Position numbers and translations under genes: made by a program
Notes under the pieces: model-generated
Databases searched by the model: none
Seen by the model: the letters and a program-made list of their open reading frames with translations, nothing else
What the model was told of the DNA's origin: nothing
In this document: one piece after another, positions 1 to 64,000 of the stretch
How the letters are laid out: every line of letters begins with the position of its first letter
Position numbering within the stretch: the first letter of the stretch is position 1
Virus record (IMG/VR): IMGVR_UViG_3300032205_000001
Span: 44,218-108,217 of that record
Direction: 5' to 3' (one strand)
Source: a virus
Lineage: Duplodnaviria > Heunggongvirae > Uroviricota > Caudoviricetes
DNA: 64,000 nt

Positions 1-57
1 AACCGCCTCAGCCTGTGGTGCAGTTGGTTATCGAACCGCCTCAGCCTGTGATGCGGT
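1..57 (+). repeat. 22-nt direct repeat (AACCGCCTCAGCCTGTGgTGC / ...GaTGC), 33-nt period
   Basis: Encodes an EPPQPV peptide repeat at the start of ORF 15..458. Confidence 0.5.
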
Positions 58-458
58 CCGAGCCGCTCGTTCAGATTCGTAAGAAGGCCGACATCTCGCC
101 CAATCCGACCGAGGTTGATCCCGACACTGCACGCAAGCTGCGAGTTCGTGTGCGGCTTGGCGGTGATGTCGATGCGGTTGCCAAGGTGAAGCGGCTGGAC
201 TGCGCCTTCTACGGTGCGTGCCTCGATCAGGCCATTGCGGGCTCGTGGGCTGGCTTCAGCTGCAACAGCTGCACGGCCTATGCGTTGCCCGACAAGGACG
301 AGAAAGAGAGCGACATGCTCGCTCTGAGGGCCATGGACAAGGCATCCGAGATGCTGCACGAGTACGGCAAGGTGATGCGCGTCCGTGGTGTGAAGCCCGG
401 CGCCGATGCCAAGCGTACTACCGAAGAAGAGACCGAGGATTTCGCCGAGGCGATGTAG
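15..458 (+). CDS. hypothetical protein (147 aa; may start upstream of the window)
   Basis: ORF track; the N-terminus is encoded by a 22-nt direct repeat (EPPQPV x2); followed by two hairpin terminators. Confidence 0.45.
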   Translation: MVQLVIEPPQPVMRSEPLVQIRKKADISPNPTEVDPDTARKLRVRVRLGGDVDAVAKVKRLDCAFYGACLDQAIAGSWAGFSCNSCTAYALPDKDEKESDMLALRAMDKASEMLHEYGKVMRVRGVKPGADAKRTTEEETEDFAEAM

Positions 459-467
459 AGCGGCAGC

Positions 468-503
468 GCGCAAGCGCTTGCGTTGGAAAACTCAAGAGTT
501 TTC
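468..503. terminator. tandem hairpins between convergent genes: CGCAAGCGCTTGCG palindrome plus GGAAAACTC-AA-GAGTTTTC
   Basis: Perfect inverted repeats. Confidence 0.55.
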
Positions 504-591
504 TAAACAACAGAAGGTCCCGCCGACCTGAGCCTGCTGAACACAACGACGGAATTGCCTTTGTGAGCCCAAGCCGACGGGACATCCCATC

Positions 592-1002
592 CTAGCTACA
601 ATCGATGGGGGTGTACATTCCAGACGAGTAGCGCCCGGACTGATACTCCACGCTCTTGCGCGGCATGGCCACGAGCCGCTCTTCACCGAATTCGCCTTGC
701 ATCTTGCCGATTTCGATGACGTAACCGTAGTCATAGGACTGCGGAGCGCGCGTGCGCAGAAGCTTGTAATCCGCCGTGATGTCTTCGATGAGGTGCGGCG
801 GGTCACCCACAAGCGAGCGCAGATACTGCTCTGCCACGAAGAATTTGGCGCTCGTCGTCGATAGAGGCGGCGAGATGTAGAACCCATCACGACGAGCAAG
901 GTCGCCAGCTTCATCGTAGAACCGACGAGCCGCATCGCTGCTACGTTCGATGAGAGCATCGAATTGCTTGATTGGAATCTTGAATTGGACGATTCGGAAC
1001 AT
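592..1002 (-). CDS. hypothetical protein (136 aa)
   Basis: ORF track; start codon abuts the divergent cassette at 1000-1073; convergent with the 15..458 gene over shared hairpins. Confidence 0.5.
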   Translation of the reverse strand: MFRIVQFKIPIKQFDALIERSSDAARRFYDEAGDLARRDGFYISPPLSTTSAKFFVAEQYLRSLVGDPPHLIEDITADYKLLRTRAPQSYDYGYVIEIGKMQGEFGEERLVAMPRKSVEYQSGRYSSGMYTPIDCS

Positions 1003-1073
1003 GCTCTTACTACCGTCGGCGTGGCCAACGATTTCACGAAAGATTTGAGGTTTGCGGTTGTAGTGAGAGCATG
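1000..1073. promoter_or_regulatory. divergent promoter/operator cassette, copy 1 (CAT-N6-ACTAC...TTCACGAAAGA...GGTTGTAGT-N6-ATG)
   Basis: Shared architecture with copies at 2158, 2806, 3667, 5143, 7234, 8574 and 9478. Confidence 0.5.
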
Positions 1074-1328
1074 CCCAGAACCCTCAAAGAACTTGCGAAG
1101 GAAGCGCTCGATGTCCAGGATGCCTGCAACCTATCGGGTGTGGCCCATGGGTTTGCTCGGGCGATGACAGACCTCGGCGAGCACACGAACGGCACGGACG
1201 CACGCAACAAGCATCCCGTGGCCGTGCTTTGGGCGGATAAGATCGCTCATCTCACGGGCACGCAAGACCTCGGCAACGACGTCACGACGAAGGCCTACTC
1301 GTGGGCCTACGATCTGCTCAAGACCTAG
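1071..1328 (+). CDS. hypothetical protein (85 aa)
   Basis: ATG 6 nt after the GGTTGTAGT cassette half-site; ends before the palindrome at 1393-1413. Confidence 0.45.
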   Translation: MPRTLKELAKEALDVQDACNLSGVAHGFARAMTDLGEHTNGTDARNKHPVAVLWADKIAHLTGTQDLGNDVTTKAYSWAYDLLKT

Positions 1329-1392
1329 ACTTGTGGTCGCCGTGTCTTCGGCGGGCAATCGGGCCACAGAGGTGACCCGGCCACTCATATAA

Positions 1393-1413
1393 GAGAAAAC
1401 TCCAGAGTTTTCC
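1393..1413. terminator. GAGAAAACTC-CA-GAGTTTTCC palindromic hairpin
   Basis: Between convergent genes 1071..1328 (+) and 1543..2160 (-). Confidence 0.55.
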
Positions 1414-1542
1414 GTTTAGGTTCCTGAGGAGTGGTAGCCCTCCTCAGGTTCAAATCGCTGGCCACCCAACGGCGTGTGATGTGCAGCGCTTTGCTATGCA
1501 CACGCTCACAGAGCCCGGTTTTATCACCCGGGGCACGTCAAC

Positions 1543-2160
1543 TTAGGCGGCGTCGCCTTTCGACCACTGGCGAAGCTCGCCGAGCCGCTCACGCTTGCGA
1601 ACCGTCCAACCTTCGAGGATACGGCACGACTCCTCGCAGGCCGAGATGATAGCCAAATCCTTTTCGGACTTGCCCCGGCCGCTCATCTTCGGCAGGTCGC
1701 AGAAGTGAACCGGGGGCCAGTAGCCGAGCGCGATGAATGCCTCGGCGATTTCCCACGAAAGGTCCATCCCTCCGCCCGTGAGTGCGATTCCGGTTTCGCC
1801 GTCGTCGAACTCGACCACGCACAGAGGCAAGTGCGCCAGCTTGAGCGCAGCCTCGGCGCAGTCGTCGATACGCACGGGGTACCAGTACGACATCATCGGG
1901 CCCTCGGGATACATCGTACCCCGGCACGTGTTCGGGACTTCGAGCGTTTCGCCGTCGATTTCCTCTTCGACGTCCGCGAGCATGTCACGGCACTCGCACT
2001 CACCGAAGGACGAGCACACCACGGTGCGCTTGCACTCGGGGCACTCGAACGCTTCGAACACCTGGTAACCGTCGCAGTTCTCGCCGATGCGCTCCTGCCA
2101 GTCGATGGTCTGGGGCTTCATCTCCACCGCATCACAGTTCAGTCGGTCGATGTTCAGCAT
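1543..2160 (-). CDS. Cys-rich hypothetical protein (205 aa, begins MLNIDRL)
   Basis: The track ORF 1543..2250 is trimmed to the ATG at 2160 that abuts the cassette (CAT-N6-ACTACAA); CxxC pairs present. Confidence 0.5.
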   Translation of the reverse strand: MLNIDRLNCDAVEMKPQTIDWQERIGENCDGYQVFEAFECPECKRTVVCSSFGECECRDMLADVEEEIDGETLEVPNTCRGTMYPEGPMMSYWYPVRIDDCAEAALKLAHLPLCVVEFDDGETGIALTGGGMDLSWEIAEAFIALGYWPPVHFCDLPKMSGRGKSEKDLAIISACEESCRILEGWTVRKRERLGELRQWSKGDAA

Positions 2161-2222
2161 GGTTTGACTACAATCCTCGTTGGTGCGTTTTTCAGAAAAA
2201 CAGAGGTTCGATGGTTGTAGTG
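2158..2222. promoter_or_regulatory. divergent cassette, copy 2; the right half drives the tRNA-like element
   Basis: GACTACAAtcc...TTTTCAGAAAAA...GGTTGTAGTG. Confidence 0.5.
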
Positions 2223-2264
2223 TGGGTGTGGCTTGGTGCGTACGAGGCATCAGCCCTCTCGAAG

Positions 2265-2332
2265 TAGTAGACGCTGGCTGGCGTTGAATCTGACAGAGGC
2301 CTCGTATCAGGGTTCGATTCCCTGCTTACTAT
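2265..2332 (+). ncRNA. tRNA-like non-coding element (acceptor-like stem plus perfect T-arm CAGGG-TTCGATT-CCCTG); not a canonical tRNA
   Basis: GGTTCGATTCC T-loop with a 5-bp T-stem; a 6/7-bp acceptor-like pairing TAGTAGA/CTTACTA; no anticodon or D arm can be folded; driven by the right half of the cassette at 2158-2222 and ended by the palindrome at 2334-2352. Confidence 0.25.
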
Positions 2333-2333
2333 A

Positions 2334-2352
2334 GAAAACTCAAGAGTTTTCC
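2334..2352. terminator. GAAAACTC-AA-GAGTTTTCC palindromic hairpin
   Basis: Ends the tRNA-like transcript and the 3' end of the leftward gene 2362..2808. Confidence 0.5.
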
Positions 2353-2361
2353 ACTAAGGGC

Positions 2362-2808
2362 TCACGCCCACGCGATGAGCCTGTCGCCAGCCTTCTCGCA
2401 GACCTTGAGCATCTGCTCGGTGATTTGCCGAAGGCGGCCATCGGGGCGGCCACCCATGATCACGCGCGGACCCGTGGGGCCCTTGAAGTCCTCGAACGAA
2501 GTACCGGCATCATGGTTGCGCGCTTCGTTCCAGAGGCGACGACGGCACAGAGCCGCTAGCTCGGTGGCCTTGATTTGGCCCATGGGCGCAGAGACGAGCC
2601 CAACCCAACGCATCCAATCACCTGCATTCTGACTGTGCAGGTTGACCGAAACGTCCGTGCAGTTCTCGCACGTGAACATCTCGGGCGAGTCCTCACCCTT
2701 TTCCGAAGCGATGTCACAGGCATCGCACCAGCGTTCGCTGCAATCACAGCGATACACGTAGCGCGTTCCACCCTCGACCTCGACTGCGATGTAGAAGTCC
2801 ACGCTCAT
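2362..2808 (-). CDS. Cys-rich hypothetical protein (148 aa)
   Basis: The long track ORF 2362..3396 is trimmed to Met197 (ATG at 2808) directly adjoining the cassette at 2806-2880. Confidence 0.5.
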   Translation of the reverse strand: MSVDFYIAVEVEGGTRYVYRCDCSERWCDACDIASEKGEDSPEMFTCENCTDVSVNLHSQNAGDWMRWVGLVSAPMGQIKATELAALCRRRLWNEARNHDAGTSFEDFKGPTGPRVIMGGRPDGRLRQITEQMLKVCEKAGDRLIAWA

Positions 2809-2880
2809 GCTCGTACTACAAGGAACGAATCTCGGATTTTCAGAGAAAATGCAGGCTGCCTCGGTTGTAGTGCAGGCATG
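2806..2880. promoter_or_regulatory. divergent cassette, copy 3
   Basis: CAT-gctcgt-ACTACAAgg...TTTTCAGAGAAAA...GGTTGTAGT-gcaggc-ATG. Confidence 0.55.
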
Positions 2881-3441
2881 GGCGTCTACATCTACACGAT
2901 GCGCACGAAGACCCTGCCACTCAACGTGCTTGGCACGGGAACGGTCCAGGCGAACCTCTATAGCTTCGCCTACCGTTACACGAGCTATTGGAAGGGAGAC
3001 AGGGGATACAACAGCTACAACCTGATGTGCAGCAACGCTCATCGTCATGCACACGATGCGTTCGCCAAAGATCGGAGCGGCTACGTCATCGTGGGTGACC
3101 TCGACGATGGGAAGCTGAAGCTGGAAGGGCACAACGTCTACAGGAACGTGCGGGAAGCCATCTGGACGGATACAGAGCGCTTTCCCGGTGAACTCGTGGG
3201 ATGGGTCGGGGTGCAAGGAAAAGGCTTGTACCTCGCAAAGCAGACGCCATGGCGCAACGTGCAGACGCTCGAAGGAGACACGTGGATTGCCAAGCGCCAG
3301 CGCAGTGTGATGGATGCGCTCGGACAGGTGACGATCGAGGAGATCGTCGGCGATGATGTTCGGCGTGTGTGCCATTGCTGCGAGAACAATCCACACACCG
3401 AAGGCTGCCCATACAAAGAGTATCTCAACCTGCGGGCGTAG
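2878..3441 (+). CDS. hypothetical protein (187 aa)
   Basis: In frame with track ORF 2575..3441; ATG at 2878 lies 6 nt after GGTTGTAGT; TAG stop, then hairpin 3431-3448 and palindrome 3451-3469. Confidence 0.5.
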   Translation: MGVYIYTMRTKTLPLNVLGTGTVQANLYSFAYRYTSYWKGDRGYNSYNLMCSNAHRHAHDAFAKDRSGYVIVGDLDDGKLKLEGHNVYRNVREAIWTDTERFPGELVGWVGVQGKGLYLAKQTPWRNVQTLEGDTWIAKRQRSVMDALGQVTIEEIVGDDVRRVCHCCENNPHTEGCPYKEYLNLRA

Positions 3442-3469
3442 CCCCGCAAGGGAAAACTCAAGAGTTTTC
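3431..3469. terminator. TGCGGGC-gta-GCCCCGCA hairpin plus GGAAAACTC-AA-GAGTTTTC
   Basis: Between convergent genes. Confidence 0.55.
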
Positions 3470-3480
3470 TACTGCATGCC

Positions 3481-3669
3481 CTAGCGGGCGGTGAACTCAC
3501 CACTCGCTACTTCGGGTGCTGTACGGATGACAGGCTCCGGCATCTCGCCGTCCCATCCCAGATACAGCTGCGCCGCAATCACCAACATGCGAGGCTGCTC
3601 GGTAACCGGCTGCTCGTATGCCAGAAGGTTGGCAACGCGGCGAACATCCTGATTGAATGTGTCCAGCAT
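3481..3669 (-). CDS. hypothetical protein (62 aa)
   Basis: ORF track; start abuts the cassette at 3667-3741. Confidence 0.35.
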   Translation of the reverse strand: MLDTFNQDVRRVANLLAYEQPVTEQPRMLVIAAQLYLGWDGEMPEPVIRTAPEVASGEFTAR

Positions 3670-3741
3670 GGTTCTACTACCGAAGAGAATCCTCTGAATT
3701 TCAGTGAAAAGCCAACGCCCCTAACCTGTAGTGAAGGCATG
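3667..3741. promoter_or_regulatory. divergent cassette, copy 4
   Basis: ACTACcg...AATTTCAGTGAAAA...TGTAGTgaaggcATG. Confidence 0.5.
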
Positions 3742-4158
3742 AGCAACGAAACCCAACAGCCGAAACTGATCAACATCCTGTCCATCGACGCGTGGGCCGA
3801 CGGTGAGGACGGTTGGAACTGGAACATGTGGACGAAGGTCGGCACGTGCGACGTGTCCCTCTGCGACAAGCCCGAGGCTGAAATCCTCGCGTTTCTCGTG
3901 GCGTGGGATTTCCTCACGGAGAAAGCGCTGACCTCGTGCTACGTCGAAGATGATCAGTACAACATGGTCATCTGCGACAAGGAAACGCATCAGCCCCTTT
4001 TCGCGTTGGAGTACGGCGCACTTCAGGATGTGCCCGATAACCAGCCTCCTCCGGGCTCGTGGGCTGATGTGGCTCGGATGATGGCAGCTACCAGCGACGA
4101 TCCCTCGATCGACTGGGATGCGTGGAAAGATGAGATGAAAGAATCTGACCTGGATTAA
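3739..4158 (+). CDS. acidic hypothetical protein (139 aa)
   Basis: ORF track; cassette-driven; followed by a 10-bp hairpin at 4164-4186. Confidence 0.5.
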   Translation: MSNETQQPKLINILSIDAWADGEDGWNWNMWTKVGTCDVSLCDKPEAEILAFLVAWDFLTEKALTSCYVEDDQYNMVICDKETHQPLFALEYGALQDVPDNQPPPGSWADVARMMAATSDDPSIDWDAWKDEMKESDLD

Positions 4159-4163
4159 CCAAG

Positions 4164-4245
4164 GAATCTCACAGCTTGTGAGATTCTTACGATTGCCCGT
4201 GAGTTTTCCTTGGTGCGCCGACATATAAGCCGGTCGCCGGCTAAA
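4164..4245. terminator. 10-bp hairpin GAATCTCACA-gct-TGTGAGATTC, an orphan GAGTTTTCC half-site (4201-4209) and a GCCGG-tcg-CCGGC hairpin
   Basis: Between convergent genes 3739..4158 and 4251..4817. Confidence 0.5.
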
Positions 4246-4250
4246 ACCCG

Positions 4251-4817
4251 CTAGCCTCGGTTGGCCCACGCCGCTTCGAGCGCCTCGTGATACTTCGGGT
4301 CGACGTGCTCTTTCATGCCCTGAAGGTCATCGCCGAAGAAACCAAAGCACGAATCTTCGTGCTCCTCTTCGTGGACCTTCGAGCCACACTCGCCGCAATC
4401 GTGCGTTGACTCGATGGTGAATCCCCACACGTTGCCCGTGAGGAAATCATCGTAGATTTTTACTTCGCTCTTGAGCACAGCCTCGGCAGTCTCGCGAATC
4501 TTCTTTGTGATGCGCTTGACCATGTAGCACTTACGAATCGCCTCGGGCGTGGCCACGATGTAGCCGACCTGCCCTGAATCCCACGGGCAACCAAACGAGC
4601 CCGTGCTCATGGTGATGCCCGAGTGATCGTAGAGATACAGAGGGAGCACGATGCTGCCCTTGGGCGCATTCTCCTTCAGCCACTCTTGCGGGTCTTGCTT
4701 GGGCTGCACGTCACCGAGGTTATAGCGACGGTGCCAGCAAGCCATCACGCCGAGGTTATCCCATTCGCGTGGTGAGCCAGGGTCGGTGTCTTGAATGACT
4801 TTGACGATGATGCTCAT
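4251..4817 (-). CDS. hypothetical protein (188 aa)
   Basis: ORF track; start abuts a half cassette at 4815-4860. Confidence 0.5.
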   Translation of the reverse strand: MSIIVKVIQDTDPGSPREWDNLGVMACWHRRYNLGDVQPKQDPQEWLKENAPKGSIVLPLYLYDHSGITMSTGSFGCPWDSGQVGYIVATPEAIRKCYMVKRITKKIRETAEAVLKSEVKIYDDFLTGNVWGFTIESTHDCGECGSKVHEEEHEDSCFGFFGDDLQGMKEHVDPKYHEALEAAWANRG

Positions 4818-4860
4818 GGTCGTACTACAACTAGCCGAGGTTTGTTTTTCAGGATTTCTG
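4815..4860 (-). promoter_or_regulatory. half cassette (left half plus centre) upstream of gene 4251..4817
   Basis: CAT-ggtcgt-ACTACAAct...TTTTTCAGGATTTC; no right half, palindrome 4879-4899 follows. Confidence 0.45.
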
Positions 4861-4878
4861 AGGTTTGCTGCACACGAA

Positions 4879-4899
4879 TAGAAAACTCAAGAGTTTTCC
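4879..4899. terminator. GAAAACTC-AA-GAGTTTTCC hairpin downstream of the hicA-like gene
   Basis: Perfect inverted repeat. Confidence 0.5.
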
Positions 4900-4935
4900 G
4901 TTCTCTGGACTGGGGCTGCTGAGGACCCCTAGCCT

Positions 4936-5145
4936 CTAGGCAGCGAGGATTGTCTTCAGCATGCGCCGTGCGACGTTACGGCCCATGCGCTTGCCCCCTG
5001 GGATGGTGATCGTCGGCGAGCCCGGTTTGCTCATGACGATGTGAGAACCCTTGCCCCGACCGGGGAGCACTTCGTAGCCGTTCTCTTTTGCGAGATCGAC
5101 TAGATCCCTCGGTGTTGCCGTGTGGACTGAGATCGTTTTGCTCAT
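4936..5145 (-). CDS. HicA-like (YcfA family) putative mRNA-interferase toxin domain protein (69 aa)
   Basis: KGSH..PG..TIP..G..R.ILK pattern typical of the HicA fold; the start abuts the cassette at 5143-5216; no HicB-like partner seen. Confidence 0.45.
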   Translation of the reverse strand: MSKTISVHTATPRDLVDLAKENGYEVLPGRGKGSHIVMSKPGSPTITIPGGKRMGRNVARRMLKTILAA

Positions 5146-5216
5146 GCTCGCACTACAAGATCTCAGCTCGTCGTTTTCATGAAAAACAAAGCGTGCGAGG
5201 TTGTAGTCGAGACATG
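5143..5216. promoter_or_regulatory. divergent cassette, copy 6 (hicA-like gene on the left, 266-aa gene on the right)
   Basis: CAT-gctcgc-ACTACAAga...TTTTCATGAAAAA...GGTTGTAGT-cgagac-ATG. Confidence 0.55.
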
Positions 5217-6014
5217 CTGAATCGAACCATTGCCGGAATGCTCAAAGAGAACACGGGCTCGCATTTCCTCGATTCGGGGAGCGCGTACGGTCGCAATCAC
5301 GAGCGTAACCAGAAACGCACGTTCGAGAATGAGCCGGAGGCAACGGTCGATTTCAAGTATGGGGTTGAGGTGACGATCAACGTCTACCATTTCCTCAAGG
5401 ATCGGCTCACGCTTTCCACGGCGATGGATCGCAAGTTTCAGCGGTTCTGTAACCGCAAGGAGCACGCGAGCGAGACCTACTTTTCTCTCATCGATACGTG
5501 GCTCGCTACGTTCGATGAGGTTAGCGGCCTGTACGGCGAAGGTTCGCCGATGACCGTCAATACCTACAACGGCGAAGATCTGCTTTCCCAGGTCATTCAG
5601 TACACGCTGTTTCGCATCGATGACACCGATTACGTGGCTCTCATGATCCACGGTGGGTGCGATGTCCGTGGTGGCTACACTCGCCCGCGCATCTTCGAAG
5701 TGAACGGCGATGCTGCATGCATGTTCGATAACGCTCGTGCGTCGATCTACTGCACGCGCACGGGCAAGGTTCCCGGCCTGTTTGGTGAGATGGATGCGTG
5801 CGGTGCGTACTGGGACACGGAAAACGGCCACTCGTGGCACCGTGAAGGCAACTACGCCAGCGCTGGCGGTACGCAGCTTCAGGACTACGATCGCACCGAA
5901 GAGGAAAAGGGCGAGACCTGGGAAGCGGGCAAGCTTCACGTCCTGAAGGATGGATCGGCGCTTTGTCCGTGCTGCGGTGCGGCATTGGGCGTGAGCCACA
6001 TGGGCGGATACTGA
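5214..6014 (+). CDS. hypothetical protein (266 aa, begins MLNRTIAG, C-terminal CPCCG)
   Basis: In frame with track ORF 5088..6014 (Met43); ATG lies 6 nt after GGTTGTAGT of the cassette. Confidence 0.5.
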   Translation: MLNRTIAGMLKENTGSHFLDSGSAYGRNHERNQKRTFENEPEATVDFKYGVEVTINVYHFLKDRLTLSTAMDRKFQRFCNRKEHASETYFSLIDTWLATFDEVSGLYGEGSPMTVNTYNGEDLLSQVIQYTLFRIDDTDYVALMIHGGCDVRGGYTRPRIFEVNGDAACMFDNARASIYCTRTGKVPGLFGEMDACGAYWDTENGHSWHREGNYASAGGTQLQDYDRTEEEKGETWEAGKLHVLKDGSALCPCCGAALGVSHMGGY

Positions 6015-6093
6015 AACCTCCAAAGTTCCGAGGATTGTAGTTCTCGGATATTCCTTGGAATTTCAGAAAAGCGCAGCATCGGTGCGTATTTAG

Positions 6094-6131
6094 TTGACTT
6101 TGACAATGCGCTCTGATAGGTTGTGTACATG
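6094..6131 (+). promoter_or_regulatory. sigma-70-type leaderless promoter of the sigma-factor gene (TTGACT-N17-TAGGTT-N6-ATG) with an overlapping TTGACAAT box
   Basis: Same hexamer-N6-start geometry as seven other sites in the window. Confidence 0.45.
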
Positions 6132-6650
6132 CTGAATACGACGCACCAAGAAATCCTCGGGCTCCGCAACGAAATCCGCCGTGTGGTGGCGATGGTGTTG
6201 CGCACGTCGCGCTACTTCGCCGATGACCACATCGAAGAGTGCATGTCCGACGTCATGCTCCAGGCTTTCGACTACGGTGCGCGTACGTTCGATCCGAGCA
6301 AAGGCTCGGCGAAGTCTCATTTCACCACGTTCGCTAAGCACCGTGCCAAGAATTGGCTCAACCGGGCGTGCCGTCGGTTCGAAGTAGCCGACGAGTCTAC
6401 TACCGAGGACGGGGAGACTGTTTCTCACACGGCGAGCGTGCCGGCCGATGGAAACCCGGCGCTATCCCTCATGGCATCGCAAGAGCGTGCCCGGGTGCTC
6501 GCCGCAGTCGAGACCCTAGAAGACCGTGAGCGTGCGCTCGTACATGCGTTCCTTCGGCTGGGCTCGTGGATGCTCGCCGCAAAGGAAATCGGCGTTTCGC
6601 CGGCTACGGCTAGCCGAATGAAGGCCGATATCGTGGCGAAGCTTCGCTAG
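6129..6650 (+). CDS. ECF-like sigma-70 family sigma factor (region 2 + region 4 HTH)
   Basis: HFTTFAKHRAKNWLNR (region 2.x) and ERALVHAFLRLGSWMLAAKEIGVSPATASRMKADIVAKLR (region 4); TTGACT-N17-TAGGTT-N6-ATG promoter at 6094-6131. Confidence 0.7.
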   Translation: MLNTTHQEILGLRNEIRRVVAMVLRTSRYFADDHIEECMSDVMLQAFDYGARTFDPSKGSAKSHFTTFAKHRAKNWLNRACRRFEVADESTTEDGETVSHTASVPADGNPALSLMASQERARVLAAVETLEDRERALVHAFLRLGSWMLAAKEIGVSPATASRMKADIVAKLR

Positions 6651-6658
6651 GTAGGTCG

Positions 6659-6729
6659 GGCGCGCAAGCGCTTGCGCCGCTCACGGCCAACAGAAAACTC
6701 TTATTGAATGGGTCTAAGGGGAGTTTTCC
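6659..6729. terminator. GCGCAAGCGCTTGCGC palindrome plus split GAAAACTC-N20-GAGTTTTCC
   Basis: Between convergent genes 6129..6650 and 6739..7236. Confidence 0.5.
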
Positions 6730-6738
6730 CTTAGGGGC

Positions 6739-7236
6739 TCACAGCCCGAACGCTGCATCATCGAAGGTGCATTGCGAGCACTCGATGTCCGGGATTTCGA
6801 TCTCGAAGTCCCCGTGATCATCGAACCACGAGACACCGTGGCCCATGGCCTGCATTGCGAGGTAGTGGCCGAATTCCTCGGCGTCGAACCCATCCCGATC
6901 ACACTTCGCGCACTTGCTCTTGTGCTCGACGTCGGCTTGCTCGGCACGCTCGGCGAGCACATACACACTGACCTTGTTTGCCGCTTCCAGAGCGGCCCAC
7001 AGTTCGCCAGCGAGCGCGAAAGCAGCCGGCGGGGTCTGGGGTGCGTAGTCACTCCAATTCTCGCCAGCGCCCGGCCTAGGAAGGCTCAAGCGAGCCTTAC
7101 GCTCTGCCTTGGTTAGCTCGTTATCGGTCGAATGACCCTCTTCGACGAAATCGGCGTAAGCCGAAACGAAGAAAGCCTTCGCCGCAGCGAGTAGGAATTC
7201 ATCCTTGAAGATCGAGCTAGAGCCGATGTTCGTCAT
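6739..7236 (-). CDS. hypothetical protein (165 aa, acidic, CxxC pairs)
   Basis: Track ORF 6739..7527 trimmed to Met98 (ATG 7236) abutting the cassette at 7234-7308. Confidence 0.45.
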   Translation of the reverse strand: MTNIGSSSIFKDEFLLAAAKAFFVSAYADFVEEGHSTDNELTKAERKARLSLPRPGAGENWSDYAPQTPPAAFALAGELWAALEAANKVSVYVLAERAEQADVEHKSKCAKCDRDGFDAEEFGHYLAMQAMGHGVSWFDDHGDFEIEIPDIECSQCTFDDAAFGL

Positions 7237-7308
7237 GTTCGTACTACAACCATCGTGCGATTCGTTTTCTCTGAAAATTAGAGGATTGATGCTTGTAGTA
7301 CTGACATG
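7234..7308. promoter_or_regulatory. divergent cassette, copy 8
   Basis: CAT-gttcgt-ACTACAAcc...TTTTCTCTGAAAAT...TTGTAGTAC-tgac-ATG. Confidence 0.55.
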
Positions 7309-7599
7309 AGCAAAGCTGACGAACACATCCAGTACCATCTCACCATCCCCACGGGTCACATCCGACTCTTCACGATCCTCAGCGGCCTCAAGCTGGAGAT
7401 CAAGTTCCCGGGCATGCGCATGACCCGCAAGGCCCCGAAGTGCAGCACGATCCTCCGCCAGGAGTTCGGCCTCAGCGGCAAGCCGCAAAAGCTGTACGAT
7501 CAGTTCCTGGGGCTGCTCGTGAAGCATGGCGTGCCGCTCCCCGGCGAATACGTCAACCCCACGCCGCCGGCACCGACGACCGAGCCCGAGGTGAACTGA
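7306..7599 (+). CDS. hypothetical protein (97 aa)
   Basis: ORF track; cassette-driven; ends before the palindrome at 7631-7657. Confidence 0.4.
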   Translation: MSKADEHIQYHLTIPTGHIRLFTILSGLKLEIKFPGMRMTRKAPKCSTILRQEFGLSGKPQKLYDQFLGLLVKHGVPLPGEYVNPTPPAPTTEPEVN

Positions 7600-7630
7600 G
7601 AGCCCGGCGCTCCGGCGCCACCGGCCAACA

Positions 7631-7672
7631 GAAAACTCTTATGGCCTAGAGTTTTCCTCTATTGGCCTTGCG
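7631..7672. terminator. GAAAACTCT-tatggcct-AGAGTTTTCC hairpin plus GGCC-ttgc-GGCC
   Basis: Between convergent genes; GGCCTTGCGGCC recurs at 11357-11368. Confidence 0.5.
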
Positions 7673-7681
7673 GCCTGCTCC

Positions 7682-7864
7682 TTACTCGTCCCAGTAGTGG
7701 CGCGTTGCCGCGTCGTACTCCTGGTCAAGCTCGTGCTCGTCGAGGAGTTCAGCCTGCACGTTGCGAGCGCCACCCCTGGGCTGATTGCGGTGACGCATGT
7801 AACCGGCGTTGCGGTGCTGTGCCGCTACTGCAACCCCGGACCGTTTGTTGATGTATTTCGCCAT
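7682..7864 (-). CDS. hypothetical protein (60 aa)
   Basis: ORF track; start abuts a half cassette at 7862-7905. Confidence 0.35.
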   Translation of the reverse strand: MAKYINKRSGVAVAAQHRNAGYMRHRNQPRGGARNVQAELLDEHELDQEYDAATRHYWDE

Positions 7865-7905
7865 GGTGACACTACAACCGTGCGCATTGGGTTTTTCAGT
7901 CTACC
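7862..7905 (-). promoter_or_regulatory. half cassette upstream of gene 7682..7864
   Basis: CAT-ggtgac-ACTACAAcc...TTTTTCAGTCTACC. Confidence 0.4.
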
Positions 7906-8257
7906 CGAGCGGATTGGTTTTGCCACCACAACACGGGCCACCAATGGGCCAGTAGTCGCACGTCCAGCCTAGCCGCTCGTGGTCGATGGATGAATGGTGG
8001 CAGTGACCGTGCCCATTGGCTTGGTTTGCCTCGCATTCCTCGTGGTGCGCCTTCAACTTGCGCCGATGGATGATTTCGCAATAGCGATGGTTCACGTACT
8101 GAAGCATCGCAGCGAGGATCCGATCACCCTTTGTGATGGTGCCCGTCCATTGCTTGATCTCCAATTCGCGCAATAGCTCTTCGTACTCTTCGGCTGTGAG
8201 ACAGATCGAAGAGTCGAAGTAGAGCCGGATCAATGGTTCAACTGGCTTATCCGCCAT
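7901..8257 (-). CDS. His/Cys-rich hypothetical protein (118 aa)
   Basis: Track ORF 7901..8443 trimmed to Met63 (MADKPVEP); 11-nt overlap with the upstream gene. Confidence 0.4.
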   Translation of the reverse strand: MADKPVEPLIRLYFDSSICLTAEEYEELLRELEIKQWTGTITKGDRILAAMLQYVNHRYCEIIHRRKLKAHHEECEANQANGHGHCHHSSIDHERLGWTCDYWPIGGPCCGGKTNPLG

Positions 8258-8576
8258 TGGACACCGGCCCGAGCACAGCAAAGCGGTGACGGCTACCACC
8301 GAGGTTGGAGCGGCAGCACGAGCACATGCGCCAGCTGAATTCGTTGATACCGTCGCCGGTTTCGGAGTCGAAGTCCGGCACGAGGTTGGGCCCGAGGCGT
8401 GCGAGACCAGCATCGATCTCAGCAGCGCGCTCCTTGGCGCCATCCCTCAGCTCGCCACGGCCCGGGGACTCACCCTTGCCATAGTGCTCGTCGATACCCG
8501 AGTAATCGCCGTTGACGGCAACGAACAGGCAATCCTGGCACAGTTGGAGGTCATCCATCACGACTTGCATCGCCAT
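8247..8576 (-). CDS. hypothetical protein (109 aa)
   Basis: Track ORF 8247..8843 trimmed to Met90; CAT-N6-ACTACAA at the cassette 8574-8648. Confidence 0.4.
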   Translation of the reverse strand: MAMQVVMDDLQLCQDCLFVAVNGDYSGIDEHYGKGESPGRGELRDGAKERAAEIDAGLARLGPNLVPDFDSETGDGINEFSWRMCSCCRSNLGGSRHRFAVLGPVSNGG

Positions 8577-8648
8577 GCCTGTACTACAACCGAGCAATCT
8601 CCAATTTTCAGAGAAAACGCGGACCGGGTTGGTTGTAGTCGAGGCATG
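8574..8648. promoter_or_regulatory. divergent cassette, copy 10
   Basis: CAT-gcctgt-ACTACAAcc...TTTTCAGAGAAAA...GGTTGTAGT-cgaggc-ATG. Confidence 0.55.
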
Positions 8649-8831
8649 CTGCACACATTCATCATCCTGTTTCTCAACACCCCAGGTCCGCACGTTCCGC
8701 ACAAGGTCGATCACAAGGCCGACATGCGCGTGAGCGAGCACATCATCGACTCGTCCAAGAATGGCGAGAACTCGCGCAAGCGGCAGCTCCACAGCATGTG
8801 GCGCGACGAGTACAAGCTGGCGCGGAAGTAA
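8646..8831 (+). CDS. hypothetical protein (61 aa, begins MLHTFII)
   Basis: In frame with track ORF 8286..8831 (Met121); ATG lies 6 nt after GGTTGTAGT. Confidence 0.35.
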   Translation: MLHTFIILFLNTPGPHVPHKVDHKADMRVSEHIIDSSKNGENSRKRQLHSMWRDEYKLARK

Positions 8832-8835
8832 TCCC

Positions 8836-9036
8836 ATGGCCAAGCGTAGCGATGCTCAAATCCTTCGGGACCTTCAGGGTGTGGAAAACGGGCTGAGTCC
8901 AGAGAACCTCTGGTGTGATGGGGAAGCGAGCCCGGCTTACGTGCGCAAGCGTGGCGCAGAACTGAGGCGCCAGCGTGCAGCTCTGATCAAAGAGCTAGGA
9001 CGTGAGCCCACTACATCCGAGCTGTATGGGTTTTGA
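8836..9036 (+). CDS. hypothetical protein (66 aa)
   Basis: In frame with track ORF 8761..9036 (Met26); followed by hairpin 9039-9058 and palindrome 9092-9111. Confidence 0.35.
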   Translation: MAKRSDAQILRDLQGVENGLSPENLWCDGEASPAYVRKRGAELRRQRAALIKELGREPTTSELYGF

Positions 9037-9038
9037 TC

Positions 9039-9111
9039 CCTGAGCTGAGTCGCTCAGGTAGATCTCGCACCGTGCTGTGAAGCCCTGTGACGGAAAACTC
9101 TAAGAGTTTTC
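9039..9111. terminator. CCTGAGC-tgagt-c-GCTCAGG hairpin plus GGAAAACTC-TAA-GAGTTTTC
   Basis: Between convergent genes 8836..9036 and 9202..9480. Confidence 0.5.
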
Positions 9112-9201
9112 TAAATACAATAGCTGATTGGATCTGGTGATCCTTCCGGCCTTGGTAGGCGGCTCAGCTGGCAGCTCTATATACAGATCGTGAGCCACCC
9201 A

Positions 9202-9480
9202 CTACGGTGCCGTCGCCACACCTTCGCTGCCATCGTCATAGGTGATTTTGTCGTACTCGCCGCACACCTTGAACTTGTCGAGAAACATCAGCTCGCCACG
9301 GTCCATCACCCATGGCTTGTAGGTGATCTCGGTGTCGAGTGGAACGTCGATCGACTCGGTGATCGCATCCAGATGGAGCGTATCGCCGTTCACGGTCAGC
9401 TTGCGCGCGAGGTGTCCCGTGTAAGCGCAGCGAATCTCGCAGCTCTTGTGCCCTGCCATCAGCGTGCGGAAGGTCATCAT
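9202..9480 (-). CDS. hypothetical protein (92 aa)
   Basis: ORF track; start abuts the cassette at 9478-9551. Confidence 0.45.
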   Translation of the reverse strand: MMTFRTLMAGHKSCEIRCAYTGHLARKLTVNGDTLHLDAITESIDVPLDTEITYKPWVMDRGELMFLDKFKVCGEYDKITYDDGSEGVATAP

Positions 9481-9551
9481 GGTCTGACTACAACCATCGA
9501 GCCCGTCGTTTTCACGAAAATCCCGAGGTTCGCGCTTGTAGTACGGACATG
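9478..9551. promoter_or_regulatory. divergent cassette, copy 11
   Basis: CAT-ggtctg-ACTACAAcc...TTTTCACGAAAAT...TTGTAGTAC-ggac-ATG. Confidence 0.55.
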
Positions 9552-9746
9552 CTGCAATTCGTTCTCACCATCAACGTCGAGGGGCTGTCCTACGCTGACG
9601 TGGCGAGTGCGCTACGTGCCACGGCTTCCCATCTCGCAGCTGGCCGCTACAGTGCGCTCATCGCCGAAGGCGGCGACTCTGGCCGCATCATGGCCGAGGA
9701 CAAAGAGACTCGCATTGGTGGCTGGCACATCACCGAGGACAAGTAG
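9549..9746 (+). CDS. hypothetical protein (65 aa, begins MLQFVLT)
   Basis: ORF track; cassette-driven. Confidence 0.4.
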   Translation: MLQFVLTINVEGLSYADVASALRATASHLAAGRYSALIAEGGDSGRIMAEDKETRIGGWHITEDK

Positions 9747-9748
9747 CC

Positions 9749-9928
9749 ATGTATCGCACGTTCAAGCGCAGCTGTACGGACTGGCAAAGCTTCGCCAGCG
9801 CTCGCAAGATGACGGTTGATACCCATCTCAGCTACGCGCAAGCGCTCGAAGCCTGCGAGCAATTCAACAACAATCGGACCCCGCGCCAGATTCGCAAGGG
9901 GACTAAGCTCGAATTCGAGCGCATGTAA
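9749..9928 (+). CDS. hypothetical protein (59 aa; below the ORF-track size cut-off)
   Basis: Manual ORF MYRTFKRSCTDWQSF...EFERM; starts 3 nt after the previous stop; followed by a 12-bp long-range hairpin and the perfect palindrome at 10012-10029. Confidence 0.35.
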   Translation: MYRTFKRSCTDWQSFASARKMTVDTHLSYAQALEACEQFNNNRTPRQIRKGTKLEFERM

Positions 9929-9933
9929 GTTAC

Positions 9934-10068
9934 GCCAGGCACGGGGCACGAACACACTGGAACGTCGATCGTGCGGCGCCCAGTGATGCCCGTGCCTGGC
10001 TCTATATAACGGAAAACTCTAGAGTTTTCTTTCTACTAATCAACTACTAGTTCCTACTAAATTAGTAG
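9934..10068. terminator. 12-bp long-range hairpin (GCCAGGCACGGG ... CCCGTGCCTGGC), perfect 18-nt palindrome GAAAACTCTAGAGTTTTC (10012-10029) and CTACTAA-a-TTAGTAG
   Basis: Between convergent genes 9749..9928 and 10073..10522. Confidence 0.55.
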
Positions 10069-10072
10069 CAGC

Positions 10073-10522
10073 CTACGAGTACAGCACCGTGATCGATGCG
10101 GCGTAGGGGTTCGGGCTGAACTCCAGCCGGAGGCTCTTGATCGAGCAGTGCTCCAGCTTCTGCAGGCGAGCGATAAGCCGCTCGGCGGCATGCTGCGCCA
10201 GTAGCTCGCACGAGAGCGTAGTGGGCTCGCTGGCGATGCGATCCATGAACACCCCGAGCATGGCCTGGTCGAAGAGAAAGCCCCGGGAATCGAGCTTAGG
10301 CTCGCACTCCACGCTGACGTTCCAGCGGACGGGAATTGCCTTGCGGCCACCGTCGACCCGAACGAGCTGATCAGCCGGACCACAGTGATTGGTGCCCGGG
10401 GTCACGATGAAATTCGACAGCCCAGCGCGCTGGATCGTCATCGTGCGGAGGGAGAGGGAGATCGTGCGCACGGGCGCAGCAACCGGCTTAACAACCTTCG
10501 TCGTCGTGTGTTGGTTCAGCAT
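10073..10522 (-). CDS. hypothetical protein (149 aa, begins MLNQHTT)
   Basis: ORF track; preceded on the minus strand by TTGACA-N17-TAAAAC-N8-ATG (10523-10559). Confidence 0.5.
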   Translation of the reverse strand: MLNQHTTTKVVKPVAAPVRTISLSLRTMTIQRAGLSNFIVTPGTNHCGPADQLVRVDGGRKAIPVRWNVSVECEPKLDSRGFLFDQAMLGVFMDRIASEPTTLSCELLAQHAAERLIARLQKLEHCSIKSLRLEFSPNPYAASITVLYS

Positions 10523-10559
10523 GACAACCGTTTTATCAGGTCATGCGGCGATTGTCAAG
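10523..10559 (-). promoter_or_regulatory. leaderless promoter CCTTGACAATCG-N17-TAAAAC-N8-ATG
   Basis: Reverse complement read of 10523-10562. Confidence 0.5.
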
Positions 10560-10566
10560 GTATCAT

Positions 10567-10791
10567 TTACTTGGAATCCCGAGGTTTCCTGATCATCCGT
10601 TTGGCGCTTGCGAGCCCGCACTCGAAGCATCGCCGGCATGGGTAGAGACTACAGATCGGCAGCACGGGAATTTCAGCCTGGAAAACTCTTCCACGTCGAT
10701 CTTCAGATCGGTAGTTAAACCAGGTGATCTCGAAGAGCGCCATCCACTCGGGATCGATCTTTAGCTCAAGCTTCTGTGAGGAGTTTTCCAT
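10567..10791 (-). CDS. possible small protein (74 aa)
   Basis: ORF track; its start overlaps a GAGTTTTCC half-site; sits inside a split palindrome (10689-10789); weak. Confidence 0.2.
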   Translation of the reverse strand: MENSSQKLELKIDPEWMALFEITWFNYRSEDRRGRVFQAEIPVLPICSLYPCRRCFECGLASAKRMIRKPRDSK

Positions 10792-10799
10792 AACGGGCC

Positions 10800-11225
10800 C
10801 TAGGCCGCGATGCCCTCGGCCGGTTCGTCCACGTCAGAGAGTGAGGTTCCGCTTTGCGCGGCAAGCCACACCTCGCGGGAGAGCTGTCCCTCGTCGATGA
10901 TCTCCCAGTAACGATAGCCCGATTCGGCTTCCCACTCCACGGCGATCATGCGCCCGGTGTAGCTCGACGGGGGCTCCGGGCGATACGCGTGGCTCGCTTC
11001 CCAGGCCGCACGATGCTCAGCCTCTTGAGCCCAGAAACGGGCCTCCTCGCCGCACTCGTCGCACGTGACGAGCATGCAACAGCACGGCGCATCCATCCAA
11101 AACGGTTGTAGATCGACGTCCCGGCCATTGTCGACCACGAGCGAAGCCTTACGGGCTGCGATCTCTGCGAGATACAGCTTGTGACCGACGTAGCGGCGGA
11201 AGCGCTTTCCGAAGGTGCGAGCCAT
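10800..11225 (-). CDS. hypothetical protein (141 aa)
   Basis: ORF track; start abuts a half cassette at 11223-11268. Confidence 0.45.
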   Translation of the reverse strand: MARTFGKRFRRYVGHKLYLAEIAARKASLVVDNGRDVDLQPFWMDAPCCCMLVTCDECGEEARFWAQEAEHRAAWEASHAYRPEPPSSYTGRMIAVEWEAESGYRYWEIIDEGQLSREVWLAAQSGTSLSDVDEPAEGIAA

Positions 11226-11268
11226 GCCTGTACTACAAGCCAGGGAGAAACGTTTTTCAGGGATTCGA
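11223..11268 (-). promoter_or_regulatory. half cassette upstream of gene 10800..11225
   Basis: CAT-gcctgt-ACTACAAgcc...TTTTTCAGGGATTC. Confidence 0.4.
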
Positions 11269-11305
11269 AGGATTCACAGATCGTGATCACGCCACAGGGG
11301 AAGAA

Positions 11306-11368
11306 GAAAACTCTAGAGTTTTCCACTCCCCAAAGCGCGCAAGCGCTTGCCCCGTAGGGCCTTGCGGC
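11306..11368. terminator. GAAAACTCTAGAGTTTTCC palindrome, GCAAGCGCTTGC palindrome and GGCCTTGCGGCC, downstream of the leftward sigma gene
   Basis: Perfect inverted repeats. Confidence 0.55.
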
Positions 11369-11905
11369 CTAGGCCTCGTCGGCGAGATCCGCCACGATGG
11401 CTTTCATCCGGCGGGTTGCCGTGGCAGGCGACCATCCGACGAGCGCTCCGGCCTCGGTCTGTCCCATGCCGTCCAGCATGGCGCCCACGAACGTACGAGC
11501 GTCCGAGTCGAGCGTATCGAGCGCAGTGGCAAGCCAAGCCATCTCCGACCGACGCTCGACATCGAGGCGACCATCGGGGCCCACGAACGAACCACACTCG
11601 GCCACGTTCGTGCCGAGGGTATCGACGAGCATGCTCGTGTTCCCCTCGTCGTCGGAAGCTTCCGACACGTGGCCATTGTTGGCGCTCGCCTTGCGCCAGT
11701 TACGAGCGGTATTGCTGGCGATACGGAGCGCCCACGACTCGAACGAACCACGGGACTCGTCGAAGGTTTCGACGGCCGACAGGATGCGCACAACCGCATC
11801 CGACACGATGTCATCGGTGGCCGACGTGGGGCCAATGGCCCGCTCGACGGCGCGCGACATGGACTTGAGTAGCTTCGCGTTCAGTGCAGCGTTGATGTTC
11901 AGCAT
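11369..11905 (-). CDS. ECF-like sigma-70 family sigma factor (paralogue of 6129..6650)
   Basis: FESWALRIASNTARNWRK (region 2) and ARTFVGAMLDGMGQTEAGALVGWSPATATRRMKAIVADL (region 4); promoter TTGACA-N17-GATAGT-N6-ATG at 11906-11940 on the minus strand. Confidence 0.7.
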   Translation of the reverse strand: MLNINAALNAKLLKSMSRAVERAIGPTSATDDIVSDAVVRILSAVETFDESRGSFESWALRIASNTARNWRKASANNGHVSEASDDEGNTSMLVDTLGTNVAECGSFVGPDGRLDVERRSEMAWLATALDTLDSDARTFVGAMLDGMGQTEAGALVGWSPATATRRMKAIVADLADEA

Positions 11906-12043
11906 GTAGAGACTATCTCATATCATCGCCCGATTGTCAAGCATTCCGAGCATACTCAAATACGCCATATTGCTCGAGAATCTAAGATTGTCGAGGTATC
12001 GACGGACCTTGACAATCGAGCGGGACCGTGCTACCTTCTGTCT
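11906..12043. promoter_or_regulatory. divergent control region: leftward TTGACA-N17-GATAGT-N6-ATG and rightward CCTTGACAATCG-N17-TACCTT-N6-ATG, with the imperfect inverted repeat GATTGTCgAGG-N10-CCtTGACAATC
   Basis: Read directly from the sequence; the inverted repeat overlaps the rightward -35. Confidence 0.55.
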
Positions 12044-12307
12044 ATGCTGAACCACAACGATTCCCTGGTGAAGATGGCTTCCGAGCGCTACGAGCAAGCT
12101 GCGGCCGATCTGGAAAAGGCCTGCAAGGCTTACCGTAAGCATGCCTCGGGCCCGATGGCCGATTTCTACGATCTCCGTATGGAGGAGGCGTTCACGGCAT
12201 TGGAGATCGCAGCGGACGATCTGAGGGAGATCCGCGATGGCTACCGCCACACCTACCCCCATCCCGTGGCCATGGCGCCGCATGGCTCACGCTACCCGGT
12301 ACGCTAA
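12044..12307 (+). CDS. hypothetical protein (87 aa, begins MLNHNDS)
   Basis: ORF track; promoter TTGACA-N17-TACCTT-N6-ATG at 12009-12046. Confidence 0.5.
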   Translation: MLNHNDSLVKMASERYEQAAADLEKACKAYRKHASGPMADFYDLRMEEAFTALEIAADDLREIRDGYRHTYPHPVAMAPHGSRYPVR

Positions 12308-12699
12308 GCAGGCCTAGATCCTAGCAGATCTGGCATGCATTGTCAAGATCTCGCGTATGCATAGGAAAACTCTAATGTATACACGGCATATAGCGTGCCA
12401 ATATAGGAGTTTTCCATGGCTATGCATGCAACACATTGATATCATTGGCGCGAAAACTCTCCGCGCATAGGGATTTCAGCCTATTGGAGGGCGTGCCGGT
12501 CCCCACGTCTAATCACGACACCTTTTCACCCTCTAATAGGTCATTCCGCGATTGTCAATTTTCGTTTCAAAGGGGACCCTATTTCCATTTCCAATAGGAA
12601 ATCGAAAATATTGGAGAACTATTTTTCACCTGGAACACCTATTAACGCATTGTCAATGGCGCTCTTGACAATGAAGCCCGCCCCAACGAACCTCTTCCC
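12308..12699. promoter_or_regulatory. AT-rich repeat-dense intergenic region (candidate origin or regulatory switch)
   Basis: Five CCAATAGG/CCTATTGG-type boxes; the split palindrome GGAAAACTC (12364-12372) ... GAGTTTTCC (12407-12415) flanked by TATGCATA; a GCGCG-AAAACTCT-CGCGC hairpin; CATTGTCAA-N9-TTGACAATG (12647-12673); an A/T-rich stretch at 12580-12625. Confidence 0.4.
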
Positions 12700-12939
12700 A
12701 TGATGGAGACGCTCTTTATCCAGTTGGGCGATTTGATGGTGAACATCGCCAAAGTGAACTACTTCAAGCCCGCCGTGGTCCCGCACAAGTGCTACATGTT
12801 CCTCCACGGGACGCAGAACCCCGTAGAGCTGGACATCGGGCTCGATGGAGTGAAGTCCGCCCTCGCCGAGACCTACCAGCAGATGGCGATGATGCAGGCC
12901 GCTGCCAACAAGGCGTATGGCTCGAAAGGCAGCTCGTGA
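12700..12939 (+). CDS. hypothetical protein (79 aa)
   Basis: ORF track; CATTGTCAA-N9-TTGACAATG inverted repeat lies just upstream. Confidence 0.45.
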   Translation: MMETLFIQLGDLMVNIAKVNYFKPAVVPHKCYMFLHGTQNPVELDIGLDGVKSALAETYQQMAMMQAAANKAYGSKGSS

Positions 12940-13133
12940 TTGAAATCGCCGTCATCGAGTGCGCTCCAGGCCATCCCCAGCATCAGGTCGTCCTGAACGT
13001 GAACGGTGTGATTTTCTGGCTGCAAACGCCCTCCCCTGACAAAGCCAGCGCTCATGCGGTCGCTGACCAGGTGAAGTCCAACATCTCGACGCAGGTGGCT
13101 CGCCTCAAAAAGGACGAGGGTGGCAATGGGTGA
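12936..13133 (+). CDS. hypothetical protein (65 aa, GTG start overlapping the previous TGA)
   Basis: In frame with track ORF 12789..13133; GTGA overlap suggests translational coupling. Confidence 0.3.
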   Translation: MIEIAVIECAPGHPQHQVVLNVNGVIFWLQTPSPDKASAHAVADQVKSNISTQVARLKKDEGGNG

Positions 13134-13359
13134 TGTCCACTATGCCCTCGTAGGCCGCTCGCACCTCATCAACTTGGATAAGGTCATCCATATCGAATAC
13201 GACACGGAGGAAGACCGAGACGACGGGGATATCCACTTCTACTTCGAGAACGGCAAGCAGGTCATCATCACCGAGGTCTCGTGGAAGGAGTTCATTGCGA
13301 ACCTAACCAGCGCTCAAGGTGAGAAACGCCCGCCATCGTCCGTTGAAGGTACACCATGA
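13126..13359 (+). CDS. hypothetical protein (77 aa)
   Basis: Track ORF 13120; ATG 13126 after GAGGGTGG; overlaps the previous stop. Confidence 0.4.
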   Translation: MGDVHYALVGRSHLINLDKVIHIEYDTEEDRDDGDIHFYFENGKQVIITEVSWKEFIANLTSAQGEKRPPSSVEGTP

Positions 13360-13544
13360 CTATGCCTGGCCACGCCCGTCTCCTTCGCCTCGTCGAGCTG
13401 ACCAAGAAGGGTCACATGGAGGAGTTCACGATGGAGGACATGGAGACCATCAAGTCGGATGTTAGCGCGTTGTTCACGCACGAGGTCCGCGACCTGGTGT
13501 CCGTCCTCATGGACCAGATTCTTGTTCTGAAATCACGTACCTGA
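13356..13544 (+). CDS. hypothetical protein (62 aa)
   Basis: ORF track; ATGA overlap. Confidence 0.4.
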   Translation: MTMPGHARLLRLVELTKKGHMEEFTMEDMETIKSDVSALFTHEVRDLVSVLMDQILVLKSRT

Positions 13545-13650
13545 ACAATTCCTCCATCACCTATGAAAGTCCAACGTCAGACGCTTGTAGTACGACTATC
13601 ACTGCCAACCGGGACCCACTTCGGAATCCCTACCGGCACTGGAGTCAACG

Positions 13651-14037
13651 ATGACGGATAAGATGGACCCCAAGAAGACCACGAGCGCCAACCCGCCTCT
13701 GTTTGTGCCCAAGCAAGAGGACCCGAACAAGGTCGAGCTGACCCTGGACGAAACGCTGCTCAAGCTGGCCGACCTCTATCGGCAGTTCGCTCCGCTGAAG
13801 AAGCAGCTGGAGAACCTGAAGGGCGTTGCTAAGGCGCACCTCAAGGCTCAGGGCAAGACGAGCTACCAGATGGAGAACGGCATCAAGGCCCAGTTCTACG
13901 ACTCGCAGAAGTCGCAGCTCAACAAGGAGCTAGCCAAGGAAATCTGCGGTCCGCGTTGGGCCGAGGTCGAGAAGTTCGTGACCACCACGAGTTTCAAGGT
14001 CACGGTGCCCGGCGTGAAGAGCCCGGACGCCGATTAG
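13651..14037 (+). CDS. hypothetical protein (128 aa, coiled-coil-like)
   Basis: ORF track; a TTGTAGTAC half-site at about 13586-13597 lies upstream. Confidence 0.5.
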   Translation: MTDKMDPKKTTSANPPLFVPKQEDPNKVELTLDETLLKLADLYRQFAPLKKQLENLKGVAKAHLKAQGKTSYQMENGIKAQFYDSQKSQLNKELAKEICGPRWAEVEKFVTTTSFKVTVPGVKSPDAD

Positions 14038-14303
14038 TTCAACCCATCCTGCTACGTCAATACGAAGGAAGCGTACGGACCGTAAGAGGCAGGTCGAGAT
14101 AATACTCGACGTATGCAACCAGTCGGTCCAGGATGGCCATCTCTGGAGCTGATGGGAGTACGACCCTTGGACGCAAATACTTTCCTTCCACCCGGGAAAG
14201 TAGTCCTTGCTAGGCCCATCGGTAATTAGCAGCAGGCCCGCTCCGCCTGGGGAGGCAAGAGAGCAATCGTGTCGGGCGCCGGCCACGCTAACGAGGCGCA
14301 CTT

Positions 14304-14389
14304 GGATTTACCCCGGAAGGATACTGCTCTCCTGGCTTCGGCCGAACCAGTGAAATGTCCGGCAGGCGTGGAAGACGCCAGGTAAATCC
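14304..14389 (+). ncRNA. candidate structured small RNA
   Basis: Closing stem GGATTTACC/GGTAAATCC encloses a GGC-UUCG-GCC tetraloop hairpin (nested in a CTGG/CCAG stem) and a GGCG-N7-CGCC hairpin; it lies in a 449-nt ORF-free, lower-GC gap (14038-14486) in an otherwise gap-free operon. Confidence 0.3.
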
Positions 14390-14486
14390 GCTACTTGTAA
14401 AATAGTTGAAGTTTTTTCGGCAAAAGGGTTCCGGCTTGTAGTTCCCACGACGATTGACCCCGTGAAACACAGGAGGTCTACGCGTC

Positions 14487-14729
14487 ATGGAGAACGACTA
14501 CGAAATTCCGACGAGCCCGATGGTTGCCCGCGCGATGCTCCGCTTCTATCGCCTGATGGAAAAGCAGGAGCCGGGGCGCTGGGCCAAGTACATCGAGTTC
14601 TACGAGGCACTGGTGGAGGCGCTAGGCTCGCCCGCCATCAGCCCGCAGGAACGGCTGCTCAGGCACATCTTCGACCATCGGCAGGAAATTCTCGACGAGC
14701 TAGACGACGAGGACGACCTGGACAATTGA
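14487..14729 (+). CDS. hypothetical protein (80 aa)
   Basis: ORF track; AGGAGG Shine-Dalgarno at 14471-14476. Confidence 0.5.
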   Translation: MENDYEIPTSPMVARAMLRFYRLMEKQEPGRWAKYIEFYEALVEALGSPAISPQERLLRHIFDHRQEILDELDDEDDLDN

Positions 14730-14753
14730 GCAAATATTTGCGACGACAACGCC

Positions 14754-15101
14754 GTGTCCTGTAAGGCCGCACAGACCCCGTACGACCGGATTTGCTGGGA
14801 GGGAGATTGGCGCGAACTGCCGACCCACTGCCCTGGCCAGCCGGAGGTATGGGACCAGACGATTGGCTGCCCGGTCTGCGGCATGAACATCTGGTACCTG
14901 CCGGCGTTTGGTCAGTGGCCCGAATGGGATAAAGCAAACGAGCCGCCGGCTGATTGGTGGCAGGGTTGGAAGGGCACGGAGCGCAACCCCTACGACCCGT
15001 ATGTGAACCTGTTCGACCGCATTCACCCATTTGCCTGGGCGGACTGCCATGATCCGGGGGATGAGGACCGAGACGAAGAACCGTGGAATCAAGGTCCGTA
15101 G
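14754..15101 (+). CDS. hypothetical protein (115 aa, Trp/Pro-rich, CxxC)
   Basis: ORF track. Confidence 0.45.
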   Translation: MSCKAAQTPYDRICWEGDWRELPTHCPGQPEVWDQTIGCPVCGMNIWYLPAFGQWPEWDKANEPPADWWQGWKGTERNPYDPYVNLFDRIHPFAWADCHDPGDEDRDEEPWNQGP

Positions 15102-15107
15102 GGCCCA

Positions 15108-15140
15108 TGTAGGATGTCGGATAAATTTCAAAAATTCGGG
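15108..15140 (+). repeat. 33-bp dispersed repeat TGTAGGATGTCGGATAAAtTTCAAAAATTCGgG, copy 1 (second copy at 16931-16965)
   Basis: About 85% identity; copy 1 encodes the 9-codon ORF MSDKFQKFG*, copy 2 supplies the start of gene 16937. Confidence 0.5.
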
Positions 15141-15152
15141 TGATGAAAAGAC

Positions 15153-15305
15153 ATGCTGGATTTGGACGCGATGGAAAAGGACCGGCTGGCTGCTCAAATC
15201 GACAAGAGCGACTTGTTCGATTTCTACAACCACTACTACTTCGAGCTGTTGGAGGAGGTGCAGGAACTTCGTCAAAAGCTCAAGAAGCCGCAGGGGAAGA
15301 AATGA
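15153..15305 (+). CDS. hypothetical protein (50 aa; below the ORF-track size cut-off)
   Basis: Manual ORF MLDLDAMEKDRL...; its stop overlaps the next ATG (ATGA); the alternative long frame 15140..15508 looks over-extended. Confidence 0.3.
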   Translation: MLDLDAMEKDRLAAQIDKSDLFDFYNHYYFELLEEVQELRQKLKKPQGKK

Positions 15306-15508
15306 AGGTAGACCTCAACAAGCTCGCCAGTTACATCGACCAGGAATTCACCGGGGAAGCGCATCTGACCTCGGATGAAATGCGGTCCATCATTGCCGAG
15401 CTGCGCGCATCCCGACAGCAAGTTGCAAAGATTTGCGATTGGCTTCGTGGGTGGGGCCTCCACGACGAAATCATCCACGGCGTCGAGACGGGAAAGTACC
15501 TCGGATGA
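15302..15508 (+). CDS. hypothetical protein (68 aa)
   Basis: Met55 of track ORF 15140..15508; ATGA coupling. Confidence 0.35.
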   Translation: MKVDLNKLASYIDQEFTGEAHLTSDEMRSIIAELRASRQQVAKICDWLRGWGLHDEIIHGVETGKYLG

Positions 15509-15696
15509 TCAAGCACCACACCGGCTTCTTCGTGTCCGTCTGGCACGACGCCGACGAGACCCCGATGAAGTTCATCGTCAACGCCACCTGTGGTCGGTGC
15601 GGCAAGGCCGTGGCGCCGGAGAAGTACACGTCCGAGACGCTGACCACGGCGATGATGGATCACCACATGGACTGCTTCATCACGAGCGACAAATGA
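15505..15696 (+). CDS. hypothetical protein (63 aa, CGRCG zinc motif)
   Basis: In frame with track ORF 15433..15696; ATGA overlap. Confidence 0.4.
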   Translation: MIKHHTGFFVSVWHDADETPMKFIVNATCGRCGKAVAPEKYTSETLTTAMMDHHMDCFITSDK

Positions 15697-15875
15697 TTCC
15701 ACGACTCAAAGACCCAACCATCCAGCACCACGACCCCGGCGACGAAAACGATTGGAACCCAGCCGATTCCATTCTGGTCGACACCCTCGTGTATATGAAC
15801 CCACTCGGCAAACAGCCACCGTGGAAAATCGACCTGATGTTGAAAACATTTGCGCGAATGTGTGCGAGGCCGTGA
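15693..15875 (+). CDS. hypothetical protein (60 aa)
   Basis: In frame with track ORF 15375..15875; ATGA overlap. Confidence 0.35.
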   Translation: MIPRLKDPTIQHHDPGDENDWNPADSILVDTLVYMNPLGKQPPWKIDLMLKTFARMCARP

Positions 15876-16181
15876 GTGACCGCTGCTACTGCAACGAGCT
15901 TGGACCCCTCAGTCTCCGAAGCGGGGATATCTGCGGATTCTGCGAGCGAGCCGCTCAACATTACGATCTTGAACGAGCCGGCCAGGGAGTATCGCCGGTA
16001 CTACGAGACGCCCAATCGCATCCGGGTGGTGATGACCCAAAACCTGGCGATGTGGAGCTACATCATTCACGTCGAGACGCTGCCGCCCAAGCCACCAAAA
16101 CCGCCCAAGGATTTTCCGGTAGCGAAAGTCCTGCCCCGCTCGACTGTAGGAAGGATATGGACGAGGCTCCTGACCCGCTAG
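15876..16181 (+). CDS. possible protein (about 100 aa, GTG start; start uncertain)
   Basis: Track ORF; a competing frame exists. Confidence 0.25.
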   Translation: MTAATATSLDPSVSEAGISADSASEPLNITILNEPAREYRRYYETPNRIRVVMTQNLAMWSYIIHVETLPPKPPKPPKDFPVAKVLPRSTVGRIWTRLLTR

Positions 16182-16465
16182 AGATGCCCATCGGCGACGA
16201 GGACATCAGCGACCTCCAGAAGCTGGCCGATAAGTGGTACCGGCATCACTGGGGCGCAACGATGCAGCCATCGACGTCACGGGGAATGGCCAAGGATGCG
16301 GCCCGGCTGGTTCGTCAGTATCGGGCGCTGGAGAGGGAAAACGCAGCGCTCAAGGAGCAGCTTGAAGCGGCGTTTGCCACGGGGACGAACACCAGGGAAG
16401 AGTTCGAGAACAACCCCTGCACCATCTGCGGATCGCCTCCAGGAGTTCATTGCCCCCATGACTAA
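16155..16465 (+). CDS. hypothetical protein (103 aa)
   Basis: ATG after AGGAAGGA Shine-Dalgarno; in frame with track ORF 15752..16465. Confidence 0.4.
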
Positions 16466-16733
16466 CAAGCAGTTCGTACGAAAGCGGCTGCAGGAGATGC
16501 ACGACCGGCCAGGGATGTGGGCGTCGACGCAGGAGGCCTTTGGCCTTCAGCTGGCACTCTTGGTGGAGGTTTACGAGCTGGATATTGAGCCTTCGTCGAA
16601 GATGCCGCAGCACGTGATCATGCAGCGCATCTTTGGACCGGGAAATTCAGTCTCGGTCGAGCCGCTGGAGGAGAGCTGGGCGCAGTCAACCGCTGCCATG
16701 ATTATGGCGATGATCAAGGTGGAACTCGCATGA
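16458..16733 (+). CDS. hypothetical protein (91 aa)
   Basis: In frame with track ORF 16296..16733; overlaps the previous stop. Confidence 0.4.
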   Translation: MTNKQFVRKRLQEMHDRPGMWASTQEAFGLQLALLVEVYELDIEPSSKMPQHVIMQRIFGPGNSVSVEPLEESWAQSTAAMIMAMIKVELA

Positions 16734-16930
16734 TTCACCCCTGCATCTGGGTCTCTTCGAGCTGGGTCCTCATCAACGGGGAAGTTCAGGCCGCCGAGTG
16801 CTTCACGTGCGGGGAAGAATTGCCAGGCGCCAGGTACGTCGTGAGCACCAGGTCGGGAAATCCGATGTACTGCTTCATTTGCCACGCCTGCCAGGAACGA
16901 CGGATGTATTTCAACAACAATCCACCGTGA
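16730..16930 (+). CDS. Cys-rich small protein (66 aa)
   Basis: ORF track; ATGA overlap. Confidence 0.4.
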   Translation: MIHPCIWVSSSWVLINGEVQAAECFTCGEELPGARYVVSTRSGNPMYCFICHACQERRMYFNNNPP

Positions 16931-16965
16931 TGTAGGATGTCGGATAAAATCAAAAAATTCGAGGG
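16931..16965 (+). repeat. 33-bp dispersed repeat, copy 2
   Basis: See copy 1. Confidence 0.5.
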
Positions 16966-17164
16966 CAAGACTCTACAGGACATGCTGGCCGTATCCGACA
17001 CGGATGACGTCGTTCTCGTCATGGCCAAGCTCGCCTTCAAGAACCACCAGGACGGTCATCTGACTCGTGACCAGCTTCTCTACATTCTCAAGAAGTGCGT
17101 CAACGCGCGGGCCCTTGAGAATGGCTACACCGAACGGCATGGCCTTCCATTCGGTGGTCTATGA
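16937..17164 (+). CDS. hypothetical protein (75 aa)
   Basis: ORF track; its start lies inside the 33-bp repeat that also occurs at 15108-15140. Confidence 0.45.
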   Translation: MSDKIKKFEGKTLQDMLAVSDTDDVVLVMAKLAFKNHQDGHLTRDQLLYILKKCVNARALENGYTERHGLPFGGL

Positions 17165-17328
17165 AGATCCAAATCGAACACGATAACGAGCCATCGGAAT
17201 TCACCGAAGAAGAAATCATCGAGGAATTCTCTTGGCATAACATGCGGGACAGTAATCACTCGCGTGTCGTTCGGCGGAAGATCTTCGAGGCGGTTCTCAA
17301 GGCCGCCAAGGCAAGTCAGGAACGATGA
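17161..17328 (+). CDS. hypothetical protein (55 aa; below the ORF-track size cut-off)
   Basis: Manual ORF MKIQIEHDNEP...; ATGA overlaps on both sides. Confidence 0.35.
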   Translation: MKIQIEHDNEPSEFTEEEIIEEFSWHNMRDSNHSRVVRRKIFEAVLKAAKASQER

Positions 17329-17492
17329 AGATCACCGAACAGCATCACAAGCAGCTGCCCTACCTGAAGCGTCTGACTAAGTCGCTTGATACGGAACAGA
17401 TGGCCGTGCTCGAAAGCCTGCTGGACCTGGTTTATCGAGAAGGCCAGAGCTGCGGCTATCGCCAGGGCAACCCGAACTGGGACGAGGACTAA
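17325..17492 (+). CDS. hypothetical protein (55 aa; below the ORF-track size cut-off)
   Basis: Manual ORF MKITEQHHKQLPYL... Confidence 0.35.
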   Translation: MKITEQHHKQLPYLKRLTKSLDTEQMAVLESLLDLVYREGQSCGYRQGNPNWDED

Positions 17493-17788
17493 TGGGGATG
17501 TACGACACCGTCAACGTTCCGTGCCCGAAGTGCGGCGAGGTGCAGGGATTCCAGAGTAAGAGCGGGCAGTGTCTGCTGCAGGAGTTCGATCTGGATAATT
17601 GTCCTCCAGATGTGCTTCAGGACGTCAACCGTCACTCGCCTGCGACCTGCACCAAGTGCAACACCAAGTTCTGGGTCGGCGAGAAGAAGGTCCCGGCGTC
17701 GGTCGTGTGGGTCGAGCGGAAGTGCCTGGGCTGCGGCGACCTGGTCACCGGCTCGTTCGACTGGTGCAAATGCATGGAGAAGCGCTGA
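17492..17788 (+). CDS. zinc-ribbon protein (98 aa)
   Basis: ORF track; CPKCG...CTKCN...CLGCG. Confidence 0.45.
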   Translation: MGMYDTVNVPCPKCGEVQGFQSKSGQCLLQEFDLDNCPPDVLQDVNRHSPATCTKCNTKFWVGEKKVPASVVWVERKCLGCGDLVTGSFDWCKCMEKR

Positions 17789-18081
17789 TGCACACGACGC
17801 ATGATCATATGACCAAGGAGCCCAAGCTGTGGCTGATCCACAACTCGGACTTCTCCGGCGAGGTTGAGGTTCACTGGACCATCAAAGGCTCCGAGAAGGA
17901 TTTCTCGTACGTGTGGCGGGTGCCGATGGGCGAGGATTTGCTCACCGGCAACATCATCGGTACGCAGATCGAGGACAATACCTGCGCGCCGGTTCCGGCC
18001 TGGGTGATCGCTCGGGCGGTGGCGACGGCACTTCATCACCATCTGACGATGAAGATCGTCTCGTTTGTCGAGGGTCTATGA
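17785..18081 (+). CDS. hypothetical protein (98 aa)
   Basis: In frame with track ORF 17599..18081; ATGA overlap. Confidence 0.4.
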   Translation: MMHTTHDHMTKEPKLWLIHNSDFSGEVEVHWTIKGSEKDFSYVWRVPMGEDLLTGNIIGTQIEDNTCAPVPAWVIARAVATALHHHLTMKIVSFVEGL

Positions 18082-18500
18082 ACTACGTGCTTTGGATCTT
18101 TCTCGCCGTTGCCTGGGCAGCCATCTATGAGGGCATCAAGCACATTTACACCCTCCGCAAGGAGAAGATTCTCAAGGCGCAGGAGGTCCGGGAATCTATC
18201 GAGGCCGATGGTCACTACGTGCAGGTCGATTGCTCCGAGTGCGGGAAGATGAACCGGATCGCCGCCGTCAATATTCGGCGCCGGCCCATCTGTGGTGGCT
18301 GCAAGAAGAAGCTTCTGCCCAAGAAGCGGATTTCCATCCTGCGGGTTCGCAACCTGCCGTTCGACCAGAAGCTCGATGCTGCTCTAGATAGCTCGACGAT
18401 CAAGGACTACGACAAGTTCTGGGCGGTGATTGCCGCGCACTTCCGGGACCGCAGCTTCGAGAAGAACGAGCCCATCAACCCGAAGGACTTGCCCAATTGA
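18078..18500 (+). CDS. membrane protein with zinc ribbon (140 aa)
   Basis: Hydrophobic N-terminus; CSECG..CGGC. Confidence 0.45.
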   Translation: MNYVLWIFLAVAWAAIYEGIKHIYTLRKEKILKAQEVRESIEADGHYVQVDCSECGKMNRIAAVNIRRRPICGGCKKKLLPKKRISILRVRNLPFDQKLDAALDSSTIKDYDKFWAVIAAHFRDRSFEKNEPINPKDLPN

Positions 18501-18772
18501 AGGAACGCAAAGAAACGTTCGAGGTCATCTCCTATCTCGACGAGACGATGTCGGCTGGGCGGTTTCCAGAGGTCGACAAGTTTCTCGCGGAGATGGATGT
18601 CGACAAAATCGACAACGCTTCCTACCTCTTGGGTGTCGTGAACTACGTGTACCTCGCCAAGCGCAACGGCGACATTCTTGTCAATGGGGCTGCTTTCAGG
18701 GAGAAAGCATTTGCGCGGATGCGCCAGCTCGTCGGCGATGAACGAGCCGAGAACCTGTTCAAGCATCGATGA
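18497..18772 (+). CDS. hypothetical protein (91 aa, TTG start?)
   Basis: ORF track. Confidence 0.35.
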   Translation: MKERKETFEVISYLDETMSAGRFPEVDKFLAEMDVDKIDNASYLLGVVNYVYLAKRNGDILVNGAAFREKAFARMRQLVGDERAENLFKHR

Positions 18773-18951
18773 TGGTCCAAGTCCCTCCCAGGAACGACGA
18801 AAGCCCTTGCGTGGTTCAGTGCAACGGGCAGTACAGCGAGATTTTGCCCTTCAAGGAGGCAAACGAGCTGGCGATGTTCTACGCCGCCAAGGGACAGAAG
18901 GCCTACGTCTTCCGGCTCATTCAAGAGACGATGTATGGAGGGCGCTGATGG
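18769..18951 (+). CDS. hypothetical protein (60 aa)
   Basis: Manual ORF; ATGA overlap. Confidence 0.35.
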
Positions 18952-19463
18952 AGGAGATCGCCTTCACCAAGGTCAAGCTGCCGTACGGCTGGCTGGGCAA
19001 CATGGCTCCGTACCCCATCGTCTACCAGAAGCAGGTCTGGAAGACGTCGGAGGCGCTGTTTCAAGCTCTCCGCTTCGCCGACGAGAGTGCCTCTGAAACC
19101 TCGGAAAGGCGCGCAAAGATTCGCGCAGAAATTATGCTGCTCGGATCGCCCATGGCCGCCAAGATGGCTGCCAAGAAGAACCTCAGCCTGATGACGATCA
19201 CGCCTCGCTCGCCCGAGGACGTCAACAACATGCGCCGGGTGCTTTGCATCAAGCTCAACCAGCACATCGAGCTGGTGAAGCGGCTGCTCGACACCAAGGA
19301 CGCGAACATCGTCGAGGACTGCACGGCACGTCAGAACGAATCAGGCCTGTTCTGGGGCGCTGCCAAGGTCGATGGCAAATGGACCGGACAGAACATGCTC
19401 GGGAAGCTCTGGATGGAAATTCGCTACGAAATGACCAGGGAACTACCAAACGGGGAAGAATGA
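18948..19463 (+). CDS. NADAR (YbiA-like, DUF1768) domain protein
   Basis: YGWLGNMAPYPI...W.TSEALFQALRF matches the NADAR signature; in frame with track ORF 18678..19463. Confidence 0.6.
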   Translation: MEEIAFTKVKLPYGWLGNMAPYPIVYQKQVWKTSEALFQALRFADESASETSERRAKIRAEIMLLGSPMAAKMAAKKNLSLMTITPRSPEDVNNMRRVLCIKLNQHIELVKRLLDTKDANIVEDCTARQNESGLFWGAAKVDGKWTGQNMLGKLWMEIRYEMTRELPNGEE

Positions 19464-19714
19464 ACGACGAAATCGAAGATAGAGCTGAAGATACCGGCTA
19501 CGCCAGAGCAATCAACGACGTCATTAAGTGGCACACCGACCAGATCGAACAGCTGACGACCAAGGCCAAAGAAGCGTGGGCGCCTGGTGGTATTCACATT
19601 GGAGCCATCTGGGAAGGCAAGCACGTCTCGGCAACGCAGCTGATGGACCTCGCCATCTTTCACACGGGAATCCTCAAGGCACTCGACGAGAAATTCGTCA
19701 AGGCGGTCAAATGA
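19460..19714 (+). CDS. hypothetical protein (84 aa)
   Basis: In frame with track ORF 19244..19714; ATGA overlap. Confidence 0.4.
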   Translation: MNDEIEDRAEDTGYARAINDVIKWHTDQIEQLTTKAKEAWAPGGIHIGAIWEGKHVSATQLMDLAIFHTGILKALDEKFVKAVK

Positions 19715-19869
19715 AGATCAGCGACCTCATCAAGCAATTGGAGAAGCTCAAGGAGGAGCACGGCGACATTCAAGTCATCGTGCAGACGCTCTCGCATGCG
19801 TGGGCGCCCGAGCCTGAGGTTCGTCCGCATGCGCCCAAGAAAGCCGAATTCGTCCTTCTGAACCCATGA
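19711..19869 (+). CDS. hypothetical protein (52 aa; below the ORF-track size cut-off)
   Basis: Manual ORF MKISDLIKQLEKLKEEHG. Confidence 0.35.
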   Translation: MKISDLIKQLEKLKEEHGDIQVIVQTLSHAWAPEPEVRPHAPKKAEFVLLNP

Positions 19870-20069
19870 GCAAGGACGACAAATTCTACGCGGTGATCTA
19901 TGAATCCGCTGGCCGGATGTATCCGTGCAAATGCGGCCACGAGACGCCGGAGAGCGCATTCGAGTGCGTAAAGGCGAAGAAGGGCCTATCCATCATGGAA
20001 TGGGTCAAGAATCGCAATCCGCAGTTCCAAGAGTTCTGGCGCAGCGACAAAGTGGCCGAGCCGTCGTGA
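19866..20069 (+). CDS. hypothetical protein (67 aa)
   Basis: ORF track. Confidence 0.4.
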   Translation: MSKDDKFYAVIYESAGRMYPCKCGHETPESAFECVKAKKGLSIMEWVKNRNPQFQEFWRSDKVAEPS

Positions 20070-20272
20070 GCGACGTCTCCTACGAATGGATCTGGATGAC
20101 GTTCAAGGCGCAATTCCCGGGCAAGTATCTCTCGATGACCGTCGTCGGGCGGGAGATCTCTATCCACGATTCGAAATACCTCCAGAAGGGCGAAACGATG
20201 CAGCGCCCTCGCGGTGCGTTCATTATGTACGTCGCCGAAGAGCCTGGTCCCGATGAGGAAGACGGCAAGTGA
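20066..20272 (+). CDS. hypothetical protein (68 aa, GTG start)
   Basis: In frame with track ORF 19925..20272; GTGA overlap. Confidence 0.35.
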   Translation: MSDVSYEWIWMTFKAQFPGKYLSMTVVGREISIHDSKYLQKGETMQRPRGAFIMYVAEEPGPDEEDGK

Positions 20273-20315
20273 GCTGCAGGCGTGGCGTCCATGATTTCCC
20301 GGACCCCACGTATCG

Positions 20316-20510
20316 ATGCGTGTGTGGAAGATTCGTCCTACTGATCTGGCCTCCGATCAACCCGACGAGCTGGGAGTTAAAGAGATGGCGGACCAAGCGC
20401 TCATTGAAGCCGTTGCGCTCATCAACAAGCTGCAACGCCAACACAGAATCGAAAGGTTCTGCTACTCCGTGATCCTCATCATCGCCGTAGCGCTGGCGAG
20501 GGCCCTATGA
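20316..20510 (+). CDS. small membrane protein (start uncertain)
   Basis: ORF track; C-terminal hydrophobic helix. Confidence 0.3.
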   Translation: MRVWKIRPTDLASDQPDELGVKEMADQALIEAVALINKLQRQHRIERFCYSVILIIAVALARAL

Positions 20511-21076
20511 AGAAGGAAGAAGCGAGCGTCGGCGACTGGGTCTCGTGGACTGGGTGGAGACAGTTCGGAACTATTCCGCATCGCTGCACAGGGACCATCG
20601 AGAGCCTTGAATGCGGAGTTCCCTATTATACCGACCCGCCAGAGTACACGACCGATGGCTTCCACAAGGAAGCCGGGCGATATCCTGCAGCGCTGATCAA
20701 AACAGACCGAGTTCAGCAGCCCGGCGAAGCGCCGCTTGTGATCAAATTCGACGACCTGACGCTCATCATGAACACTAAACAGATGCTGGGAGTTGAGCCA
20801 GCCGAGTACCTACGCGGAAATTCGCCTATTGAGGCGATTCGGTGGCATGGTCACAACTACAGCGAGGTCTACACCTGGGTCATGAAATGGGGCCTTGCAG
20901 ATCCAGGGATCGATCAGCTTGGTGACGGGAACCTGCGGGTTTCTGTTCTACAAGTCGAAATGTGGGCGAAACCAGGGCAGTGGATTGTTCGCGACATCGC
21001 CAACGAATTCTTCTATCCATGCGACGACGACACTTTCTCGAAAATCTTCGAGCCCACGGATGTAGATAGGACATGA
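20507..21076 (+). CDS. hypothetical protein (189 aa)
   Basis: ORF track. Confidence 0.5.
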   Translation: MKKEEASVGDWVSWTGWRQFGTIPHRCTGTIESLECGVPYYTDPPEYTTDGFHKEAGRYPAALIKTDRVQQPGEAPLVIKFDDLTLIMNTKQMLGVEPAEYLRGNSPIEAIRWHGHNYSEVYTWVMKWGLADPGIDQLGDGNLRVSVLQVEMWAKPGQWIVRDIANEFFYPCDDDTFSKIFEPTDVDRT

Positions 21077-21375
21077 GCATGCGCAAGGGATTCGTTCAGG
21101 AGCTGGTCAATCTCGGGCAAGAGCTGTCCGACGAGCAGGATAAGGCTCACGATTTGTGGACCTGGCTGCCGTCATATCAGGTCGCTCAAAAAAACCACGG
21201 CGACTACGCCTCCGAGTTCAGCCCGACGCCGAAGGACATCATGATCGAGGCGTCGATGTACATCTCGTATCTGAAGGATTGCACAGGACCAAACAGCGCC
21301 AATCGTCAATACACGCCCGAGGAGACGGAGTGGTTCACGAAGTGCTCGTGCGGTGATGACCATGTCGGCGAGTAA
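21073..21375 (+). CDS. hypothetical protein (100 aa)
   Basis: ORF track. Confidence 0.45.
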   Translation: MSMRKGFVQELVNLGQELSDEQDKAHDLWTWLPSYQVAQKNHGDYASEFSPTPKDIMIEASMYISYLKDCTGPNSANRQYTPEETEWFTKCSCGDDHVGE

Positions 21376-21378
21376 TCA

Positions 21379-21777
21379 GTGATCGGTCTCCTTCGCAGAC
21401 TGTTTCGTCGGAAACCACCGTTCAAGAAGCTGACCGACGAGGAACTATCGGCAGCTCTCCGGCGGGGCGAGGAGAGGCTGCCGTGCTGTCGAGGAATGCG
21501 CCGTGTGCATGTAAGCTACCGCTCCGGCGCGCTGAAGTGCCCGAATATGTGGCGGACGCCTGAGGGTTACATCGTCGAAGTCAGGCAGAAGCTAGATCTC
21601 CGCTACAATCCGCTAGAGACCGACGAATGCTTCTATCCGCCATGGGGCGAGCTACATTTCAAGTGCGACCGTTGTGGTTGCCCACGCGGTCTTCACGCAT
21701 ATCGTGAAGATGGCAAACGTGGAGACTGCACCGACCCGGATTGCCCTGGGTGCCCTGGAGGTTTACTTTGGCGATGA
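21379..21777 (+). CDS. Cys-rich hypothetical protein (start uncertain)
   Basis: ORF track; CDRCGC...CPGCPGG. Confidence 0.35.
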   Translation: MIGLLRRLFRRKPPFKKLTDEELSAALRRGEERLPCCRGMRRVHVSYRSGALKCPNMWRTPEGYIVEVRQKLDLRYNPLETDECFYPPWGELHFKCDRCGCPRGLHAYREDGKRGDCTDPDCPGCPGGLLWR

Positions 21778-21989
21778 ACGGCAATAACCAAATCGATGCG
21801 TCCGATTGGACCGAAGAAGACAAGCACTGGTATAGGTGCCTGTCGACGTTGTTCGATCGCAGGCGTATGGCAGACGGCGTCTACCAAACCGAAGACTGGC
21901 GCCGAGCCCGTATTGACTGCCGGCCCAGGTGGCGACGGTGGATGAGCATGCTACGCAAGGACTTTTGGCGCACCATTAGCGGTTGGTGA
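21774..21989 (+). CDS. hypothetical protein (71 aa, Trp/Arg-rich)
   Basis: In frame with track ORF 21741..21989. Confidence 0.35.
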   Translation: MNGNNQIDASDWTEEDKHWYRCLSTLFDRRRMADGVYQTEDWRRARIDCRPRWRRWMSMLRKDFWRTISGW

Positions 21990-22020
21990 AAGTTAAGTTC
22001 ATGTGGATTGTAGGTAAGAG

Positions 22021-22725
22021 ATGCGTTTTTACGAAGTTGGCGGCTGTGTTCGTGACCAGCTGATGGGGCTCACGTCGAAGGACGTGGACTTTGCCGTCGA
22101 GGCCGAGTCGTTCGAGGCCATGGAAGCGGAGCTGCGCAAGCGTGGCTTCAAGATTTTTCTGTCGACGCCAGAGTTTCTGACGATTCGCGCACAAGTGCCT
22201 GCACACGAGGAGAAGCTGCGCGCCCGGTCCAAGGATGCCGACTTCGTGCTCTGTCGGAAGGACAGCGCCACCGGGGATGGTCGGCGGCCGGACTTTGTCG
22301 AGCCAGGGACCATCCTGGACGACCTGGCTCGTCGTGACTTCACGATGAACGCCATCGCCGTGGACGTGGAGACGGGCGATATGATCGATCCGCACAACGG
22401 CCGGCACGACATCAAGCAGAACCTCCTCCGGTTCGTCGGTGACCCGTACAAGCGGATCAACGAGGACGGCCTGCGCGTTCTTCGTGGGCTGCGGTTCCTC
22501 ATCACCAAGGGACTGCAGGCCGAGATGGAGACCGGCGATGCCCTCATCAGCTTCGATTCACACAAGATGCTGATGAAGGTGTCGATCGAGCGGGTGCGCG
22601 AGGAGCTGGAGAAGATGTTCAACTACGACACCATCGCGTCGTTGGAGCTTCTCCACGGCTATCCGAACCTGCTTCCGGCCATCTTCCGAGAAGGTCTACG
22701 TCTGGCGCCGACGCTGCGCCAATAG
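22021..22725 (+). CDS. minimal class-II CCA-adding/poly(A)-polymerase-type nucleotidyltransferase (head domain only, 234 aa)
   Basis: GGCVRDQLMG..DVDFAV (GGxVRD, DxD), RRDFTMNA (RRD) and LRVLRGLRFLITKG (RxLRxxRF) motifs; no tRNA-binding body/tail domain. Confidence 0.65.
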   Translation: MRFYEVGGCVRDQLMGLTSKDVDFAVEAESFEAMEAELRKRGFKIFLSTPEFLTIRAQVPAHEEKLRARSKDADFVLCRKDSATGDGRRPDFVEPGTILDDLARRDFTMNAIAVDVETGDMIDPHNGRHDIKQNLLRFVGDPYKRINEDGLRVLRGLRFLITKGLQAEMETGDALISFDSHKMLMKVSIERVREELEKMFNYDTIASLELLHGYPNLLPAIFREGLRLAPTLRQ

Positions 22726-22757
22726 ACAATAGGGCTATTTCGGCGGAGGCTTGGCCT

Positions 22758-23357
22758 ATGAACGAACAGAGCCTGGCCGAACCCATCGCGCTCCACGACC
22801 TGGACGGCAATCTTGCCGACTTCGACAAGAGCATGGCCCATCATCTCGCCGAGCTTCGTGGTCCAACGGAAGATCCGAAGCACGACGAGACGGCCTATGA
22901 GGGTGCGCCGCACATGCGTGCCCGTCGCCGGCTCATCAAGAAGATGCCTGGTTTCTGGCGCAAGCTGGAGCGGCTTAAGGCTGGTTTCGAGCTGCTCCAG
23001 CTCTGTGAGGAGCTGAAGTTCAGCAATCACATTCTCTCGAAGTCTCCGCGCAAGATGCCGCAGGCTGCGGGCGAGAAAATCGAATGGTGCGTCGAGAACG
23101 TTCCACACCTTCCGATCATTCTGTCCGAGGACAAGGGTCTGGTCTACGGCAAGGTGCTCTGCGATGACTGGCCCGAGTACGTGGAGCGTTGGATTCAGTG
23201 GCGTCCTCGTGGCCTGGTGATCTCTGTTGCTCAGCGCTGGAACGAGGGCATCGAGAAGCTCTCACCTGCGGGCAACGTCATTCGCTACACAGGCCCGGAG
23301 ATGCTGCCGGACATCAAGGCTCGCCTGCAGGAGATTCGAGCGAAGTGCCGCCCGTAA
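22758..23357 (+). CDS. HAD-superfamily 5'(3')-deoxyribonucleotidase-like (NT5C family) protein
   Basis: N-terminal LHDLDGNLADFD resembles the NT5C motif MDGVLADFE. Confidence 0.5.
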   Translation: MNEQSLAEPIALHDLDGNLADFDKSMAHHLAELRGPTEDPKHDETAYEGAPHMRARRRLIKKMPGFWRKLERLKAGFELLQLCEELKFSNHILSKSPRKMPQAAGEKIEWCVENVPHLPIILSEDKGLVYGKVLCDDWPEYVERWIQWRPRGLVISVAQRWNEGIEKLSPAGNVIRYTGPEMLPDIKARLQEIRAKCRP

Positions 23358-23470
23358 AGAAGCCAAAGAAGCGCCGGGTCATGTGCTTCAGCTGCGGCAA
23401 GCGGCGCATCAAGTATGTTGACGGCCTCTGTGTGACCTGCCACAAGATCGCAATCTCGGTCTATCCGTAA
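23349..23470 (+). CDS. tiny zinc-ribbon protein (40 aa, GTG start?)
   Basis: CFSCG...CVTCH; in frame with track ORF 23189..23470. Confidence 0.25.
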
Positions 23471-23658
23471 TGTTTGGCGACCCAGTCGAGAATCTTCAAT
23501 ACGACCTCGCAGCTGCGCGGACGGAAGTGGAGAAGTTGCGTCGACTCGTTCACGAGGCCTGCAAGCTGGCGTTCGAGCACGGCGGAGCCAGGTGTGATCC
23601 TCACATCGCCCGCATCCTTCGCGAAGCCGGGCTCATGCATTCAGGAGAACGTATATGA
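23470..23658 (+). CDS. hypothetical protein (62 aa)
   Basis: ORF track. Confidence 0.4.
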   Translation: MFGDPVENLQYDLAAARTEVEKLRRLVHEACKLAFEHGGARCDPHIARILREAGLMHSGERI

Positions 23659-23948
23659 TCACTGCAAATCTGAAAAGAATTGTTCCGCTCGAACCAAACG
23701 CCCAGCTCGATATCAAGACGCAGGACGGTGAGGCCAAATCGTTCGACGTCATTGAATTCCAGCCTGGACCCAGCAAGCGCTACATGGTCTCGATCGAAGT
23801 CGGCAACATGCCACCGAAAGAGGCCGTTTCGTATCTGAACAAGATGCGCGAGCATCTCAAGAACTTCTTCCCTGAGGGAACGCTTCTGGTGTCTCCAATG
23901 CGAAATGGCCATCCGACGGCCGGCATCTACGAGATCGACATCCAATGA
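23655..23948 (+). CDS. hypothetical protein (97 aa)
   Basis: ORF track. Confidence 0.45.
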   Translation: MITANLKRIVPLEPNAQLDIKTQDGEAKSFDVIEFQPGPSKRYMVSIEVGNMPPKEAVSYLNKMREHLKNFFPEGTLLVSPMRNGHPTAGIYEIDIQ

Positions 23949-24172
23949 GCGAGAAGCTCGTTGCGTGCCCATCATGCTCAGGCGAGGGCTGCGAGGGTCA
24001 CGCTATCGCTTCAGATCCTGAAGGAAGGTGCGACGGTGGCGGCGAGGTGACCGAGAAGCGACGAATCGAAATCATTGCCTGGCACAATTCCGATGCTTAC
24101 AAAGAGCGGTGGCATAGGCGTGATCTTGGTCTTGATGATGAAAACGACTGGGACCCCATGGAGTGCGACTAA
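23945..24172 (+). CDS. hypothetical protein (75 aa, CPSCSGEGCEG)
   Basis: ORF track. Confidence 0.4.
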   Translation: MSEKLVACPSCSGEGCEGHAIASDPEGRCDGGGEVTEKRRIEIIAWHNSDAYKERWHRRDLGLDDENDWDPMECD

Positions 24173-24402
24173 TGACCGTCGAAGAAGCAATTGCCCTGGC
24201 ATCTGAGACGATTCGCAACAAGAAGTGCGACTGCCTTGACTGCCAAGCCATCAAGCTCCTCATGAACGAAATTTGGAACCTTAACGAAAAGGTTCGTATC
24301 GCAGAATCCGTTCGGGACGATGCTCGTTCCGCTAGCCAGAGATACCTGGACGAAAAACGTGCGCTCGCTGCGGAGCTGAACGAGCTGCGCAGCAAAAGCT
24401 AG
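24172..24402 (+). CDS. hypothetical protein (76 aa)
   Basis: In frame with track ORF 24163..24402. Confidence 0.4.
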   Translation: MTVEEAIALASETIRNKKCDCLDCQAIKLLMNEIWNLNEKVRIAESVRDDARSASQRYLDEKRALAAELNELRSKS

Positions 24403-24446
24403 CCAATTCGGTGAGGCGCCGCTAATATGCGCGGCGGAGGTGGATT

Positions 24447-24680
24447 ATGGGGCTGTATCCAAGGCTTTGGACGTACAGAACAATCACAGACCATGTCGTG
24501 GCCGGTCAAAGGTTCCGCATTGAAGAGGCGATGAACCAGCACGGCGTGGGCGGCTATGGCTACGAGCACTTCGTCGATGAGGTTGAGGTGACGCCTGGCG
24601 TGTTCGAGCGAGCGCTGCAGCTGGCGAAGCTCAAAATCGAGGAGCAGGCTGTCAGGGAACCGAAGCGAAAGGTTGCTTGA
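24447..24680 (+). CDS. hypothetical protein (77 aa)
   Basis: ORF track. Confidence 0.4.
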   Translation: MGLYPRLWTYRTITDHVVAGQRFRIEEAMNQHGVGGYGYEHFVDEVEVTPGVFERALQLAKLKIEEQAVREPKRKVA

Positions 24681-24716
24681 GGTTGATAATAGAGCCAGGC
24701 GTTGATAGAGGGCCTC

Positions 24717-25055
24717 ATGCCGAAATACCGCAAGAAGCCAGTCGTGATCGACGCAATTCAGTGGACCGGGATCAACGTCCAGGAGATGTTGAAGTGGTTT
24801 GCTCATGTCTCATCGGCGGAAGATCCTGCCAAGCTGGCGTCCGAGGATGGCGCCGCTGAGCTGGTCGTCGAGATGGAAGTCGCCAAGTGCAAGGTGACGT
24901 TCGACATGACGAAGAAACCGGCCATCCAGCTACTGATCAAAACGCTGGAGGGAACCCACGAAGCCTCGCATGGCGACTTCGTGATTTGCGGTGTCCAGGG
25001 CGAGATTTATCCCTGTAAACCGGACATCTTCGAGAAGACGTACGAGCCGGCGTGA
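24717..25055 (+). CDS. conserved phage protein (KKPVVIDAIQW motif, 112 aa)
   Basis: In frame with track ORF 24702; ATG 24717 chosen. Confidence 0.45.
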   Translation: MPKYRKKPVVIDAIQWTGINVQEMLKWFAHVSSAEDPAKLASEDGAAELVVEMEVAKCKVTFDMTKKPAIQLLIKTLEGTHEASHGDFVICGVQGEIYPCKPDIFEKTYEPA

Positions 25056-25086
25056 AATTCTGCCCTGCCTAGTCTGTAGGTAGGGC

Positions 25087-25377
25087 ATGGAACTAGAGCC
25101 GCGCGAACACGACAACGTCACCGACAAGAGCACGCAAGTGCTTGCGCCATTCGGCACCGACCAGCCGAACAGCGTCATGTTCGTGTGGGAATTCTACGAG
25201 GCTCCCAAGCACGTCCGTGAGCACTCCACGCACGGCGGCGACGAGGACGGCGTTATCTGGATTCCCACAGGTGTCCATCAGCCGTACTGGCTGGAGCGCC
25301 TTTGGATGACCTTTGGCCCTGGCCAGGACTTCATCCAGTTCAAGGACGGCCTTCTGATTATCTGGGCTCACGCGTGA
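25087..25377 (+). CDS. hypothetical protein (96 aa)
   Basis: ORF track. Confidence 0.45.
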   Translation: MELEPREHDNVTDKSTQVLAPFGTDQPNSVMFVWEFYEAPKHVREHSTHGGDEDGVIWIPTGVHQPYWLERLWMTFGPGQDFIQFKDGLLIIWAHA

Positions 25378-25634
25378 GCGACTTCCGCATCAAGGTGGAC
25401 TTCGTGCGTGGGTGGGCCGCAATGACGCTCCCAGAGCGATACCAGGACGTCGTGGGGCCTACCTATATCACGGCCGACGAGTTCATGCGGCTCGCCTACG
25501 ACTACGACGCGGCGATCATGCACCACCCGCAGACCCAGCCTACGCGGAAGGAGCGTGGTCAGGGTGCGCAGCCGGTTCCTGACAAGATCGGTCTCTGGCT
25601 TGACGTCAAGGGTAAGCACTTCAGCCAGAGATGA
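25374..25634 (+). CDS. hypothetical protein (86 aa, GTG start)
   Basis: In frame with track ORF 25302..25634; GTGA overlap. Confidence 0.35.
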   Translation: MSDFRIKVDFVRGWAAMTLPERYQDVVGPTYITADEFMRLAYDYDAAIMHHPQTQPTRKERGQGAQPVPDKIGLWLDVKGKHFSQR

Positions 25635-25749
25635 TCATGTCGAGAATTCTCATCAGTCCGAAGATCACGAACGCTACAGCCAGGAACAATCCAATAGCTA
25701 TCGGCACGACGAGAAAGAAGTCGAATTTGGTCCGCTTTGGTTTTTCCAT
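25621..25749 (-). CDS. minus-strand micro-protein (42 aa, single transmembrane helix)
   Basis: Manual ORF: AGGAG-N6-ATG then MEKPKRTKFDFFLVVPIAIGLFLAVAFVIFGLMRILDMIISG; it is the only leftward gene inside the rightward operon. Confidence 0.4.
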   Translation of the reverse strand: MEKPKRTKFDFFLVVPIAIGLFLAVAFVIFGLMRILDMIISG

Positions 25750-25827
25750 GGAATTCTCCTATCGGCGTGAGCGACATCGAGAACATCCAGGTTCGGAAAT
25801 CCTAGCCGTCTAAGAGGACACGCGCAA

Positions 25828-26226
25828 ATGACCCACGAAGAGGCACTCAATCAGCTGAATACGCTCAAGGAAGCACTTCTTGAGGCACACAAGGTGGAGA
25901 TCTCAAAGCACCGCTGTGAGTTCCATATCCCCACAAGCGATCCAACGATCTCCCCAAAAGACCTTCCGACGTGTCGGTGTACCGTCACCTGCATTGGCGA
26001 GACGCCAAACAAGCGCAACCAGTACTGGCTGTGCGAGGAGCACGGCAAGGAGTGGACGGAGCTGTGCAAAGACACCGAAGGCGTCAAGCCAGGTCGCGAG
26101 GGTCGAGTCATCGAGCCCTGGACCCGTTTCATCTCTATCCTCTCAGAAATAGACGATACTCTTGTCTTTGACAATGGCGCCGTCACCCGTAAGGATGCGA
26201 CTGAATGCGCGACGCCTTCGACCTAA
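25828..26226 (+). CDS. hypothetical protein (132 aa)
   Basis: ORF track. Confidence 0.45.
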   Translation: MTHEEALNQLNTLKEALLEAHKVEISKHRCEFHIPTSDPTISPKDLPTCRCTVTCIGETPNKRNQYWLCEEHGKEWTELCKDTEGVKPGREGRVIEPWTRFISILSEIDDTLVFDNGAVTRKDATECATPST

Positions 26227-26528
26227 TGGAACCCCGCAAGATTGCCGATGAGGTCTCTCACGGCAAGCTGCGCGTTGGCCGTCGTGACCTGACGTTGCTG
26301 GCGGAAGGATTCCAGCTCTGTGACAAGCTGCGATCGGAAGCCGTCCAGCAGGTTCAGGACATCGAGCTGTGGTTCCGTGAGGGGAATGTCGCCGCCGAGA
26401 TGGAGAAGTCTTCGATTTCACCGTACGGGGAAGGCACGCTTGCGAACCACTGGTGGACGCGCGGCTACTCGTACGTCATCCGTTTGATGCGAGCGCATGT
26501 ATCAGAGGCTGCGCTCAAGGGGAAGTGA
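26205..26528 (+). CDS. hypothetical protein (107 aa)
   Basis: ORF track. Confidence 0.4.
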   Translation: MRDAFDLMEPRKIADEVSHGKLRVGRRDLTLLAEGFQLCDKLRSEAVQQVQDIELWFREGNVAAEMEKSSISPYGEGTLANHWWTRGYSYVIRLMRAHVSEAALKGK

Positions 26529-26923
26529 TGGAGGATTCAGCTCTAGCGTTTTGCAACAAGTGCGGAATGGGCCTTCGCTGCGAGGGCTGTTCGTCGATGG
26601 CGAAGGAGCTTGGGCTTGCCAAGGCTCACATCGAGGAGATGTCCGGTCATATGCGAAGCGTCGAAAAAGAGCGAGACCTCGCTATCGCCCACGACCGACA
26701 GCCGTATCCTACCGCTGCAGCCTACGAGGCGGTTTGTCTGGCCAACGAGGCGAAGGACAAAGAACTGATCAAGTCGCACAACAGCCTAGCCAGGGCTGTG
26801 AACCAGCGTGCCCATCTTATCCAGGCGCTGAGGAATATTTTGAAGAGCACAGGTGGCACTTGGCGCGAAATTGCGCGTGACACGCTTGATGCTCTCGAAG
26901 CCGAGATGAAAGCGAAGGATTAA
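26528..26923 (+). CDS. hypothetical protein (131 aa)
   Basis: In frame with track ORF 26453..26923. Confidence 0.4.
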   Translation: MEDSALAFCNKCGMGLRCEGCSSMAKELGLAKAHIEEMSGHMRSVEKERDLAIAHDRQPYPTAAAYEAVCLANEAKDKELIKSHNSLARAVNQRAHLIQALRNILKSTGGTWREIARDTLDALEAEMKAKD

Positions 26924-26925
26924 AG

Positions 26926-27396
26926 ATGGGCGTTTCGACTGATGCAATGTTGTTCTACGGATACTGCTGGGACGAGGAGACGAACACCCCGTGGACGATC
27001 GGCAGGGATGACGAAGACGATGAAGCTTCGGGTTCCGATGACGAAGAAGACTGGGAGGAGCGCTACGCACGTCTCAAAGGCGGCTTGGTGAAGCCGGACA
27101 CGGGTGACGGGTACGATCAGAAGGCGTACAGCGACTACCTGAACAAGAAGATGGAAATCGTCAAGGACTGCCCATGCGAGGTCGGAACGCATTGCCACAG
27201 CGATGCGCCGATGCCGTATGTCTGCATCAAGGCAACGTATACCTGCAATTCGCGCGGCGATATGACGCGCTTGAATCCAGCAGATTTCGAAGTCGACGAA
27301 GACTGGGATATCAAGCTGAAGCAATTCTGCAAGCTGATGGGAATCACGCCGCCGGCCGAAGGGCCTGGCTGGTACATGGTCAGCTACTGGGGATAA
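26926..27396 (+). CDS. acidic hypothetical protein (156 aa)
   Basis: ORF track. Confidence 0.45.
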   Translation: MGVSTDAMLFYGYCWDEETNTPWTIGRDDEDDEASGSDDEEDWEERYARLKGGLVKPDTGDGYDQKAYSDYLNKKMEIVKDCPCEVGTHCHSDAPMPYVCIKATYTCNSRGDMTRLNPADFEVDEDWDIKLKQFCKLMGITPPAEGPGWYMVSYWG

Positions 27397-27398
27397 TC

Positions 27399-27554
27399 AT
27401 GGCGAAGAAGTTCAAGCTAGATCGCGCAGCCGTTGAGGCTGCCAAAGAGATGGTCAGGATGCCGAACACGAACTGGGACGAGCCCAGGCGGCGTGACGAG
27501 GTTCTGGCCGTAGCTCGGAATTACCTGGCGCTGATCGAGTCGCTCAAGAGCTAG
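27399..27554 (+). CDS. hypothetical protein (51 aa)
   Basis: Manual ORF MAKKFKLDRAAVEAAKEM... Confidence 0.3.
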   Translation: MAKKFKLDRAAVEAAKEMVRMPNTNWDEPRRRDEVLAVARNYLALIESLKS

Positions 27555-27736
27555 CGCAGCAGCGGCCCGGAGTATCCAAGCGCCTTCATCAGGTCGCTCA
27601 CGATCCCACTGAAGGCGAGATCGAAGTTGCACCAGTCTCGCTTCATGTACTCGCCGTCCTTTGCCTGGCCCCACAGCTTGTGCATCAGGTTGTGGGCGTT
27701 CTTGTAAGCTGCTAGGATTTCATCTGTATTGTTCAT
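27551..27736 (-). CDS. minus-strand small protein (61 aa)
   Basis: ORF track; start faces the AT-rich palindrome CATGTAG-N9-CTACATG at 27734-27760. Confidence 0.4.
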   Translation of the reverse strand: MNNTDEILAAYKNAHNLMHKLWGQAKDGEYMKRDWCNFDLAFSGIVSDLMKALGYSGPLLR

Positions 27737-27770
27737 GTAGGATATATACTACATGTAGGTGTTGAAGTCA

Positions 27771-27953
27771 ATGTCCGATTACACTAGCGAATTTTTTGCC
27801 CGGCTGCGCAAGGCATTGGAGGATGTTCGCGAGGAGTGCCGGCGACGTGGATGGGCGGATTACATTTACACGCCCTACGTTCCGCTGGTAATTACCCAGG
27901 TGTTCGATGAGCGAAAAGAAGAGAGAGATCGTCTGCCATCTGATCAAGGCTGA
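27771..27953 (+). CDS. hypothetical protein (60 aa)
   Basis: In frame with track ORF 27759. Confidence 0.35.
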   Translation: MSDYTSEFFARLRKALEDVREECRRRGWADYIYTPYVPLVITQVFDERKEERDRLPSDQG

Positions 27954-28314
27954 CGTACCGACGCAGAACGGTCGCATCTACTCCCAGCACGCCCTGGAAA
28001 AGATGGCCTACGAATCGAACAAAGCTTCCAAGCGAGGCACGAATTTCGTGGTGAAGGACTGCCCGCCCGATGGGAGAGTCCTTCTTGCGAACGTGGTTGG
28101 GAAAGTTCACGAAACTACGGTCCGAGACGGACAGCTCGTGTGTCAGGTCGAGATGCTCGATACTCCAGTCGGCAAGGAAATCAAAAGAGCGATGCTTTGG
28201 GAGACGGCGTCGATTGAGCCAGTCGCCTACGGTACGGTTAAAGATGGCAGGGTCGTCGAAGAAGACCTGAAGATTGTCGGATTTAGCTTCGTTTACAATA
28301 AGCCGGAAAAGTAG
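27907..28314 (+). CDS. hypothetical protein (135 aa)
   Basis: ORF track. Confidence 0.45.
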   Translation: MSEKKREIVCHLIKADVPTQNGRIYSQHALEKMAYESNKASKRGTNFVVKDCPPDGRVLLANVVGKVHETTVRDGQLVCQVEMLDTPVGKEIKRAMLWETASIEPVAYGTVKDGRVVEEDLKIVGFSFVYNKPEK

Positions 28315-28337
28315 GACGGTGCGCCTGTAGATAGGTC

Positions 28338-28583
28338 ATGAGAGCAGACCTCCAGGCGCAAATCGATGCCACCAAGAATCTCGTGCGGCGCGCAGTTCAG
28401 GCTGCCACCGACGGCATGATTCACGCTTTTCTGTGGGGCACCGTCGAGGTGAAGCTCAAGAACAAGAAGAGCAAGTACTACCGTTGCCACTTCGGTAGCG
28501 TGCGTGTTCGCGACCTGAACGAGGTCATGAAGCTCGCTGGCTCGGTTCCAGGCGTCTCGCAGGTCTACTACAACCTGGACTGA
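28338..28583 (+). CDS. hypothetical protein (81 aa)
   Basis: ORF track. Confidence 0.4.
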   Translation: MRADLQAQIDATKNLVRRAVQAATDGMIHAFLWGTVEVKLKNKKSKYYRCHFGSVRVRDLNEVMKLAGSVPGVSQVYYNLD

Positions 28584-28586
28584 GAG

Positions 28587-28772
28587 ATGGTCGTCCACAA
28601 AGGTAATCCGCCCAAGTGCCCTACGTGGAACATCTGCCACTGCCTCGTGGTCGAGGAGACCAATTTCTTCCAGTGCTGCGGGCATTACCACACGGCCTGT
28701 CGTGGTCGCGTGAACGACGAGCGCAAGTACAAGGACCCGAAACTAAAAGTCCACTGGGACAACCACGTCTGA
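28587..28772 (+). CDS. Cys/His-rich small protein (61 aa)
   Basis: ORF track. Confidence 0.4.
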   Translation: MVVHKGNPPKCPTWNICHCLVVEETNFFQCCGHYHTACRGRVNDERKYKDPKLKVHWDNHV

Positions 28773-28779
28773 GGAGAAT

Positions 28780-29025
28780 ATGACTGACCGCATCCGGCAT
28801 CTAACCGTCGTGCTTGACCGTGATTATCGAGACGACGACCTCCAGGAGATCATCTCGGCCATCAAGCACATTCGCCCCGTCGCGTCTGTGAAGGCACACG
28901 TCGTAGAAGGCGGGGACATCATCGCCCGTGAGGTCGCCAGATCGGAGATGGAATTGAGGCTATATGAGGCCATCAGGGAAGTCTTTGATGACGTCAAGAA
29001 CGGGAAGAAGAAGCGAGAACGATAA
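28780..29025 (+). CDS. hypothetical protein (81 aa)
   Basis: ORF track. Confidence 0.4.
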   Translation: MTDRIRHLTVVLDRDYRDDDLQEIISAIKHIRPVASVKAHVVEGGDIIAREVARSEMELRLYEAIREVFDDVKNGKKKRER

Positions 29026-29261
29026 TGGGTTGCTCCGTCTGCAGAGGCCACGCGCACCAGGTCTGTAGCGCACCTGGCTGCCATGACGAAAACGAAGACC
29101 TCCGGGCGGAGGAGCGGGAGTCGATGCGGCTTTCGAACATGTGGCAGCGCTTGCCGAACATCATCGCCTGCACCAAGTGTCGGGTGAAGCCGGCGCTTTA
29201 CTATAACGGCTTTGGCGGGTATCGCTGTGATACATGCCCTCGCGACGGAAGCTATGACTAA
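29025..29261 (+). CDS. zinc-ribbon protein (78 aa)
   Basis: ORF track; CSVCRGH..CTKCR..CDTC. Confidence 0.4.
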   Translation: MGCSVCRGHAHQVCSAPGCHDENEDLRAEERESMRLSNMWQRLPNIIACTKCRVKPALYYNGFGGYRCDTCPRDGSYD

Positions 29262-29754
29262 GCTGTCGGCGCTTCTTGCGTGGCGCCAGAGATTGCTCCC
29301 CAACGGTCTGAACGGAAGTGAGTCGAGCTTCGCCAAGCAGCTCGCCAACCATCTGTCCGTCGAGAACGTAGAGAAGGCAGGAATCAAGGTTCCCAAGCAG
29401 CTCTACGAAGTACTCGTGGCGTTCAGGCATCTTCGGCAGGACGCGAGGGTAGCCGCCATCAGTCGTGCGCTCGATGGGAAGCCGGTCGCCTCCAAAAAGA
29501 AGTCGACAATCATTGCTGTTTGCGGCTATGTGTCCCAGGAATTCGAATCGGTGACAGACGCAAAGGAGTGGGTACGGTATCGCCTGGAACGGGCACTTTA
29601 TCCACGTGGCTTTGTCGTCGAAGGCAAGGTCACCGCCATCGAGAAGAACTTCAAGCAGCCGCTCAAAGGACGCAATGACGGACAAGAACAAAGGCGAAAG
29701 CCCAATGGAAGGTCGATTCAGCGTCGACCTCAGCGAGCTTCGCCGCCCGGTTGA
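29258..29754 (+). CDS. hypothetical protein (about 165 aa)
   Basis: Met16 of track ORF 29212..29754. Confidence 0.4.
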
Positions 29755-29992
29755 CGACATCTTCCCGGGTGCAAATCGCCAGGTCTCTATAGCCACTGCG
29801 CACTGTGTTTCTCCGCCATTCGGCTGCGGAAACCCGATCACCGGGTTCAACGACTCGCTCTCGGCGAAGGAATACAAGATCACCGGCATGTGTCAGGCCT
29901 GCCAGGACAAGATGTTCGCAGAGCCCGAGGAAGGCGAGTTCGACCGATTCCTCGATCCAGACGCTAAAGGCGACACTGGTGGCGAAGCCTGA
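29675..29992 (+). CDS. hypothetical protein (about 105 aa)
   Basis: Internal Met of track ORF 29606..29992. Confidence 0.35.
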   Translation: MTDKNKGESPMEGRFSVDLSELRRPVDDIFPGANRQVSIATAHCVSPPFGCGNPITGFNDSLSAKEYKITGMCQACQDKMFAEPEEGEFDRFLDPDAKGDTGGEA

Positions 29993-30035
29993 GCTGACTG
30001 TCCGCTGGAGCAAACGCGAAAAGGCTTTGATCTAC

Positions 30036-30263
30036 GATGGGTCGAAGCCGACTGGCGGCTGGCTCTCCGGCATTTTCGAGCGCATCACGATAGCCGAGAT
30101 GAACGGCTATCTGTGCAGCCACGAATGCAAGCAGAACGGTCTTATCGCTCGCATTCACCGGCCCGAGGAAAGCGACAAGCGGACGGTAGCTCAAGAGCTA
30201 GACGCCCGTGGTTACGACCTGACGACGCTCAGGTTCTCAATCAGGAAGAAGCAAGATGCCTAA
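30036..30263 (+). CDS. possible protein (start uncertain, TTG?)
   Basis: C-terminal part of track ORF 29805..30263. Confidence 0.25.
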   Translation, partial: DGSKPTGGWLSGIFERITIAEMNGYLCSHECKQNGLIARIHRPEESDKRTVAQELDARGYDLTTLRFSIRKKQDA

Positions 30264-30516
30264 GTACAACGTATGGCAGTCGTACATGGAGCAGTGGGAC
30301 AAGGACAACATTGACCCACCGGATCTGGTCGTTGAAGCGCGAGATCCCTCGGCTGCGGCCATCGAGTTCGCCACCAAGAGACACGTCTCCCCTGGCGATG
30401 CCGCCATGATCGTTCAGGAGGTCGACACCACAAAGTACTTCGAGATCGAACTGGAGCGCGAGTGGGTGGTTGACCAGTACAAGCCAACCACACTCGAAGA
30501 GCTGTGCTCGCCATGA
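30256..30516 (+). CDS. hypothetical protein (86 aa)
   Basis: ORF track. Confidence 0.45.
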   Translation: MPKYNVWQSYMEQWDKDNIDPPDLVVEARDPSAAAIEFATKRHVSPGDAAMIVQEVDTTKYFEIELEREWVVDQYKPTTLEELCSP

Positions 30517-30680
30517 CCTACGACACCTGGGTTCTACAGTTGAAGCTGTACCTGATGCTCAACGGTTTCATGTCGTGGGATGACGCAACCAGGTTTCTGT
30601 CGATGTTCGACCTCAAGAAGACCTGGAGTGGTCACGAGACGGCCAGGAACTTCTTCGACAAGTACGCGAGGGTCTAATGC
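30513..30680 (+). CDS. hypothetical protein (55 aa)
   Basis: Manual ORF MTYDTWVLQLKLYLML... Confidence 0.35.
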
Positions 30681-31015
30681 ACTTCGTTTCAGTATCGGCC
30701 GGCGGCGAAATCTGCTCCATGTGCAACAAGCCGGCAACGCACAAAGTAGGCGAGGAGATCATGCACGACGAACCGTGCATGTCATGCGGCGAGCGGTTCA
30801 TCTCCGATGTGATTGACCCGGACGGCGCAAAGGCCGCTAAGGCGAAGTGCAACAGCTTCTTTCACATCAGCGGCCCACACGCTCAGCGTCACAACCTGAC
30901 TGCCTACGTCTGCTGCGGATGCTTTACTAAGATTTTGGGACCAGCCACTGGCTGTCCCTCGGAACCAACAACCCCGACTGTTCAAGCACCCTGGAGACCA
31001 AATGACGCTCAATAA
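30677..31015 (+). CDS. Cys-rich hypothetical protein (112 aa)
   Basis: ORF track. Confidence 0.45.
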   Translation: MHFVSVSAGGEICSMCNKPATHKVGEEIMHDEPCMSCGERFISDVIDPDGAKAAKAKCNSFFHISGPHAQRHNLTAYVCCGCFTKILGPATGCPSEPTTPTVQAPWRPNDAQ

Positions 31016-31223
31016 GGATAAGGCAGTGTTCTGGCTCAACCGCAGAATTCGTGAGCTGGAAGCGAAAACGTCCCCGCCCGATCAGGAGGAAATGGCGAGG
31101 TCCGGGCTCTCCTACGCGGACCGCCAAACCCTGATGGAGAAGAAGGCGAAGGAAAGCGAGAACGTTCATGGCGAACTATCGAGCCTTCGCGAGGTTGTGA
31201 ACTTCATCAATGAGAAGGCCTAG
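31002..31223 (+). CDS. hypothetical protein (73 aa)
   Basis: ORF track. Confidence 0.4.
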   Translation: MTLNKDKAVFWLNRRIRELEAKTSPPDQEEMARSGLSYADRQTLMEKKAKESENVHGELSSLREVVNFINEKA

Positions 31224-31284
31224 TTCAGGGCCATTGACAGTGGCTGCGTAGTCCCTACGTTGGCCGCGCATTGAGGGTGAAGCG

Positions 31285-31575
31285 TTGCTAGGCATTGATA
31301 TCGCCGTTGGCCTCGCTGTGGTGAGCTTCGTGGCAGTTGGGATTTCCATTATCCGCGCTGCGAGGAAAAAACAGCAAGCGTCTGATCCAGACGCCCAGGC
31401 GAAGTCTGCCCGAAATCAGGGCGCTGAGAATCTCCACCGCATGGAAATCAAAGAGAAGATGCGGTGTGTAAGCTGTGAGGAATTCGTCGATCCTAAGACG
31501 GATTTGTTTGTAAATGGACGGACGTGGTGGCACGAGAGCTGTTACAGAAAGCACGTAATAGGAGATCTAAAATGA
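31285..31575 (+). CDS. membrane protein with C-terminal Cys cluster (96 aa, TTG start)
   Basis: ORF track; hydrophobic N-terminus; overlaps the SPFH gene start (ATGA). Confidence 0.4.
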   Translation: MLGIDIAVGLAVVSFVAVGISIIRAARKKQQASDPDAQAKSARNQGAENLHRMEIKEKMRCVSCEEFVDPKTDLFVNGRTWWHESCYRKHVIGDLK

Positions 31576-32507
31576 GAAATTCTCAGCGCGGCAGCGCAGC
31601 ACCAGCAGTAATTGGGACAATCGTCGGAGTCGTGGCTCTGTCTATCGGCATGGTCACGTGCGCGAAGCTGGAAAAGGTTCACCCAGGACACGTTGGTGTA
31701 TCCGTCAAGAAGTGCAGCGGGGGTGGTGTTTCGCCAGACCCGATTCCGACCGGCTACTACTGGCGTGAGTTGTTCTGTGAGGACGTCGTCGAGTACCCCA
31801 TCTCGATGCAGAGTCTCATCCTCACCAAGAACCCGCATGAAGGAACCGGCGGCACGAGCGGCAACGAGACAGATCAGTCCATCACCGTGACGTCGTCGGA
31901 GGGTCTCGGCATCGAAGTCGATGTGGCGCTGAATTTCACGCTCGACGCCAAGAAGGTTCCAGAGATCTACTCGAAGTGGCGCGACAACATCGAGAATATC
32001 GAACACAAGTACATCCGCCAGACCATCCGCGAGGGCCTGCAGGACATCTTCGCCAAGTACACGGCCGAGGAACTGTACTCGACGAAGAAAGAGACGGCTC
32101 GTGCTGAGGTCCAGACGTTCCTGGAAGGCAAGTTGACGCCGTTCGGGTTCATCATCTCTCAGTTCACGATCAATCGCATTGAGCCGCCAGCTCAGGTCAT
32201 TCAGGCCATCAACGCCAAGGTTGCGATGGTGCAGCAGGCCCAGCAGAGCGCTCAAGAGGTCAAGAAGAAGGAAGCGGAGGCGAACCAGCAGGTTGCTGTC
32301 GCAAAGGGCAAGGCTGACGCGATGAAGGCCGAAGCCGAGGGCGAGGCAGCTGCTATTACTCTCAGAGCCGATGCGCAGGCGAAGGCCAACAGGATCTTGG
32401 CCGAGTCAGTAACGCCGCAGCTGATCCAGTACCAGCAGGCGCTCAAGTGGGACGGCAAGCTACCGACGATGACCGGCGGTGCTGTTCCAATGATTCAAAT
32501 GAAGTAG
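31572..32507 (+). CDS. SPFH/Band-7 (HflK/C, stomatin-like) membrane protein
   Basis: TM helix followed by a Band-7 core and an Ala/Gln/Lys-rich coiled-coil tail; Met17 of track ORF 31524..32507. Confidence 0.65.
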   Translation: MRNSQRGSAAPAVIGTIVGVVALSIGMVTCAKLEKVHPGHVGVSVKKCSGGGVSPDPIPTGYYWRELFCEDVVEYPISMQSLILTKNPHEGTGGTSGNETDQSITVTSSEGLGIEVDVALNFTLDAKKVPEIYSKWRDNIENIEHKYIRQTIREGLQDIFAKYTAEELYSTKKETARAEVQTFLEGKLTPFGFIISQFTINRIEPPAQVIQAINAKVAMVQQAQQSAQEVKKKEAEANQQVAVAKGKADAMKAEAEGEAAAITLRADAQAKANRILAESVTPQLIQYQQALKWDGKLPTMTGGAVPMIQMK

Positions 32508-32631
32508 CGGCAACGTGCTACCTTGGGTGCATGCGGGGCCATTCTTTCATGTGCCTTCGTTGTATCGTGGACTGGTTGCTCAGCTGGTGGTTTCATAGGG
32601 CTCCGCTTCCTCGCGCTCAGGTCAATCGGAA

Positions 32632-33009
32632 ATGAAAGTCTTAGACCCTGGCCACCACTACGAGTTGGCTAGCCTCGACGAGGCGCAGCCGCCCAACGGC
32701 GTTTTGCTCCCTAATCGCCTGTTCTTCGTGAAGCGCGAGGGCCCTGGTTACCCCGGGAACATCGGGCACCATGCAGGAACAAATCTTCAAGAAGTTCTTA
32801 GGGTTCTGATCGATCGGGTCCAGTACCTGGACTGGCAGATTCCAGATCCGGCGAACCAGGCGGTTATCAAAAACCTACGTGAATGCATTCTTCAACTCGA
32901 ACTTCGAGCCGCAGAACGTCATGGTCGCGTGCTACCTGATACTAGGCTCGACATCGAGCGCGAGCCGGTTTGCAACGTATGCGGTCACATCGGATGCAAT
33001 CAGCATTGA
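32632..33009 (+). CDS. hypothetical protein (125 aa)
   Basis: ORF track. Confidence 0.5.
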   Translation: MKVLDPGHHYELASLDEAQPPNGVLLPNRLFFVKREGPGYPGNIGHHAGTNLQEVLRVLIDRVQYLDWQIPDPANQAVIKNLRECILQLELRAAERHGRVLPDTRLDIEREPVCNVCGHIGCNQH

Positions 33010-33059
33010 TTGACAATCGTGGGTAGCACCCCTACGGTGGCCGCACTGAGGTAAAGGAC
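33010..33059 (+). promoter_or_regulatory. promoter TTGACAATCG-N17-TACGGT with a 21-nt leader and GAGGTAAAGG Shine-Dalgarno for the ParB-like gene
   Basis: Same extended -35 as the other TTGACAATCG sites. Confidence 0.45.
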
Positions 33060-34028
33060 ATGTCCTTGAAGCTGGTGAAGCCACAAACGGCTGCCGAAAA
33101 GGCAACCCGTACCGTTACGGACACCGTCGTGGTGACGCCCGACGATGTGAAGCTTTGGAAAAAGCCACCGTTTCAGCGTCAGTTCACGAACAACGATAAG
33201 GTTCAGGAAGTCTCCGAGGAGATCGCCGAAACCGAGGTCATCCCTGGCGTTATCACATTGGGCTGGCTCAGTGGCGAAAAATACCTCATCGATGGCCAGC
33301 ATCGTGTCGAAGCCTTCCTGTTGAGTGGTCTACCCAAGGGTTACGTCGACACGCGAACCGCGCACTACAAGACGATGGCCGAAATGTCTGCGGAGTTCGA
33401 CCGACTCAACTCCAGCATTTCGAAGATGAAGCCGGACGACCGACTGCGGGCGTTGGAGTACAACGAGGACAACCACCTCGCCAAATTTCGCAAGCAGTGT
33501 CCATTCGTCGGCTACAACAAGAGCGGCAAGGGCGAAGACGGCGGAAGCGTTATTCTCTCGATGGGAAGCACGATTCGCTGCTGGAATATGTCCTCTAAGG
33601 AGGTCCCGATTTCCGGCGGTGGCGCTTCGGCAGGTGGCATCGTCGAAATCGCCAAGCGATTCACCGCCGAGGATGCCGACCTGCTCTCGGAGTTCCTGAA
33701 CACGGCGTACGACGCTTGGGGAACCGACAAGGAGTATCGGGGTCTCTGGAAGAACCTGAACCTGACCATCTGCATGTGGCTGTACCGTCGCCTGGTCATT
33801 ACCGGCCATTCCGCCAAGAGCGTCAGGATCTCCAAGACGCTTTTCCAGAAGTGCCTCATGTCGCTCTCGGCGAACGAATCGTACTTGGCCTGGCTCGTGG
33901 GTCGGAACAGCTCGGACCGCACCCGCTCGCCGGCCTACAAGAAGATCAAGGACATCTTCTCGAAGCGCATCAACGAGGAGTCTGGCTCCAAGCCGAAGCT
34001 GCCGCAGCCCAAGTGGAGTGCGAGCTGA
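33060..34028 (+). CDS. ParB-like nuclease domain protein with DGQHR motif
   Basis: YLIDGQHRVEAF motif (DGQHR / ParB N-terminal-domain family); own promoter TTGACAATCG-N17-TACGGT plus GAGGTAAAGG Shine-Dalgarno. Confidence 0.6.
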   Translation: MSLKLVKPQTAAEKATRTVTDTVVVTPDDVKLWKKPPFQRQFTNNDKVQEVSEEIAETEVIPGVITLGWLSGEKYLIDGQHRVEAFLLSGLPKGYVDTRTAHYKTMAEMSAEFDRLNSSISKMKPDDRLRALEYNEDNHLAKFRKQCPFVGYNKSGKGEDGGSVILSMGSTIRCWNMSSKEVPISGGGASAGGIVEIAKRFTAEDADLLSEFLNTAYDAWGTDKEYRGLWKNLNLTICMWLYRRLVITGHSAKSVRISKTLFQKCLMSLSANESYLAWLVGRNSSDRTRSPAYKKIKDIFSKRINEESGSKPKLPQPKWSAS

Positions 34029-34399
34029 TGGCGGACTGGAAGGAAGTTCTCCGCGTTCTTGTGCTCGAAGAAGGCGCAATCGACCGCAAGGTCTACGTTG
34101 CGCAGGCGCTCGAACAAGACATGGCTACCCAGGTATCGCCCGGAGAATCGCTACAAGGCGTCATCGAGGCTCTTGGTTTCATGTTCGATGCTAGCGACAA
34201 GATTCGCGCTGAGCATCCAGATGCCGAGCCAATTCCGAGGACGCCTCAGGCCTACTGGGACGGCTGGCAGAACAACTCGTTCAGGATCGGACTCTTCGAT
34301 CTTGGTGCCAAGAGAATGGCCGATGTTCGTCTTCTGCGCGACAGCTATGCCATCGCAGTTGGCGGCAGAAAGCCTCCTGAGTTATTGAAGCGGACATGA
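34028..34399 (+). CDS. hypothetical protein (123 aa)
   Basis: Met105 of track ORF 33716..34399; TGATG overlap. Confidence 0.4.
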   Translation: MADWKEVLRVLVLEEGAIDRKVYVAQALEQDMATQVSPGESLQGVIEALGFMFDASDKIRAEHPDAEPIPRTPQAYWDGWQNNSFRIGLFDLGAKRMADVRLLRDSYAIAVGGRKPPELLKRT

Positions 34400-34761
34400 A
34401 TATGGAAGACGAAGACACGCCAGTTGTGCCGTTAGATCACCGTATGGAGGTCGAGCAGCTCAAGGCACAGATCGATTCCCTTCGTGTCGAGCGCGATAAG
34501 CTCGCCAAGCGAGACGGCCTCCTCAAGATGTACGAGGTTGCGCTCAAGGTCCCGATTGGTCACATCGTCGAGTTGGTCAAGGCCGGCATCGAATGGCGCC
34601 ACAATCAAGGCGACAAGCTCGCCAACGAGCGTCTTTGTGCTGCCATCGATCATGCGGCACGAGAAGAAGCAGACCGTGGAAAGCCCACGAAGTGCCAGAA
34701 GACCGGCGTTCACGAGTTCGTCAACGATGTCTGCCGTCACTGCGGAATCGTCGATGACTGA
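34396..34761 (+). CDS. hypothetical protein (121 aa, coiled-coil plus C-terminal CxxC)
   Basis: ORF track. Confidence 0.45.
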   Translation: MNMEDEDTPVVPLDHRMEVEQLKAQIDSLRVERDKLAKRDGLLKMYEVALKVPIGHIVELVKAGIEWRHNQGDKLANERLCAAIDHAAREEADRGKPTKCQKTGVHEFVNDVCRHCGIVDD

Positions 34762-35044
34762 ACGCAAGCTTGGTCCTCACATGAAGAGCCTCATCGCCCA
34801 ATTCATGGCGAATCTCGCGATTCCGCCGGGCGGCGGCTTTCATGACGGCATCAAGGCAATCATGACGCCGGGCAAGCTTGGAGAGCATTTCAAGATTGCA
34901 ATGACGCAAGCGTTTGCGTCGGTTGACGCCGTGAAGGCCACGCACGACAACCCATATGGAAACGACGACGAGAAAATTGCCGAGGCTCTGATCAAGATGG
35001 TCAAGCAGCGCCAAGAAGAACGGATGGCGCGTCTTCGCAAATGA
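34754..35044 (+). CDS. hypothetical protein (96 aa)
   Basis: Met91 of track ORF 34484..35044. Confidence 0.4.
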   Translation: MTERKLGPHMKSLIAQFMANLAIPPGGGFHDGIKAIMTPGKLGEHFKIAMTQAFASVDAVKATHDNPYGNDDEKIAEALIKMVKQRQEERMARLRK

Positions 35045-35646
35045 CGGCGAGCAAGGCCCATCGAAGACGTAAACGAAAGGGCTGCTGGGTCTGCGGCATC
35101 CGGTTCGAGCGTGACCACACGCTTCCGACGGCACAGCGAAATACGTGCGGAGGATGCTTCTATGATCGAACGCTTCTGGATTACTGCACGACTCGTCTCG
35201 ACGAGACCTATTTTCTCATCGTCGATGGTTCATTTCTGACGTTTAGCGGCGAACGAAACGTCTCTGAACCTGGCTTCGGTGGTGCTGGTTTGGTTTTGAT
35301 CAATGCGGAAGGAAAGGTCATAGCCACGAAGTCTTGTGGTTTCGAGGCCGAGCACAGTGCTGACGCAGAATTTGAAGCGATTCGCAGGGGTGGTCGATGG
35401 ATGCCGATCGTAACCATCTATTCGGACAGCCAGAGCCATGTTGAGCGGATGCGCGGCGAGATGTCTCGCGATGTTCGGTACCTCAAAAAGAAACAGCGAT
35501 TCGAAGCGTTCGAGTTGGCCCATAAGCTCAGCGTTGAAGGCCGGCTTCGATTCCAACAATGGTTTTTAGCGCAGACGGAGGAAAAGGATGACGCGGCAGG
35601 AGAAAATCGAGGACATCAAGAAGAATCCGCACCTGCACGAACATGA
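35041..35646 (+). CDS. RNase H-like protein with N-terminal zinc ribbon
   Basis: CWVCG...CGGC followed by FLIVDGS..GGAGLVLINAEGK..AEHSADAEFEAI..IYSDS, an RNase HI-like pattern. Confidence 0.5.
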   Translation: MTASKAHRRRKRKGCWVCGIRFERDHTLPTAQRNTCGGCFYDRTLLDYCTTRLDETYFLIVDGSFLTFSGERNVSEPGFGGAGLVLINAEGKVIATKSCGFEAEHSADAEFEAIRRGGRWMPIVTIYSDSQSHVERMRGEMSRDVRYLKKKQRFEAFELAHKLSVEGRLRFQQWFLAQTEEKDDAAGENRGHQEESAPART

Positions 35647-35797
35647 CTTCGCTGGCCTTCAGCGTTGCTGTTTCATCAACGGTGCGATGGATCTAGGCGT
35701 GATGGACGCCCACTCTCAGTACGTCAATATGGGAACGAACGGCGGAACGCGCTGCGACGTGCGCAGTGGCCCTTGTGCGTGCGGAGCCTGGCATTGA
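35588..35797 (+). CDS. Cys-rich hypothetical protein (69 aa)
   Basis: ORF track; GGAGGAAAAGG Shine-Dalgarno. Confidence 0.4.
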   Translation: MTRQEKIEDIKKNPHLHEHDFAGLQRCCFINGAMDLGVMDAHSQYVNMGTNGGTRCDVRSGPCACGAWH

Positions 35798-36012
35798 AGC
35801 CAGAGGCAATCGCTGAAGACTTTGATGCGGTATGTCCTGAGTGCGGGTCGTCGCAGGTGAAGCTCGTATCCGTAGGAGATCCTTCGAAGGCTGGGTCAAC
35901 GAATACGACCAAGGCCGTGGATATTTCGATCACAGTCATGGAGTTTCTGCAGTTTCTGTCCTGTCGTGGCTGTGGCCATTCATGGAATCTTCCTCTAAGA
36001 GGGAGTGCATGA
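35794..36012 (+). CDS. zinc-ribbon protein (72 aa, TTG start?)
   Basis: In frame with track ORF 35665..36012. Confidence 0.3.
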   Translation: MKPEAIAEDFDAVCPECGSSQVKLVSVGDPSKAGSTNTTKAVDISITVMEFLQFLSCRGCGHSWNLPLRGSA

Positions 36013-36284
36013 CGGTCGATCGCTACAAACTTGAGGACAGATCGCACGAGCTAGCAGCTCAATGCCGCTGCTACAGCTACAACGGACCCTGTCGTTTTTG
36101 TCGTGAGCTGGAGAAAGTTCACCGTCAGCTCGACAGGATGGACGCCGAGGAAGACGTGATCAAGGAGATCACAGCCTGGATTACCAGCGCGAAGTTCCAG
36201 GCGATAAGCACCAGAGAGTTCGTCGATGCGGTGAGTTACGGGCTCGCCACGCGGGCGTGGAAGAAGACTGAAGGTGAACTGTAG
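36009..36284 (+). CDS. hypothetical protein (91 aa)
   Basis: Met57 of track ORF 35841..36284. Confidence 0.4.
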   Translation: MTVDRYKLEDRSHELAAQCRCYSYNGPCRFCRELEKVHRQLDRMDAEEDVIKEITAWITSAKFQAISTREFVDAVSYGLATRAWKKTEGEL

Positions 36285-36291
36285 ATAGGGC

Positions 36292-36522
36292 ATGCCCTGC
36301 TACATCCGCTATAGCAGTCCAACTCGACAAGGTTTCGTGAAGCGCCTCCATGGGCTGGCCAACGAGGTCTTCCTATCCGAGCATGCCGGAAGCGGCGAGA
36401 TGTTCGATACCCGTGAGGCGGCGGTAGCTTGGGTGCTCCACTACTTGGACGCTCGCATCGTGAAGAATGCCAGCGACCTCAGCACGCTCGAACCGACTTG
36501 CTTCATCCAGGAAATTAGGTGA
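36292..36522 (+). CDS. hypothetical protein (76 aa)
   Basis: ORF track. Confidence 0.4.
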   Translation: MPCYIRYSSPTRQGFVKRLHGLANEVFLSEHAGSGEMFDTREAAVAWVLHYLDARIVKNASDLSTLEPTCFIQEIR

Positions 36523-36531
36523 AGGAAGGGG

Positions 36532-36801
36532 ATGCACATCAACACCCCAGATGCTGCCAACCAGTTTCGCTCGTTCATTCAGGGCTGGAAGGACGGCGCC
36601 AGTAGCAAGGCAATGCAGCCGAAGTTCACGGAGCACACCAACAAGCTCATCGTGGCCGCTTACAACGCTGGCTATGGGCGAGGTCGGCAAGATCTCAACG
36701 CTGTAGCTCAGACGGCAGCAGAGGCCTACGGCTATACAATCTCCGTTCTTCGTCTTATGGATGGAGACCATGGAGAAGTCAGGACCGACGATCTTTCTTG
36801 A
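36532..36801 (+). CDS. hypothetical protein (89 aa)
   Basis: ORF track. Confidence 0.4.
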   Translation: MHINTPDAANQFRSFIQGWKDGASSKAMQPKFTEHTNKLIVAAYNAGYGRGRQDLNAVAQTAAEAYGYTISVLRLMDGDHGEVRTDDLS

Positions 36802-36991
36802 TTACGCTGAGCAACAGGGTGGTTTCGAGAAGCCGCCGGATGGTCTCAATCAGGAAAAATGCCCAAAGTGCGGTGACGAGACGATCGCAGGATTCGGCCT
36901 GCTAGGCGGTGGATACGGGCCGTATATCTGCTGCAACAGCTGCGACTGGTTCTACAAACGGCAAGAGGAAATCAAAAAGGGACCCGACTAA
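36761..36991 (+). CDS. zinc-ribbon protein (76 aa)
   Basis: ORF track. Confidence 0.35.
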   Translation: METMEKSGPTIFLDYAEQQGGFEKPPDGLNQEKCPKCGDETIAGFGLLGGGYGPYICCNSCDWFYKRQEEIKKGPD

Positions 36992-37221
36992 TGGAGCTGT
37001 CTGAGATTTGGACTTGCGGCTGCGGCGCTGAAAATACCGGCGACGTCTTCTACGGGACGTGCTGGAAGTGCGGCGTATCGTGGGCCAAAGAACCGCTCAA
37101 GATAGAAACCGCTGAAGAGCTGAATATGTGCCCGGAGTGCAAGTCGACGGATGGCTTCCACACGATGAACTGCACGAAGGCCGAATGGCCAGACTGGTAC
37201 AAAGAACAGCTCAAGAAGTGA
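36991..37221 (+). CDS. zinc-ribbon protein (76 aa)
   Basis: ORF track. Confidence 0.4.
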   Translation: MELSEIWTCGCGAENTGDVFYGTCWKCGVSWAKEPLKIETAEELNMCPECKSTDGFHTMNCTKAEWPDWYKEQLKK

Positions 37222-37258
37222 CCTAGACAATTCGGGTTATCGGTGGGATGGTCGGCGG

Positions 37259-37732
37259 GTGATTTACGAAATCGTCAATCCGTCGGATGCAGTGACCATC
37301 GAAGCCGAGGATAGTTTCCTGGCTTCTGTAGCCGTCATCGTCCTCGGCCATGGCGCGTACGGGTTGTACGACGAAGACGACAGGATGGTTCTTCCGCTGT
37401 TCCGCTTCGAGAACGGCGAGAAGCTCGTCGCCTGGCTTCATGAGAACGGCGTCAACCCCGACGAGATGAAGCAGTTCTACGTCAAGCACGGGGAAGAACT
37501 GGCGACCATCATGGAGTCGGTCGTCTACGGCAAGATTGCCGACCGGAAGGCCATCCTGGCGATGACCGAGAAGATGACGAAGGCAGACAAAATCAAGGCG
37601 TTGGCCAGATATAACGACGAGAAGCGTAGCTCGACGAACGATATCGGTGCCGCTGCGCTGGAACTTGCTAAATTCTTTCGCAAGGCGGCAGCTGTAGAAG
37701 CTCCGACGCCTCCGCCCACGAAAGTGGCGTGA
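37259..37732 (+). CDS. hypothetical protein (157 aa, GTG start)
   Basis: ORF track. Confidence 0.45.
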   Translation: MIYEIVNPSDAVTIEAEDSFLASVAVIVLGHGAYGLYDEDDRMVLPLFRFENGEKLVAWLHENGVNPDEMKQFYVKHGEELATIMESVVYGKIADRKAILAMTEKMTKADKIKALARYNDEKRSSTNDIGAAALELAKFFRKAAAVEAPTPPPTKVA

Positions 37733-37763
37733 AACAACCACGACTCTCAACTGTAGGTACGCG

Positions 37764-38537
37764 ATGGCTCTTTCTAACTGGGATACGCTCGCCGTAGACG
37801 AAAACGGCGAATCCACCAACGGCATTTTCACTTCGCCTAACGGCGTTTCAGTCGAGTTCTACAAGAACTGGCTGTACGTTCGAGACAAGAAGGGCTGGCA
37901 GGAGGGCGGCCGGTTTGTCGAGCCGACCGTGATGCAGGTCGACAACGGGACCCTCTCGTACAAGGACGTCAGCATCTGTGCCATCCGTGGCCCGCAGAAC
38001 GGCGTCTATGCCGTCGTGGAGAGCACGATCTATCCGCCGCACCTCACCGAGGACTGCGCGAAGTGCAAGGCCAAGGCGAAGTCATACTGGCACGAGAAGA
38101 ACTGCGCAGACTTCGTCGACACCAAGCATCTGGTGATGATCGGATGCGGCGTCTACGGCTACGACGGCGAGGAGTGGGTTGGAGTCGATGACGAGAGCAA
38201 GAAGTTCCTCGCCAGCTGGATTCAGAAGGCCGATCAAGATGAACTGGCGATGCCTCGTTCGCTGTTCAACAAGCTTTCTGGCGAAGCGGAAATCAAGGCG
38301 CACTTCGCCACCAAGGGTCAGACCGTGACCAGGGTGACCGAGGAGAACGTCTTCATCGCCTACGAGAGCTTCGGTTTCGAGGAACACGTTCGCAAGATCG
38401 ACCTCTCGAAGGCGCTCCGGTTCAACCAGGGTGATGCATTCTTCGCAAACAAGGTCGGAACCGACATCCCGGCTACGCCGACCGGCACGGCCGAGGAGCC
38501 TTGGCTGACGAAGATGCTCAAGAACGATGCACCCTGA
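37764..38537 (+). CDS. hypothetical protein (257 aa)
   Basis: ORF track. Confidence 0.5.
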   Translation: MALSNWDTLAVDENGESTNGIFTSPNGVSVEFYKNWLYVRDKKGWQEGGRFVEPTVMQVDNGTLSYKDVSICAIRGPQNGVYAVVESTIYPPHLTEDCAKCKAKAKSYWHEKNCADFVDTKHLVMIGCGVYGYDGEEWVGVDDESKKFLASWIQKADQDELAMPRSLFNKLSGEAEIKAHFATKGQTVTRVTEENVFIAYESFGFEEHVRKIDLSKALRFNQGDAFFANKVGTDIPATPTGTAEEPWLTKMLKNDAP

Positions 38538-38790
38538 TCCGAAAGTCACGCACGCCTACCTGGGCTTCCTGCGCTGCGGCCACCTGAATTGGATGGGCGT
38601 CGACGAACGTGATCCAGAAGAGGCTGACAGCCTCGCTGACGACGTTGCGGAGGTTATCCGTGGTGGCGGGTGGGTCACACGGGTGACGCTGGAAGATGCC
38701 CGTGCGACGCCGTTCGGGTGCCCGGACGACTGTCCTCTTTCAATTAAGAACAGCCTGGCGTACAGAGCCAAGAGTGCTGATAAACGCTGA
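38527..38790 (+). CDS. hypothetical protein (87 aa)
   Basis: ORF track. Confidence 0.4.
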   Translation: MHPDPKVTHAYLGFLRCGHLNWMGVDERDPEEADSLADDVAEVIRGGGWVTRVTLEDARATPFGCPDDCPLSIKNSLAYRAKSADKR

Positions 38791-39163
38791 CCAGCTGCTG
38801 GCTCACGCCGTAGGCGACTACATCATCCAATCGGACTGGATGGCGACCGAGAAGACCAAGAAGTCTCTTGCGGCAATCGTCCACGTGGTGACCTACACGT
38901 TGCCGTTCCTGCTGCTCACGACGCAAGTGCTTGCGCTGGCCGTTATCTGCGTGACGCATTTTGTGATCGATCGTTGGCGACTCGCCAGATACGTCATCTG
39001 GCTCAGGAACGGCATCTGGTCTCGACAGAAGCCGTGGAGCGAATGTCAGAAGTTCGGGACACCGCCGACGACGCCGGATTGGCTGGCTGGTTGGCTTTTG
39101 ATCTTCACAGACAACATCATGCACGTGCTTATCAACGGCGCTGCCCTGAAGTGGCTCACATGA
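38774..39163 (+). CDS. multi-pass membrane protein (DUF3307-like, GTG start)
   Basis: DYIIQSDWMATEKTK plus three hydrophobic helices; in frame with track ORF 38696. Confidence 0.4.
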   Translation: MLINADQLLAHAVGDYIIQSDWMATEKTKKSLAAIVHVVTYTLPFLLLTTQVLALAVICVTHFVIDRWRLARYVIWLRNGIWSRQKPWSECQKFGTPPTTPDWLAGWLLIFTDNIMHVLINGAALKWLT

Positions 39164-39552
39164 CCGTCGACCCCGCCAAGCTGAAAGCGATACTTTACAG
39201 CGCAACACGCTTTCCGTGGAAATACACGTATGCGTACAACAACGGCGGGATGCCGACAGCCGATTTCTACATCCCTGGCCACAACGGCAATGCCACAGTC
39301 GAAATATTGGCCGACGATGCCGCACTGATTGTTGAAGGCTTGCCGATGCTGCAGGAGCTGCTGGAGCTGTACGAGGCGGCGATCAAATTCAAGCAGGCGC
39401 ATCTCAGCGGTGAAGAAATTGAACTGCTGGACGAGGTAGATCGACAGCTTGCCAGTGGCAAGGTGTTCGCTAGACGAGACGATTTGCTCGACATCGTCAA
39501 CCGCATGTTGCCGGAGGCAGAGGATGACACTGGTGCCGAAGAAGAAACCTAA
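39160..39552 (+). CDS. hypothetical protein (130 aa)
   Basis: Met63 of track ORF 38974..39552. Confidence 0.4.
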   Translation: MTVDPAKLKAILYSATRFPWKYTYAYNNGGMPTADFYIPGHNGNATVEILADDAALIVEGLPMLQELLELYEAAIKFKQAHLSGEEIELLDEVDRQLASGKVFARRDDLLDIVNRMLPEAEDDTGAEEET

Positions 39553-39784
39553 GCACATCGTGGAATACGTGAAGCAGACGGGTGGCTTCACTGATCAGTT
39601 CAAGTGCAGCTGCGGATGGCTGAGCAACGGTTACTGGGACCTTCCAGAAGCCGCCTGGGACGAATGGCTGGTTCATGCCTTCGATACCAAAACCGAAGTC
39701 CGTGAAGTCGATAAGGCCTCACAGGCGCGAGCCGTCAAAGAACGAGACGACCACGCCGAATTTCGCAAGAGGTTCGTACGATGA
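39524..39784 (+). CDS. hypothetical protein (86 aa)
   Basis: Met26 of track ORF 39449..39784. Confidence 0.35.
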   Translation: MTLVPKKKPKHIVEYVKQTGGFTDQFKCSCGWLSNGYWDLPEAAWDEWLVHAFDTKTEVREVDKASQARAVKERDDHAEFRKRFVR

Positions 39785-40083
39785 AACCGTTGCCAGCAGG
39801 AATCTACAAGCACTACAAGGGTCACTTTTATCAGGTCATCGGGTATGGTCATGACGCCAACTACGAGGACCGGATCACGGTGATCTATATCGGGCTCCAA
39901 CTGATCGATGCCCACACGGGACCCAGGTTTGCCACCAGGACCGCCGAGAGCGACGACCCGACGGTGGATGCCTGGTTCGACTACGTTCATGCCGATGGGT
40001 CGAAGTGCGTCCACACTGAAATCGACGACTGCTCGGACCGCAAACAGCGCTTTGCGTACGTCGGTCCAGCATGGAACCCATGA
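39781..40083 (+). CDS. DUF1653-like protein
   Basis: GIYKHYKGHFYQVIG matches the DUF1653 signature. Confidence 0.5.
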   Translation: MKPLPAGIYKHYKGHFYQVIGYGHDANYEDRITVIYIGLQLIDAHTGPRFATRTAESDDPTVDAWFDYVHADGSKCVHTEIDDCSDRKQRFAYVGPAWNP

Positions 40084-40310
40084 GCCAGAAGCCAAATCCA
40101 CGGCGTGGCCAGAAGCGACACCAGGACAACGGTCCCACCTGGGAGGGTGGGCCTCCAAATTCTGGAAGTAACAGCACCCATGTCGCGCGTGCGCGGAAGA
40201 AGTGGAAGCGCAGGGCGAACCGCAGCTTGCGCCGTACGGGGACAGTAACGCCGAAGTTCATGTCGATGGCCGGCAGCAGTGCTCGTCGACCTAAGCCGCC
40301 GGAGGAGTAG
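40080..40310 (+). CDS. very basic small protein (76 aa)
   Basis: Met4 of track ORF 40071; Lys/Arg-rich. Confidence 0.35.
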   Translation: MSQKPNPRRGQKRHQDNGPTWEGGPPNSGSNSTHVARARKKWKRRANRSLRRTGTVTPKFMSMAGSSARRPKPPEE

Positions 40311-40712
40311 ATGGGCTACACAGATATCTTCAAAACGATCGATCCAGAAGAGATCGAGAAGAAACGTCCTGAGGTCCCTAATGCAGCTCTGATCGCCAAC
40401 ACCAGGAATGGCGGCGTCGTTCTTCATGCGAGACCAGGCTGCACCCTGTTCTACGAGATGCACGAGGTCGGATCATCACGGGTTGACGACTACGGCTTCG
40501 ACGACGCGCCTGAGGGGCTGACGGTCTGGGAGGGTACTGCCGCCTGGCAGCCTGGCGGTTACGAGACGCCACAGGACGGGATGACTATCTATGAGGGTAC
40601 CTACCGTCGTCTGACCGACGAGGAAATCGCCAAGGTCCAAAAAGGCGAGCAGCTCTGGCCACCACTAACGGAGTACATCGATGGCGACGAAGACGAAGGA
40701 ACGGAAGTCTAA
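40311..40712 (+). CDS. hypothetical protein (133 aa)
   Basis: ORF track. Confidence 0.45.
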   Translation: MGYTDIFKTIDPEEIEKKRPEVPNAALIANTRNGGVVLHARPGCTLFYEMHEVGSSRVDDYGFDDAPEGLTVWEGTAAWQPGGYETPQDGMTIYEGTYRRLTDEEIAKVQKGEQLWPPLTEYIDGDEDEGTEV

Positions 40713-40977
40713 GGAGACCTACCGTCAGTGCGAGATGGTTTCAGTCCCCGGTGGCAAGCGCTATGTCGCCTGGCTTCCAACCAAGGAAGTCAAAATTGGG
40801 CGCGTCATCCGCATCGATGATGTTGAAGGTATCTGGAAAATCGTTGACGCTGGCACGCCACGTCCCGATTACATCGTTGAGGCGTACGCAGAAAACGGTC
40901 GCAAGGGGCTTCCAGATGGCTCAGGCCCAAGCACGCCCATGAGGGATGCTGATGAGCAGCGACGAAAAGGAACGTAA
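40681..40977 (+). CDS. hypothetical protein (98 aa)
   Basis: ORF track. Confidence 0.35.
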   Translation: MATKTKERKSKETYRQCEMVSVPGGKRYVAWLPTKEVKIGRVIRIDDVEGIWKIVDAGTPRPDYIVEAYAENGRKGLPDGSGPSTPMRDADEQRRKGT

Positions 40978-41158
40978 GATCCTGCTGCCTACCCGCGAAG
41001 AAATACTCGCGGCGGTGCTCCCAGTAGAGCGTCATGGCTGGTCTCGTGTTGGAGATCAGATTCTTGGTCGTGTTGTTTATCGGTACGCCACCGAAGAAGA
41101 TGCGGACAACCATCTCAAAGAAGAAGCTCGTGTTCTGGCGGAGGGACGAAAGAGATGA
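40946..41158 (+). CDS. hypothetical protein (70 aa)
   Basis: ORF track. Confidence 0.35.
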   Translation: MLMSSDEKERKILLPTREEILAAVLPVERHGWSRVGDQILGRVVYRYATEEDADNHLKEEARVLAEGRKR

Positions 41159-41442
41159 AGTGCGACCACGGGTGCGAGATGGAATCAACGCAGTTGCCAT
41201 CAGGTGGCTGGATGGGCGGCGTTGGCCACTGTCGGTGTTGCCGTTCCAGCTACGGCTACATCAATTCTTCTACGTACGGAGAAGAGGGTCTGATCCAGTC
41301 GAAAACGTACCCGTCTGATCTGTGCCAGGCGTGCGGCGGAAATCGAATTGACTATGTCCATCCAGACTACGAGCGTATCGAAGAAGAGAGCGCCGAACTT
41401 CCAGGATGGACGGTGGTCCGTTTTCAAAAGAAGGCTAACTGA
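41155..41442 (+). CDS. Cys-rich hypothetical protein (95 aa)
   Basis: ORF track. Confidence 0.4.
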   Translation: MKCDHGCEMESTQLPSGGWMGGVGHCRCCRSSYGYINSSTYGEEGLIQSKTYPSDLCQACGGNRIDYVHPDYERIEEESAELPGWTVVRFQKKAN

Positions 41443-41726
41443 TGCCGAAGTATCGATATTGGCTTCTCGTCGACGAGGAAGACGACAACTGCGACACCGT
41501 CCGGGCCGATGATTCCGCCGAGGCTGCCGAGATTGCAGCTTCTGAAATCTACTCCGATGATGGTCAGCCGCCGAAGGCGACGACGATCGAGCTTGCTGTT
41601 CGAATGGTCGGCGAGAACGGATTTCCCGAGGGCCCGGTTCAGATGTTCGAGGTGTACATTGACTGGGAGGTCCACTACAACGCTGCCTACCGTGGCATCA
41701 AGGGATCCGAGCATCACGAAACCTGA
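41442..41726 (+). CDS. acidic hypothetical protein (94 aa)
   Basis: ORF track. Confidence 0.45.
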   Translation: MPKYRYWLLVDEEDDNCDTVRADDSAEAAEIAASEIYSDDGQPPKATTIELAVRMVGENGFPEGPVQMFEVYIDWEVHYNAAYRGIKGSEHHET

Positions 41727-41912
41727 AGACCTGTTCCGTCGCATCGACGAGTTCCGTATCCGTGCGGAGGTCGAAGAGCGAACCGAGAAGCAGACCATCT
41801 ATCTCATCGCATGCTGGCTTCGGATTCTCGATCATGAAGAGCTGGCCAAGCGTGTCGAAGCGAAAGAGTGGTACCCTAGCGAATGGCGCGATGCCGATGG
41901 TAATCCTCGTCC

Positions 41913-42278
41913 ATGAGGATTTTCGTCTTTGGATCAAACCTGGCCGGTCGTCACGGCAAGGGTGCGGCTCTCGACGCCAAAGAGCTGTGGGGCGCTGAAT
42001 ACGGCGTTGGCGAGGGGCCCACGGGTCGTGCGTATGCGATCCCAACCAAAGATGAGAAGCTGAAGCGCAGGACGCTCTTCCAAATTGGTGCCTCGGTAAA
42101 GAAGTTCATCGAGTACGCAAAGGGACACCCGGAGCACGAGTTCTTCGTGACCAGGATCGGATGCGGCCTCGCCGGCTACACCGACAAGGACATTGGTCCG
42201 ATGTTCGAGGGCGCTCCGACGAATTGCGAGCTGCCACCTGGCTGGGGCAAGCCCGTGGAGTCGGGGTACTATGGATAA
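41913..42278 (+). CDS. hypothetical protein (121 aa; possible Rossmann/SLOG-like FVFGSNLAGRHGKGAA)
   Basis: ORF track. Confidence 0.45.
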   Translation: MRIFVFGSNLAGRHGKGAALDAKELWGAEYGVGEGPTGRAYAIPTKDEKLKRRTLFQIGASVKKFIEYAKGHPEHEFFVTRIGCGLAGYTDKDIGPMFEGAPTNCELPPGWGKPVESGYYG

Positions 42279-42537
42279 GACAGACTTCTCGAAGATTTGT
42301 GGCGTCGCAGTCTACGTAACCTGCTCGTACTGCAAGGGAAAAAGGCGCTTTCCTGGCGGCAAGTACAAGGATCAGGGCGAGGTGATCAACTGCCCGATCT
42401 GTAACGGAACTGGGGCCGAGCGAGAATTCCTGGACCTTGATGGCTTTCAGCGGCTGGTGACAATCGTGATGAACAAGTCTAGATCTCGTTTACGATGGAA
42501 ACCGAAGCAAAGCCCAAAGCGGAAGAGTCGCATCTAG
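42271..42537 (+). CDS. zinc-ribbon protein (88 aa)
   Basis: Met27 of track ORF 42193..42537; CSYCKG...CPICNG. Confidence 0.4.
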   Translation: MDKTDFSKICGVAVYVTCSYCKGKRRFPGGKYKDQGEVINCPICNGTGAEREFLDLDGFQRLVTIVMNKSRSRLRWKPKQSPKRKSRI

Positions 42538-42992
42538 ATCGTCTTGATTTCTGTCCCGGATGTTTCGCCACAAACGAGGACGGTTCCTGGGGCTCTACGG
42601 TCCTTGGCGATTACTGCATGAATTGCGGCGCCGGAGGGACGGTCAACATCCCTCGGTGGGCTGTTAAATCGATTCGCCGGCAAGCGAGCTGGGTCGGCAA
42701 GCGTTACTACCCACACGAAGAAGACTTCGAGAAGCACGAGGAGATGAAGGCCCTCAGGTCGCTTCCAAAGGCCTTCCCTGGAAGGACGGCAGAGCCGTGC
42801 AACAACGAACACAATCGGTTCTGGGTTAAGCAGCAGCTGACCGAGAACAAGAGCGTGACGGTCTCGGTGACCGCTTCATCAGTCGAAGAAGCGATCGAGG
42901 CATCTCGCTACTCGCTTCCGTACGTCCCTGAGTACCCTCCCAAGGATGAGAAGAAGGCAGATTCTATTGCCATCACGGAGACGAAGAACTGA
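42495..42992 (+). CDS. hypothetical protein (165 aa, N-terminal Cys cluster)
   Basis: ORF track. Confidence 0.45.
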   Translation: METEAKPKAEESHLDRLDFCPGCFATNEDGSWGSTVLGDYCMNCGAGGTVNIPRWAVKSIRRQASWVGKRYYPHEEDFEKHEEMKALRSLPKAFPGRTAEPCNNEHNRFWVKQQLTENKSVTVSVTASSVEEAIEASRYSLPYVPEYPPKDEKKADSIAITETKN

Positions 42993-43201
42993 TGGAAGAC
43001 CGCCACTGGCAACAGTCCGCCGAGCAATGGGAATCCGCCTACAAGATGGTGAAGGCGGATCGTGATAAGCTCCTGGCTAAGATCGAAAAGATCAAAGCTC
43101 TGGCAGACGAATGTCGGCGCGGGTGCGAATGTGACTACGACTTCAGGTGCCGATCTTGTTCGGCGCTCATACGTCTAAAAACCGAGATCTTTGAGGAGTA
43201 A
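42992..43201 (+). CDS. hypothetical protein (69 aa)
   Basis: ORF track. Confidence 0.4.
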   Translation: MEDRHWQQSAEQWESAYKMVKADRDKLLAKIEKIKALADECRRGCECDYDFRCRSCSALIRLKTEIFEE

Positions 43202-43204
43202 ACG

Positions 43205-44188
43205 ATGATTCTAAGGCCGGGTGACAAGGGTCCAGAAGTTGAGCAACTCCAGCTGAAGCTCAAGGCTGCTGGCTATGATCCGGGTGATATCGATGGCGAT
43301 TATGGCCCCAAGACCACAGCCGCCGTGCTCGCTTTCCAGATGGATCGCCCAGATATCGATGATGACGGTGTAGCTGGCCCTCAAACGATGGGCTCTCTCA
43401 ATGCTGCCATCTCGAAGATGAACCAGCCGTCGCCGCCACCACCGAGCGACGTTGTTCATTGCGACGACGACACGTGGAAGAAATTCCAGGTACTCGTGGA
43501 TGCGATCACAACCCGTCCCGTACGGTACGGTCCTGGTCGCGGTCTGTGGGTCAACGACAAGTTCGTGGTGACCTACGGTGCTGGGACGATGGGTGGAACG
43601 GTAGCGCAGTGGCCGAACGTGCTTGGGAAGCCATATCCGAGCTTCCACTGCACGTCTTGGTGCAACTTCTTCATGAGCTGGCTCTGCAGGCGCAACCAGG
43701 ACTACACGCACGCCGGCAACTGCCCTGAGATCTGGGAGCTGCTCCTCAGCAGCCCAGATGTGCATCAGAACCCAGGCGCCGGTCCATATCGCGGCTTCGG
43801 CGACGTCTGCTACCAGATCCCGCCGGATGGCCATGCCGTCAAGCGGAGCGGCGTGCCGAAGGTCATGGACGCACGAGAGCTGTACGACCGTCGTGGTGAC
43901 CTTCCGACGTTCATGGTGTTCGGTCAATCCACGAGAACGGCCGGCGGATGGAATTGGTGGCACCACACGGGCGTGTACGTGACGCGCGATAACAGGCTGT
44001 TCCGAATCGCTGCTGATGGGTGGCGTGGTGCGAGCGGCTATTCAGCGAGCCCGATGAAGTACATCGAGATCACGCCCAGCAATGTGAGCGCGTTCGACAA
44101 CTGCATCTATCGCATGTACGGCGTCAAAACGGCGGATGGCACCTACGGAGACAAGAGTCGGCCATACGCGATGGTGACCTTCGAGTGA
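43205..44188 (+). CDS. endolysin-like cell-wall hydrolase (N-terminal peptidoglycan-binding domain plus C-terminal putative Cys/His peptidase)
   Basis: GDKGPEVEQLQLKLKAAGYDPGDIDGDYGPKTTAAVLAFQ is a PG_binding_1-type repeat; the C-terminal half has conserved Cys (FHCTSWC) and His (WWHHTG). Confidence 0.55.
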   Translation: MILRPGDKGPEVEQLQLKLKAAGYDPGDIDGDYGPKTTAAVLAFQMDRPDIDDDGVAGPQTMGSLNAAISKMNQPSPPPPSDVVHCDDDTWKKFQVLVDAITTRPVRYGPGRGLWVNDKFVVTYGAGTMGGTVAQWPNVLGKPYPSFHCTSWCNFFMSWLCRRNQDYTHAGNCPEIWELLLSSPDVHQNPGAGPYRGFGDVCYQIPPDGHAVKRSGVPKVMDARELYDRRGDLPTFMVFGQSTRTAGGWNWWHHTGVYVTRDNRLFRIAADGWRGASGYSASPMKYIEITPSNVSAFDNCIYRMYGVKTADGTYGDKSRPYAMVTFE

Positions 44189-44445
44189 CCGTCGGTGACT
44201 TGCTCAACGAATGCGATCGGGCCCGTAAACAGGGACTGAAGTACGTCGTTCTCCGCATCGAACGTCACGGTGGTGCGTGGATGCAGGTCATGAAGGGTCT
44301 GTTGGGAAACGTCATTGGCTCAGACAAAACCGGCTCCTTCGTATCTGTCGACATTCTGAAGGCAGAATCGAAGGCGGTCGGAATTGATCCAGCCACAGAG
44401 ATTCCGAAGGTGTCAGCACATCGGTCTAAGGTGACAATGGGCTGA
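44185..44445 (+). CDS. hypothetical protein (86 aa, GTG start)
   Basis: In frame with track ORF 44020..44445. Confidence 0.35.
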   Translation: MTVGDLLNECDRARKQGLKYVVLRIERHGGAWMQVMKGLLGNVIGSDKTGSFVSVDILKAESKAVGIDPATEIPKVSAHRSKVTMG

Positions 44446-44457
44446 TGACATGGTCCT

Positions 44458-44649
44458 GTGCCAGCCATGAAAGCATCCATCGTCTACAACACCAAAGAAG
44501 AGCCACGAGTTCTCATCGAGCTGGAGTCGGCCGAGGAGCGCAGAATTCTCACCGACAAGGTTGATGCGCTCAAGCTCATCAGGGTTGGCTACAACAACGA
44601 GGTCGTCTCAGACCTAGCGTTCGAGGTGATTCAGGAGTCAGATGCGTAG
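44458..44649 (+). CDS. hypothetical protein (63 aa)
   Basis: ORF track. Confidence 0.35.
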   Translation: MPAMKASIVYNTKEEPRVLIELESAEERRILTDKVDALKLIRVGYNNEVVSDLAFEVIQESDA

Positions 44650-44890
44650 CTCGTGGGCGATAGGATTCAACGGATTCATCGAGGTCCACACGGACCAGTT
44701 CGCGCGCAAGTTCGATGACAACGGCAATAAGCGCCTGTTCCAGTGGAACCCGTACAAACAGGCTGTCCACGTCCACCCAGATTACTGGGATGAGTTCTGC
44801 GAGCGCTTCGAGGCCTTATCGGCTCCGATTGGCGAGACCGCCGCTCCAAATGGCGAAGCTGCCGGTGACGAAGGGATGAACAACCCATAA
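44642..44890 (+). CDS. hypothetical protein (82 aa)
   Basis: ORF track. Confidence 0.4.
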   Translation: MRSSWAIGFNGFIEVHTDQFARKFDDNGNKRLFQWNPYKQAVHVHPDYWDEFCERFEALSAPIGETAAPNGEAAGDEGMNNP

Positions 44891-44925
44891 GATGCCGAAC
44901 TTACGTGTCTTGACCATCGGCATGC

Positions 44926-45165
44926 GTGTTGCTGATGGTCACCTGCATGATGCGCTTAGAGCTTCGGCTCTCTCAGGTCTGCAAGGTGTGCGAGCTTGAA
45001 ATTGACCCCATTCCGATTCGGCCGCATGACCCGCTGACCGGAAAGATCAACATCGGCTTCTGTATCGCGATGGGGGTCTGCCCGTGCTGCCTGACGTCGA
45101 TCGAGTATTATCCCATCGACTGGAAGAAGTTGATGCGTCGATACAGGCGAGTCAGAAAGAAGTAG
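44926..45165 (+). CDS. Cys-rich hypothetical protein (79 aa)
   Basis: ORF track; last gene of the rightward operon. Confidence 0.35.
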   Translation: MLLMVTCMMRLELRLSQVCKVCELEIDPIPIRPHDPLTGKINIGFCIAMGVCPCCLTSIEYYPIDWKKLMRRYRRVRKK

Positions 45166-45220
45166 ATGTTCTCCTGCTCCTCACGTTCGACCGTATGCGA
45201 CCGGACCTGCGAGAGCTGTC

Positions 45221-45547
45221 CTAGGAAGCGCGCTTCTTTGCTAGCCACAGCTTCCGACCAAGCTTCGGAAACCCGTGGTCGTCAGCTACTACTTCGTATG
45301 CCTTTACCTGCCACTCGGGACCAGCCCTCGGATCGTCCAGCGGCTCCAAGGCGGCGGTCTCGGCGTCCTTAGCGTGTTCAGCGCAGGCAGGCCAGCCGTC
45401 ACCGTGGTAAGTGATGCCAGAGAAGATTCTGATCACCGCACGAACCCGCCGACCTTGCCGCCGGCAGACGTAGCAGCACATTCGGCTGCCCCAGTACTTT
45501 ATCGTGGGGTCTTCGGCTTTCTCGGCGGTCTCGTCTGAGGCTGGCAT
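45221..45547 (-). CDS. Cys-rich hypothetical protein (108 aa)
   Basis: ORF track. Confidence 0.4.
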   Translation of the reverse strand: MPASDETAEKAEDPTIKYWGSRMCCYVCRRQGRRVRAVIRIFSGITYHGDGWPACAEHAKDAETAALEPLDDPRAGPEWQVKAYEVVADDHGFPKLGRKLWLAKKRAS

Positions 45548-46146
45548 GACGCTTCATTTCTGTGCCAAACGCCGGCCGGTAGAGCAACCGGCGCAGTATT
45601 GGGAGGCGGTTTTGGCTTAGGCGGTTGAGGACGCCTGTTGATGAGGTCTTCGGCGAACTTGACTTTCCTTCTGTGCTCTCTCTGTTGGAGTATTTGCAAC
45701 AGTCGGAGGTCGGCATCTGACATGCCGGAGAATTCCTCGGCAGTCGTTGGCGGTCTTCGATTTCTCAGTTCGGCGATGATCGCTTCGAGCCTACTGTCCC
45801 TTTTGTAGAAGCCGAACGGGTCGAAATCATCCGCTCCCATCTGCGTTCTGCTGCGTTCTGGCCCTCGATAACGAGACTCAAGAAACGAATCATGGACAGA
45901 TCGTAGGCGCTTGAAGCGTTCTTCTTTTGCTTTGAGTTCATTGGGAGGAAGGTGCTGGTTCTGATCAGGGTGATACCTGCCGGCGATGGCCCTGAAGCCC
46001 TTGCGGCAAGTTTCCTTGGCTTCTGCCAAGAGCTTTTCCCCGTCCGTGTGGTTACTGGCGGACTTGACCTTGGCGAGCACCTCGTCGGTGACACCCATCT
46101 CAGCGAGGCACTCGCGCACCTCGCTGGTCATGCCGGTCTTCCGCAT
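45499..46146 (-). CDS. J-domain (DnaJ-like) protein
   Basis: GFRAIAGRYHPDQNQ...FKRLRSVHDSF carries the HPD tripeptide in a J-domain context; Pro/Lys-rich C-terminus. Confidence 0.55.
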   Translation of the reverse strand: MRKTGMTSEVRECLAEMGVTDEVLAKVKSASNHTDGEKLLAEAKETCRKGFRAIAGRYHPDQNQHLPPNELKAKEERFKRLRSVHDSFLESRYRGPERSRTQMGADDFDPFGFYKRDSRLEAIIAELRNRRPPTTAEEFSGMSDADLRLLQILQQREHRRKVKFAEDLINRRPQPPKPKPPPNTAPVALPAGVWHRNEASCQPQTRPPRKPKTPR

Positions 46147-46149
46147 CAG

Positions 46150-46389
46150 TTAGAAGAAATCCTTCGGCCATGGCGACTTGTCAACTTCGATGTTGACGGC
46201 CTTGCGGAACTGCTCCTCCTGCTCAGGCGTGAGCGGGCAAACGCCTTTGGCACTACGCATAGCAAGCGAGATGCAGTCGCCCGAAGGATGGTTGCGGATC
46301 AGCGCTCTGGTAAAGGCGATGAGGAATTCGACCGGAGCCGCAGCTTGACCAGCATCTCTCTCCGATCGCTGTTCAGGGAGCTGCAGCAT
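46150..46389 (-). CDS. hypothetical protein (79 aa)
   Basis: Internal Met of track ORF 46150..46461. Confidence 0.3.
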   Translation of the reverse strand: MLQLPEQRSERDAGQAAAPVEFLIAFTRALIRNHPSGDCISLAMRSAKGVCPLTPEQEEQFRKAVNIEVDKSPWPKDFF

Positions 46390-46604
46390 CCCGCTCCGAT
46401 GTGCAGGTCGTGCTTCAGCTCCTCTTTTTGCGAGCCCTCTGCTTTCAGTACTTCTCCGCACCAGTGACGCTCCCCATCGAAAACGAGGCTAGGACAAGGC
46501 CCAGGCATTGTGCCGTGAACCCGCAAGCCGACCCAGCAAAGGGACTTCTTGCAGCAATATCCGCTTCCGATACACGGAGCGATGGGCCACGGCAGCTCAT
46601 CCAT
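46299..46604 (-). CDS. Cys-rich hypothetical protein (about 101 aa)
   Basis: ATG 46604; leaderless promoter TTGACA-N17-TTGTAT-N5-ATG at 46605-46638 on the minus strand. Confidence 0.4.
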   Translation of the reverse strand: MDELPWPIAPCIGSGYCCKKSLCWVGLRVHGTMPGPCPSLVFDGERHWCGEVLKAEGSQKEELKHDLHIGAGCCSSLNSDRREMLVKLRLRSNSSSPLPER

Positions 46605-46638
46605 GGCTAATACAATCACCTCATAAAGCGATTGTCAA
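46605..46638 (-). promoter_or_regulatory. leaderless promoter CCTTGACAATCG-N17-TTGTAT-N5-ATG
   Basis: Reverse complement read. Confidence 0.45.
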
Positions 46639-46642
46639 GGAA

Positions 46643-47089
46643 TCACTTCTTGAGGGAAAACGGCAAGACGAAATCCAACGGCATGACCCAGACATGGGCG
46701 AGGTTTGCTTGGTCTACCAGATCTTCCTCCTTCGGGAAGACCTCAAGCCCGATACGGTTGTCACCGATGAGTTCGTTCTTGATGCGCTGCATGTCGGACC
46801 ACGAGCGAACCATTTCACCGTCGTGGCGCCTGATCCAAAGGTGGATGACCAGGCCCCATTCAGTTGGCTCGTCTGAGATCTGAACCGAATAGCGGTTGTT
46901 TAGAAAGCCGTAGGGCCGGAAGTTCGACTCGGTCCGGCTCCAGTCCTTCATCTGCTGCGGGGTCGTCGCTCTCTTCTCCCACGGCTGCCATGGCTGCCTG
47001 GAAAGTCGACGCAGGGCCATCTTGTTCATCGCCTTGCCAATGCCCTGTTTTGGCGCGATTGTCCAGCCGATGCTGGAGATGAAGACCAC
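46643..47089 (-). CDS. hypothetical protein (148 aa or shorter)
   Basis: ORF track. Confidence 0.4.
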   Translation of the reverse strand: MVFISSIGWTIAPKQGIGKAMNKMALRRLSRQPWQPWEKRATTPQQMKDWSRTESNFRPYGFLNNRYSVQISDEPTEWGLVIHLWIRRHDGEMVRSWSDMQRIKNELIGDNRIGLEVFPKEEDLVDQANLAHVWVMPLDFVLPFSLKK

Positions 47090-47303
47090 CCAATGCGAGT
47101 ACGAACTTGCCGATGCCTCTGGCTACAAGTTCAAGATCACTGCCAAGCAGCACCAGGATGGCAGCTGGAAGGGCGGTTGGTATGCCGACGTGACGTTCTC
47201 GGCCGATGGAATGAATTCGGCCGAAGCCGCCGTGATGAGGCTCCTGTCGGCCGCCGAGCAATTCGTTAGGATGCTCAAGGAGGCCCGAGATGGACAACCC
47301 TAG
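47070..47303 (+). CDS. hypothetical protein (77 aa)
   Basis: Met17 of track ORF 47022..47303. Confidence 0.3.
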   Translation: MLEMKTTQCEYELADASGYKFKITAKQHQDGSWKGGWYADVTFSADGMNSAEAAVMRLLSAAEQFVRMLKEARDGQP

Positions 47304-47508
47304 AAAAGATCCGATCAATCTGCAGCACGTCGCATATGGTCAGCATGCCATCAGTCTCGGTCCCCAGAAGCTCGGACAGATCTTGTCTAAGTGTCTGACT
47401 GAGATCAGCCTCATCATGAGCATTCCGCCTGGACCACAATCCCAGAACGTGATGGCGATCTTGAAGGACAATCTTCAGAAAGCCACCGGCATTTCACAAG
47501 ACGACTAA
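47290..47508 (+). CDS. hypothetical protein (72 aa)
   Basis: ORF track. Confidence 0.4.
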   Translation: MDNPRKDPINLQHVAYGQHAISLGPQKLGQILSKCLTEISLIMSIPPGPQSQNVMAILKDNLQKATGISQDD

Positions 47509-47518
47509 GGGCCGTCTA

Positions 47519-48448
47519 CTACAAAGTCGTTCGATCTACTGCGAAATCGCAGAAGATGTAGTCGACAAACACATCAACCGTTTGTCCAGTCGCAACCCAC
47601 ATGTTCATGCTTGGCAGCAAAGATCCGAACTGCGCGGTTGAGTCTGTTGCCACGAGCGTTCCGTCGATATACCACTGCGTAAGCGGTCCGGCTGGATCGC
47701 ATACAACTTTGAATACGTGCGGATGAAAATTGAGATTGTCGATAGCGACGCCCGTATCGTGCTGAATCAGGCTATCAACCCCTCCGCCTGCGTTGCCTGT
47801 GAGAGCCCACCAATGATTATTGCCGAAGGCATCCTTGTTGATGCCAAACCCAAGTAGATTCCATCGGCTGGAGAAACCAGAAGCTGGTTGGGTATATTGT
47901 CCAAACGCAAGACCTACGTGCGGAGGACTTCCGCTTGCTTCATCGTCGCCTTGCCATGAGAGACGAAATTCGAGTGTGAGTACGCCTTGCGTGATGTCGT
48001 TAGCGATCTCGCCAAGAATTGGGCCAGCAGGGTCTACGTGACCAGTGACCGGCGCGATGTCAACATACACTTCAACAGCGCCACCGGCTGAATCGACGCG
48101 AAAACGCAAAACGCCGATCGGGGTTTTCGCCCAACCGTTTGGGCCAGAAAAAGATGAATCGACAAGTTTGACTTCAGTTGACGACCCAGGCGTGATCACC
48201 TGCATATTCGACGTCGCGTTATTGATGAAGTCTTCCATCCATGTGAAGCGAGCTGGCGTTGTTCCGCCGCCTCCTCCACTGGCGCCAGTGAGCTGGTCGA
48301 TAGTCCCATCGCTTCGTCGTGCAAACAGATGCGTGACGCCAGATGCTAACTTGGCATAGAGCTGTACCTGATCCACGATCGCGGCTGGATCTGTAGTTTG
48401 TCGCAGGAACTTTGCGATTCCAGCGCCAGCTCGACGAAATAAGCTCAC
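47519..48448 (-). CDS. tail-fibre/receptor-binding protein with ConA-like lectin (LamG-type) C-terminal domain
   Basis: N-terminal Gly-rich stretch (GASGGGGG); C-terminal W..G/LAFG/WWALTG/WYIDG/VDYIF jelly-roll pattern. Confidence 0.5.
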   Translation of the reverse strand: MSLFRRAGAGIAKFLRQTTDPAAIVDQVQLYAKLASGVTHLFARRSDGTIDQLTGASGGGGGTTPARFTWMEDFINNATSNMQVITPGSSTEVKLVDSSFSGPNGWAKTPIGVLRFRVDSAGGAVEVYVDIAPVTGHVDPAGPILGEIANDITQGVLTLEFRLSWQGDDEASGSPPHVGLAFGQYTQPASGFSSRWNLLGFGINKDAFGNNHWWALTGNAGGGVDSLIQHDTGVAIDNLNFHPHVFKVVCDPAGPLTQWYIDGTLVATDSTAQFGSLLPSMNMWVATGQTVDVFVDYIFCDFAVDRTTL

Positions 48449-49053
48449 GGTCCCTCCAGCATTTCAAGCCACGCTTCGAGATCGGTGGTGTTTGGCAAAA
48501 AGCCAGACGTGGTTGTTAGCTGAACTCCGATTAGATCCCCGGCAATGTACGTATCGATACCAGGAGCCTGTGTAGCGTTGCCACCAGTGCCAGTGGTGTG
48601 GACGACCGACAGCGTTCCTGGTGAACCGTTTTTAGTAACCCTCACCGTCAGCGTGCCAGCGGTAATTGCCTGAGTGAGCCTGGTGCCGAGGCCGGTGATT
48701 GATCCGGCCCTGATCATCTTCACTGTATCGAAGCTGGTAGAAACCAAGGCTGACAGAGCCACGCCGGTTTGATTAGCGGCAACATTTGCTTGCGCCCATA
48801 GCTCAGGCATGGTCTCGACTCCTTGAACTTCAACAGGAACAGTGATGATGATCTCCTGTCCAATGACATTTGAGACGACGATGTCCGTGAGTGGCCCAGG
48901 TCCAAGGTATGCCACGCCGGCTGCATCCACAAATGCTGTGCTCCAATAGACAACCCGAGCCAACGTTGTGTCGTTAGCTCGCATCCGGTAAGTGACGCCA
49001 CTTACTGGTCCGAGGTCGATGCCCTCGGTTGTTAATGGAACAGCACTGCTCAT
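48445..49053 (-). CDS. tail-fibre-associated structural protein (202 aa)
   Basis: Thr/Gly/Ser-rich beta-type composition; overlaps its neighbours by 4 nt. Confidence 0.45.
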   Translation of the reverse strand: MSSAVPLTTEGIDLGPVSGVTYRMRANDTTLARVVYWSTAFVDAAGVAYLGPGPLTDIVVSNVIGQEIIITVPVEVQGVETMPELWAQANVAANQTGVALSALVSTSFDTVKMIRAGSITGLGTRLTQAITAGTLTVRVTKNGSPGTLSVVHTTGTGGNATQAPGIDTYIAGDLIGVQLTTTSGFLPNTTDLEAWLEMLEGP

Positions 49054-50468
49054 AGCTCTTTGGCGTATTCGTATGTTTTGAGCGTTCCGTCCGTGTTGTA
49101 CGTGGCGGTAACGCGGAAGCGCTCAACCTCTCCGTGGGCTCCGTCGGCATCACTATCCGAAGCTGTGTCTGCCGTCGCTTTGTTGGCGAAGACGCGCATA
49201 CGGCAGCTCGTCATCTTTCCGGTCACATCGTAGACGTACTTGTCGTTAAACGAGTTGGCCTTGATCTGACCGCCCGGACCTTGGCCAACGGCTGTGATGA
49301 CGGCAAGTCCGCCAACTGCGCCAGCGACACCTGTAGCGCCAGCTGGAATTGTGGCTACGCCAGTTAGGACCTGATAAACGGTCGTGCCGTCTGGGATGGC
49401 GCCTGTCGCCCACGGCACGTAGAACGTTGCGATCTTCGTGGTGCCGTTGTAGGTCTTGCATTGCCTGCTCTGACCCGAGCCGGCGCCTGCGCTCAGCTGG
49501 AACCATACATCTTTGTAGATGTCGTCGGTCGACGAGTCATTTGCCCGAAGGGTCATTGTATTAGAGCCGCCAGCCTGTGCGAGGCCTTCATCAAGCAGGC
49601 TGTTGGACGCCCCAACGATCTCAAAGACCGACGTACCGTCTGGTTGTGTGCCCCAGTTACGGTTGACCGTAGCCATCTTGTTGGAACCCGCGTACGAGGC
49701 GATGAACCTAGATTGGTTAGATCCTGTGCCACCAATGATGGAGATTAGAGAACGAGAATAGGTGCCATCTACGGATGAGGCGCCTGCATCGAGCTGGATC
49801 TGGTTGATGCCGTTTCCAGCGCCTTGTGCTGTTCCAGTTCTGATTGCGTTGGTCGCAAGACCGCCCATGCTGCCAGCGTTGACATTCGGCAAGGCCGTTA
49901 GGCCAGCACGAACCGAATCTGTGAACTTATTGAGTGCAATCACGTCGAGAACGAGATCGTCTCGCGTCAATGCATTCGTCGCAGCGATTTCCATCGGAGC
50001 CTTGCCAAAGGTATCCGTATGCGAAGCTGTGATGGCAAGGTCATACCAGCCAAGGCCAGTATCAGTTACGGTTGGCGTGATCGTGGAAAAGACGACCTGG
50101 TTGGACTTCTTCAGCTTGATCGTAAACGCCGATGGGGCGATGCCTGGAAACCCAAGTCCGGTCGCACCATCGCGCATGAACACGCTGACGGTTGTGGCGG
50201 TGTTCTGCAGGACTTGAACGACAGTCATAGGGGTCTCCAGATCGGGCAGAAACCCGGAATTGAACGTGCGTGACCAGGCGCCTTGGCGGTTTTGAGAGAA
50301 TGGAAAGAAGTAAGGGTTACCGGAGCTGACAAGCGACGCAAAGCTCGCTTTCGAAAACGATCCAAAATAGACGGTCTCGACTGGCATCAACGATGCGAAG
50401 CTCGCATGGGAGAAGTTGCCGAAGAACGGACCAGAGACCGTCGTAAGACTGCCAGTACGTGCCGTCAT
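49050..50468 (-). CDS. tail-fibre protein (472 aa, Gly/Thr/Ala-rich)
   Basis: Low-complexity G/T/A/S-rich composition typical of fibre shafts. Confidence 0.5.
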   Translation of the reverse strand: MTARTGSLTTVSGPFFGNFSHASFASLMPVETVYFGSFSKASFASLVSSGNPYFFPFSQNRQGAWSRTFNSGFLPDLETPMTVVQVLQNTATTVSVFMRDGATGLGFPGIAPSAFTIKLKKSNQVVFSTITPTVTDTGLGWYDLAITASHTDTFGKAPMEIAATNALTRDDLVLDVIALNKFTDSVRAGLTALPNVNAGSMGGLATNAIRTGTAQGAGNGINQIQLDAGASSVDGTYSRSLISIIGGTGSNQSRFIASYAGSNKMATVNRNWGTQPDGTSVFEIVGASNSLLDEGLAQAGGSNTMTLRANDSSTDDIYKDVWFQLSAGAGSGQSRQCKTYNGTTKIATFYVPWATGAIPDGTTVYQVLTGVATIPAGATGVAGAVGGLAVITAVGQGPGGQIKANSFNDKYVYDVTGKMTSCRMRVFANKATADTASDSDADGAHGEVERFRVTATYNTDGTLKTYEYAKEL

Positions 50469-51451
50469 GCGACCGCCGGCCAGGTAACGCCATCCCAGGG
50501 ATGGATTCCGGTGCCCATGAATACATGGGTGAAGTCTCCGAGTGCGTCGCCCTGCGACGGGATCACATTCCAGAAGCCATACCAGCAGTCGATTCGATTT
50601 CCGACCTTGCCGGCAGCGTTATTTGTTGAGGAAGCCCATCCAACAGGAACGATGATTGCTCCCATTCCTTGCAGATCGTTGGCGTACGGGTTGCTGAAGC
50701 TGTTCAGATACCCTTCGCCACAACCGCCAACGGCAACCGAGTTGATACCGTTGATGCGGGCAACTCCACCGTTAACTCCTGGGCTCGATCCTCCGACGAC
50801 GCTGCCTACACTTGCTGTTGAAATCGTCGAATTGCTTGCACCCCATCCCACCACAGTCGGAGAAAAACCGACGCCAGGCGTCAGAACGCCTACGGTGTTA
50901 CAGAATTCCAGCCCCCATGAGAATGACATTGTGGTGGCTCGGTAGACAAAAACACGGAATAGTTTCTTGTCTGTTGTGGCCATCGCATGCCAGACGCGAT
51001 CGAGCGACGCTGTGGCGTTGATCAGCGACTGAGCTGAGGCCATCACCTGTTCATCAGTTGCAGTCGGTTGCTGGTTTGATGTGCCAGCTGGCGTGAATAA
51101 TCCGCCCGGAGAGAACGAGATGCGTGCGACGTCATCCGTGTTGCCCTGATAGGTCAACAGGAGATCGCAGCCGTTGCCATCGGTCAGTACTGCGAAAGAC
51201 TGAGCTGCGCCAGCGATCGATGCTCTGGTCGTGACATTGGAGAATGTTGTCCATCGATCTGTATGATCAGATCCGCTGGTTGGACCCGTCGTGCCGTTGC
51301 ACGTGTACTTGACCGTGTACCCCATCGTCGCAACGAGGAAGTTCTTCACGCCGAATAGCAAACGCGCCATCGTGTCATTCAGCGACACAAATGAGATCCG
51401 ATTGTTCGGACTGAACAACCACGAATGCGTGACAGGCGGTAGATGCTGCAT
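50465..51451 (-). CDS. tail-fibre/receptor-binding paralogue A (328 aa)
   Basis: Shares an N-terminal 70-aa module (W.FS.NNRISFVSLNDTMARLLFG.KNFLV.T.GYTVKY.C.GTTGPTS..DHTDRW) and C-terminal module with the 51458 and 52830 genes. Confidence 0.5.
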   Translation of the reverse strand: MQHLPPVTHSWLFSPNNRISFVSLNDTMARLLFGVKNFLVATMGYTVKYTCNGTTGPTSGSDHTDRWTTFSNVTTRASIAGAAQSFAVLTDGNGCDLLLTYQGNTDDVARISFSPGGLFTPAGTSNQQPTATDEQVMASAQSLINATASLDRVWHAMATTDKKLFRVFVYRATTMSFSWGLEFCNTVGVLTPGVGFSPTVVGWGASNSTISTASVGSVVGGSSPGVNGGVARINGINSVAVGGCGEGYLNSFSNPYANDLQGMGAIIVPVGWASSTNNAAGKVGNRIDCWYGFWNVIPSQGDALGDFTHVFMGTGIHPWDGVTWPAVA

Positions 51452-51457
51452 CTTGAT

Positions 51458-52825
51458 CTACGAAAGGATAACAGGACCGCCATTCCACGGATGGATGGCC
51501 GTTGCAAGCAACACCCATTGAGAAGTGCCGAAAACGTTTCCTTGCCCGGCGCCGAATGCCCAGGCGGCGTAGCAATCGATTCGATCTCCGATTTTGCCCT
51601 GAAAGTTGGTGGTGCTTGAATAGAGACCTAACTGGGTAATTGGTGTGGCAGCTTCTAGATCTAGATTGGCCTCAGCCCAGATACCAATGAGGTTGGTTGA
51701 GTTTCCGAAATTATATCCACCACCGTTGGCGGGGATGTTTGAGCCAGAGAGACGTATACATCCTCCGGCTCCGTTGCCGACGCCGCCACTAATGATCAAC
51801 ACATGGCCGTTGGTGCCGCTGCTCAGGGTGGAGTTATTCGTTGCCCAGCCATACACCTTGGAAAGCCAAGTAAATGCAGTAATCGAGGAGTTGCATGCCT
51901 CAAGACCACCCCATCCGATCATCGCGTTTTGACGGTAGACAAAGAACCGGAATCCTTGTTTGTCTGTCGTGGCCATGATGTGCCAGATACGATCGCCGCT
52001 AGTCGTGGCGTTGATGACGGTACCTGTATTGCCAAAGCCTGACGAAGCCACGAAAATATCCGTAGAGTCGGTAGCGGTTGGCTGGTTGGTTGGCGTTCCA
52101 GCAGGTACGTATTTGGCTCCGTCGGAGAACGCAAAATAACATTTGTCGTCTGTGGTTCCCTGGTATGCGAGCAGAATGTCGACGCCAGATCCGCCGGTCA
52201 GCGTTGCTGTAGCAAACGATGCGTTTGCAGCTGTCTCCGTTGTCGCGATCGTATTGCCGTTGGGGCCACCTGTAATCGCAGTAAGACTGAGCGTGCTGGC
52301 GCCAGACGTTGCCGTGACGAACGTATTCGCCGTGGTAGCTGCCGCGTAGACCGTTCCAGATCCAGCGCCGAGGATGATTGCGTTGGCGAGGTTCGCCAAC
52401 GAGTTGGCAGCCGTAGCTCCGATGAGCACATTTCCATCGACGTTCGTGAGAACGGTTTGGAACGTGTACGTCTTTGTTCCTGTGGTGACCGTTTCGCCGT
52501 TGCTAAAGTTCGCCGTGGTGGTCAGCGTGCCGGTCGCTTGAACTGCGGTGTTCGAATCTGTGAGCACTATAAAAGACTGTGGGTTACCTGCGGCTGCTCC
52601 ACGTGTGGTGCAAGATGAGAAGCTCAACCAGCGATCTGTGTGATCGTTTGCTGACGTTGGACCCGTTGTGCCGTCACAGGAATATTTCACCGTGTAGCCA
52701 ACCGTGCCAACGAGGAAGTTTTTGATTCCGAAAAGCAACCTCGCCATCGTATCGTTCAACGACACGAACGAGATCCGGTTGTTTGTCGAGAACAGCCATG
52801 ACTTTTGGAGTGCTGGTAGGGTCAT
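51458..52825 (-). CDS. tail-fibre/receptor-binding paralogue B (455 aa, expanded central region)
   Basis: Same conserved termini; about 130 aa of extra Thr/Ala/Gly-rich central repeats. Confidence 0.5.
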   Translation of the reverse strand: MTLPALQKSWLFSTNNRISFVSLNDTMARLLFGIKNFLVGTVGYTVKYSCDGTTGPTSANDHTDRWLSFSSCTTRGAAAGNPQSFIVLTDSNTAVQATGTLTTTANFSNGETVTTGTKTYTFQTVLTNVDGNVLIGATAANSLANLANAIILGAGSGTVYAAATTANTFVTATSGASTLSLTAITGGPNGNTIATTETAANASFATATLTGGSGVDILLAYQGTTDDKCYFAFSDGAKYVPAGTPTNQPTATDSTDIFVASSGFGNTGTVINATTSGDRIWHIMATTDKQGFRFFVYRQNAMIGWGGLEACNSSITAFTWLSKVYGWATNNSTLSSGTNGHVLIISGGVGNGAGGCIRLSGSNIPANGGGYNFGNSTNLIGIWAEANLDLEAATPITQLGLYSSTTNFQGKIGDRIDCYAAWAFGAGQGNVFGTSQWVLLATAIHPWNGGPVILS

Positions 52826-52829
52826 ATGT

Positions 52830-53795
52830 TCACGCGATTACCGGTGTTGTGGTGCCGTCCCACGGTAGAATGTAAGAGCCGAGCCAAGCGAACTGAAGCG
52901 ATCCAAAGGTATCGCCCTGTCCAAAGTTGTTCCCAGCTGGACTGCCCCAACAGTCAATTCGATCGCATACACGACCAAACAGATTGGCTGTGTTGTTGTT
53001 GAAATACCCAGTAGGCACAATCGGCGAAAATGCCTGAAGCTCAGGTTGAGCAACGCTGATGTTCCAGGTTCCCTCGCCGCATCCAGTCATTTCGACGTTA
53101 GTTGCCGAGATGCGGGCGAAGCCTCGCTGGTTGGAGGCTGAATTTCCGAGCGGGCCACCGTTAGAGGTAAAGGTAGTTCCGCTTGATGCCCAGCCAACTA
53201 CAGTCGGAGACCACACGAAGCTCGCAAGCATGTTTGGCTCGCGCACAACTTGTTCCACGCCAAAGCCGTAAAGGAATGTGCTGCTGCGGAAGATTTGGGT
53301 TCGGAAGATCTTCTTGTCGGTCGACGCCTGGATGCTCCAAACACGGTCGAGCGTTGCTGTGGCGTTGATGATCGTGATCGCGCTCAGAATGATCGCTTCA
53401 TCAGTGGCTGTTGGCTGTTGGTTCGATGTGCCGGCTGGCGTGAACAGACCGCCGTTCGAAAACGAAATGCGTGCGATGTCATCAGAGGCGCCTTGGTACG
53501 TAAGCATGATGTCAACGCCGTTTCCGTCTGTGAGCACGGCGAATGACTGAGCAGTGGTTGCGTTGGCTCCTCGTGTGGTGGCGTTCGAGAAGGTTGACCA
53601 ACGATCGGTATGGTCGGCGCCACTCGTAGGCCCGGTCGTACCATCGCACGTGTACTTGACCGTGTACCCCATCGTTGCGACCAAGAAGTTTTTGATGCCG
53701 AAGAGGTACCTCGCCATCGTGTCGTTCAGCGACACGAATGAAATCCGGTTGTTGTTGCTGAAGCTGTAGGTTTTGACAAGTGTCGGTAGAGGCAT
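52830..53795 (-). CDS. tail-fibre/receptor-binding paralogue C (321 aa)
   Basis: Same conserved termini. Confidence 0.5.
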   Translation of the reverse strand: MPLPTLVKTYSFSNNNRISFVSLNDTMARYLFGIKNFLVATMGYTVKYTCDGTTGPTSGADHTDRWSTFSNATTRGANATTAQSFAVLTDGNGVDIMLTYQGASDDIARISFSNGGLFTPAGTSNQQPTATDEAIILSAITIINATATLDRVWSIQASTDKKIFRTQIFRSSTFLYGFGVEQVVREPNMLASFVWSPTVVGWASSGTTFTSNGGPLGNSASNQRGFARISATNVEMTGCGEGTWNISVAQPELQAFSPIVPTGYFNNNTANLFGRVCDRIDCWGSPAGNNFGQGDTFGSLQFAWLGSYILPWDGTTTPVIA

Positions 53796-54047
53796 CGTGC
53801 TCCCCAGATCTTCAGATCACGTAGGCAGATCTGGTTATGGCACGTAAGCCCTGAATTGATCAAGCGACCATAACCCCAGCTAGGGATGTGATCAGCCGAT
53901 CAACGGCCTCCAGTGGAGAAGTTGTGGAAGGCTGTGAAAAAGCTGTGACTACGCGAAATCGTTTGACAAGGAGGTGGTCGGGCAGTTAAGTGGCGCCCTC
54001 GTTATCAAATTCGCACGGCTGACTCGGGTGGGTCGGCCAAAGGATGA

Positions 54048-54377
54048 ATGAAGATGCTTGCTACGATGACTGAACCAGCCGAATTCACTGACCAGGCCCC
54101 AGCAGTTGTAGGCCTCCAAAGCAACAGTGCGCAAACGCTTGCGTCCAAGATTGCCGACCACTTCGGCGAGGCGCTGACGAGTCTCTTCGGCCACGACCCG
54201 GTGTGCGACTTCCTGATCAACTCGATCAGGGACCACATCGAGGAGTGTGGCGTCGACGTCGACTACAACGCTGCTGAGCTTCGCGAGAAGCTCGCTGACG
54301 TCTCGAACCTCTGCATGAAGCTCCACAACGTCGCGGGCAACATCAACCCACGTCGGTCAAATCAAAGCGTGGCTTGA
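54048..54377 (+). CDS. hypothetical protein (109 aa)
   Basis: ORF track; TTGACA-N17-TTAAGT promoter at 53963-53991; its 3' end overlaps the DHFR 3' end. Confidence 0.4.
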   Translation: MKMLATMTEPAEFTDQAPAVVGLQSNSAQTLASKIADHFGEALTSLFGHDPVCDFLINSIRDHIEECGVDVDYNAAELREKLADVSNLCMKLHNVAGNINPRRSNQSVA

Positions 54378-54891
54378 CGAAGAATTCGTCCTGGTCCTTC
54401 AGGGTCCAGCGCTCCATGCGGAAGTCGATTCCATCTTCGCTTCCAGTCTTGAGCACAGAGTCCAACTTGAATCTGTGTTCGTACGGTGGGAAAAATACAT
54501 CGCAGGTGTAGACGCCACTGACCTTCGTGATGATCAATTCTGAGCACTGGGGATGCTCGACGGCCATTGCGTAGACTTCGCCACCACCGATGACGAACGC
54601 CTTGCCAGCAGGCCACTGCAGGGCTTCGTCAAGGTTTGCCGCTGGTGTTGTTCCAGAGAAATTTACGCCGCTGCGGGATAGGACGATGTTGATCCTGTTC
54701 GGCAGCGGCCTGAACTTGGGCGGAATCGAGTCCCAGGTTTTTCTGCCCATGATGACGGTGTTCAGCTCTGAACCCTCCGTCGTCAGCTCGCGGAAGTGCT
54801 TCATGTCCTCTTTGAGGCGCCATGAAAGGCCGTTGGCCTTGCCGATGCCACGCGCCTCATCGTGTGCGACGACGATCGTGAACCGCTGCAT
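54343..54891 (-). CDS. folA: dihydrofolate reductase
   Basis: IVAHDEARGIGKANGLSWRL...VIMGRKTWDSIP...PLPNRINIVLSR...VIGGGEVY is the classic DHFR signature. Confidence 0.8.
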   Translation of the reverse strand: MQRFTIVVAHDEARGIGKANGLSWRLKEDMKHFRELTTEGSELNTVIMGRKTWDSIPPKFRPLPNRINIVLSRSGVNFSGTTPAANLDEALQWPAGKAFVIGGGEVYAMAVEHPQCSELIITKVSGVYTCDVFFPPYEHRFKLDSVLKTGSEDGIDFRMERWTLKDQDEFFVKPRFDLTDVG

Positions 54892-55569
54892 GGGCGCATT
54901 GGGGACGAGTCAGACCGATTTGTCAACGGGCACACGGGTCAAATCTGCAGTAGTATCAGGGCCGTGTATCCGATCGAGCAAGACGGACAATACTTCGTGC
55001 GATACGGAGTGGAGTCGTGGCTTGGCGGTCCCGAAGATGACCCCCTGACCATTCAGATCGAGGGTGTGATCTTGCACGCCTCTGAGGGAAATGAAGACGG
55101 TGACATCTGCGGGCGCATCAGGGCCCACGTCATGCTTGCAGAAACCAGAATGGATTCCGATGAATTCGACCGGAGCGCCTGGTCGGATGATGACGAACTG
55201 GACGATATTGCTCGGGCTGTGTTCTCACCGTCTGGCGCTTGGTCAGATTCGCTCAAATCTCTTTGGAGTGACATCAACAACATGGATGTCTTCGTAATTG
55301 AAGAGATATTCCTGGAGCGGCAATACCGTGGCGGAGGCTTAGGTCTGGCCATCGCCGAGCGAACGCTCTCGTTGTTCTCTAGGGGATGCGGGCTGGCGGT
55401 AGTAAGTCCATGGCCAACAGAGGTGAAGAATCCCGGTGACGAAGATGAGATGCGATCTGCTCACCGCAAGATTGGCAAATACTCCGAACGACTAGGATTT
55501 CGCCATCTACCCAATACTGATCTGTGGGCTAGATCGCTTGAGCATTCGATGATGCGGGACAGCAACTGA
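54862..55569 (+). CDS. GNAT-like acetyltransferase-fold protein (start uncertain)
   Basis: FLERQYRGGGLGLAIAE resembles GNAT motif A (Q/R-x-x-G-x-G/A); the long N-terminal extension overlaps the folA start. Confidence 0.4.
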   Translation: MCDDDREPLHGRIGDESDRFVNGHTGQICSSIRAVYPIEQDGQYFVRYGVESWLGGPEDDPLTIQIEGVILHASEGNEDGDICGRIRAHVMLAETRMDSDEFDRSAWSDDDELDDIARAVFSPSGAWSDSLKSLWSDINNMDVFVIEEIFLERQYRGGGLGLAIAERTLSLFSRGCGLAVVSPWPTEVKNPGDEDEMRSAHRKIGKYSERLGFRHLPNTDLWARSLEHSMMRDSN

Positions 55570-55600
55570 CTATCAACTCCCTGGAATTCGAAACGTTTCC

Positions 55601-55870
55601 ATGGAGAAGTCAGAACCATTGATGGAGGTCCAGATGAAAGAAGAGATTCTGGCGCAAATCAGGTCGTTCGTGTTCCCGGACGTCTGTAGCAAGGTCTCAG
55701 CGATGATTGATCAATATCAACGCGAAAGACATGCGCTTCTCAAAGATCAAATCGAGCACCTTACGAAGGCGCTCTCAATGATCAAAGAGGTGCCTGCTTC
55801 TGTTGAAGGGGCTAAGATGGCTCGTGGACTTGCCGAGGAAGCAATCTCGGTAATTTCTGCTGAGCAATGA
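55601..55870 (+). CDS. hypothetical protein (89 aa)
   Basis: ORF track. Confidence 0.4.
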   Translation: MEKSEPLMEVQMKEEILAQIRSFVFPDVCSKVSAMIDQYQRERHALLKDQIEHLTKALSMIKEVPASVEGAKMARGLAEEAISVISAEQ

Positions 55871-56055
55871 GCGATCCAGAGATCAAAGCGCTTCTGGGCG
55901 ACATTCTTCTCCAGATGAACCGTTTAGCTACGGCCATCGAGAGACAAAACACCTTGGCGGAGAGAGCCAACAAGTGTCCCAACTGTTCCGGCGACGGCAA
56001 AGGGTACGACGGTCTTCGTTGTATTCGATGTGGCGGGACCGGCGTTCGAAAATAG
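55867..56055 (+). CDS. zinc-ribbon protein (62 aa)
   Basis: CPNCSGDG...CIRCGGTG. Confidence 0.4.
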   Translation: MSDPEIKALLGDILLQMNRLATAIERQNTLAERANKCPNCSGDGKGYDGLRCIRCGGTGVRK

Positions 56056-56073
56056 ACGCAAGATGTAGCGATC

Positions 56074-56361
56074 ATGGGTATCTGCGTGGGATACATCGGC
56101 TGGAGAACACCGAGGATTATGATGGACCTTCCAGCTGATGCCCAAAGCGATGAACAGGTCATTTGGCCAAAGCCAAGTACAAAGCAGAGACTGATCTGCA
56201 CTGGCTCGCGCACCGATCAGGACCCGGCGTTCATCACGTGTCACGGGTCATGCGGGAAACCGACCATCCGCTGGACGATGCATCACGGGATTGGCTCGTC
56301 GATGTACAAGTGCGCCGATTGTGGGAACACCAGGCGTTGGGGATTCAAATTTTCGTTCTGA
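56074..56361 (+). CDS. Cys-rich hypothetical protein (95 aa)
   Basis: ORF track. Confidence 0.35.
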   Translation: MGICVGYIGWRTPRIMMDLPADAQSDEQVIWPKPSTKQRLICTGSRTDQDPAFITCHGSCGKPTIRWTMHHGIGSSMYKCADCGNTRRWGFKFSF

Positions 56362-56374
56362 TACGATCTCGTCC

Positions 56375-56698
56375 ATGGACGAAGTCAGAACGCCGCCGAG
56401 GAAGCTGACCGATCTGCATCCAATTTGGATGGGTGTTCACGGAAGCGATCGAAAGGGTGTAGCCCTTGCCTTCCAGTGTCCGTGCCTGGACCCTCAGTGC
56501 GCATGGGGCGGCCAAATCGTCGTCGACCTTGAGAACCCACTCGATGGCGGCGAACGAATGAGCTGGCGTGGTGTCGAGGCCAAGACCTACTGGCAGCGAA
56601 CCGGAGAAACGTTCGAAACGTTGACCCTATCGCCATCCATCCATGCGGTTGGCCATTGGCATGGTTGGGTTCGGGACGGTCAGGTCATCTCCGTGTGA
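56375..56698 (+). CDS. hypothetical protein (107 aa)
   Basis: Met29 of track ORF 56291..56698. Confidence 0.4.
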   Translation: MDEVRTPPRKLTDLHPIWMGVHGSDRKGVALAFQCPCLDPQCAWGGQIVVDLENPLDGGERMSWRGVEAKTYWQRTGETFETLTLSPSIHAVGHWHGWVRDGQVISV

Positions 56699-56702
56699 AC
56701 GT

Positions 56703-56740
56703 TTGACAATTTACTAATCCCCGTATATCGCAACAGAATG
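56703..56740 (+). promoter_or_regulatory. TTGACAAT promoter (TTTGACAATT-N15-TATATC-N8-ATG)
   Basis: Read from the sequence. Confidence 0.4.
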
Positions 56741-57052
56741 GTTGATGTCCCGGATGATGAGGAGCTGCGCGGGGAATCTGAGATCTTCGACCTCTGGTTA
56801 GACCTCGAAAAACGCGTCGTTGAATTGGTCGACAGCATGGAACTGACCGACGAAGAGCTGCACCGCATCGAGGTTAGGTGGCTCAGGATTGGCCGAGAAC
56901 AGCATTCGGAAGGCCACGCAATGCACGCGCTCGTCAAACACGCGCTGGTCATCCGCAACCTTCGCAAAATGACCAGCATGATGAGACCAGGGGAAGAGAT
57001 GGTCCCGCTGGTTGAATTGGCCGCGAGAATGCGCGGTAAGGGCGACGCCTAA
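56738..57052 (+). CDS. acidic hypothetical protein (104 aa)
   Basis: ORF track; TTGACAAT promoter at 56703. Confidence 0.45.
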   Translation: MVDVPDDEELRGESEIFDLWLDLEKRVVELVDSMELTDEELHRIEVRWLRIGREQHSEGHAMHALVKHALVIRNLRKMTSMMRPGEEMVPLVELAARMRGKGDA

Positions 57053-57060
57053 GCCCTTGT

Positions 57061-57162
57061 GACCTTATCGGATTTTCTGATAAGCGACCTATATCCGATT
57101 TCCTGATATTGCGGTAAGTTCATGCAGTCGGCTGGGCTTTTTATAAAAACCCAGTCTTGACA
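57061..57162 (+). promoter_or_regulatory. iteron-like control region: two 27-nt direct repeats (gACCTtATcgGATTTtCTGATAaGCG / ACCTaTATccGATTTcCTGATAtTGCG), a 23-nt near-perfect palindrome CTGGGCTTTTTATAAAAACCCAG, then the TTGACAAT -35
   Basis: Read from the sequence; lies upstream of the basic Zn-ribbon gene 57220..57630. Confidence 0.45.
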
Positions 57163-57219
57163 ATCCGGTCCACTGATTGTTTGATGGGCCCTGGCGCCGT
57201 GACTACGGCCAGAGGCTCC

Positions 57220-57630
57220 ATGGCAGACAAGACGGAAAAGAAAGAATGCAAGGGCTGTCATCAGCCCAAGCCCCTTAAGGACTTTGTTAAGTCGAAGGTC
57301 GCGAAGAGCGGACGCCTCGGGTACTGCTACGAGTGCTGGTCGGGAATGGTCTCGCACAAGAAGGGCGGCCCGAAGAAGCACAAGCCCAAAATCAAGGGCA
57401 AGCACCGTGCGACGAAGAACAGCAAGCTCGTCGACATCGCCAACGATGCTCTAGCGGCTGCGAACAAGGGCAAGGAGCAGTTTCTGGTTCGAGCTGACGA
57501 CCAAGAGGTGATCGTCTTCAAGAACGAACAGAAGGCGCTTCGTCAGGCCATGGAGTGGAAGATGAAAGGCCACGCCGTCAGTGTTTGGCGGCAGTGCGAA
57601 TTCGAGATGGTTCTCAGGATCATCGGGTAA
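57220..57630 (+). CDS. basic zinc-ribbon protein (136 aa), possible DNA-binding regulator
   Basis: CKGCH...CYECW plus a Lys-rich stretch; AGAGG Shine-Dalgarno; upstream iteron-like repeats and TTGACAAT promoter. Confidence 0.45.
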   Translation: MADKTEKKECKGCHQPKPLKDFVKSKVAKSGRLGYCYECWSGMVSHKKGGPKKHKPKIKGKHRATKNSKLVDIANDALAAANKGKEQFLVRADDQEVIVFKNEQKALRQAMEWKMKGHAVSVWRQCEFEMVLRIIG

Positions 57631-57636
57631 GGAAAA

Positions 57637-58053
57637 ATGCGCGAAATCAGGCTCAAGGCATTTGCTCACGTGAACTTCAACAAGTCGGAGAAGACTCACT
57701 TCGCCGAGTTCATCAAGACGAAGTACGGGTCGACCATCCAGAAGGGCGAGGGCGTCCTCTTCATCAGCCTCGGTGAGACCATGTATCAGTTCGTCGAGCC
57801 CCCGGAGGAGTGGGACTCGCGCAACGGCAACAACAAGAAGGTCCGAGTCAAGGTCATCGCCTCGCAGCGGTTCCGAATCGAGGGCACCAAGTGGAGCGTG
57901 CAGACGTTGCAGTACTGGGCGGAAAGAGCTGGCTATCGCATCATCGGGATCAAGCGCTTCGAGTGGTACCTCAAGGAGCGCATCCTCGAAGCCGCCAAGG
58001 AAGTGAAAAAGGAGTCCAGGGAAACCCGGCGCGATGTGAAAAAGGCTGCGTAA
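57637..58053 (+). CDS. hypothetical protein (138 aa)
   Basis: ORF track. Confidence 0.5.
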   Translation: MREIRLKAFAHVNFNKSEKTHFAEFIKTKYGSTIQKGEGVLFISLGETMYQFVEPPEEWDSRNGNNKKVRVKVIASQRFRIEGTKWSVQTLQYWAERAGYRIIGIKRFEWYLKERILEAAKEVKKESRETRRDVKKAA

Positions 58054-58075
58054 GCGCTTGCGTGGATCCTGACCG

Positions 58076-58104
58076 TTGACAATCAGCGCTTGAGAGATGA
58101 GTAT
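58076..58104 (+). promoter_or_regulatory. TTGACAATC-N17-GAGTAT promoter
   Basis: Follows the near-palindrome CGTAAGCGCTTGCG at 58049-58062. Confidence 0.35.
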
Positions 58105-58144
58105 TTCCGGGCTATTCCACCGAAGATGGAAGCGATGGTGATGA

Positions 58145-58660
58145 ATGCCAGGTGCTGACTTTGATCCATTTCAGGGTCTAGACGAAGAAGAGAAGGCCTA
58201 TCTCAACGGCCAAAAACAGGCTTTTGCGAAGCAGAAGGCTGTCCACGACGCTCACAACGCCGCAACCATGGGCGACGACGACCGACGCAGGGCAGCCGAA
58301 GAGCACATGCGCGCGACTCAGATTGCGGCTGGGATGACCCCAACCGACCCGGCCAAGCTGCCGCCTACCCCAAGAGCGGCTGCGACACCTGGAAACATCT
58401 CAATCTTGATTGCCAGGCCGGATTCGGCGCCAAACAGTCTGCCGTCAACGACTGAGAAGTTTGCGCCTGACTGGGCGGCAATGAAGGAAATCATCGCCAA
58501 ATACGACGGGACCTGGGTCGTCGCCCAACACGAATTCCTTGGCAACGTTTCGAACATTCTCGGCTTCTTTGGAAAGGAAGGCTGGGAGAAGCCGGCCGAA
58601 TCCGAGAAACAGAAGTTCGAGGTCATCGTCAAGAATGGTCGGGTCTTTAGAACCGACTAG
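58145..58660 (+). CDS. hypothetical protein (171 aa)
   Basis: ORF track; TTGACAAT promoter at 58076. Confidence 0.45.
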   Translation: MPGADFDPFQGLDEEEKAYLNGQKQAFAKQKAVHDAHNAATMGDDDRRRAAEEHMRATQIAAGMTPTDPAKLPPTPRAAATPGNISILIARPDSAPNSLPSTTEKFAPDWAAMKEIIAKYDGTWVVAQHEFLGNVSNILGFFGKEGWEKPAESEKQKFEVIVKNGRVFRTD

Positions 58661-58716
58661 GCTGAGTCGTACATCTGTAGACTCTGTGGTCAGTTCAGCT
58701 ATAAGATCTGCCATTG

Positions 58717-59061
58717 ATGAGACCAAGCGATGCGTTGAGAAAAGTTGCCGAGACGATCTCAAGGAAAAAGAACGCCGCTGCGGTTGTTGTTCCCAGAAAG
58801 ATCGCTGTCGTTCTTGCTGATGAGATGTACCAGCCGATGTACGACGGATTCGATAACGTCATCGACCGAGCCCGAGCAAAGTACATGCAGCTCGTAGAGC
58901 AAGGCGGTTACATAGGCACCATCATGCAGATGCCGATGGTGGTCGCCGATGACGTCGTCATCTGCTCGTTGACTGAGCAGGAGCTACGGGAATCTGCCTC
59001 AAGGCTCGGAGTCGACATGGCCGAGCTACAACGTGATCTCATGCGAGTTGGAGCTGCCTGA
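58717..59061 (+). CDS. hypothetical protein (114 aa)
   Basis: ORF track. Confidence 0.4.
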   Translation: MRPSDALRKVAETISRKKNAAAVVVPRKIAVVLADEMYQPMYDGFDNVIDRARAKYMQLVEQGGYIGTIMQMPMVVADDVVICSLTEQELRESASRLGVDMAELQRDLMRVGAA

Positions 59062-59534
59062 TGTGGTCTAGGCCTGGTTGCATCAAAGATCCCATCCAGC
59101 CGACCGAACGCCTCCTGCCGACACGCGGCAGCGACCATCACGCGTTTGTGGACATGCTGTTCCTATGGGGGGATCCCAACCAGGACGACCAGAACTTCCG
59201 GGCCGTGGTTCTCCCACACGGGTTCTCGCTGACCAAGGTGTCGGATGGTCAATGGGATGTCAGGGACGTTTCCGATTTTACTAGAGCATCGGTCAGCGTT
59301 CCTGGTGGAAAATTGATTCCATCGATCGTGCCACTCAAGCGATTTTCGTATAATTCTCACGCCGTAGACCGATTTTTCATCGGAACAGTGACCGATTGGT
59401 CTGCGATCGTCTACCGGACGCAAAGGCTGTCTACGCAGACGGAAGCAATAGCAGCTGCAAAGAAATGGCTTGATGACCACAAGCCAAAATGGGATAGCTA
59501 CATATCTGCAGTCAATTTCGAGAGACGCCCTTAG
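59061..59534 (+). CDS. hypothetical protein (157 aa)
   Basis: ORF track. Confidence 0.45.
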   Translation: MWSRPGCIKDPIQPTERLLPTRGSDHHAFVDMLFLWGDPNQDDQNFRAVVLPHGFSLTKVSDGQWDVRDVSDFTRASVSVPGGKLIPSIVPLKRFSYNSHAVDRFFIGTVTDWSAIVYRTQRLSTQTEAIAAAKKWLDDHKPKWDSYISAVNFERRP

Positions 59535-59565
59535 ATCTTAGACAGGCGACTCTCTTTTCTTCCAA

Positions 59566-59931
59566 ATGAGAGTTGCTATTGTAGGCTCAAGAGGTTACTC
59601 AGACCTGGACGCTGTGGTCGATTACGTTAATTCCTTGCCCGAAGACACCGTGGTGATCTCGGGCGGCGCAAAAGGAGTAGACCAAGCCGCAGAGACTGCG
59701 GCCAGGCGTCGAGGTCTTGAGATGGTCGTCCATTTGGCCGACTGGGAGGCTTTTGGCAAAGCGGCAGGCCAAATTCGCAACCAAAAGGTCGTTGATGACT
59801 GTGAGAAATTGGTGGCCTTTTGGGATGGCGTAAGTCCTGGCACAAAAGGAGCAATTTCGATGGCTTCTAAGGCTGGGAAGCTGGAAAAGGTCTTCAGAGA
59901 GAAGAACCCAAACCAAGGGTCGCTCTTTTAG
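59566..59931 (+). CDS. DUF2493 / SLOG-family Rossmann-fold protein
   Basis: RVAIVGSRGYSD...VVISGGAKGVDQAAETAARRRG...AGQIRNQKVVDDCEKLVAFWDGVSPGTKG matches the DUF2493 (SLOG) pattern. Confidence 0.5.
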   Translation: MRVAIVGSRGYSDLDAVVDYVNSLPEDTVVISGGAKGVDQAAETAARRRGLEMVVHLADWEAFGKAAGQIRNQKVVDDCEKLVAFWDGVSPGTKGAISMASKAGKLEKVFREKNPNQGSLF

Positions 59932-59935
59932 AGTA

Positions 59936-59973
59936 TTGACAATTCTTTTGTTAAGAAAAATAATCCAACTGTG
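59936..59973 (+). promoter_or_regulatory. leaderless promoter TTGACAAT-N17-AATAAT-N6-GTG
   Basis: Best match to sigma-70 consensus in the window. Confidence 0.5.
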
Positions 59974-60189
59974 AGCTACTCTCAGAGAGACATGAAATGG
60001 ATGGCGCTAGGCGAAATCGGCGCCTTCGTTGTAGGTCTCGCAGTTGCCATCTTCGCCGTGATGTTCTTCAGCGATCTAATCACGCCCATGAAGATTGCGG
60101 TTTTTCTGGCTGCCTGGTTTCAGGCGACCAAGCTTGGCCTCTGGTTCATTCACCTCGGCTATGACCCGAAGGCGAACCAGACCTCATGA
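59971..60189 (+). CDS. small membrane protein (72 aa, leaderless GTG start)
   Basis: TTGACA-N17-AATAAT-N6-GTG; two hydrophobic helices. Confidence 0.4.
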   Translation: MSYSQRDMKWMALGEIGAFVVGLAVAIFAVMFFSDLITPMKIAVFLAAWFQATKLGLWFIHLGYDPKANQTS

Positions 60190-60257
60190 TTTGAGTTACC
60201 GTTGGCAACTTTGACCAACGGATGATTACGTGGTAACGCAACAGAGGAGACAGAGCT

Positions 60258-60722
60258 ATGAAGAAGAAAGACGAAGTCGAGGTTATTCTGGACGGGCTGC
60301 GCCCGGCAATCACGCTTCAGCTGGAGAAGATCCGGCATGACGCAGCTGTCAAGGCGCACAGCAATGTGGTTTCTCAGCTGCAGAAGGCTGGCGTCAACCT
60401 GACCGGCAAGGCAACCGCAGCAGCTCCGGTCAAGCGTGGCCCTGGTCGGCCCCGCAAGAACCCGCAGCCCGAGGCCGTCGCAGCTCCGGTCAAGCGGAAG
60501 CCTGGTCGCCCCCGCAAGAACCCGCTCCCAGAGACGGTGGCTGCGTCTGCCGACAAGCCCAAGAAGAAGGCCAAGGCGAAGCGTGTTCTCTCCGAGGACG
60601 CGCGCAAGAAGCTGGCTGCGAATCTGGCCAAGGCTCGTGAGGCCAAGGCTGCCAAGGCGAAGCCGGCGAAGCGGAAGACCAAGGAGTCGTCCGAGGCTGC
60701 CGCAGCTCCTGCCCAGGCTTAA
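60258..60722 (+). CDS. AT-hook DNA-binding protein (two PGRPRKNP motifs, Lys/Ala-rich tail)
   Basis: KRGPGRPRKNPQPE and KRKPGRPRKNPLPE are encoded by a 60-nt tandem repeat; histone-H1-like AKAKPAKRK tail. Confidence 0.5.
   Translation: MKKKDEVEVILDGLRPAITLQLEKIRHDAAVKAHSNVVSQLQKAGVNLTGKATAAAPVKRGPGRPRKNPQPEAVAAPVKRKPGRPRKNPLPETVAASADKPKKKAKAKRVLSEDARKKLAANLAKAREAKAAKAKPAKRKTKESSEAAAAPAQA
60418..60537 (+). repeat. 60-nt tandem direct repeat x2 inside the AT-hook gene
   Basis: CAGCTCCGGTCAAGCG(T/G)...CCCCGCAAGAACCCGC repeated in phase. Confidence 0.6.
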
Positions 60723-60725
60723 CGC

Positions 60726-60911
60726 ATGGGACGCAGGCCAGCGGCAGACGTCGAGGAGAACCTGACGTATCGCCAGGTGGAGGAGTTCGTCTCCGGTATC
60801 GGAAAACGAATTCCAGGACTCAAGACCCTTAAGGTCGACGTCTCCGAGGACGGTTCTGTCTCCTTCGAATTCGAAGTCATTCGAGTCATCGGCGGCAAGG
60901 GCAAGGTCTAG
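60726..60911 (+). CDS. hypothetical protein (61 aa)
   Basis: ORF track; followed by a bidirectional terminator. Confidence 0.35.
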   Translation: MGRRPAADVEENLTYRQVEEFVSGIGKRIPGLKTLKVDVSEDGSVSFEFEVIRVIGGKGKV

Positions 60912-60933
60912 CCACCAAGTTGGCCGAAAACGA

Positions 60934-60962
60934 AAAGGCCCTAGCGATTTGCTAGGGCCTTT
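60934..60962. terminator. bidirectional intrinsic terminator AAAGGCCCTAGC-gattt-GCTAGGGCCTTT
   Basis: 12-bp perfect stem flanked by A and T tracts, between convergent genes. Confidence 0.65.
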
Positions 60963-61746
60963 AGTCGTTGCCGGCGTTGTTGCGTGCCCACGGGTAGTAC
61001 TCGCGCTTGGCTTGGACCTGCGCAAACGTTGGCGCAGATCGATCGACAAGAACGAGCGCCGTCAAACGGCCACCGAACACGCATCCCGTGTCGATTCCAT
61101 AACAGCCGTAGCCGTCATGGAGGTCGACGCGGGGATCTTCTCGGCTGTGAACAGCATGGCCGTAGATGACATTCTCTGGACCGCTCCAGCGCGTTCCCCA
61201 CGGCACGGCGCCGGGCACCGACTCCAGGGGGTTCTTGTGGTTCGAGGCCATCTTCCCGGTGACCGGATCGACATCACGAACACGACAGACCGTATCTTTG
61301 GCTTGGCCGTCTGGCCGAGTGCCATCGCATTCGAATCCAGCGTGAACGACGAGCCACGTCGGACTGTCGTGCCCCAAACCGATGGTCTTGGGCATTGCTC
61401 GAAGGAAGTTGATGTCTTCGTCCGAGAGGGCCATGTGCTCTTGCATGCGCTGCTCATCGAACCGCCGCATGGGGTTCTTCTTTGCCTCGCCTGACTTGAT
61501 ACGGTCCTCCCAGTTGCGCCAGCGGATGTGCTTCTCCTCGTGGTTGCCCATGACGCAGGAAGCTCCCAGCTCGCGCGCACGACGAACGCAGCCGACAGGG
61601 TCGGGGCCCCGATCGACAAGGTCTCCTGCGAAGACGAGGCAATCCTTCATGCCGTCCTCGCGGTATTCTACGACCTTGAGCAGCTCGTTCAGCTCCTCAA
61701 GGCATCCGTGGACGTCTCCAACTACTATGTACCTTTCGTAATTCAC
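60961..61746 (-). CDS. PPP-family Ser/Thr protein phosphatase (calcineurin-like metallophosphoesterase)
   Basis: GDVHG...GDLVDRGPD...GNHE metallophosphatase motifs I-III. Confidence 0.75.
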   Translation of the reverse strand: MNYERYIVVGDVHGCLEELNELLKVVEYREDGMKDCLVFAGDLVDRGPDPVGCVRRARELGASCVMGNHEEKHIRWRNWEDRIKSGEAKKNPMRRFDEQRMQEHMALSDEDINFLRAMPKTIGLGHDSPTWLVVHAGFECDGTRPDGQAKDTVCRVRDVDPVTGKMASNHKNPLESVPGAVPWGTRWSGPENVIYGHAVHSREDPRVDLHDGYGCYGIDTGCVFGGRLTALVLVDRSAPTFAQVQAKREYYPWARNNAGND

Positions 61747-61880
61747 TTTCGTTCTCTTCTCTAGCTACAGCTAGTTCGTTGAAAAATTTCATTTTGCTCC
61801 CGAAAAAACTGAAGCCGCCAGGTGTTACCCTGACGGCCCCGGAACGCTCTTCTACCCTTGGTAGATGCGCAGGTCTTGTT

Positions 61881-62234
61881 CTAACCGATGAAGCGGTAGA
61901 TAGCAACGGTCACGTTGGATGGAACGATTGGGGCGCCGTCCGGGTTGACGATCATCAGCTCGTTATTGCTGTCGAGATAGTCGACCGCTACTTCGTCGTT
62001 CCGGTGAAGCATCAGGAGCGCGTCCTTCACGACCTGGGATGCCGGGTAGTAGTTGCCGGAATCCTTACCGGGCTCGCCGTGATCGGTCACCAGGCGAGTC
62101 CTGGTTGCGCTGTGGAGGCGAGTGAAAACCTGGATCGCAGTGACCCAAGCAGGCGTCTTGCGCTTGCCGTGGAATGCCTGGCTGATGACGGTACGAACTT
62201 CGTCGAGAATTGCTTCGGCGGTGATCTTTGACAT
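61881..62234 (-). CDS. hypothetical protein (117 aa)
   Basis: ORF track. Confidence 0.4.
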   Translation of the reverse strand: MSKITAEAILDEVRTVISQAFHGKRKTPAWVTAIQVFTRLHSATRTRLVTDHGEPGKDSGNYYPASQVVKDALLMLHRNDEVAVDYLDSNNELMIVNPDGAPIVPSNVTVAIYRFIG

Positions 62235-62246
62235 TGGTCTCCCTTG

Positions 62247-62480
62247 TTAGTCGCTCAGGTCAATTCCAAGAGGATTTTCTCTGAGGCTGAACCCGAGGCT
62301 GGCGATTTCGCCGCCCTTGATGCCGTGAAGTGCAATGTAGTGACGCGGAACGTTGTAGGTTTTGTTGCCGACGGTCACGGCGATGAATTCGCCGAGCTTT
62401 TTGATCATGCGCTCGACTTGCTCTTGAGCCGCCGGATCACTGTAGTGGAGCGGTTTCCCGCAGTGGCACATCTTGGTCAT
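62247..62480 (-). CDS. hypothetical protein (77 aa, HCGKPLHY zinc motif?)
   Basis: ORF track. Confidence 0.4.
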   Translation of the reverse strand: MTKMCHCGKPLHYSDPAAQEQVERMIKKLGEFIAVTVGNKTYNVPRHYIALHGIKGGEIASLGFSLRENPLGIDLSD

Positions 62481-63589
62481 GCAGCGCGCAGCTGAGTCAT
62501 GTTGGCGATGCGCAGGAAGTCCTGTTCGTTCGCTTCCAGAAGGAGCTTCTGTGCCAGCATCTGGTCCTCGTACGGCAGCCGGCTGTCGGCGTGGATGCAG
62601 TAGCGGCGGACCGGCTGGCCGTCAGCTCCGAGGAGCTTCACGTTGCCGGCGTAGCCGTGCTCGATGCGGTACGTCTTCTGCGAACCATCCTGGCTGTGGA
62701 CAGTCAGGTCGAAGTAATTCTTCTCGTCGAGCTGCTTCTGCTGCATCGGGTTCAGCATCGAGAACAGGAGACGACGGGCCCTGCTCTTGGCGGTGTCCGT
62801 GAAGACCTTCCGCTCTGCGGCCTCACGCTCGCGCTGCTGACGAGCCAGCTCTTCCCTGGCCCTGCGCTCGACCAACTGCTCTGGCGTCTCCTTAGCGACC
62901 ACAGAGGGCGTCCAGCGGACCTTGTGGTGGTTGCATTGCTGCCAGCCCGAGGTCCGCCACACAGCGTTTGCCGCCGCTGTGCATTGGTCGGCAATCCAAC
63001 CGTAGGTGTTGGTCGTCGACGAATTCGTCACCGCCCAGCTGTCGCTTGGGATGGTTAGGACATTCGTCGTGCCTGACGTCCCGGTTGTTACCCAGGTTCG
63101 GAAGACGCGATCTTGCATGATCTTCATTGCGACCTGCTGCGCCCAGTGCTGAACCTCGGCGTTCATGGTCGTTCCTGTTGTTGAAGTGGTTGTGACTCGA
63201 ACGTTCTGAACGAGACCGTAGTAGTCGTCTTCTTCGATCTCGTATTCGACCGATTCGACGCCGGCAGGTGCTGGCGGAATTGACGACACGGGCCCGCGAT
63301 CTAGTCCATCGTAGATGGGTGCCGCGATGTTCTCGATGAAGGTTCCAGGTTGGAGGAGCTGGGATCGTTCCAGGCTCGCACGTTGAGCATCGAGGTTTGC
63401 TTCGCCTGCAGCAAGTCGTTGTAGCTCGACGTCAGGAGAAACTGGCTCTACTTGTGGAAGCTGGTCTGTAACGGTGACAGACCTAAGGTTTCTGACCGGA
63501 CCTCCGTCAGAGACATCGTTGTCCACGAATTCTAGATCGACGGCCGGCAGCGGCTGTGGCTGCGCCCGAGCTAGACCGAAGGTTGGCAT
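62477..63589 (-). CDS. hypothetical protein (370 aa, Thr-rich central region, Arg/Glu coiled-coil)
   Basis: ORF track. Confidence 0.5.
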   Translation of the reverse strand: MPTFGLARAQPQPLPAVDLEFVDNDVSDGGPVRNLRSVTVTDQLPQVEPVSPDVELQRLAAGEANLDAQRASLERSQLLQPGTFIENIAAPIYDGLDRGPVSSIPPAPAGVESVEYEIEEDDYYGLVQNVRVTTTSTTGTTMNAEVQHWAQQVAMKIMQDRVFRTWVTTGTSGTTNVLTIPSDSWAVTNSSTTNTYGWIADQCTAAANAVWRTSGWQQCNHHKVRWTPSVVAKETPEQLVERRAREELARQQREREAAERKVFTDTAKSRARRLLFSMLNPMQQKQLDEKNYFDLTVHSQDGSQKTYRIEHGYAGNVKLLGADGQPVRRYCIHADSRLPYEDQMLAQKLLLEANEQDFLRIANMTQLRAA

Positions 63590-63590
63590 C

Positions 63591-63890
63591 TCAGCCTCCG
63601 GCGACCGGCGGCACGAGAATCATCTTCCCGGCTTCCGGGTTGAATTCCCGAATCTGCTCGCCCTTGTCACCAGAGTCGGTGACTTTGAATGCCAGATACT
63701 TCTTCTTCTTGACCAGGTCGTCGAAGGAACGACGCGCGTCCTCCACCTCGTCCCTGTTTGCGGCGTTCCACACCTTCTTGATGTCGCCGTAGCCACTGAG
63801 GACCGAAATCATGATTTGACCAGGCTCAGGCTGGTCAGGGAGGTCAGGTGACCAGCCGTCCTTGGTCAGGTCAGTACCGAGCGTTTCCAT
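63591..63890 (-). CDS. hypothetical protein (99 aa)
   Basis: ORF track; CGATTGTCAAGG (-35-like) at 63961-63972 on the minus strand. Confidence 0.45.
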   Translation of the reverse strand: METLGTDLTKDGWSPDLPDQPEPGQIMISVLSGYGDIKKVWNAANRDEVEDARRSFDDLVKKKKYLAFKVTDSGDKGEQIREFNPEAGKMILVPPVAGG

Positions 63891-64000
63891 CTTGTCTCCA
63901 TCGTTGGGCGGTCAGCGCGCCCGCATCAAGGTTGAGGTGCCACTCCGCCAGAGTGGCCAGCGATTGTCAAGGTTCTTTGAGGCGCTTGACGTACTCATCT

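Follow-up and report, generated by a model that had tools for sequence, protein, structure and literature searches.

What do the 449 nt between two small genes of a phage genome encode, if they do not encode a protein? The question is raised by positions 14038–14486 of the window, by which we mean the whole 64,000-nt stretch of DNA analysed here (IMGVR_UViG_3300032205_000001, positions 44,218–108,217; a Caudoviricetes virus). The gap, to which an earlier sequence-only reading had drawn attention, lies exactly between a 128-aa ORF upstream (13651–14037, plus strand) and an 80-aa ORF downstream (14487–14729, plus strand), and, as that reading had stated, it holds no ORF of 60 aa or more on the coding strand; the longest on the plus strand starts with TTG and has 48 aa. 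The same 449 nt are left empty by an independent gene call made on a metagenomic contig of identical sequence, and neither of the two minus-strand ORFs that span the gap (123 aa and 66 aa) is conserved in relatives. Two further claims about the gap did not survive. It was described as a lower-GC island, while its GC content is 0.557 compared to 0.568 for the window, and 27% of the 449-nt segments between 12 and 45 kb are lower; low GC within it is confined to the last 97 nt (14390–14486; 0.485), and the part that we describe below as structured has a GC content of 0.582. It was also said that genes overlap everywhere else in this region, while there is at least one other large gap (12308–12699; 392 nt; GC 0.464), which the independent gene call likewise left empty.

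The window appears to come from a large phage that has not been cultured. Its genes include an endolysin-like peptidoglycan-binding protein, an SPFH protein, a phage-type sigma factor (11369–11905, minus strand) and dozens of small ORFs without known relatives, and phage and plasmid records contain no match to it at the DNA level or the protein level. The 128-aa protein upstream of the gap has 17 homologues in metagenomes at 54–100% identity, 16 of these at 54–75%; an identical copy lies on a 175-kb metagenomic contig, and the C-terminus VPGVKSP is invariant among the homologues. The protein has no match in Pfam, PHROG or a PDB sequence search, its AlphaFold model (pLDDT 75) has no Foldseek match in the PDB below E = 0.8, and no RNA-binding fold could be recognised in that model by Foldseek.

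Sequence homologous to the gap follows the 128-aa gene homologue in four further independent genomes (L001, L010, L011 and L016; L002 and L028 are the same as L001), making five with the window, and in each case it begins 5–130 nt past the stop codon of that gene. The comparison divides the element into three domains read on the plus strand, which we call D1 (14043–14139), D2 (14140–14303) and D3 (14304–14389). The sequence-only reading was right to see a structured RNA rather than a gene here, but the 86-nt unit to which it drew attention is D3 alone and is too small for the whole element, which has three domains and 347 nt. The relatives differ in which domains they carry. L001 has all three and is about 74% identical to window positions 14043–14383. 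In L010 and L016 only D1 and D3 are present, the first ~100 nt being joined directly to the 86-nt unit, and in L011 D1 is followed by an unrelated domain of ~150 nt closed by a 10-bp stem and then by a run of six U residues. Domains are gained and lost as units (D1+D2+D3, D1+D3, or D1 with another domain), D1 being constant and the 3′ domains (D2 with D3, D3 alone, or that of L011) exchangeable.

Many homologues of the 128-aa gene lack the element, and these are equally conserved. In L003 to L008 an SNF2 helicase gene comes after the 128-aa gene homologue, in L009 and L012 to L014 convergent genes do, and in L015 the contig stops 178 nt past the gene. The slot is occupied in L017 by a tRNA-Arg(UCU) gene and is thus able to carry genes for stable RNAs. 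An AcrVA2-like gene was seen in L003, a few kb downstream of the 128-aa gene homologue. In IMG/VR, four patterns of the element and two protein queries brought up chance matches only, as judged by eye and with covariance models, a pattern scan of JGI metagenomes gave no further copies, a protein-guided scan returned only the duplicate of L001 and distant loci without the element, and GTDB genomes had no matches. There is no second copy in the window or in the related loci; a weak match at 26022–26095 lies within an ORF, keeps little beyond the outer and P4 stems and little of the conserved core, and looks like chance. The element is so far confined to one small clade of uncultured phage-like genomes.

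D1, found in all five independent genomes, is a three-way junction. Its 7-bp closing stem P1′ pairs CCATCCT (14044–14050) with AGGATGG (14130–14136), and the two arms within are a 5-bp hairpin P2′ (TACGT 14053–14057 / GCGTA 14071–14075) and the 6-bp helix P3′ (GGACCG 14077–14082 / CGGTCC 14124–14129), which carries an optional inserted hairpin (GTCGAG-ATAATA-CTCGAC, 14093–14110). P3′ and this hairpin are the nested inverted repeats that had already been noticed in the gap. Across the D1 alignment 97.8% of the cells are paired, and the pairing is kept through changes of sequence: the third pair of P3′ is A-U, U-A or C-G depending on the genome, and pair 7 of P1′ is C-G or U-A. The inserted hairpin is wholly variable in both sequence and length, the genomes having one of three different hairpins or none. 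Beyond its 7-bp closing stem D1 has just two arms, with no T-loop and no CCA, and according to ARAGORN neither the window nor the element-bearing loci contain a tRNA or tmRNA.

D3 is found in four of the independent genomes. It is closed by P1 (14304–14312 / 14381–14389), with GGATTTACC/GGTAAATCC in the window, as had been reported for the 86-nt unit. P1 is stacked on P2 (CCGGA 14313–14317 / TCCGG 14358–14362), and a long arm continues through P2a (TACTG 14322–14326 / CAGTG 14348–14352) to the variable hairpin P3 (GGC-UUCG-GCC, 14334–14343), with two internal loops between; P4 (GGCGT-GGAAG-ACGCC, 14365–14379) is a separate short hairpin. Both hairpins had been recognised before and are present. 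Taken together, the coaxial arm of P1, P2, P2a and P3 has ~23 bp. Double changes affect three pairs of P1 and one of P4. For instance, P1 reads CTAACC/GGTTAG in L001 and GACTGGCC/GGCCAGTC in L010, and a pair of P4 alternates between G-C and A-U. P2 and P2a are invariant in the available sequences, including a U-G pair in P2a, and P3 varies as a whole, being 4 bp with a UUCG loop, a long stem with GAAA, again 4 bp with UUCG, and a long stem with GCAA in the four genomes. D3 also contains two stretches that never vary, one of 23 nt (CCCCGGAAGGATACTGCTCTCCT) and one of 12 nt (GAACCAGTGAAA), which lie in loops and are for the most part unpaired, and an invariant CUCUCCU resembling an anti-Shine-Dalgarno sequence. 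A pseudoknot between the P4 loop and CUCUCCU would be perfect in L010 and L016 but is mismatched in the window and L001, and is unsupported.

The multi-branched D2, an optional domain of 164 nt, is common only to the window and L001/L028 and is absent from L010, L016 and L011. Its closing helix pairs TCTCT (14140–14144) with AGAGA (14258–14262), helix b pairs GCTGATGGG (14148–14156) with CCCATCGGT (14215–14223), and there are three hairpins, d (14169–14206), e (14236–14256) and f (GCGCC 14276–14280 / GGCGC 14295–14299). Applied to the two independent sequences, RNAalifold predicts 50 pairs of which none is broken, five having double changes and seven compatible single changes; three of the double changes are consecutive in helix b of L001. 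D2 matches 16S rRNA over 12 nt, but this likeness is lost in L001 and is put down to chance.

Folding the gap, as had been proposed for this locus, gave an answer that depends on how it is done. When the whole gap is folded as a single sequence the result is not significant (z = −0.95 for the plus strand and −0.07 for the minus strand), whereas the modules are modestly significant (z = −3.3 for D1 and −2.6 for D3) and the alignments do better than column shuffles, with z = −4.6 for D1 (0 of 200 shuffles as good), −3.3 for D2 (0 of 200) and −2.6 for D3 (3 of 200). Whether there is structure above chance is decided by the comparative evidence and not by single-sequence folding. When the alignments are read in register, 94–98% of the D1 and D3 helix positions are paired, compared to 22–43% when the partner columns are slid by 1–3. 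Compensatory changes keep D1 P1′ and P3′, D3 P1 and P4 and D2 helix b paired in two to five independent genomes. The covariation counts are small owing to the number of independent sequences, which is only four or five (two for D2).

Several features give the strand. UUCG and GNRA caps are features of RNA, and those of the element are correct only when read on the plus strand. The D1 helices contain G-U pairs, and P2a of D3 its invariant U-G, that would become A-C mismatches on the opposite strand, and D2, which also has several G-U pairs, has a consensus energy of −50.8 kcal/mol on the plus strand compared to −32.2 kcal/mol for its reverse complement. D1 and D3 show no such asymmetry, the two strands folding about equally well. 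When the same pairs of genomes are compared, D1 and D3 are for the most part better conserved than the coding DNA beside them. Copies of D3 are 81–90% identical, compact copies of D1 are 78–97% identical and copies with a long variable hairpin 66–73%; the flanking genes are 65–82% identical in most pairs and the 128-aa gene 69–79% in most, with L010 and L016 an exceptional pair at 89.5% for that gene.

The element is structured on the plus strand, conserved, modular, without coding potential and independent of the gene downstream, and it is very probable that 14043–14389 is a real and selected plus-strand structured RNA. To see whether it belongs to a known class we used Rfam 15 (4227 models) at both gathering and permissive thresholds. 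The scan that the sequence-only reading had recommended gave no matches over the window at gathering thresholds. Positions 13900–14600 searched at E up to 10 gave two unrelated chance matches, both outside the element, and the compact D1+D3 of L010 gave none at the same threshold; the relatives at E up to 1 gave only the tRNA of L017, and L011, taken to E up to 10 on short stretches, gave nothing relevant. There was no match at permissive thresholds to hammerhead, twister, twister-sister, pistol, hatchet or HDV-like ribozymes, and the suggestion of a ribozyme or riboswitch of known class is excluded by Rfam. Judged by these searches, the element is an RNA family without a detectable relative among catalogued RNAs. 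Short matches found by eye to RNase P P4, SRP helix 8, ZTP and the type I-F CRISPR repeat are either unconserved or clash with the covarying helices, and have no Rfam support. Intron_gpI had no match in the window or relatives, and whether a genome has the element or lacks it makes no difference to the residue at which the upstream protein stops (…VPGVKSPDAD); the element is therefore not a group I intron.

The position of the element relative to transcription is best seen in the relatives. Convergent genes follow the RNA in L001, L010, L011 and L016, and the co-directional 80-aa gene follows it in the window, so in four of the five genomes the RNA lies at the 3′ end of a rightward transcription unit. 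This location, directly after a stop codon and at the end of a transcription unit, is that of a 3′-UTR in those four genomes and not in the window. No intrinsic terminator-like site was found in 14038–14486 on either strand, nor a sigma-70 promoter consensus in the window's gap, and any discrete ends of the RNA are therefore conjectural. A terminator-like end, the 10-bp stem with U6, is present only in the alternative 3′ domain of L011.

We tentatively favour a stable trans-acting RNA that comes from the tail of an early transcript and acts through its invariant loops, a reading that we hold to be quite possible. The RNA would be transcribed as the tail of an early rightward transcript ending with the 128-aa gene, and its closed helices and tetraloop-capped hairpins would form a compact body resisting exonucleases. 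AU-rich single-stranded linkers in the relatives are possible endonuclease release sites; in L010 and L016 the candidates are AAAAUAUUUU, which precedes D1, and CAUUCUUUUUAU, which links D1 to D3. Once released, the stable RNA would act in trans through its invariant unpaired nucleotides, which may be contact surfaces, and most likely it would bind a protein of the phage or the host in early infection, as a platform or as a decoy. A protein partner seems more probable than an antisense target, as no site complementary to the invariant loops is found in the window.

The strongest alternative to this trans-acting RNA, which we regard as unlikely though by no means negligible, is a cis-acting 3′-end element. 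It would block 3′ exonucleases, or be a site for RNase III or RNase E, on behalf of the upstream mRNA, and the domains would determine how stable the early transcript is and where its boundaries lie, with no function in trans. Of the roles listed in the sequence-only reading, those of a small RNA and of an RNase processing site are still plausible. Consistent with this, the element is always next to the one gene and directly past its stop codon, it marks the end of the rightward unit in four of five genomes, and the long arm of D3, with ~23 bp and internal loops, matches an RNase III substrate in size. However, stabiliser hairpins need neither an invariant unpaired sequence of 23 nt nor three-way junctions. 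The element is missing beside many homologues of the gene that are no less conserved, and the 3′ domain can be replaced by an unrelated one while D1 is retained.

A bolder reading, to which we give a rather low probability, is that the element represents a new functional class of phage RNA. This might be a modular decoy, with D1 as a constant handle for exchangeable 3′ domains that would trap or imitate, in early infection, an RNA-binding protein or a defence component of the host, or it might be a new class of self-cleaving ribozyme whose cleavage would punctuate early transcripts. Considered by itself, a new ribozyme class, in which one or more domains cut the polycistronic early transcript, is improbable. 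The modules are compact and built around junctions, with internal-loop nucleotides that never vary and outer hairpins that do, as is typical of small ribozymes, and the elements are located where a transcript must be cut or ended. However, no conserved candidate cleavage site was recognised, and there is no match to a ribozyme in Rfam, even on short stretches at E up to 10.

It is very improbable that the element acts on the gene that follows it, as a riboswitch, which had also been suggested, or other 5′ leader of the 80-aa gene. In the window this gene is co-directional, with a Shine-Dalgarno sequence that is present as reported (AGGAGG, 14471–14476, 10 nt ahead of the ATG at 14487), and D3 has the CUCUCCU that resembles an anti-Shine-Dalgarno sequence. 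However, in L001, L010, L011 and L016 the RNA and the 80-aa gene homologue have one or two convergent genes between them, which makes such a role unlikely. Additionally, the 80-aa gene has a conserved upstream block of its own, at 14390–14486 on the plus strand, which comprises the 5′ UTR and the Shine-Dalgarno sequence and includes CTTGTAAAATA (14394–14404) and the conserved block TTCCGGCTTGTAGTTCCCACGACGATTG (14429–14456). A TTGTAGT noted earlier lies here too, at 14436–14442 and not at 14423. In each of the same four relatives the 80-aa gene homologue is immediately preceded by a counterpart of this block (TTCCGGnTnG…CGATTG), on the far side of the convergent genes from the RNA, and the block occurs once in the window. 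It is not part of the RNA, and in the relatives it travels with the 80-aa gene homologue. There is also no expression platform or terminator-like site after D3, and Rfam gives no riboswitch match.

A short protein-coding gene, or a conserved sequence without function that was shared through a recent insertion, is about as improbable. The element is limited to a small clade, and the 48-aa ORF (14207–14353, plus strand) has a high GC3 and a 38-aa tblastn match in L001. However, this ORF spans D2 into D3 and is therefore impossible in L010 and L016, which have no D2, and in L001 its frame is broken by indels of 1 nt and 4 nt and its ends differ (48 aa in one, 77 aa in the other). Indels in the element are of 1, 2 and 4 nt, which are not multiples of three, and for small ORFs on either strand the matches in relatives are fragmentary with shifting frames, leaving no conserved short protein gene. 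Nor does neutral drift concentrate changes in paired positions as compensatory ones, as is seen here. Least probable of all is a site acting as DNA, such as an origin, the packaging or partition site that had been proposed, or an array of inverted repeats bound by a protein: there are inverted repeats and D1 and D3 fold about equally on both strands, but the G-U pairs become A-C mismatches on the other strand, the UUCG/GNRA caps are of RNA type, the plus strand gives D2 a far better fold, and the element occurs as a single copy with no direct-repeat iterons.

Structured RNAs encoded by phages are poorly charted, and where a role is known it has tended to bring new biology to light, as with packaging RNAs, antitermination RNAs, RNA anti-CRISPRs and tRNA replacements against anticodon nucleases. 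Others have no known function. The species 1 and 2 RNAs of T4 (rnaC and rnaD) are stable phage RNAs encoded beside tRNA genes, for instance, and GOLLD and ROOL are large ornate RNAs associated with prophages. Cryo-EM work on GOLLD and ROOL is reported in bioRxiv 10.1101/2024.12.08.627333. As a kind, then, a phage-borne structured RNA without known function has precedents; the family described here is itself new. The element resembles the T4 RNAs, GOLLD and ROOL in being structured, non-coding and phage-borne, with variable peripheral hairpins and conserved loops, and the tRNA gene in the slot of L017 recalls the neighbourhood of the T4 stable RNAs. Unlike GOLLD and ROOL, to which Rfam detects no match in sequence or structure, it is much smaller and consists of three separately closed modules that occur in varying combinations.

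A similar picture of partial likeness emerges for RNAs that derive from or process messages. The element is like the small RNAs of bacteria that derive from 3′-UTRs in that it lies directly past a stop codon and, in four of the five genomes, forms the last part of a transcription unit, and the stem and U-run of L011 and the AU-rich linkers as possible RNase E sites fit the same comparison. However, in the window, L001, L010 and L016 no terminator follows it, and compared to typical small RNAs that act by seed pairing it is longer and far more structured, with no antisense target in the window. The RNase III hairpins of the early region of T7 are a further parallel, as the element is likewise a conserved irregular stem-loop structure between cistrons of an early phage operon. 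The T7 sites are single hairpins of ~60 nt, whereas the element has three-way junctions, an optional domain of 164 nt and long invariant unpaired stretches.

We also considered mimicry of 5S rRNA. The arm of D3, in which a helix is followed by an asymmetric loop, a second helix and a second loop, is laid out like helix II, loop B, helix III and loop C of 5S rRNA, with GAAC and GUGAAAYG at matching positions and a closing helix of 9–10 bp that joins the ends. The idea was rejected: the Rfam 5S_rRNA model does not match D3, and a covariance model of D3 misses the rrfB gene of E. coli rrnB (5638–5757 of L034) with filters off and E up to 10. D3 is also unlike 5S rRNA in having 86 nt and a minimal third arm.

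If the element were to bind a host or defence protein, or to cleave itself, it would define a new class of RNA; if it only stabilises the end of an mRNA, it would be of local interest. The long invariant loops point to a specific partner, and the element is a compact and tractable candidate in which domains have 70–110 nt, the minimal natural form, D1+D3, has ~170 nt, the helices are clear and natural domain-swap variants exist. It sits in an early region of small uncharacterised genes.

Immediately 5′ of the structured RNA lies a gene for a 128-aa protein (window 13651–14037), whose C-terminus, VPGVKSP, is invariant in the family and is encoded adjoining the RNA. Its predicted fold is H-E-E-H-E, in which the first helix is long and strands and a second helix come after it, and no relative of the protein was found in PDB, Pfam or PHROG. 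In one relative that lacks the RNA (L017), the slot directly 3′ of the homologous gene is taken by a tRNA-Arg(UCU) gene (2147–2220) in place of the structured RNA. In another relative, L001, the RNA is present and a 128-nt insertion separates the homologue of the 128-aa gene from the first RNA domain, D1. This insertion holds a 43-aa ORF (4395–4526) that has no match in Pfam and overlaps the upstream gene at its stop codon. With two Cys pairs in its sequence (CRWFGC…CLRCG), the product resembles a zinc ribbon. In L003, a second relative without the RNA, a gene resembling the anti-CRISPR family AcrVA2 (from 8337–8396 onwards) is located a few kb 3′ of the homologue of the 128-aa gene, so that the region around this gene may be a neighbourhood of anti-defence or host-takeover functions.

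The RNA itself has a different 3′ part in L011, where a normal D1 is followed by an unrelated structured domain of about 150 nt (1735–1915) instead of the second and third domains, D2 and D3. It has a folding z of −2.0 and no match in Rfam, and its closing stem, GGGGACTAGC/GCTAGTCCCC, is followed by T6, an arrangement that looks like an intrinsic terminator. A convergent gene of 67–71 aa, on the minus strand 3′ of the RNA, is conserved in three of the relatives (L010 4645–4848; L016 1358–1561; L011 2075–2290) and is not present in the window; in the first two the gene ends with its stop codon directly against the 3′ strand of P1, the closing stem of D3. When the D3 covariance model was applied to the window, it gave a weak match of 18.8 bits at 26022–26095, within a 132-aa ORF. 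The alignment covers the outer stem, helix P4 and part of helix P2. In the centre of the model, 36 positions fail to align, as do most of the conserved core residues, so that this candidate second copy of D3 is probably a chance match.

Upstream of the 80-aa gene that follows the RNA is a conserved block, TTCCGGnTnG…CGATTG (window 14429–14456), which is single-copy in the window and stays with this gene or its homologue in all five genomes considered (the window, L001, L010, L011 and L016). Its role could be that of a promoter, operator or leader specific to this gene, perhaps one that serves a sigma factor of the phage's own. The early operon is closely preceded by short sigma-factor genes with only the Sigma70_r2 domain, both in the window (11369–11905, minus strand) and in relatives (L001 1–332 and 1328–1924; L010 1234–1761), which suggests that the phage redirects the host RNA polymerase. 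A second large gap without genes (window 12308–12699; 392 nt) has the lowest GC within 12–45 kb, 0.464, and its minus strand carries two matches resembling sigma-70 promoters (12346–12318 and 12401–12374). As it is flanked by the sigma-factor gene region on one side and by the rightward block of small ORFs on the other, this gap is probably an early regulatory or promoter region.

What the first reader, a model, noticed from the sequence alone, without database searches (positions are those of the whole stretch)
22021..23470. Minimal CCA/poly(A)-type nucleotidyltransferase head domain next to an NT5C-like deoxyribonucleotidase and a zinc ribbon
The 234-aa protein carries all the head-domain motifs of class-II tRNA nucleotidyltransferases (GGxVRD, DxD, RRD, RxLRxxRF) but lacks the about 200-aa body and tail that bind tRNA. 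It is followed by an NT5C-family HAD nucleotidase and a 40-aa CxxC protein, so together with DHFR the window encodes nucleotide-pool enzymes. A truncated CCA-type enzyme in a phage could repair tRNA 3' ends damaged by host anticodon or acceptor nucleases. It could also be a template-independent tailing enzyme or a nucleotide-signal synthase; minimal NTases of this superfamily occur in toxin-antitoxin and signalling systems.
Basis: partly seen in the sequence, partly recalled or inferred. Interest (0 to 1): 0.6.

Follow-up and report, generated by a model that had tools for sequence, protein, structure and literature searches.

The report
Short phage tRNA CCA-adding enzyme gene
This phage gene encodes a half-length version of the enzyme that builds or repairs the CCA end of tRNAs; hundreds of phages carry the same short form, so it is an ordinary member of a known but biochemically untested phage family, and its two neighbours are not a conserved module with it.

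Summary
ORF 22021-22725 (+) encodes a 234-aa class-II nucleotidyltransferase with motifs GGCVRD, DVD, RRD and EDGLRVLRGLRF. It covers the head and neck domains only; the body and tail are absent.

This is not a truncation accident. More than 300 clusters (50% identity) of relatives are almost all 225-265 aa. They come from phage or large uncultured contigs and are already annotated "tRNA nucleotidyltransferase" (PHROG 24229; cyanophages B23 gp209 and S-CBWM1 gp17). The best cellular matches found are 32-41% identical and 397-822 aa.

Sequence, profile and fold comparisons all place it nearest to CCA-adding enzymes. Poly(A) polymerase scores lower, and cyclic-nucleotide synthases do not match.

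In related phages the gene sits beside tRNA gene arrays, of which 89% lack an encoded CCA, or beside RNA end-healing enzymes (Pnkp, HD-Pnk). The most likely function is CCA addition or repair on tRNA 3' ends. Activity is untested.

The NT5C-like phosphatase stays adjacent only in the 75%-identical relative. The zinc-ribbon ORF is not conserved even there. DHFR lies 31 kb away on the other strand.

Verdict: new member of a known kind, modest interest.

The parts
22021..22725 (+). Gene for a 234-aa class-II nucleotidyltransferase with head and neck domains only (short phage tRNA nucleotidyltransferase family)
   Evidence: PF01743 E 2e-24. PHROG 24229 E 4.5e-49. PDB profile match to CCA-adding enzymes at E 5e-45. 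AlphaFold2 model with mean pLDDT 95.5. The 46 best Foldseek matches are all class-II CCA-, A- or CC-adding enzymes or poly(A) polymerases.
22039..22089 (+). Motif A, residues 7-23: GGCVRD...DVD with the two catalytic aspartates D21 and D23
   Evidence: Aligns to 1MIV D40 and D42. G7, G8, R11, D12, D21 and D23 are invariant in 49 family members.
22258..22296 (+). Flexible loop, residues 80-92 (KDSATGDGRRPDF), full length
   Evidence: Aligns without gaps to the loop of 1MIV and the Planococcus enzyme. It is the only region of lower model confidence, with mean pLDDT 73 for residues 81-90.
22330..22338 (+). Motif B, RRD (residues 104-106)
   Evidence: Invariant in the family. Aligns to 1MIV R110, R111 and D112.
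22462..22497 (+). Motif D, EDGLRVLRGLRF (residues 148-159), the EDxxR amino-acid template for CTP/ATP
   Evidence: Aligns to 1MIV E153, D154 and R157. D149, R152, R155 and R158 are invariant.
22681..22704 (+). C-terminal family motif IFREGLRL (residues 221-228), which ends the protein where canonical enzymes continue into the body domain
   Evidence: F222, R223 and L226 are invariant among 19 relatives of 55-100% identity. Modelled at pLDDT 93. A role as a cap on the neck is inference.
22758..23357 (+). Neighbouring gene: 199-aa NT5C-like HAD phosphatase, with the nucleophile motif DLDGN at residues 14-18 and DD at 136-137. It is listed as context only, because a functional link is not supported.
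   Evidence: PF06941 E 3.6e-10. PDB 2JAO E 3.6e-5. Adjacency is kept only in L088/L089, the 75% relative.
23381..23470 (+). Neighbouring small ORF: a 29-aa CxxC-x12-CxxC zinc-ribbon-like peptide, or 41 aa if it starts at GTG 23345. It is listed as context only.
   Evidence: Called as 29 aa in three public assemblies. No family match. No homologue in any of the 91 loci held at that point, other than copies of the same phage. Ten other CxxC...CxxC stretches lie on the + strand of the window.

Best explanation
The gene encodes an active, template-independent tRNA nucleotidyltransferase of a phage-specific short form.

What is shown:
- It has the complete catalytic head and neck of class-II CCA-adding enzymes. 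These carry two metal-binding aspartates, the RRD ribose sensor, a full-length flexible loop and the EDxxR template that selects CTP and ATP.
- It ends in a conserved short C-terminal motif instead of the body and tail.

What is inferred:
- It adds or restores C, C and A at the 3' end of tRNAs.
- Its substrates are phage-encoded tRNAs whose genes lack CCA, and/or tRNAs whose 3' ends have been trimmed or damaged in the infected cell.
- It binds the acceptor end through the head and neck alone, without anchoring the tRNA elbow.

The NT5C-like phosphatase and the zinc-ribbon ORF downstream are most likely independent early-region genes that happen to be adjacent in this phage lineage.
For: Sequence and fold:
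- The motifs are intact and invariant across the family.
- The AlphaFold2 model is confident (mean pLDDT 95.5). Its 46 best PDB neighbours are all class-II tRNA nucleotidyltransferases or poly(A) polymerases, with TM 0.73-0.80 on the query.
- CCA-adding enzymes score higher than poly(A) polymerase. In the PDB profile search the scores are 157 versus 100 bits. In NCBIfam, PRK13299 scores 127 bits, pcnB 89 bits and the A-adding model 35 bits.
- The flexible loop aligns without a deletion.

The short length is selected for:
- 323 clusters at 50% identity match at E <= 1e-30. Almost all of the 150 listed are 225-265 aa.
- The top 120 clusters at 90% identity are 213-265 aa.
- The ORFs in 80 IMG/VR loci are 204-282 aa.

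Context in 36 lineages (clusters at 70% identity):
- tRNA genes lie within 10 kb in 16 lineages, within 3 kb in 10 and within 1 kb in 6. Arrays reach 27 genes.
- 114 of 128 such tRNA genes lack an encoded CCA.
- S-CBWM1 gp17 (248 aa) lies about 0.6 kb upstream of a run of 21 annotated tRNA genes.
- T4-type Pnkp or HD-Pnk end-healing enzymes lie within 10 kb in 7 lineages.

Published work (PMC7824862) lists CCA-adding enzymes as a common RNA-end-restoring function of large phages.
Against: - No enzyme of the short form was found to have been assayed in the searched literature.
- The C-terminal region that anchors the tRNA elbow in canonical enzymes (PMC7730189) is absent.
- The short family is not more basic than the equivalent part of cellular enzymes, with median net charge -5 versus -7. 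No compensating RNA-binding surface is therefore evident.
- In this phage there is no tRNA gene, Rfam RNA, Pnkp or ligase in the 64-kb window.
- There are no tRNA genes within 10 kb in relatives of 67-75% identity.
- The rest of the genome could not be read.
- The protein scores below the curated cut-offs of every NCBIfam CCA equivalog.
Confidence: 0.7

Rival explanations
1. It is a general RNA 3'-tailing enzyme, similar to poly(A) or poly(C,A) polymerases. Having lost the body and tail that restrict canonical enzymes to tRNA and to three additions, it would tail host or phage transcripts to alter their stability.
For: Head and neck are shared with bacterial poly(A) polymerase I, which matches at PDB E 1e-27 and pcnB 89 bits. 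There is a weak PF12627 'PolyA_pol_RNAbd' match. The elbow-binding domain is absent. No tRNA genes lie in this window.
Against: CCA-adding enzymes score consistently higher. The EDxxR template and full flexible loop typical of CCA-adding enzymes are kept. Family members lie next to tRNA arrays and RNA end-healing genes.
Confidence: 0.12
2. It is a partial-activity tRNA enzyme, either A-adding only or CC-adding only. It would complement the host enzyme or repair only the terminal A76.
For: Class-II enzymes with split activities share the same head and neck, and A-adding and CC-adding structures are among the fold matches (1VFG, 4WC2, 3WFR). Removal of the C-terminal region is known to change specificity in A-adding enzymes (Tretbar et al. 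2011, cited in PMC7730189).
Against: The flexible loop has no deletion of the kind reported for CC-adding enzymes (Neuenfeldt et al. 2008, cited). The A-adding NCBIfam model scores only 35 bits. Most neighbouring phage tRNA genes lack all three nucleotides.
Confidence: 0.1
3. It forms a functional three-gene module. In this reading the nucleotidyltransferase, the NT5C-like phosphatase and the zinc-ribbon peptide act together in nucleotide-pool control or as a complex.
For: The genes are tightly packed on one strand, with a 32-nt gap and then a 23-nt gap or a 13-nt overlap. The nucleotidyltransferase-NT5C pair is kept in the 75% relative. In other lineages a different HAD phosphatase (Pnkp) sits directly downstream of the nucleotidyltransferase.
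Against: NT5C is absent beside the nucleotidyltransferase in the 72%, 68%, 67% and 60% relatives and in 80 IMG/VR loci. The zinc-ribbon ORF has no homologue outside this phage. It is one of 11 such stretches on the + strand of the window. The NT5C-like protein shows no similarity to Pnkp phosphatases.
Confidence: 0.06
4. It is a nucleotide second-messenger synthase, or a minimal nucleotidyltransferase of the toxin-antitoxin type (MNT, MenT/AbiEii-like).
For: Only the shared polymerase-beta-like core fold.
Against: Foldseek gives E >= 0.05 and TM 0.22-0.24 for CD-NTases, against E 1e-14 for CCA enzymes. The class-II-specific motifs B, D and E and the neck domain are all present.
Confidence: 0.02

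Closest known systems
Short phage 'tRNA nucleotidyltransferase' family (PHROG 24229). Examples are Synechococcus phage B23 gp209 (243 aa), S-CBWM1 gp17 (248 aa), and the annotated genes of Arthrobacter phages such as Atuin and Racecar and Microbacterium phages such as Big4 and Zooman.
   Same: Same head-plus-neck architecture and length, and the same motifs. Identity is 41-51% over the full length.
   Different: The closest cultured relative is only 51% identical. Unlike S-CBWM1, there is no adjacent tRNA array here. The NT5C-like neighbour is specific to this lineage.
Canonical class-II CCA-adding enzymes (B. stearothermophilus 1MIV, Planococcus halocryophilus 6IBP, human TRNT1 4X4W)
   Same: Motifs A-E, the flexible loop, the EDxxR template, and the head and neck fold (TM 0.73-0.77 on the query).
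   Different: It lacks the roughly 170-230-aa body and tail that bind the tRNA elbow. It scores below the curated family cut-offs. It ends in a family-specific FRxGLxL motif.
Full-length phage tRNA nucleotidyltransferases (PHROG 2244; Salmonella phage SE5, 422 aa, with an HD domain as in the E. coli enzyme)
   Same: Homologous head and neck (33% identity).
   Different: SE5 keeps a C-terminal half containing an HD motif. The window protein has none, and no homologue of that half is encoded elsewhere in the window.
Bacterial poly(A) polymerase I (PcnB; 3AQK-3AQN)
   Same: Homologous head and neck.
   Different: Lower scores than CCA enzymes. PcnB has a C-terminal RNA-binding region that is absent here.
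Phage RNA repair cassettes (T4 Pnkp plus ligase; HD-Pnk end-healing enzymes)
   Same: In 7 of 36 related lineages the short nucleotidyltransferase lies within 10 kb of such genes.
   Different: No Pnkp, HD-Pnk or ligase homologue is detectable in this window.

Membership tests
Class-II nucleotidyltransferases (Pfam PF01743 PolyA_pol head) | Profile score above the Pfam gathering threshold | tested here: met
   86.7 bits against a cut-off of 23, E 2e-24
Class-II nucleotidyltransferases (Pfam PF01743 PolyA_pol head) | Motif A GGxVRD...DxD with two catalytic aspartates, and motif B RRD | tested here: met
   GGCVRD 7-12, DVD 21-23 and RRD 104-106. These align to 1MIV D40, D42 and R110-D112 and are invariant in 49 relatives.
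Class-II nucleotidyltransferases (Pfam PF01743 PolyA_pol head) | Motif D EDxxR nucleotide template in the neck domain | tested here: met
   E148, D149 and R152 align to 1MIV E153, D154 and R157
Canonical CCA-adding enzyme (NCBIfam equivalogs PRK13299, PRK10885, TIGR02692) | Whole-protein score at or above the curated cut-off | tested here: not met
   127 bits against a cut-off of 290 (PRK13299), 89 against 451 (PRK10885) and 93 against 439 (TIGR02692)
Canonical CCA-adding enzyme (NCBIfam equivalogs PRK13299, PRK10885, TIGR02692) | Body and tail domains that bind the tRNA acceptor/T arm and elbow | tested here: not met
   The alignment ends at residue 204 of 404 (1MIV) and 255 of 420 (6IBP). 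TM normalised on the target is only 0.45. A C-terminal profile built from 74 cellular enzymes finds nothing in the window (best E 0.81).
Canonical CCA-adding enzyme (NCBIfam equivalogs PRK13299, PRK10885, TIGR02692) | Addition of exactly C-C-A to tRNA 3' ends | not testable with these tools
   Needs an enzyme assay or a complementation test
Short phage tRNA nucleotidyltransferase family (PHROG 24229) | Profile match over nearly the whole profile, with a protein length of about 225-265 aa | tested here: met
   E 4.5e-49, protein residues 2-212 on profile positions 5-217 of 245.
Short phage tRNA nucleotidyltransferase family (PHROG 24229) | Found in viruses rather than in cells | tested here: met
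   490 phage records match. The best 80 matches among the 600 stretches read from species-representative genomes are 32-41% identical and 397-822 aa.
Bacterial poly(A) polymerase PcnB (TIGR01942, PRK11623) | Whole-protein score at or above the curated cut-off | tested here: not met
   89 bits against a cut-off of 306, and 58 against 702
CD-NTase / cyclic-oligonucleotide synthases | Fold similarity to solved CdnE/cGAS-like enzymes | tested here: not met
   Best E 0.055, TM 0.24, rmsd above 14 A
NT5C 5'(3')-deoxyribonucleotidases (neighbouring gene 22758-23357) | PF06941 score above the cut-off, plus the HAD motifs DxDG and DD | tested here: met
   40.5 bits against a cut-off of 24.8. DLDGN at residues 14-18 and DD at residues 136-137 align to 2JAO. 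Substrate was not tested.

The most novel reading that the evidence does not exclude
The head-plus-neck enzyme is a naturally minimal class-II tRNA nucleotidyltransferase that works without any elbow anchor. In this phage lineage it would be paired with the co-transcribed NT5C-type HAD phosphatase as a two-protein unit that heals and then rebuilds tRNA 3' ends. The phosphatase would remove a 3'-phosphate or 2',3'-cyclic phosphate left by a host nuclease, and the nucleotidyltransferase would then restore CCA. This would be a split analogue of the E. coli CCA enzyme with its HD phosphatase domain. It would parallel the nucleotidyltransferase-Pnkp and nucleotidyltransferase-HD-Pnk pairs seen in other phage lineages, and it would act as a counter-defence against nucleases that target tRNA 3' ends.
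Probability: 0.08. Interest if true: 0.6.

Novelty: new member of a known kind. Interest (0 to 1): 0.3.

Why it matters
For this window, the result settles an annotation. The gene is a phage tRNA nucleotidyltransferase of the common short type. It is not a new signalling or toxin enzyme, and it is not part of a nucleotide-pool operon.

More generally, the survey shows three things:
- The short form is a large family whose length is under selection. No close relative turned up among the cellular genomes scanned.
- It tends to sit beside tRNA arrays that lack CCA and beside RNA end-healing genes.
- It has apparently never been assayed.

A natural enzyme that keeps the whole catalytic core but no elbow-binding domain would be a convenient test of two questions. 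How much do the body and tail contribute to tRNA recognition? How much do they contribute to stopping after three nucleotides? Cultured phages that carry it make that test practical (S-CBWM1, B23, and the Arthrobacter and Microbacterium phages).

Tried and rejected
1. **Truncation or frameshift artefact.** Rejected. The NT5C-like gene starts 32 nt after the stop codon. Relatives from hundreds of contigs have the same length.

2. **Body and tail supplied in trans by another gene.**
   - A profile of the C-terminal halves of 74 cellular enzymes, and the C-terminal half of the phage SE5 enzyme, find nothing in the window.
   - Apart from shadow ORFs on the opposite strand of the gene itself, no neighbour is present in more than half of the related loci.

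3. **Compensation by a more basic surface.** Net charge is -5 (family median) against -7 for the equivalent part of cellular enzymes, so this was uninformative.

4. **tRNA genes of this phage.**
   - The window has no tRNA genes and no Rfam match.
   - Attempts to read beyond the window failed. Two exact-pattern scans found nothing. Three look-ups returned no record or no DNA.

5. **Literature.** Four searches found no biochemical study of a short phage CCA enzyme.

6. **Long 'fusion' proteins of 478-2190 aa that contain the domain**. They carry unrelated GNAT, topoisomerase I or L5 gp82 domains. I read them as merged gene calls, not as real architectures.

7. **Complex with the zinc-ribbon neighbour.** This could not be predicted, because the tool folds single chains only.
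Full report
**What is at the coordinates**

The window carries three tightly packed genes on the + strand.
- ORF 22021-22725 encodes 234 aa from an ATG start.
- ORF 22758-23357 encodes 199 aa and has a GGAGG ribosome-binding site 8 nt upstream.
- A small ORF ends at 23470. It encodes 29 aa from ATG 23381. It would encode 41 aa from GTG 23345, which has a GGAG 11 nt upstream.

Public assemblies of the same phage call the 234-, 199- and 29-aa products. The ORFs on the opposite strand that overlap 22021-22725 have no support and are shadows.

**Identity of the 234-aa protein**

The protein matches the Pfam PolyA_pol head domain at E 2e-24 over residues 4-137. It weakly matches PF12627 over residues 182-213.

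- GGCVRD at residues 7-12
- DVD at 21-23
- RRD at 104-106
- EDGLRVLRGLRF at 148-159

A profile of 49 relatives aligns to the B. stearothermophilus CCA-adding enzyme 1MIV. D21 and D23 fall on D40 and D42. RRD falls on R110-D112. E148, D149 and R152 fall on E153, D154 and R157. The flexible loop between motifs A and B aligns without gaps.

The alignment stops at residue 204 of 404 in 1MIV and at 255 of 420 in the Planococcus enzyme. The protein is therefore head plus neck, and the body and tail are absent.

An AlphaFold2 model is confident, with mean pLDDT 95.5. Only the flexible loop dips, to 73.

The 46 best Foldseek matches in the PDB are all class-II CCA-, A- or CC-adding enzymes or poly(A) polymerase. 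TM is 0.73-0.80 on the query and about 0.45 on the targets. Cyclic-dinucleotide synthases appear only at E 0.05 with TM 0.24.

CCA-adding enzymes score above poly(A) polymerase in every comparison. The protein stays below the curated cut-offs of all NCBIfam CCA equivalogs because half of the profile is unmatched.

**The short form is a family, not an accident**

- PHROGs has a 245-position family, phrog_24229 "tRNA nucleotidyltransferase". The protein matches it at E 4.5e-49.
- tblastn finds 490 phage records. The closest is Synechococcus phage B23 gp209, 243 aa and 51% identical, annotated as CCA tRNA nucleotidyltransferase. Arthrobacter, Microbacterium, S-CBWM1 and Cellulophaga phages follow.
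- In the 5.8-billion-protein collection, the top 120 clusters are 213-265 aa.
- In the exhaustive search of 50%-identity representatives, 323 clusters match at E <= 1e-30. Nearly all of the 150 listed are 225-265 aa.
- The few 478-2190-aa exceptions carry unrelated domains and look like merged gene calls.
- In 80 IMG/VR loci the ORFs are 204-282 aa.
- In species-representative bacterial and archaeal genomes, the best 80 matches are only 32-41% identical and 397-822 aa, with a median of 464 aa.
- Close relatives share an invariant C-terminal F222-R223-x-x-L226 motif. It is modelled with high confidence. I infer that it closes the neck where the body domain would begin.
- Full-length phage enzymes also exist. 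One example is Salmonella phage SE5, 422 aa with an HD motif.

**What the family does, judged from context**

I grouped the related loci into 36 lineages at 70% identity of the enzyme.
- tRNA genes lie within 10 kb in 16 lineages, within 3 kb in 10 and within 1 kb in 6. Arrays reach 27 genes.
- S-CBWM1 gp17 lies about 0.6 kb upstream of a run of 21 annotated tRNA genes.
- Of 128 such phage tRNA genes, 114 (89%) do not encode CCA.
- T4-type polynucleotide kinase-phosphatase lies within 10 kb in 5 lineages, often directly downstream. Fusions of an HD phosphoesterase with a polynucleotide kinase occur in two more.

These associations fit an enzyme that completes or repairs tRNA 3' ends. A comparative review of jumbo phages makes the same assignment for phage CCA-adding enzymes (PMC7824862).

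I found no paper that assays a short form.

Work on nematode enzymes shows two relevant points (PMC7730189). The C-terminal part normally holds the tRNA elbow. Changes in the catalytic core can compensate when that contact is lost. An enzyme without an anchor is therefore plausible but unproven.

**What is specific to this window**

Context here is silent.
- There are no tRNA genes and no Rfam matches in the 64 kb.
- There is no homologue of Pnkp, HD-Pnk or ligase.
- There is no separate gene resembling a body/tail or HD half.
- Relatives of 67-75% identity have no tRNA genes within 10 kb of the gene.
- The source contig extends about 88 kb beyond the window's left end (coordinates), but I could not retrieve it. 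Whether this phage carries tRNA genes remains open.

**The neighbours**

The 199-aa protein is a divergent NT5C-type HAD phosphatase.
- PF06941 matches at E 3.6e-10, and 2JAO at E 3.6e-5. The nucleophile motif DLDGN and the DD motif are present.
- Only three phage records hold a homologue.
- It stays next to the nucleotidyltransferase in the 75%-identical relative (L088, L089).
- It is absent beside the gene in the 72%, 68%, 67% and 60% relatives and in all 80 IMG/VR loci.

The zinc-ribbon ORF has no homologue outside copies of this phage. It is one of 11 CxxC...CxxC stretches on the + strand of the window.

DHFR is real, but it lies 31 kb away on the other strand.

The three genes therefore look like neighbours by descent in an early-region array of small genes, not a functional unit. 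One caveat remains. HAD or HD phosphatases of other families recur next to this enzyme in other lineages. A healing role for the NT5C-like protein therefore cannot be excluded, and I rate it as unlikely (about 0.08).

**Verdict**

The tRNA-end reading is the best supported, with confidence 0.7 for an active C/A-adding tRNA 3'-end enzyme. The readings as an operon, a signal synthase or a toxin are not supported.

The gene is a new member of a known, widely annotated phage family. Its only wider interest is that this natural head-plus-neck form has not been characterised biochemically.

Noticed in passing
window 18948-19463 (+): A NADAR-domain gene (PF08719 E 1e-15) lies 2.5 kb upstream of the nucleotidyltransferase. 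It gives a below-cut-off match to NCBIfam NF053876 'NADAR family anti-phage protein'. A 69%-identical copy also lies near the nucleotidyltransferase in the 75% relative (L088 7076-7597). It could be a counter-defence enzyme that reverses ADP-ribosylation.
   Followed up: partly
window about 14000-44000 (+): A long same-strand array of small, tightly packed or overlapping ORFs, mostly without family matches. Eleven CxxC...CxxC mini zinc-ribbon stretches lie on the + strand of the window (16799 to 55975). This looks like an early or host-takeover region.
   Followed up: partly
window 54343-54891 (-): A dihydrofolate reductase gene (PF00186 E 9e-36), on the opposite strand and 31 kb from the finding. 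It lies just past a block of large minus-strand ORFs (47519-53795) that have no Pfam or PHROG match.
   Followed up: partly
L014 13562-14683 and L020 18160-19068: Two phage lineages carry fusions of an HD phosphoesterase with a P-loop polynucleotide kinase (one as HD-kinase, the other as kinase-HD). These lie 3-8 kb from the short nucleotidyltransferase. A profile of cellular CCA-enzyme C-termini picked them up, presumably through the HD part.
   Followed up: partly
L035 7634-9022 (and 20 similar loci): A conserved 462-aa ORF with no Pfam match lies about 1 kb upstream of the nucleotidyltransferase in one large, closely related phage lineage. An ATP-dependent ligase-like gene and a T4-type Pnkp are in the same cluster. 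It could be an unrecognised RNA ligase.
   Followed up: no
proteins P0121, P0124, P0128, P0123 (representative library): 'Proteins' of 617-2190 aa hold the short nucleotidyltransferase domain internally at 55-59% identity, together with GNAT, topoisomerase I or L5 gp82 domains. They are probably neighbouring phage genes merged by gene calling, possibly in genomes with a reassigned stop codon.
   Followed up: partly
L084 (ENA ERZ27287755 k119_494514, 531 kb; the same protein also lies on a 938-kb contig): A 60%-identical short nucleotidyltransferase (P0078) sits on contigs of 0.5-0.9 Mb, at least one from a marine Tara sample. The surrounding genes are mostly unannotated and on one strand, and a tRNA-Met gene lies 1.7 kb downstream. 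This could be a very large phage or a giant virus.
   Followed up: no
window 31524-32507 (+): A Band_7/SPFH-family protein (PF01145 in the public gene call; PHROG 200 'lipoprotein' at E 7e-64), encoded in the same early-region array.
   Followed up: no
window 1-60 (+): A direct repeat of AACCGCCTCAGCCTGTG occurs twice within the first 50 bases. It lies inside ORF 15-458 and encodes a repeated PPQPV peptide.
   Followed up: no
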